A stretch of DNA of 17,341 nucleotides, from contig JAANXI010000075.1 in NCBI GenBank assembly GCA_018263365.1, positions 1 through 17,341 of the forward strand, written 5' to 3'. A program made the position numbers and the translations under genes. The notes under the pieces were generated by a model. It worked only from the letters and a program-made list of their open reading frames with translations, did not search any database and was not told where the DNA came from. The DNA comes from Fidelibacterota bacterium (GTDB lineage: Bacteria > Fidelibacterota > JAANXI01). Below, in pieces: positions 1-17,341 of this stretch (position 1 is its first letter; each line of letters begins with the position of its first letter).

Positions 1-128
1 TCTGTTGAGCGCGAAGGCTCCGTGAAATCCTCGACAGACCCTCCGGGTATGCCTTCGGTTTCCCAAAACCCTTTTCATCTCAACATCTTGGCACATCTCA
101 TCCACAACAATCGCTCAATTTAGGTGGA

Positions 129-152
129 AGTAAGATTAGGAGTAAGATTAAG
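129..152. repeat. 12-nt tandem direct repeat, two copies (AGTAAGATTAGG, AGTAAGATTAAG)
   Basis: Read directly: AGTAAGATTA at 129-138 and again at 141-150, each followed by a 2-nt spacer (GG, AG). It lies in non-coding DNA downstream of the - strand FemAB-like gene. Confidence 0.6.
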
Positions 153-162
153 ATACTACAAC

Positions 163-186
163 TTGAACACCCGAACACTTCAACAC
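163..186. repeat. 8-nt tandem repeat, three copies (TTGAACAC, CCGAACAC, TTCAACAC)
   Basis: Read directly: GAACAC at 165-170 and 173-178, CAACAC at 181-186, period 8. It abuts the stop codon (186-188, TAG on the - strand) of the FemAB-like gene. Confidence 0.5.
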
Positions 187-1154
187 TAAAGTACTTTGAT
201 AAACGTATCCCGGAACACACCGCTGGCTCCGAAGCTTTCCTTAAAGCGGCCCAGTCCGAAATTCGGTTCTTCGTTGACGGTGAAAATTCCGAAATCCAGG
301 TAGCGGAAATGTTGGTCAATAGCCCAGCGGATGATCTCGTAAAAGAGCAGGTTCACAGCGCGGTATTCCTGGTACTCCTCGTCGTGGCTGATGTAGAACG
401 CCAGCACCACATCCCGGTTGCAGATGAAGTTCACTACGCCTGCGATCATTTTCTCATCCAAATATGCGCCGAACAGGTTGATCTTATCGGGAAAAATTTG
501 AGAGAGGTTGATGAGTTCATCCAATGTATGCGTCGGCTGCACGTCGTGGCGAATCTTCAGATTCTTTTTCAGGATGTCGTAAAAGTCCGGGTATTCTTCG
601 GTCTGACGGACGATGACGCCCTCTTTCTTCGCTTTACGATAACTGCGCCGGGTGGAGGATCGAAATTTTCCAAGATTACCTTCGATGGAGGATTCCAGCG
701 TTAACATGCTGGATATCTCGCGTTTGAGATAATCGAAGCCGTGCTTGTACAGCGCAAAATCCAGATAATTTGTGATCCGCCGGTTGTAGATATACGGCGG
801 ATGGGTCATCACGATTCGCTCAACGTCTGTTTCTTCGGCTTCCCTGAGCAGCTCTTCCACCATGTTATAGGCGTCCCTGATTCTGATATCTTCCTGGTAG
901 ACAAAGCCGCCGTAGGAGGCGCCGCGGTGACTAAACAGTGTTGATTTCCCGTCGTAATCGATCCGGACCGCCGGAAACAGTGCATACGGTTTATCCTTTT
1001 TCAGGATCACATACGACTGATCGCGAAATCGATCGTTGGGATGGTAGGAGAGAAATTGGCGGGTGTGAAAAATGGTCCCGTTATTGGCGGACCAGACGAA
1101 CTCGTCCCACTCTTCGTCGTTTAGTGATTTTCCGGGAGCAAATTCTATAGCCAT
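186..1154 (-). CDS. FemAB-like / BioF2-like GNAT acyltransferase (putative aminoacyl- or peptidyl-transferase acting on cell-wall precursors)
   Basis: The 335-aa track ORF begins at a TTG (1193). The first ATG (1154) gives MAIEFAPGKSLNDEEWDEFV..., a typical N-terminus for this family. The C-terminal half (SSTRRSYRKAKKEGVIVRQTEE...FYDILKKNL...LFGAYLDEKMIAGVVNF...AFYISHDEEYQEYRAVNLLFYEIIRWAIDQHFRYLDFG) matches the FemAB / Acetyltransf_6 pattern from memory. No SD is seen for either start. Confidence 0.72.
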   Translation of the reverse strand: MAIEFAPGKSLNDEEWDEFVWSANNGTIFHTRQFLSYHPNDRFRDQSYVILKKDKPYALFPAVRIDYDGKSTLFSHRGASYGGFVYQEDIRIRDAYNMVEELLREAEETDVERIVMTHPPYIYNRRITNYLDFALYKHGFDYLKREISSMLTLESSIEGNLGKFRSSTRRSYRKAKKEGVIVRQTEEYPDFYDILKKNLKIRHDVQPTHTLDELINLSQIFPDKINLFGAYLDEKMIAGVVNFICNRDVVLAFYISHDEEYQEYRAVNLLFYEIIRWAIDQHFRYLDFGIFTVNEEPNFGLGRFKESFGASGVFRDTFIKVL

Positions 1155-1200
1155 AACTGCGCCAAAATTACTGGACGCAAGCGAGTGAAGCAACTGTTAG

Positions 1201-2580
<1,380 letters not shown>

Positions 2581-2585
2581 AACCT

Positions 2586-2972
2586 ATGTGGCCATTCTCC
2601 GGAGATAAAAAGAAAAAACGTAAGAAGCGTAAGAAAAAAGCAAAGCGCGCCCGTCGCACCGGCAACGGGCGCGCCAAGGCCTTTCTCTGGTGGCTGGTCG
2701 GTCTGTGTACCGCGCTTGTCTTCATTATGGTTTTCGTTCTGAGCGATCACGGGTTGTATGAACTCTGGCAGCTGAAAAAGGAACAAAAACTCATTGAACA
2801 ACATATCGAAGAGCTGCAGGAAGAGAATGCGGAATTAGCCGCCGAACGGGATCGCCTGAAGGAGGACAAGGAGTATATCGAAAAGCTGGCCCGAGAGCGT
2901 TATCGGATGGCAAAAGAGGGCGAAAAAGTATTCCGGGTCATTCCCAAATCCAATCAGGACACCTCGCAGTAG
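2586..2972 (+). CDS. ftsB: Septum formation initiator, FtsB/DivIC family, with a polybasic N-terminal tail
   Basis: 128 aa. It has a basic tail (DKKKKRKKRKKKAKRARR), a single TM helix (FLWWLVGLCTALVFIMVFVL), a coiled coil (LWQLKKEQKLIEQHIEELQEENAELAAERDRLKED), and the family-typical YIEKLARERYRMAKEGEKVF. It starts 5 nt after the eno stop. The eno-ftsB/divIC arrangement is a widely conserved synteny. Confidence 0.8.
   Translation: MWPFSGDKKKKRKKRKKKAKRARRTGNGRAKAFLWWLVGLCTALVFIMVFVLSDHGLYELWQLKKEQKLIEQHIEELQEENAELAAERDRLKEDKEYIEKLARERYRMAKEGEKVFRVIPKSNQDTSQ
2645..2674 (+). other. GC-rich 10-bp perfect inverted repeat (strong hairpin) inside the ftsB coding sequence
   Basis: GCGCGCCCGT (2645-2654) and ACGGGCGCGC (2665-2674) are exact reverse complements. 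After one C/A mismatch, two more inner pairs (2656-2657 with 2662-2663) close an ACCG tetraloop. There is no adjacent U-tract. Confidence 0.6.
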
Positions 2973-3060
2973 TTTCAATTTCCTTTTTATTCCGTATCCT
3001 GCTACATTTGTGTACTAACGGATTCAAATTACCCCGCAAACCAAGGGCTATAGAGGTATT

Positions 3061-4899
3061 GTGAAAGCCTTCCGCATCATTATTGTCGTTCCGGTGTTCA
3101 TGTGGGGAGCTTTAATTTTTGGACAGGCCGCCACCTCCGATTCCACTCTCTTTCGATTTCAGCAGCAAAACTCAACCTATCGGTGGTCGAATATCTTTCA
3201 GTATTCAGGCAGGATCAGCCAGCTTTCGTATGATGTCAGCAATTCGTTTATTAGCACGATGACGGAAGTACAGAGCGCGCAGAAGCAGTGGAAGGACGAC
3301 CAGCAATTCCGAGGACGATTATACGGTCCGATGCCCGGCAAATGGTTGTGGGAGCTCCAGGGGAACCTCCAGTGGTATAATGATGAGCAGTCGGGATATT
3401 TCAACGATTCCCGAATCGGGGCGGCTGCGCTGGGAATCAGGCGTGAGGCGCGGGCATTGAATTTTGGGGTTTCCAGCGGATACAAGCAGGATATTCGCCG
3501 GCAGTTTGTCGATACCGGTCCGACCCTTGCTGGAGAGCTCTCCCTGAACCGGGCGAATTGGGCGGGATACAAAACCTCCGGGATGCTGCAACTCCGTGGA
3601 GAGAACCTTGATACCCGGCAGAACCGGACGTATGTAACGCGATGGCTGGTTTCCAAGGAATTCGCCCCTGGCGTCAGTGATCACTTGTCAGTGAATGTCA
3701 GCCAGCGGAAACGCTCGTATTATCTGGCGTCCGGAATAGTTGAGGAGCGCAGTGAAACCCGGCAGCACCTGGAAAACCAGCTGCGGTATCGCGTATTTGA
3801 TCCGTTTTCAGTCCGGCTGAGTACTGAGTATTCCAGAGATCAAACGGCAATCGAGACGCCGTTTGTCGGATCAGCAGCGGTGCAGCAGAAGGACCGGGCA
3901 AACTACAATCTCCGGAATTCGCTGGGAATGTTTTTGGATACCGGACCGTTTCGGAATGAAATGTATATCCGGTATGAAGTGCAGCAAAACCTGTATAGGA
4001 CGGATGTCCGGGATACCGTTGTGGCTCCGTCGCAATTACGGAGACAAACTCCGCCCAACGACAACAGTAATACCCTGCAACTTGAAGGGAAGTCGCGTCT
4101 CGGAATCGGTTATCAGGATTCGCTTCAATTCACAGCATTGGCCATGCGGATGCAATACAATACGCCTGATTCCACTAATTACGACGACCGGGATGAAGTT
4201 CGCTATCGATATGGACTGGAATATATCCATCTATTTGCACCGGGATTCCGGTGGCGAACCGGCGGGGAAGTGTTGCTCAGTCATTATGCCTACCTGTACA
4301 GTCAGCGAAGTGCGGAAAATTACTGGAACCGGGTGTACCGCCTGTTTTCAGGCGTCCACTGGAAAAGACATCGCTGGGAATGGCATACGTCGGCTGAAGT
4401 CCTCGCCAATTATTACGATTACGAGTATGATGACCTGTTGCAGCAGGTGCGGAGTATTGCCTTCCGGCACATGGTATATCGCCAGCAGATTTACCATCCG
4501 CTTGGTCAGCGATGGCAGGGTCAATTCCGGTTCGATTTGCAACTGGAGGATCAGGGCAGACTGGATTGGACGGCATTCGTGGAAGAACTGATTCTGGAGC
4601 GTGAAATTGGTGAGATCGAATACAAAATACTGGTACCGATCGGTCAGACGCTGTCAGGTAACCTGGGCTATCGCTATCAGCGGCGGATTGATTGGCGTAT
4701 TAAGGAAGGCAAAAAATTTACGGCAGAGCGTATTTATACTCAGGGGCCGGTTTTTCAGGTCCGGTATCGCTCCCATAAACTCCCGGTGATCGTGTGGGAA
4801 GGGACGTTAATGGACGTCACTCAGGTAGATGTCCAACAGAGCAATACTACAAAATACCCTATTTCGCATTTACGTCTGCAGGCGTTTTGGCGCTGGTAA
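3061..4899 (+). CDS. Uncharacterised predicted outer-membrane beta-barrel protein (612 aa)
   Basis: GTG start, with GAGG 4 nt upstream. Signal peptide: MKAFRIIIVVPVFMWGALIFGQA/A. The sequence is rich in Y, W, R and Q with alternating hydrophobic patterns throughout. The C-terminus LRLQAFWRW ends in an aromatic residue with alternating hydrophobic positions, as in a BAM beta-signal. I recognise no family. Confidence 0.7.
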   Translation: MKAFRIIIVVPVFMWGALIFGQAATSDSTLFRFQQQNSTYRWSNIFQYSGRISQLSYDVSNSFISTMTEVQSAQKQWKDDQQFRGRLYGPMPGKWLWELQGNLQWYNDEQSGYFNDSRIGAAALGIRREARALNFGVSSGYKQDIRRQFVDTGPTLAGELSLNRANWAGYKTSGMLQLRGENLDTRQNRTYVTRWLVSKEFAPGVSDHLSVNVSQRKRSYYLASGIVEERSETRQHLENQLRYRVFDPFSVRLSTEYSRDQTAIETPFVGSAAVQQKDRANYNLRNSLGMFLDTGPFRNEMYIRYEVQQNLYRTDVRDTVVAPSQLRRQTPPNDNSNTLQLEGKSRLGIGYQDSLQFTALAMRMQYNTPDSTNYDDRDEVRYRYGLEYIHLFAPGFRWRTGGEVLLSHYAYLYSQRSAENYWNRVYRLFSGVHWKRHRWEWHTSAEVLANYYDYEYDDLLQQVRSIAFRHMVYRQQIYHPLGQRWQGQFRFDLQLEDQGRLDWTAFVEELILEREIGEIEYKILVPIGQTLSGNLGYRYQRRIDWRIKEGKKFTAERIYTQGPVFQVRYRSHKLPVIVWEGTLMDVTQVDVQQSNTTKYPISHLRLQAFWRW

Positions 4900-5061
4900 T
4901 TCTTCAAACGGGTCAATTTCGTATTGCAGTCTTTGGAAAAATAATTTACTATTACACATCGCTTCCGAACCGTTTTGCAATAACTGGTAGCCAAGTAGGG
5001 GCGGAAAAGTCACTATTATAATTCGCACTGAAACTGCTGAACCGAAATTGGAAGAGCGCGT

Positions 5062-5910
5062 ATGGATTTAGCCACTCTTTTTGGGTTGCTGGCTGGCGCC
5101 GGCCTGATAGTCACCGCAATTATTACCGCCGGGAACGCCGGCAGTCTCGCAGAATTCGTTCACCGCGAATCACTGATGATTGTGTTTGGTGGTACGATAG
5201 CGGCGACCCTCATTAACTATCCGCTGAAAGCGGTCATCGGGGTGTTTGGGGTGGTGAAAAACGCCTTTACCCGGCAACAGTCCGAATACCCGGAAGTCAT
5301 TTCCTATTTTGAGGAAGTATCGCGCAAGGTGTATGAGAAGGGATTGATCTCAATGGAAGAAGACCTCGATTCCATCGATGATCATTTTCTCCGGAACGGA
5401 TTGGCGCTGGCAATCAACGAGCGCAATCCCGACAATCTGCGGAATTATCTGGAACTGGAACTGAATAATATTCACCGGCGACATCGCCAGGGTGCGGAGA
5501 TCTTCTTCTATATGGGGCAGTATTCTCCTGCGTTTGGTATGCTGGGGACAATTATCGGGCTTATTATCATGATGAAAACCCAGATTTCCATGCCGGATGC
5601 CCAGGGTGCGCTCTCGGTGGCCTCGAATTTCAACTTGCAGCAGCAGTTCACCAATTTGTTGAACGGTATGGGATTGGCGCTTATCACAACCTTTTGGGGG
5701 GTGCTGCTGGCGAACCTGATCTTTTTACCCATCGGCGGAAAATTACAGCGCCGGTCGGAAGATGAGTTGATGATGAAGGAAATCATGATCGAGGGGATTA
5801 TGTGCCTTCATGCCAAGGATCATCCGCTGGTCGTTAAGGATAAGTTGCAGACGTTTATCCCGCAGCGGGAACGGGAACTCCTGGATAGCAATTCTTCCGG
5901 TAATCGATAA
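5062..5910 (+). CDS. motA: MotA/PomA-type stator protein (MotA/TolQ/ExbB proton-channel family)
   Basis: 282 aa. It aligns along its length with remembered B. subtilis and E. coli MotA. Features seen: two N-terminal TM helices, a cytoplasmic loop (EEVSRKVYEKGLISMEEDLDSIDDHFLRNGLALAI), a TM3 Pro (YSPAFGMLGTIIG), a TM4 Pro (NLIFLPIGGKLQRRS), and a C-terminal EIMIEGIMCL. It is longer than TolQ/ExbB and has 4 TM helices. Confidence 0.9.
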   Translation: MDLATLFGLLAGAGLIVTAIITAGNAGSLAEFVHRESLMIVFGGTIAATLINYPLKAVIGVFGVVKNAFTRQQSEYPEVISYFEEVSRKVYEKGLISMEEDLDSIDDHFLRNGLALAINERNPDNLRNYLELELNNIHRRHRQGAEIFFYMGQYSPAFGMLGTIIGLIIMMKTQISMPDAQGALSVASNFNLQQQFTNLLNGMGLALITTFWGVLLANLIFLPIGGKLQRRSEDELMMKEIMIEGIMCLHAKDHPLVVKDKLQTFIPQRERELLDSNSSGNR

Positions 5911-5929
5911 CTAACAGACATCAGTATTC

Positions 5930-6679
5930 ATGAGCTGGACGAGCGCAAACGGAAATAAAAACGGTAACGGCCATACCTCTGGCCGAAAGGCATCGCGCAA
6001 TGCCTGGCTGATCACCTACGCCGATATGGTGACGGTGCTCCTGACCTTCTTCGTGATGATTTTTATCTACATGAAAGAGGCGGAGAACAGCATCGATCGG
6101 TGGATCAACCATTTATTGAACCAAACCTATACCGAACTCACCCATTATGTGAATGAAAACAGTATCGAGGGCATTGAGGTTGATCGGGTTACCAAAGGAA
6201 TCCGAATCATATTGTCCAGCGGCGTGGTATTTGCCCCCGGATTTGCTGATTTGAAATCGAACGCGCTCCCCGTTCTTTCCGAAGTGGGGGCATTAATTAA
6301 CAATTCCACATTAGTGCATATCGAAGAAAATCCCGAATACGCAGAAATTTTTAGAAATTTGAGAAAACAGGGACGCGATTTAAAAGTCGATATTCGCGTC
6401 GAAGGCCATACCGACAGTGATCCGTATTATGGCCGCGAGTTTGAATCCAACTGGGAGCTTTCTGCAGCCAGAGCGTTGGCGGTTGTGAAATACATGACCG
6501 CCAGCACCGGGCTCGAGGAACAGAAATTCTCCGCACTTGGGTATGGAGAGTATCGCCCCATTGTGCCGAACACCAGTGAATCCAACAAGCAGCGTAATCG
6601 CCGCGTGGAGATCTATCTGGATGCGAATCTGGTGGCGACCAATGGTGTTAGTACTAGGACAGCCGATCGCCTTAACTAA
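5930..6679 (+). CDS. motB: MotB-type stator protein with an OmpA-like peptidoglycan-binding domain
   Basis: 249 aa, starting 19 nt after motA. It has the channel motif AWLITYADMVTVLLTFFVMIF with the conserved Asp. The OmpA-like domain is present: VFAPGFADL...VEGHTDSDP...SNWELSAARALAVVKYM...LGYGEYRPI...NRRVEIYL. Confidence 0.9.
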   Translation: MSWTSANGNKNGNGHTSGRKASRNAWLITYADMVTVLLTFFVMIFIYMKEAENSIDRWINHLLNQTYTELTHYVNENSIEGIEVDRVTKGIRIILSSGVVFAPGFADLKSNALPVLSEVGALINNSTLVHIEENPEYAEIFRNLRKQGRDLKVDIRVEGHTDSDPYYGREFESNWELSAARALAVVKYMTASTGLEEQKFSALGYGEYRPIVPNTSESNKQRNRRVEIYLDANLVATNGVSTRTADRLN

Positions 6680-6693
6680 ACGAGACTGACAAT

Positions 6694-7503
6694 ATGTGTT
6701 TCATCCGCCGGGGAGTGATCCTCTTGTGTGTGTCCATATTCTGTATGGCAGACATTGGCTATTCTGCGTTCGAGCGCCAACGGATTCAGGCGCTGCCCTG
6801 GAATACCAATGATTTGAGTCTCGTCAGCGCCCTCGCAAATAACCCGGGTCGACTGCAAAATATGGACAGAGCTGTCGTCGCCTCCGGATATACCAGGATT
6901 TTTAATCAGAAGGCCCTGCAGTCGGGGTACCTGTACTCTGCCCTTCCGTTATCTTTTGGAACTGTAGGTCTTGGTGTGGATTTTTTCGGAAATCAGGAGT
7001 ATGCGGAATCACAGTATATGGCCGGAATTGCCCGCCAATGGAACGAGAACGGTGCCTTTGGACTGCTGATCAGAGCATTCTCTCTCGATATCTCCAATTA
7101 CGGTAACGCAAACTCTCTTGCCATAGATGCCGGAACGAGCTGGCGCATCACAGAATCTCTCCAGTGGGAACTGGGCTACGGAAATCTCACTCAATCCACA
7201 ATCGGCCGTTCAAAAGAACCGTTACCCCAGCAAATTTTTTCCGCTGTGGAGTACAGTCCGAAAGATTATCTGTCGACCCGGTTGTCGGTCGTCCATGATC
7301 TCCGCTATCCGGTGCGTTACAGAGCCGGAGTCGGTTACGCACCGTTCACCTGGATCGAATTCGCAGCGCTCCTGAGTACCGAACCTGTCCGGGCGCAGAT
7401 TGGAACAACTATCACCTGGAAGATGATTCATGTCCAATACACGGCGACAATACATTCGGTGCTGCCTGTTACCCATCGTTTTGGTCTGCTGTTTGGTTTC
7501 TGA
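6694..7503 (+). CDS. Uncharacterised small predicted outer-membrane beta-barrel protein (269 aa)
   Basis: It starts 14 nt after motB. Signal peptide: MCFIRRGVILLCVSIFCMA/D. Amphipathic strand-like segments are present (GTVGLGVDFF, AFGLLIRAFSLDIS, SLAIDAGTSWRI, LQWELGYGN, YRAGVGYAP). The C-terminus HRFGLLFGF is a canonical beta-signal. I cannot assign a family; similarity to PorP/SprF, PorQ or GltA/B cannot be judged by eye. Confidence 0.65.
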   Translation: MCFIRRGVILLCVSIFCMADIGYSAFERQRIQALPWNTNDLSLVSALANNPGRLQNMDRAVVASGYTRIFNQKALQSGYLYSALPLSFGTVGLGVDFFGNQEYAESQYMAGIARQWNENGAFGLLIRAFSLDISNYGNANSLAIDAGTSWRITESLQWELGYGNLTQSTIGRSKEPLPQQIFSAVEYSPKDYLSTRLSVVHDLRYPVRYRAGVGYAPFTWIEFAALLSTEPVRAQIGTTITWKMIHVQYTATIHSVLPVTHRFGLLFGF

Positions 7504-9280
7504 TTGTTCTCTGTTTGCGCAGGATAATTTGCCTGCACGACTGGCGGATCAATTGGAAACCGTTGCAGACGAAGCGACCGTCTCCTCGCTGTACGAGGAT
7601 TATGTCCATCTCCATAACTATCCCATCACATGGGAGGAACTCGACCGGAAAACAGTGAAGCAAATTCCGGCGCTGACAGCCAGGGAACGAACTACCCTCC
7701 TGGAAGTTCGGAAAAAGCATCCACATTTAGATGAATGGACGGTGGTCGGGAAAAAGTTGCCAGCCGAGGCCATTGAAATTCTGAAATACACCGTCCGGCT
7801 TTCCCATGAGCCTGCGGTAAGAGGACATCTTCGCTGGCGGGGCAAATCATCCCGGGTTGAGGATTATCAATCCTACACTCGCCTCCGCTTTGCAAAGAGC
7901 AATACAATCAATGGAAGCGTCGTAACCGAACGCGATCCGGGAGAGCAGTCTGCCACTGACCATCTTGCAGGTGGAGTGGAATTCAGCAATCTGCCTGGGA
8001 TAGACAAATTGATTCTGGGTCAATTTCGCCTGGGATACGGACTGGGAGTCTCTTTCGGACCGGCGATGGGGCTGGCGAAGTCGAGCAGTGCGGTGAGTAA
8101 CGTCGACCAGTCGTATATGCGCCTTCGCATCAACGATTCGAGCCTGGAATCGCTGGGATTTACCGGCGCAGCTGCCAGAACGCATTATGGGAACCATCAT
8201 ATCCAGGCCGCTGGTGCATATACATCGAAAGATGGCTCCTGGAATGGTGACGAAATTGTGATTTCACAATCCGGTTTACACCTGACGGAAGGGAGTTTGC
8301 AGAGAAAAGACAACATCATTGAGCGCCTGGGAAACGGTGCGTACTGGTATGCCGGGGATCAAATTGATATAGGGATGCAATATTCTCAAATCCGCCGCAA
8401 GCGCGGGTCTGATGATGCGTGGCTAGAAAAATTCGTGTTCGGTAGCGCGTGGTTTGAAACCGATCACCTGTCGCATGAAACCGGGATAGATTTGTCGGGA
8501 AATCGGGCGTATCTAACGACAGTGAGATCGGCTATCGATGCGGTGGAAGTTGCCGTTGCTCATCGCTGGTATGACCCGCAATACCATGCTCCGTACGCCA
8601 GCGGATTCGGCGAATACTCCGGCACATCCAACGAAACCGGCTGGTATGCCGGGATTCAAGTCGATACGGATGCTGTGCGATGGAGCGGTTATATAGACGT
8701 TTTTCATGAAATTACGAATACCAAATCCCCACCGAAGGAGGGGACAGAATGGTTGCTACGCGCGGATTGGCGTCCCCGCCCCCGGATGCAGCTGTCCGGT
8801 TCCGTGAAAAACGAAACCAAAGAAGTGTCTGCCACTGATGCTGCGGATGGGGTAGAATTCGAGTTCAACATTTTACGCTGGAAACAGGAATATCAGGGAC
8901 AATGGCGCTATCGCTGGGATTCCGGATTCACTGCCGATGTCCGAACAGAGTATGTGACCGTGCACTATCCGGATCGTAGGTATACCGGAAATCAATGGGC
9001 GTATAAATTGACTTTTCCCATCCGTGCCCGGGATCGGCTCCAGGTTTTTCTGGTACCATACGATGTCGAGTCCAGCGATGCCTCGACTTATTATTTCGTG
9101 ATGCCGGTGACCGGGACGATGCAGCTGTTGCGGCAAACCGGCGCTGGCATGATAACCGGTGGGCAGATTCGGATGAATTTTTCCGAATCCGCGGAAATGA
9201 CCATTTTTTATTTGCAACGCCGCGCAGATAACTCAAAATTATCACATTCCGTAGCAGCGCAAATGGATATTGCTTTCTAA
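7430..9280 (+). CDS. Uncharacterised predicted outer-membrane protein: degenerate ComEA-like helix-hairpin-helix N-domain plus a large beta-barrel (616 aa)
   Basis: Signal peptide: MSNTRRQYIRCCLLPIVLVCCLVSDCSLFA/Q. Residues ~64-115 (ITWEELDRKTVKQIPALTARERTTLLEVRKKHPHLDEWTVVGKKLPAEAIEILKYTV) follow the ComEA/HhH spacing but lack the GIG hairpin. The remainder is rich in G, Y, W and R and strand-like (GQFRLGYGLGVSFG, GWYAGIQVD, WLLRADWRP). The C-terminus AAQMDIAF is a beta-signal. The gene overlaps the preceding one by 74 nt in another frame. Confidence 0.68.
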   Translation: MSNTRRQYIRCCLLPIVLVCCLVSDCSLFAQDNLPARLADQLETVADEATVSSLYEDYVHLHNYPITWEELDRKTVKQIPALTARERTTLLEVRKKHPHLDEWTVVGKKLPAEAIEILKYTVRLSHEPAVRGHLRWRGKSSRVEDYQSYTRLRFAKSNTINGSVVTERDPGEQSATDHLAGGVEFSNLPGIDKLILGQFRLGYGLGVSFGPAMGLAKSSSAVSNVDQSYMRLRINDSSLESLGFTGAAARTHYGNHHIQAAGAYTSKDGSWNGDEIVISQSGLHLTEGSLQRKDNIIERLGNGAYWYAGDQIDIGMQYSQIRRKRGSDDAWLEKFVFGSAWFETDHLSHETGIDLSGNRAYLTTVRSAIDAVEVAVAHRWYDPQYHAPYASGFGEYSGTSNETGWYAGIQVDTDAVRWSGYIDVFHEITNTKSPPKEGTEWLLRADWRPRPRMQLSGSVKNETKEVSATDAADGVEFEFNILRWKQEYQGQWRYRWDSGFTADVRTEYVTVHYPDRRYTGNQWAYKLTFPIRARDRLQVFLVPYDVESSDASTYYFVMPVTGTMQLLRQTGAGMITGGQIRMNFSESAEMTIFYLQRRADNSKLSHSVAAQMDIAF

Positions 9281-9286
9281 CTTGCT

Positions 9287-10813
9287 ATGGTATATATTCA
9301 TAAGAACTTATCGCATATGCTTAAGAAACTACTTCAAGTCATCGGTTTGGGAGTGTTACTTGGGTTTCTCGTGAATCCACAGGGAAACTTCGCCCAAAAG
9401 TCGCCGGGCGCTCAAACCGTGCGTGACTTTCAGACCATCAACAACATCAAATACCTCTCCGCTTCGAGATTCGCGGATGTTTTTAAGGTCAAAACCTATT
9501 ACAATCCGCAATCCCAGAAGATGATCCTTTATCTGCCGGAGCAGCGCCTGAAGTTTTCGGCGTTTAGCTCATACATTATGATTAACTCGGAGATATATCA
9601 TCTTCCGAATCTGGTCTTGCCAACAGACGGTGATTTGTTGATACCGGTAGCTTCGTTTACGCACATTATTCAGCCGCATCTTGGTATAACAATGCAGTAT
9701 GATGCCTCGGTTCCGAATCTCAGTGTAAATTATGAGCCGGTGAATATTACCGATCTGATCGTGGAGGAAAAGAAAAACGGCACGCTCATCCGCTTCCCGG
9801 TTACCCGGAAATTCCGGGAAACGGAGTATAAAGCCTGGCAGGGGAATGCCGGATGGTTTTATCTGACGGTCGCGGGGGGTTACATCAATGAAAAACGATT
9901 ATCGAAGGTTACCCCCAATGGGGTGATCCGAAAGATCGTGCCCATCCAGATGGATGGCTCCGTCCAGTTTTCGTTCCGGTTGCGGGAGCGCATCGAGGAC
10001 TATGAGGCCTACCAGAACTCCAATCCCCGGGAAATTGTCGTTAGTCTGCGAAGTCCTGCGTTTAACGGTTCGGTTGAGCTGAATGAAGCGCGGGATCGCT
10101 GGAAACTGGATCGCATCGTGCTGGATCCGGGCCATGGCGGGAAAGATCCCGGAGCGATTGGGTATGCCGGACTCCAGGAAAAAGATGTCGTGCTGGATGT
10201 AACTAAGCGGGTCGGCCGCCTGATTGAAAAAGAATTTCCGGATGTCGAGGTTATTTACACCAGAAAAACAGATAAATTCATCCCTCTCCGGGATCGGGCC
10301 CGGGTTGCCAACGAACAGAACGGCAAGCTTTTCATCAGTATCCACGCGAACAGTAACAAAAACAAAAGCGTGCGCGGATTCGAGACATATTTGCTTCGCC
10401 CCGGAAAGACCGAAGATGCCGTCGATGTGGCTGAGCGGGAAAATTCGGTGATCAAATTTGAGGAATCCACCGAGTATTACAAGCAGTATGACAATGAGCA
10501 GCTGATCCTGGCTACTATGGCCCAAAGCGCCTTTATGAAGGAGAGCGAAGATTTCGCCAGTCTTGTACAGCAGGGATTGAGCAGCGAGGTGCCCAGCCGG
10601 AGTCGCGGCGTAAAACAGGCCGGATTTTATGTGTTGGTCGGAGCCTCAATGCCGAACATTTTGGTGGAAACCGGATTTGTTTCCAATACGAGGGAAGGCA
10701 AAAATCTTGGTTGGGCTGAGTATCGGCAAAAAATTGCGGAAGGCATCTTTGAAGGGATTAAGGATTTCAAGTTGAAATACGACCAACAGGTCGTGGATCA
10801 AGCGTCCCTGTGA
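9287..10813 (+). CDS. N-acetylmuramoyl-L-alanine amidase (AMIN domain + Amidase_3; AmiB/AmiC-like)
   Basis: Catalytic domain motifs: IVLDPGHGGKDPGA, LFISIHANS, RGFETYLL, and KQAGFYVLVGASMPNILVETGFVSN. An AMIN-like domain lies upstream (ITDLIVEEKKNGTLIRFPV...WFYLTVAGG...VQFSFRL...REIVVSL). There is an N-terminal signal sequence. The start may be the ATG at 9317 (MLKKLLQVIGLGVLLGF) rather than 9287. Confidence 0.92.
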   Translation: MVYIHKNLSHMLKKLLQVIGLGVLLGFLVNPQGNFAQKSPGAQTVRDFQTINNIKYLSASRFADVFKVKTYYNPQSQKMILYLPEQRLKFSAFSSYIMINSEIYHLPNLVLPTDGDLLIPVASFTHIIQPHLGITMQYDASVPNLSVNYEPVNITDLIVEEKKNGTLIRFPVTRKFRETEYKAWQGNAGWFYLTVAGGYINEKRLSKVTPNGVIRKIVPIQMDGSVQFSFRLRERIEDYEAYQNSNPREIVVSLRSPAFNGSVELNEARDRWKLDRIVLDPGHGGKDPGAIGYAGLQEKDVVLDVTKRVGRLIEKEFPDVEVIYTRKTDKFIPLRDRARVANEQNGKLFISIHANSNKNKSVRGFETYLLRPGKTEDAVDVAERENSVIKFEESTEYYKQYDNEQLILATMAQSAFMKESEDFASLVQQGLSSEVPSRSRGVKQAGFYVLVGASMPNILVETGFVSNTREGKNLGWAEYRQKIAEGIFEGIKDFKLKYDQQVVDQASL

Positions 10814-11655
10814 GCACACCCAAATCAGTAGCGCCGCTGGGCGTGTTCGATTCCGGCCTTGGCGGTCTTACCGTTGTTCGGCAAATCCAGAAAGTGTATC
10901 CGCATCTTTCCATCATTTATTACGGCGATACGGCGCGTGTGCCGTACGGTACCAAAAGCCCGCAGACCGTCACGCATTTCTCCCGGCAGATTATCGAATT
11001 CCTGATTGCGCAGGATATTCAGGCGATTATGGTAGCGTGTAATACGGCCTCCGCAACTGCGGTGCCTGTGCTCAAAGATGAGTACCCTGTTCCGATTCAC
11101 GGCGTGGTTGAGCCCGGTGCGAAAGCCGCGTTTCACGCTACACAGACCGGGAAAATCGGCGTCATCGGGACGAATTCAACCATTCGCTCCAGCGTATATA
11201 AATCCGCATTGAAACGTTTGGATGAATCCCTCGAGGTTACGGTACAGCCCTGCCCGCTCTTTGTACCGATTGTGGAGGAGGGTTGGGAGACCCACCAGGT
11301 TGCGGAAATCACCGTTAGGGAGTACCTGGCTCAGATGATCGAGCAGAAAATTGATACGCTGATTCTGGGCTGTACGCACTATCCGCTGCTGAGCGAAACG
11401 CTCCGCAAAGTGTTACCGGATTCTATCACTATTATCGACAGCGGCGTTGCCGCAGCCAACGCGGTGGAAAATATTGTTGAATCCCCAATGGAAGTTATTC
11501 CTAAGTACAAATATTACGTGAGTGATACCCCGGAACGTTTTTCGGAGATCGGTACACGGTTTTTGGGGCATCCGATGGAGAATGTCTACTACTTTGATGT
11601 GGACCGCCCGTGGACTGCGGCCGATATTCAGTCCGCACCAAAAGTGACGCCATGA
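10810..11655 (+). CDS. murI: Glutamate racemase
   Basis: Motifs: GVFDSGLGGLTV, YYGDTARVPYGTKS, VACNTASA, LGCTHYPLL. The GTG start overlaps the amidase stop (GTGA, 4-nt overlap). Confidence 0.95.
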   Translation: MSTPKSVAPLGVFDSGLGGLTVVRQIQKVYPHLSIIYYGDTARVPYGTKSPQTVTHFSRQIIEFLIAQDIQAIMVACNTASATAVPVLKDEYPVPIHGVVEPGAKAAFHATQTGKIGVIGTNSTIRSSVYKSALKRLDESLEVTVQPCPLFVPIVEEGWETHQVAEITVREYLAQMIEQKIDTLILGCTHYPLLSETLRKVLPDSITIIDSGVAAANAVENIVESPMEVIPKYKYYVSDTPERFSEIGTRFLGHPMENVYYFDVDRPWTAADIQSAPKVTP

Positions 11656-12923
11656 GCGAATATCAGAATACGCTGCAGTATCTTTTCAACCTTCAAAATC
11701 GCGGGATCAAACTGAGTCTTGATCGGGTCCTCTTGTTCCGGAAGGCACTCGGTTTTCCCGATCGGGCATTTGACAGCTTTCACATCGCCGGGACAAACGG
11801 TAAGGGATCAACGGCCCACTTCCTGGATGCCATGCTGCGGACTGCGCCGATAAAGGTGGGGTTGTACACTTCGCCTCATCTGGTACGGTTCAATGAGCGC
11901 ATTCGTGTGAACGGCGCTACAATCCCGGATGATTTTATTGTGAGATTTACCCGGCAATGGCGGGATTTTATTGACGAATACGAATTGACCTTCTTTGAGA
12001 CGACCACGCTCATGGCCTTGGATTATTTCCGGGAGCAGGAAGTAGACGTGGCCATACTCGAAACAGGTCTCGGCGGGCGGCTGGATGCCACGAACATTGT
12101 TACGCCGATTGTTTCTCTTATCACTTCCATCGGGCTGGAGCATACGGATATGTTGGGGGAGACGATAGCTGATATTGCCCGGGAAAAAGCCGGAATCATG
12201 AACCCGAATGTCCCTTGTGTTATCGGAACCATGCCCCCGGAAGCCGCACTTGTGATGGCGGAACGGGCGGGGGAACTTACCTTGCAACTCATTTCGGCAA
12301 TCAATCTGCTGCATCCGTCGAATATCAGTGTCATCCCTGACCACGGAACAAAATTTGATCTGATGGTAAAGGGCGAAAAGCACCACCTTCGGCTGAACAT
12401 GGTGGGCCGACAGGCGGCAATGAACGCCGCGTATGCTGTCGCTGCCTTGGAGGTTCAGGATCACTACGCTCTTGATTGGCCGGAGCAAAAAAGAGCCGTT
12501 GAACAGGTGACAATCCCCGGGCGTCTCCAGAGGCTTCAGGAGTCTCCTGCGGTGTATTATGATGTCGCTCATAATTACGACGGCTTTGTCCAGCTGATGC
12601 AAAATCTGCGGGCCCTTCATCCTGAGCGCGATTTTCGGTTTTTGCTCAGTCTGAGTGAATTGAAGGATATTTCCCGTCTGCACGAAGCGTTGCCAGCGGA
12701 GGCATCGCTGGGAATTATGACGATCGACGATATGCCAATGCACGGTCTGGCAGCTTGGGAAAAGGCCTTGCCCGCTCGCGAAATATCGGATTACGGCCGC
12801 AATGCAGAAGCGGGAAAACAGTGGCGATCAGACCTGAGGAATTCGGACATTGGAATCATCGCCGGGAGTCACTACATTGCGCGATATGTTTACGAGGGTT
12901 TTAACTTTTCCCTTGACTCATAA
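11652..12923 (+). CDS. folC: Bifunctional folylpolyglutamate synthase / dihydrofolate synthase
   Basis: Motifs: HIAGTNGKGST, GLYTSPHLVRFNERIRVNG, and ETGLGGRLDATN...SIGLEHTDMLG...IAREKAGI. The start was trimmed to the ATG at 11652, which overlaps the murI stop (ATGA). The product then begins MSEYQNTLQYLFNL. Confidence 0.93.
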   Translation: MSEYQNTLQYLFNLQNRGIKLSLDRVLLFRKALGFPDRAFDSFHIAGTNGKGSTAHFLDAMLRTAPIKVGLYTSPHLVRFNERIRVNGATIPDDFIVRFTRQWRDFIDEYELTFFETTTLMALDYFREQEVDVAILETGLGGRLDATNIVTPIVSLITSIGLEHTDMLGETIADIAREKAGIMNPNVPCVIGTMPPEAALVMAERAGELTLQLISAINLLHPSNISVIPDHGTKFDLMVKGEKHHLRLNMVGRQAAMNAAYAVAALEVQDHYALDWPEQKRAVEQVTIPGRLQRLQESPAVYYDVAHNYDGFVQLMQNLRALHPERDFRFLLSLSELKDISRLHEALPAEASLGIMTIDDMPMHGLAAWEKALPAREISDYGRNAEAGKQWRSDLRNSDIGIIAGSHYIARYVYEGFNFSLDS

Positions 12924-12940
12924 CACTGATGTTTTAAATT
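12913..12940 (+). promoter_or_regulatory. Possible sigma70 promoter for rho (TTGACT-16 nt-TAAATT)
   Basis: TTGACT at 12913-12918 lies within the last codons of folC. A 16-nt spacer follows, then TAAATT at 12935-12940. This would give a ~110-nt A/C-rich leader before the rho ATG at 13060. It is a motif match only. Confidence 0.3.
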
Positions 12941-13059
12941 CTTTTCACCAAGCATCCAGATGATTTGTATAAAAAGACAGAATCGTAACTAAAAATCGCC
13001 AACCACCGCAAGAGTTCATTTTCCGATAAATACCAAAAACTCCTAAAAACGGTAAAACC

Positions 13060-14325
13060 ATGAGTGCTACGAAGAGATTAGACATTAACGATCTGCAATC
13101 GATGAATATCAAAGAGCTTACGAAAATGGCTCAGGATTTGCAGATCCCCGGGTATTCCGGACTGAAGAAACAAAATTTGATTTTCAAGATCCTGGAGGCA
13201 CAGGCGGAACAGGAAGGCCTGATTTTTTCCAAAGGGGTGCTGGAAATTCTGGAAGACGGCTACGGATTTTTGCGGTCTCCCGATTACAATTATACCCCCG
13301 GCCCGGACGATATTTACATTTCCCCGTCGCAGATTAAGCGTTTTGGCCTGCAAACAGGTCACGTGGTGTCCGGACAGATTCGGCCCCCCAAGGATGATGA
13401 GCGCTTCTTTGCGCTGCTGCGGGTAGAGGCGATCAACTTTATGCGGCCCGATGAGATTAAAAATGTGGTGCTGTTCGATAATCTCACGCCGCTCTATCCA
13501 GAGGAACGTTTTCAGTTGGAGCATGATCCCAAGGATTATTCCACACGGATCGTCGACCTGATTTCGCCGGTTGGCAAGGGCCAGCGTGGTTTGATCGTGG
13601 CTCAACCCAAAACCGGAAAAACCATTCTGCTGCAGAAATTGGCGAATGCCATTCTTACGAACCACCCGGAATCGACACTGATTGTACTGCTTATCGATGA
13701 GCGGCCGGAAGAGGTCACGGATATGCAACGCTCAGTGGATGCGGAAGTGGTCAGTTCGACATTTGATGAGCCACCGGACCGACACGTACAGGTCGCCAAC
13801 ATGATTCTGGAAAAAGCGAAGCGTATGGTCGAATTCGGCGAGGATGTGGTGATTCTGCTGGATAGTATTACCCGGTTGGCCCGTGCTCATAACGCGGTCA
13901 TCCCGCACTCCGGCCGTATTTTGTCCGGTGGTCTGGATTCCAATGCACTCCACAAACCGAAGCGCTTTTTCGGGGCCGCGCGGAACGTGGAAGAGGGCGG
14001 CAGTTTAACCATTATCGCCACGGCACTGGTTGAAACCGGCAGCCGGATGGATGACGTGATCTTTGAAGAGTTTAAAGGCACGGGTAACATGGAGCTCGTA
14101 CTTGATCGCGAACTCAGTGACCGCCGCACCTTCCCGGCCATCGATATTGACCGTACCGGTACGCGCCGCGAAGAACTGTTGCTGAGCGAAACGGAACTGG
14201 CCCGCGTCTGGATCCTGCGGAAATTCCTGCAGAATATGTCCGTAGTCGAATCTATGGAATTCGTGCTGGACAAAATGAAGGGTACGAAGAACAACGACGA
14301 ATTCCTCAAGTCAATGAATCAATAA
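13060..14325 (+). CDS. rho: Transcription termination factor Rho
   Basis: 421 aa. The N-terminal domain is present ([78 protein letters not shown]), along with Walker A (AQPKTGKT), [13 protein letters not shown] and ITRLARAHN. Confidence 0.97.
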
Positions 14326-14337
14326 CTTTGGTGTACC

Positions 14338-14359
14338 GGGCTCAGAACGTTCTGGGCCC
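14338..14359 (+). terminator. 22-nt palindrome / hairpin 13 nt downstream of the rho stop (possible terminator or operator)
   Basis: GGGCTCAGAACGTTCTGGGCCC pairs at 10 of 11 positions as DNA; the remaining position (42/55) is a G-U wobble in RNA. There is no adjacent U-tract, and the nearest T-rich run is ~50 nt downstream. It is therefore not a textbook intrinsic terminator. Confidence 0.35.
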
Positions 14360-14494
14360 AGTGCGGAGTTATTGTCCGATTTCCAGTTTCCTGAATAGTC
14401 CTGTACCTCTGATTTTTCTTTTTCGGTTTTCATACTTGATATTCAATAGAGGTGAAACGAACTTTAGCAATCTATGCCGAAACAGGAGGGAACC

Positions 14495-15682
14495 ATGAAA
14501 TTTGCACCGCGAATTGATCGCGTTCAACCGTCAATGACAATGGCTGTCATTGAAAAAGCTGCAACCCTGCGTGCGCAGGGTATCGATGTGGTGGATTTTG
14601 GCGCCGGTGAGCCGGATTACGGCACTCCGGAGAATATCCGCGATGCCGCCAAACGGGCACTAGATGCCGGATACACCCGTTACACTAAGAACACGGGAAT
14701 CGATCCATTGCGCGAAGCCATTTGTGTTAAACTCAAACGGGATAACGGTCTCGAGTATTCCCCGGATCAGATTATCGTATCCAACGGAGCCAAGCACGTC
14801 TTGTTCAACACAATGATGGCCACGCTGGGGGAGGGCGACGAGATCATCATTTTTTCGCCGTACTGGGTAACCTTTCCGGAGATGGCCAAACTCACCGGCG
14901 CAAATCCGGTGATCATCCGGACCACCGAAGCCAATTGTTTCGAACCGTCCCTGGATGAGGTTCGCAAGCATATTACCGAAAATACCCGCGCCATTCTGAT
15001 GAATTCGCCATCCAATCCCAGCGGCATGGTGTATTCTGAGGAGACCATCGCCGGACTTGCCGATATCTGCATAAAAAATGAACTCTATCTGATCTCTGAC
15101 GAATGTTATGAGAGCATTACCTATGGCGCTGAGGCCATTTCGCCGGCGCGGTATGAGGATGAATCGAAATTTGTGGTTACTGTCCAGTCGATGTCGAAAT
15201 CCTATGCGATGACTGGTTGGCGGGTCGGCTACGCAGCCGGAAACAAGGCACTCATAGGCAACATGGCGAAGATCCAGAGCCAAAGCGCATCCCATGCCAA
15301 CTCCATCGCTCAACATGCCGCAGTGGAAGGCCTGAACGGCGATCAGTCATTTTTGAAATCAATGGTAGCCGAATATGAAAAACGCCGTGATTATGTGCTG
15401 GGCCGGTTGAACGATATGCCGGGTATCACCAGCGGAAAACCGGAAGGCGCTTTTTATGCGTTTCCCAACGTCAGCAGTTATTATGGAAGTTCCTATGACG
15501 GCAAGAAGATCACCGACTCCGGAAGCATTACGGATTTCATTTTGGAAGAAGCCAACGTGGCAGTGGTGCCTGGCGGAGGCTTTGGCAACGACGAAAATAT
15601 TCGCATCAGCTATGCAACATCCATGGAGGAACTTGAACGGGGACTCGATCGTATTGAGTCTGCGCTGCAAAAATTGAATTAA
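14495..15682 (+). CDS. aspC: Aspartate aminotransferase (class I PLP-dependent aminotransferase, subgroup Ib-like)
   Basis: It resembles remembered Thermus-type AspAT throughout: GEPDYGTPENI, YTKNTGI, NGAKHVLF, SPYWVTFPEM, NSPSNPSGMVY, and the PLP lysine motif SMSKSYAMTGWRVGY, then IRISYATS. The start was trimmed to the ATG at 14495, preceded by AGGAGG (14484-14489). Confidence 0.9.
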   Translation: MKFAPRIDRVQPSMTMAVIEKAATLRAQGIDVVDFGAGEPDYGTPENIRDAAKRALDAGYTRYTKNTGIDPLREAICVKLKRDNGLEYSPDQIIVSNGAKHVLFNTMMATLGEGDEIIIFSPYWVTFPEMAKLTGANPVIIRTTEANCFEPSLDEVRKHITENTRAILMNSPSNPSGMVYSEETIAGLADICIKNELYLISDECYESITYGAEAISPARYEDESKFVVTVQSMSKSYAMTGWRVGYAAGNKALIGNMAKIQSQSASHANSIAQHAAVEGLNGDQSFLKSMVAEYEKRRDYVLGRLNDMPGITSGKPEGAFYAFPNVSSYYGSSYDGKKITDSGSITDFILEEANVAVVPGGGFGNDENIRISYATSMEELERGLDRIESALQKLN

Positions 15683-15703
15683 GGAAGAAGAAGGAGTAAC
15701 AGA

Positions 15704-15952
15704 ATGAAAAAAGGTATTCATCCCGAATACAAAATGGTAACTGTCACCTGTTCATGCGGAAACACGTTCGAAACCCGCTCCGCATCCGGTGATCTGAAAG
15801 TGGAACTTTGCTCGGAATGTCATCCGTTTTTCACCGGAAAGCAGAAGATGATCGACTCCGCCGGACGTATTGATAAGTTCCGCGCACGCTACGGTGAAAA
15901 AGACGATAAGAAGAAGGATAAGGAAGCAGAAAAGGAAACCGCAGAGGAGTAA
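15704..15952 (+). CDS. rpmE: 50S ribosomal protein L31, zinc-binding type A, with a charged C-terminal extension
   Basis: [26 protein letters not shown]...[13 protein letters not shown]...[11 protein letters not shown]. All four Cys are present (CSC and CSEC). AAGGAG lies upstream. The tail [18 protein letters not shown] extends beyond the usual ~70-aa length. Confidence 0.95.
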
Positions 15953-15983
15953 AGTGCGGTTCTCCCTGTTTTACATTTTGCTG

Positions 15984-16937
15984 ATGGCCAAGTCCACTAT
16001 TCTGGTCGGCGGTCAGGCTGTCATTGAGGGCGTGATGATGCGCGTCCCCGGCGGCTATGCCACGGCGGTGCGCCGCAAAGACGGTTCGATGACGATTGCC
16101 AATCACGACTACGAGCCGCTGACGCAGCGTTATCGCTGGGCCAAGTGGCCGATTGTGCGTGGGGTGATCGCGCTGTTCGAGTCCATGAAAATCGGCATGG
16201 GCACGCTGCAGTGGTCGGCAGATATTGCGATGCGGGACGAGGAAGAAAACCCTGATGATTATAAAGAGAGCAAACTGGCGACATTCCTGACGACTGCGTT
16301 TGCTCTGTTGCTAGGCATCGGACTATTCCTGGTGGCGCCGCTCTGGATTACAACGAAAATCCTTAATATTGAGCAGGACATGTTGGCATTTAATCTGGTT
16401 GCCGGCGGCTTTCGTATTGCTTTTTTCCTGATTTACCTCATTATTATTTCCCGTATGGAAGATGTGAGGCGCCTGTTTGAGTATCATGGCGCGGAGCACA
16501 AAGTGGTGTTCAATTTCGAATCCGGGCTGGATTTATCCTGGGAGAACACCAAGAAGTTCACCACATTTCATCCGAGATGCGGTACGAGTTTTTTGTTCAT
16601 CGTGTTGATCTTAGCCATCCTGTTATACGCCCTCCTGGATACTGGCCTGATGGCCGCGCTTGGTACTATCACGTTGCCGATCCGCGTGGTCGGGCATCTT
16701 GCGTTTCTACCGCTGGTTGCCGGGATCTCGTATGAGTTCATTAAACTCACCAGTGCCAATATGGATAAAGCATTCTACCGTGGACTAGCCAAACCGGGAT
16801 TATGGCTCCAACGGATTACCACGAGTGAACCGGATGAAAGCCAGGTTGAAGTGGCCATCACCGCTTTGAAAAACGCCTTCGGAGAACAGTTCGACGAATT
16901 CGCCGGCAAAGAATATGTGGCGGAGGCGGTAGCATGA
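15984..16937 (+). CDS. DUF1385 family integral membrane protein (YqhQ-like), function unknown
   Basis: MAKSTILVGGQAVIEGVMMR... is the family's N-terminal signature. The EYHGAEHKV motif and several TM helices are present. The track start at 15870 overlaps rpmE in another frame and was trimmed to the ATG at 15984; GTG at 15954 is an alternative. The stop overlaps the prfA ATG (ATGA). Confidence 0.85.
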   Translation: MAKSTILVGGQAVIEGVMMRVPGGYATAVRRKDGSMTIANHDYEPLTQRYRWAKWPIVRGVIALFESMKIGMGTLQWSADIAMRDEEENPDDYKESKLATFLTTAFALLLGIGLFLVAPLWITTKILNIEQDMLAFNLVAGGFRIAFFLIYLIIISRMEDVRRLFEYHGAEHKVVFNFESGLDLSWENTKKFTTFHPRCGTSFLFIVLILAILLYALLDTGLMAALGTITLPIRVVGHLAFLPLVAGISYEFIKLTSANMDKAFYRGLAKPGLWLQRITTSEPDESQVEVAITALKNAFGEQFDEFAGKEYVAEAVA

Positions 16938-17341
16938 GCGATAACAATTTCGCCGAACTCCTGGAAAAACTGGACAAGGTAGAGGCCCGGTACAACGAGA
17001 TCACGCAGAAACTTGCCGATCCGAACATCATCGCCAATAACAAGAAATTTCGGGAGCTATCCAAAGAGCATAACGAACTGACGGAAATCGTCGAGGCGTA
17101 CAAGCCGCTCAAGGAGGTTACTCAGCAGATCAAAGAGGACGAGGAAATTCTGGAGAGCGACGATGAGGAGCTGAAGGCACTCGTCAACGATGAACTTGAC
17201 GAGTTAAAAGAGCAACGGGAAAAGATGGCGCAGAATCTCCGGACGATGTTGGTGCCCAAAGATCCCAATGATGAGAAGAACACTATTGTCGAGATCCGGG
17301 CCGGCACCGGCGGCGACGAAGCCGCGCTGTTCGCCTCGGAT
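16934..17341 (+). CDS. prfA: Peptide chain release factor 1, 5' partial (truncated by the window end)
   Basis: It is absent from the ORF track because there is no stop in the window. My translation: MSDNNFAELLEKLDKVEARYNEITQKLADPNIIANNKKFRELSKEHNELTEIVEAYKPL...MLVPKDPNDEKNTIVEIRAGTGGDEAALFASD. The EIRAGTGGDEAALFA motif is RF1-specific, not RF2. Confidence 0.95.
   Translation, partial: MSDNNFAELLEKLDKVEARYNEITQKLADPNIIANNKKFRELSKEHNELTEIVEAYKPLKEVTQQIKEDEEILESDDEELKALVNDELDELKEQREKMAQNLRTMLVPKDPNDEKNTIVEIRAGTGGDEAALFASD

Follow-up and report, generated by a model that had tools for sequence, protein, structure and literature searches.

The motA and motB genes in the analysed stretch of Candidatus Marinimicrobia (Fidelibacterota/Marinisomatota) DNA (17,341 nt, hereafter the window) encode a flagellar-type stator that is unlinked to flagellar genes and lies beside outer-membrane barrel and amidase genes (Table 1). 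The genes of the locus are judged real; neither motA nor motB is disrupted, and both evolve under strong purifying selection (motA dN/dS ~0.025, enolase alike). At about an even chance, we consider the pair to be a working, phylum-specific stator next to a separable envelope module, with a driven partner likelier to be non-flagellar than flagellar. By family membership, the two genes would encode a MotA5MotB2-type ion-driven stator, in which ion flow via MotB Asp32 would turn the MotA ring around a peptidoglycan-anchored MotB dimer. This stator would represent a vertically inherited Marinimicrobia clade that has stayed beside eno-ftsB from an early point in the phylum. The envelope module would be distinct from it and older, consisting of a PorV/PorQ-like barrel, a protein that joins an HhH domain to a barrel, an amidase of the AmiA/C type, MurI and FolC; P612 is probably a later, clade-specific insertion.

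Table 1. Features of the stator locus (window coordinates; barrel proteins are named by their length in residues).
Feature	Position (nt)	Strand	Basis and remarks
ftsB (DivIC-family septum formation initiator)	2586..2972	+	PF04977 6.6e-23
P612, signal peptide and plugless outer-membrane beta-barrel of ~28 strands (predicted)	3061..4899	+	AlphaFold model
motA, 4-TM flagellar-type stator subunit, Marinimicrobia-specific clade	5062..5910	+	PF01618 3e-24
MotA residues 87-99 (SRKVYEKGLISME), cytoplasmic torque-interface motif	5320..5358	+	Tyr91-Glu92 replace conserved Arg-Lys; Glu99 kept
MotA residues 172-196, extended periplasmic TM3-TM4 loop	5575..5649	+	motif F-D/N-[VIL]-A-x-[KQ]-F-x-x-L-L
motB, TM helix, plug and OmpA-like peptidoglycan-binding domain	5930..6679	+	MotB_plug 1.5e-10, OmpA 4.5e-16
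P269, signal peptide and divergent PorV/PorQ-family (FadL-like) outer-membrane barrel (putative)	6694..7503	+	transitive homology
P616, signal peptide, helical N-domain (weakly ComEA/HhH-like) and large beta-barrel (predicted)	7430..9280	+	model
N-acetylmuramoyl-L-alanine amidase, AmiA/AmiC-like catalytic domain	9287..10813	+	Amidase_3 (PF01520) 7.9e-53, residues 277-492
murI (glutamate racemase)	10810..11655	+	TIGR00067 5.7e-70, above cutoff; 4-nt overlap with amidase stop
folC	11652..12923	+	TIGR01499 5e-97; start per L001 gene call, longest ORF from 11610

MotA (282 aa, with a large cytoplasmic TM2-TM3 domain) aligned full-length to flagellar MotA/PomA structures (E-43 to E-15 overall; best PDB 6ysf, 5.6e-43), with 6ysf, 8ucs, 9lu9 and 8bri matching residues 1-273 at E-43 to E-33. 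Its top NCBIfam matches were MotP, PomA and MotA (2e-60 to 8e-50), and those of MotB were MotD, MotS and MotB. The canonical channel features that had been predicted, which the pair shares with the flagellar MotAB, PomAB and MotPS stators along with the 4-TM architecture, were all present: the prolines of TM3 (P156, kept in 121 of 123 relatives) and TM4 (P223, 123 of 123), the Asp of the MotB motif ITYADMVT (Asp32, nt 6023-6025), the plug and the OmpA-like domain. Unlike flagellar stators, MotA fell under the equivalog cutoff for all seven NCBIfam MotA-type models (best MotP, 204 bits vs a cutoff of 394). A phylogenetic placement among flagellar, Tol, Exb, Agl and Zor motors had been proposed; in our tree the Marinimicrobia MotAs formed a monophyletic clade of 121 tips with the longest stem among large clades (0.29), whilst TolQ and ExbB were absent from the matches to this protein and its ZorA match was weak.

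Two further departures from flagellar stators, both drawn from sequence comparison, are candidate adaptations. The first is a conserved, phylum-specific insertion that lengthens the periplasmic loop between TM3 and TM4 by ~17 aa. The median length of this loop is 30 aa in Marinimicrobia vs 13 aa in an outgroup of 78 MotAs from other phyla, the majority of them encoded downstream of a FliI-like gene, and the insertion has no counterpart in that outgroup; among 123 Marinimicrobia sequences, F190 is conserved in 119, D191 in 112, F196 in 110, and L199 and L200 in 121. The second, restricted to the window's five-member subclade, lies at the torque interface, where residues 91 and 99 are presumably equivalent to E. 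coli R90 and E98, the expected FliG contacts. Column 91 is Arg, followed by Lys or Arg, in 116 of 123 Marinimicrobia and 77 of the 78 outgroup MotAs, whereas Tyr91 and Glu92 are found only within this subclade; column 99 is Glu in 120 of 123. Retention of the Arg-Lys...Glu motif by most of the phylum is as expected of a FliG-driving stator.

The locus was compared across 12 Marinimicrobia lineages including the window's own, 10 of them motA-bearing. The order motA-(motB)-P269-P616-amidase, continuing into murI-folC, recurred in seven of the 12 despite divergence of P269 and P616 to 21-25% identity, and four of these seven (L090, L104, L105 and L106) had no motB at the position after motA. Two lineages (L086 and L101) retained P269-P616-amidase-murI without motAB, and in the remaining three (L004, L093 and L098) motA-motB was accompanied by a 192-aa secreted protein (X192), barrels and amidase being absent from the locus. 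With motB optional, the motA-barrel-barrel-amidase order is present in seven lineages and not in the other five; non-conserved linkage, offered in advance as evidence against a shared machine, was found in part. Since the stator and the barrel-amidase module each exist alone, the barrels are not obligate partners of the motor. Dispensable motility genes would likewise be expected to disappear cleanly, as motAB has in two lineages and motB in four.

The tightly spaced run from motA ends at folC, and the intergenic spacings given by the original prediction (19, 14, -74, 6, -4 and -4 nt) were correct, the overlap of -74 nt between P269 and P616 hinging on a P616 start at 7430. Gene callers picked later starts, but three observations back the 7430 start: a signal peptide of its own, one aligned with it in a Bacteroidetes homologue (P0020), and an identical overlap in L089. 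In the window's lineage, motAB and the barrel-amidase module are probably co-transcribed. Just upstream, as noted before, is ftsB; phylum-wide, it flanks motA on the left, and eno-ftsB adjoins motA in each of the 10 lineages that carry motA. Because eno-ftsB...folC-rho-L31-DUF1385 as a whole makes up a conserved block of housekeeping genes, adjacency is by itself weak evidence of function.

The possibility that this is an ordinary flagellar stator, with the flagellum encoded elsewhere, motAB merely sitting within a housekeeping synteny block and the barrels and amidase as unrelated neighbours, is one to which we give appreciable but clearly minority weight. Unlinked motAB pairs occur in many bacteria, the best family and structure matches of both subunits are all flagellar, and most of the closest MotAs outside the phylum (~40% identity) have a FliI-like ATPase gene 6-9 kb upstream. 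Conservation of the torque-interface residues in 116-120 of 123 phylum members and the clean loss of motAB from L086 and L101 point the same way. Against this, family profile searches found no fli, flg, flh or che match in any large ORF of the window, in line with the original prediction, and in each of the 10 lineages that carry motA, the surrounding ~20 kb lacked flagellar and chemotaxis genes; across the 12 lineages examined, the window's included, the stator was never linked to flagellar genes. The absence of an adjacent motB in four motA lineages, the loss of the conserved Arg in the window's subclade and a periplasmic insertion without counterpart in the mostly FliI-associated outgroup also count against a flagellar role.

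Published data on the phylum bear on the same question. All 10 pelagic Marinisomatota MAGs sampled, spanning five families, had counts of zero for fliM, fliNY and cheA/B/R, although these MAGs may differ from the motAB-carrying ones (PMC10359470, Supplementary Dataset 3), and the sole Marinimicrobia isolate is non-motile (PMC11652737). Communities dominated by Marinimicrobia have been described as non-motile, and phylum-wide comparative genomics papers on Marinimicrobia leave flagella, motility and chemotaxis unmentioned. The high abundance of the pelagic MotA cluster, with 537 members that include Tara samples, leans the same way. In favour of a flagellum, 'flagellar proteins' were reported for most Hg-methylating Marinimicrobia MAGs, in a study whose supplements contain no flagellar gene (PMC8163782). 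On this indirect evidence, Marinimicrobia would be a largely non-flagellated phylum, and its MotAB motor may well be a non-flagellar stator.

The three proteins bracketing the stator have the signal-peptide-like N-termini and aromatic C-terminal ends previously described (AFWRW, LLFGF and MDIAF in P612, P269 and P616, respectively). Their prediction as barrels was borne out by modelling for P612 and P616, whilst the idea that none belongs to a known family holds only in part, as P269 falls by transitive homology in the PorV/PorQ superfamily; membership of a characterised family, foreseen as an argument against the original prediction, would thus apply to one barrel. P612 (AlphaFold pLDDT 87.8, 28 strands) had no match in Pfam or NCBIfam, and its PDB neighbours were generic large barrels (MtrB 6r2q_B at TM 0.47, then SlpA, TonB-dependent transporters and LptD). 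Its 14 homologues were all Marinimicrobia or distant; among the lineages compared, it was restricted to the window's clade and L086 and was absent from L090, L101, L104, L105 and L106, the last of which holds no gene at this position.

P269 itself returned no profile match at E<=0.01, with the PorV_fam, PorQ and PorV2 models included, yet phmmer recovered 1424 representative proteins. Within an aligned set of 45 (P269 and 44 phmmer homologues, E 1e-119 to 1e-16), NF033709 PorV_fam matched 34, T9SS_PorQ 27 and PorVQ2 17, and ComEA-type HhH domains were fused to the P269-like barrel in 10. By transitive homology, P269 would thus belong to the PorV/PorQ superfamily, which does not imply a role in type IX secretion (T9SS). 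P616, located directly after P269 in every case, had no family match in Pfam/NCBIfam profile searches and was modelled (pLDDT 69) as a large barrel preceded by a helical N-domain, with structure matches to generic barrels (BtuB, TM ~0.4). Using hhalign, its residues 65-108 mapped weakly onto the HhH part of the fused P269 relatives (E 0.012, probability 3.6%), and its L090 orthologue matched ComEA weakly (E 0.02).

The amidase resembled AmiA (8c2o, 2e-33) and E. coli AmiC (4bin, 7e-33) through the catalytic part only, the AmiC alignment starting from residue 260. The AMIN domain previously assigned to it was not recovered: Pfam gave no AMIN match at E<=10 in the N-terminal 278 aa, which showed just a weak Cu_amine_oxidN1 match (E 0.022) that recurs in the L106 orthologue.

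A more specific version of the non-flagellar reading, that a flagellar-type MotA(B) was kept to drive an envelope process linked to the co-transcribed PorV/Q-like barrel, HhH-barrel and cell-separation amidase, appears to us rather improbable. Here, drive would pass through the MotA periplasmic helix, or through a cytoplasmic partner using the retained torque face, in processes such as septal/outer-membrane remodelling or peptidoglycan-fragment handling; if true, this job would add a new kind of output module to the 5:2 motor family. Unlikelier again is the arrangement first envisaged, in which P612, P269 and P616 form a trans-envelope complex that is powered by MotAB and coupled to the amidase, serving division, remodelling of the wall, or transport or uptake at the surface. 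Tight spacing from motA to folC, a gene order held in seven lineages by barrels only ~21-25% identical and a conserved MotA loop that could serve as an interface would fit such a complex, as would the putative membership of P269 in the family of T9SS outer-membrane partners, T9SS itself being driven by a 5:2 motor (GldLM/PorLM). However, L086 and L101 retain the barrels and amidase in the absence of motAB, L004, L093 and L098 retain motAB with neither at the locus, P612 is clade-specific, no TonB/TolA-like adaptor is present at the locus, known stators work through a cytoplasmic face of MotA, synteny is just as strong for the flanking housekeeping genes and no AMIN domain could be detected in the amidase. 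With its parts separable in relatives, an obligate MotAB-barrel-amidase machine, as the original prediction had it, is not supported. The recurrence of the motA-P269-P616-amidase order in seven lineages could mean real functional coupling, and may be underweighted here.

Identity as a Zorya-type anti-phage system, or as a TolQR/ExbBD-type motor misread as MotAB, is extremely improbable and effectively refuted by the NCBIfam, PDB and ZorA/ZorB results: ZorB models matched MotB at 2.6e-21 through generic MotB homology, but ZorA matched merely ~60 residues of MotA (157-217; E 0.0033), which has no long ZorA tail, ZorC/ZorD genes and other PADLOC matches were absent, TolQ and ExbB families and structures were missing from the MotA matches at E<=0.01, and no neighbour in the window was recognised as tolA, tolB, pal or tonB by family profile searches.

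Several known systems resemble the preferred combination of a phylum-specific stator and a separable envelope module in part. Like Tol-Pal, the window places an inner-membrane 5:2 motor and an OmpA-like peptidoglycan-binding element beside division and peptidoglycan-processing genes, and any analogy in function would be conjectural; unlike it, the motor is MotAB-type rather than TolQR-type, TolA, TolB and Pal are lacking, and the peptidoglycan-binding domain is on MotB itself. T9SS shares the putative PorV/PorQ affiliation of P269, and T9SS C-terminal-domain cargo was found in the phylum (L098). The differences are that P269 matches no PorV/PorQ model directly, the adjacent motor is not GldLM, SprA, PorU, PorZ and GldKN are not nearby in the window's locus, and the ComEA-type HhH fusions of many P269 relatives are not a T9SS feature. 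The myxobacterial Agl-Glt/Nfs machines offer the general idea of a PMF motor with several outer-membrane barrels, but AglRQS motors are TolQR-type, the barrels here persist without a motor, and no Glt/Nfs families were detected for P612, P269 or P616 with the general Pfam/NCBIfam models. ExbBD-TonB-dependent transport likewise sets large outer-membrane barrels near a 5:2 motor, and P616 and P612 superpose loosely on 22-strand TonB-dependent transporters (TM 0.36-0.44), although neither a plug domain nor a TonB box could be recognised, TonB is lacking and the motor is not ExbBD.

The most valuable result of this analysis, which fell outside the frame of the original prediction, is a phylum-wide, seemingly orphan MotA(B) lineage with a conserved periplasmic insertion. 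Proteins identical to those of the window were found on Logan metagenome contigs no longer than 18 kb and among NCBI MAG proteins of Candidatus Marinimicrobia (Neomarinimicrobiota), a phylum also known as Marinisomatota, SAR406 and Fidelibacterota, with the window MotA deposited as MBS1271650.1 and annotated 'Chemotaxis protein PomA'. Those of the best 120 of 5582 MotA matches (51-100% identity) that bore a name were all labelled Marinimicrobia, Neomarinimicrobiota, Fidelibacterota, FCB group or unclassified 'bacterium', and the pelagic MotA cluster had 537 members, Tara samples among them. Neighbour-joining analysis of 123 MotA sequences with 78 MotAs of other phyla, most of which had a FliI-like gene 6-9 kb upstream, placed 121 of the 123 in one clade with the longest stem among large clades (0.29), within which the window's five-member subclade had an additional stem of 0.19. 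This phylum-specific clade has derived features: its members all have an extended periplasmic TM3-TM4 loop, with a median of 30 aa versus 13 aa in the 78 MotAs of other phyla, in which several residues form a conserved motif (F190 in 119/123, D191 in 112/123, F196 in 110/123, L199 and L200 in 121/123; window MotA numbering). The flagellar A-R-R-E-G-L-L-A-L-E has its counterpart in a cytoplasmic motif, A-R-K-x-G-x-x-S-L-E, that keeps Arg in 116/123 and Glu in 120/123, residues we take to be E. coli R90 and E98; V-Y-E-K-G replaces A-R-K-x-G in the window's subclade alone. An intact stator has been maintained under selection, motA having a dN/dS of ~0.025, a constraint like that of enolase, although dS is saturated and the ratio indicative only.

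The observations behind the original prediction were largely right, and its interpretation was partly supported. The canonical stator was confirmed, with MotA (PF01618) aligning end to end with solved flagellar MotA/PomA structures (best PDB match 6ysf, 5.6e-43) and MotB carrying a plug, Asp32 and an OmpA domain; MotAB is presumably a peptidoglycan-anchored, ion-driven 5:2 rotary unit. Likewise, no large ORF of the window matched a flagellar or chemotaxis family, as had been claimed, and the intergenic spacings agreed, including the -74 overlap from the P616 start at 7430, which is supported by its own signal peptide, an aligned signal peptide in the Bacteroidetes homologue P0020 and an identical overlap in the related locus L089. 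The AMIN domain ascribed to the amidase was not found: a Pfam search of its N-terminal 278 aa at E<=10 gave just a weak Cu_amine_oxidN1 match, and E. coli AmiC aligned from residue 260 onward only. Promoter and terminator counts equalled the shuffled expectation and were uninformative on operon boundaries.

Coordinates of features in the window and in loci of related lineages (L numbers); P612, P269 and P616 are predicted outer-membrane barrel proteins named by length, and X192 is a secreted protein
Locus	Feature	Coordinates	Strand	Remark
Window	FemAB/GNAT-like (Acetyltransf_6) gene	186-1193	-	
Window	eno	1231-2580	+	longest ORF
Window	ftsB	2586-2972	+	
Window	P612	3061-4899	+	
Window	motA	5062-5910	+	
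Window	motB	5930-6679	+	
Window	P269	6694-7503	+	predicted PorV/PorQ-superfamily barrel, divergent
Window	P616	7430-9280	+	modelled helical N-domain and large barrel
Window	Amidase_3 protein	9287-10813	+	
Window	murI, folC, rho, aminotransferase, rpmE, DUF1385 gene		+	downstream of amidase
L093	X192	11549-12133		
L004	X192	11544-12119		
L098	X192	11553-12131		
L090	motA without motB	10001-11718		
L104	motA without motB	9001-10688		
L105	motA without motB	9001-10829		
L106	motA without motB	9001-10819		
L086	multihaem cytochrome gene	3553-4899		
L089	multihaem cytochrome gene	3014-4360		
L098	T9SS cargo gene	7748-9715		divergent
L105	Mur-ligase gene	14304-15755		
L090	FGE-sulfatase-domain gene	13681-14490		
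L004	Cas6b-like gene	6290-7258		

We infer that, in this phylum, a non-flagellar role of the stator is likelier than a flagellar one, a leaning that rests on indirect evidence from a MAG gene table, from non-motile communities and a non-motile isolate, and from the silence of two phylum genomics papers. Supplementary Dataset 3 of PMC10359470 scores fliM=0, fliNY=0 and cheA/B/R=0 in 10/10 Marinisomatota MAGs sampled (five families, 52-85% complete), and communities dominated by Marinisomatota are described in that source as non-motile. A true FliG-like protein in these MAGs would agree with the conservation of MotA's torque motif, and the same dataset lists fliG=1 in six of the ten; these entries were not accepted as FliG evidence, since one Nanoarchaeota MAG scores likewise, and are a probable cross-hit to the related MgtE N-domain (MgtE_N). 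The only isolate of the phylum, Fidelibacter multiformis, is non-motile (PMC11652737), and two phylum-wide comparative genomics papers mention neither flagella, motility nor chemotaxis. Literature searches gave no statement on flagella for the window's lineage. Flagellar proteins were claimed for most Hg-methylating Marinimicrobia MAGs by Lin 2021 (PMC8163782), with supplements that list no flagellar gene, a claim that could be explained by motAB being commonly annotated 'flagellar'.

Comparison of the arrangements between ftsB and folC revealed that the position of the stator next to ftsB is fixed, with motA adjoining eno-ftsB in 10/10 motA-bearing lineages, and that the stator recurs with the P269-P616-amidase module yet is separable from it. 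The gene order of the original prediction, motA-(motB)-P269-P616-amidase, recurred across seven lineages despite divergence of P269 and P616 to 21-25% identity. Other lineages lacked motAB or the barrels, and each half occurs without the other. An earlier view of the barrel linkage as plainly unconserved was revised, as four further lineages have motA-P269-P616-amidase; a metagenome scan with the P616 alignment returned four loci, of which L101 was the informative one. The flanking genes (FemAB-like, eno and ftsB on one side; folC, rho, rpmE and DUF1385 on the other) were equally syntenic, and the conserved order is therefore weak evidence of shared function.

Gene arrangements between ftsB and folC
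Type	Arrangement	Loci
a	P612-motA-motB-P269-P616-amidase-murI	window, L089/L100, L084/L085
b	as a, motAB cleanly absent (250-nt gap)	L086/L087
c	motA-P269-like-P616-like-amidase-(murI)-folC; without motB or P612	L090-92, L104, L105, L106
d/e	motA-motB and X192, in convergent orientation to ftsB-eno; barrels and amidase absent from the vicinity	L004, L093-95, L098/99
f	ftsB, then directly P269-P616-amidase-murI	L101

In four divergent lineages (L090, L104, L105 and L106), motA is intact and conserved, no motB lies within 9-10 kb of it, and the next gene encodes a PorV/Q-like barrel; either motB lies elsewhere in these genomes or MotA is paired with another partner. X192, a conserved protein encoded directly after motA-motB, is a candidate for a stator partner in the periplasm (~192 aa, signal peptide, weak DUF4352 match at E 3.7e-5, 47-67% identity between lineages), found in pelagic and Fidelibacterota-labelled lineages and absent from the window's clade. 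Other local differences were a Mur-ligase gene in place of murI (L105), an FGE-sulfatase-domain gene inserted ahead of the amidase (L090) and a Cas6b-like gene between rho and the aminotransferase (L004).

HMM searches and structure prediction divided the three barrels, with P269 joining a known superfamily through its relatives and P612 and P616 giving only generic barrel matches. P269 itself had zero direct family-model matches, but a full phmmer scan recovered 1424 representative relatives, and among 45 aligned sequences (P269 and 44 homologues) the NCBIfam models PorV_fam, T9SS_PorQ and PorVQ2 matched 34, 27 and 17, respectively; judged by these relatives, P269 is a divergent PorV/PorQ-superfamily barrel. 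ComEA-type HhH domains were fused in 10 of the 45 (HHH_3 at 6e-45). P616 had six detectable homologues, and its model (pLDDT 69) structurally matched generic barrels; its N-domain is weakly HhH-like (hhalign E 0.012, probability 3.6%), with the L090 orthologue matching ComEA at E 0.02, and barrel plus HhH therefore appears to recur as one gene or two. P612, with 14 homologues essentially all from the phylum, was modelled confidently (pLDDT 87.8) as a signal peptide followed by 28 beta-strands, with no plug; Foldseek against the PDB retrieved generic large barrels, the porin-cytochrome sheath MtrB being the best with a TM of only 0.47, followed by SlpA, TonB-dependent transporters and LptD. Two relatives, L086 and L089, carry multihaem cytochrome genes (Cytochrome_C554/C7-like, 448 aa) ~5 kb upstream of their clusters, and the coincidence of these genes with the MtrB match is probably fortuitous. 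P612 and P616 were rejected as paralogues, any relationship being undetectable (hhalign probability 4.9%). Just upstream of motA, the Fidelibacterota MAG locus L098 encodes a 655-aa T9SS cargo with a Por_Secre_tail domain at its C terminus, which confirms that type IX secretion is in use within the phylum.

The single MotAB-barrel-amidase machine of the original prediction draws weak support from the recurring order but is disfavoured, because natural variants lack motAB or the barrels, P612 is confined to the window's clade and L086, a TonB/TolA-like adaptor is absent and the amidase has no detectable AMIN domain. Readings of MotAB as a Zorya or a Tol/Exb motor were both rejected.

The 5:2 rotary motors MotAB, ExbBD, TolQR, GldLM and ZorAB drive very different machines, and every new output of such motors has been a notable discovery. 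If the stator is indeed non-flagellar, an abundant ocean phylum would have conserved a complete flagellar-type stator, with its torque domain, for a different use, offering handles in sequence (the periplasmic loop motif and the Arg-to-Tyr switch) and in natural variants (lineages without motB, without motAB or without barrels); the finding would be ordinary if the genomes prove to encode flagella. MAG surveys routinely score motAB as 'flagellar motility', which may account for at least one published flagellar-gene claim in the phylum.

Two observations concern the upstream flank. The longest enolase ORF begins at TTG (449 aa), a start 72 nt further downstream (425 aa) is favoured by gene callers and orthologues, and the first 24 codons are probably untranslated. 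The FemAB/GNAT gene adjoins eno divergently, both in the window and at most of the other Marinimicrobia loci examined. Peptidyl transferases of the FemAB type are unusual among diderm bacteria, and this gene may be related to the atypical biology of peptidoglycan that has been reported in the sole isolate of the phylum.
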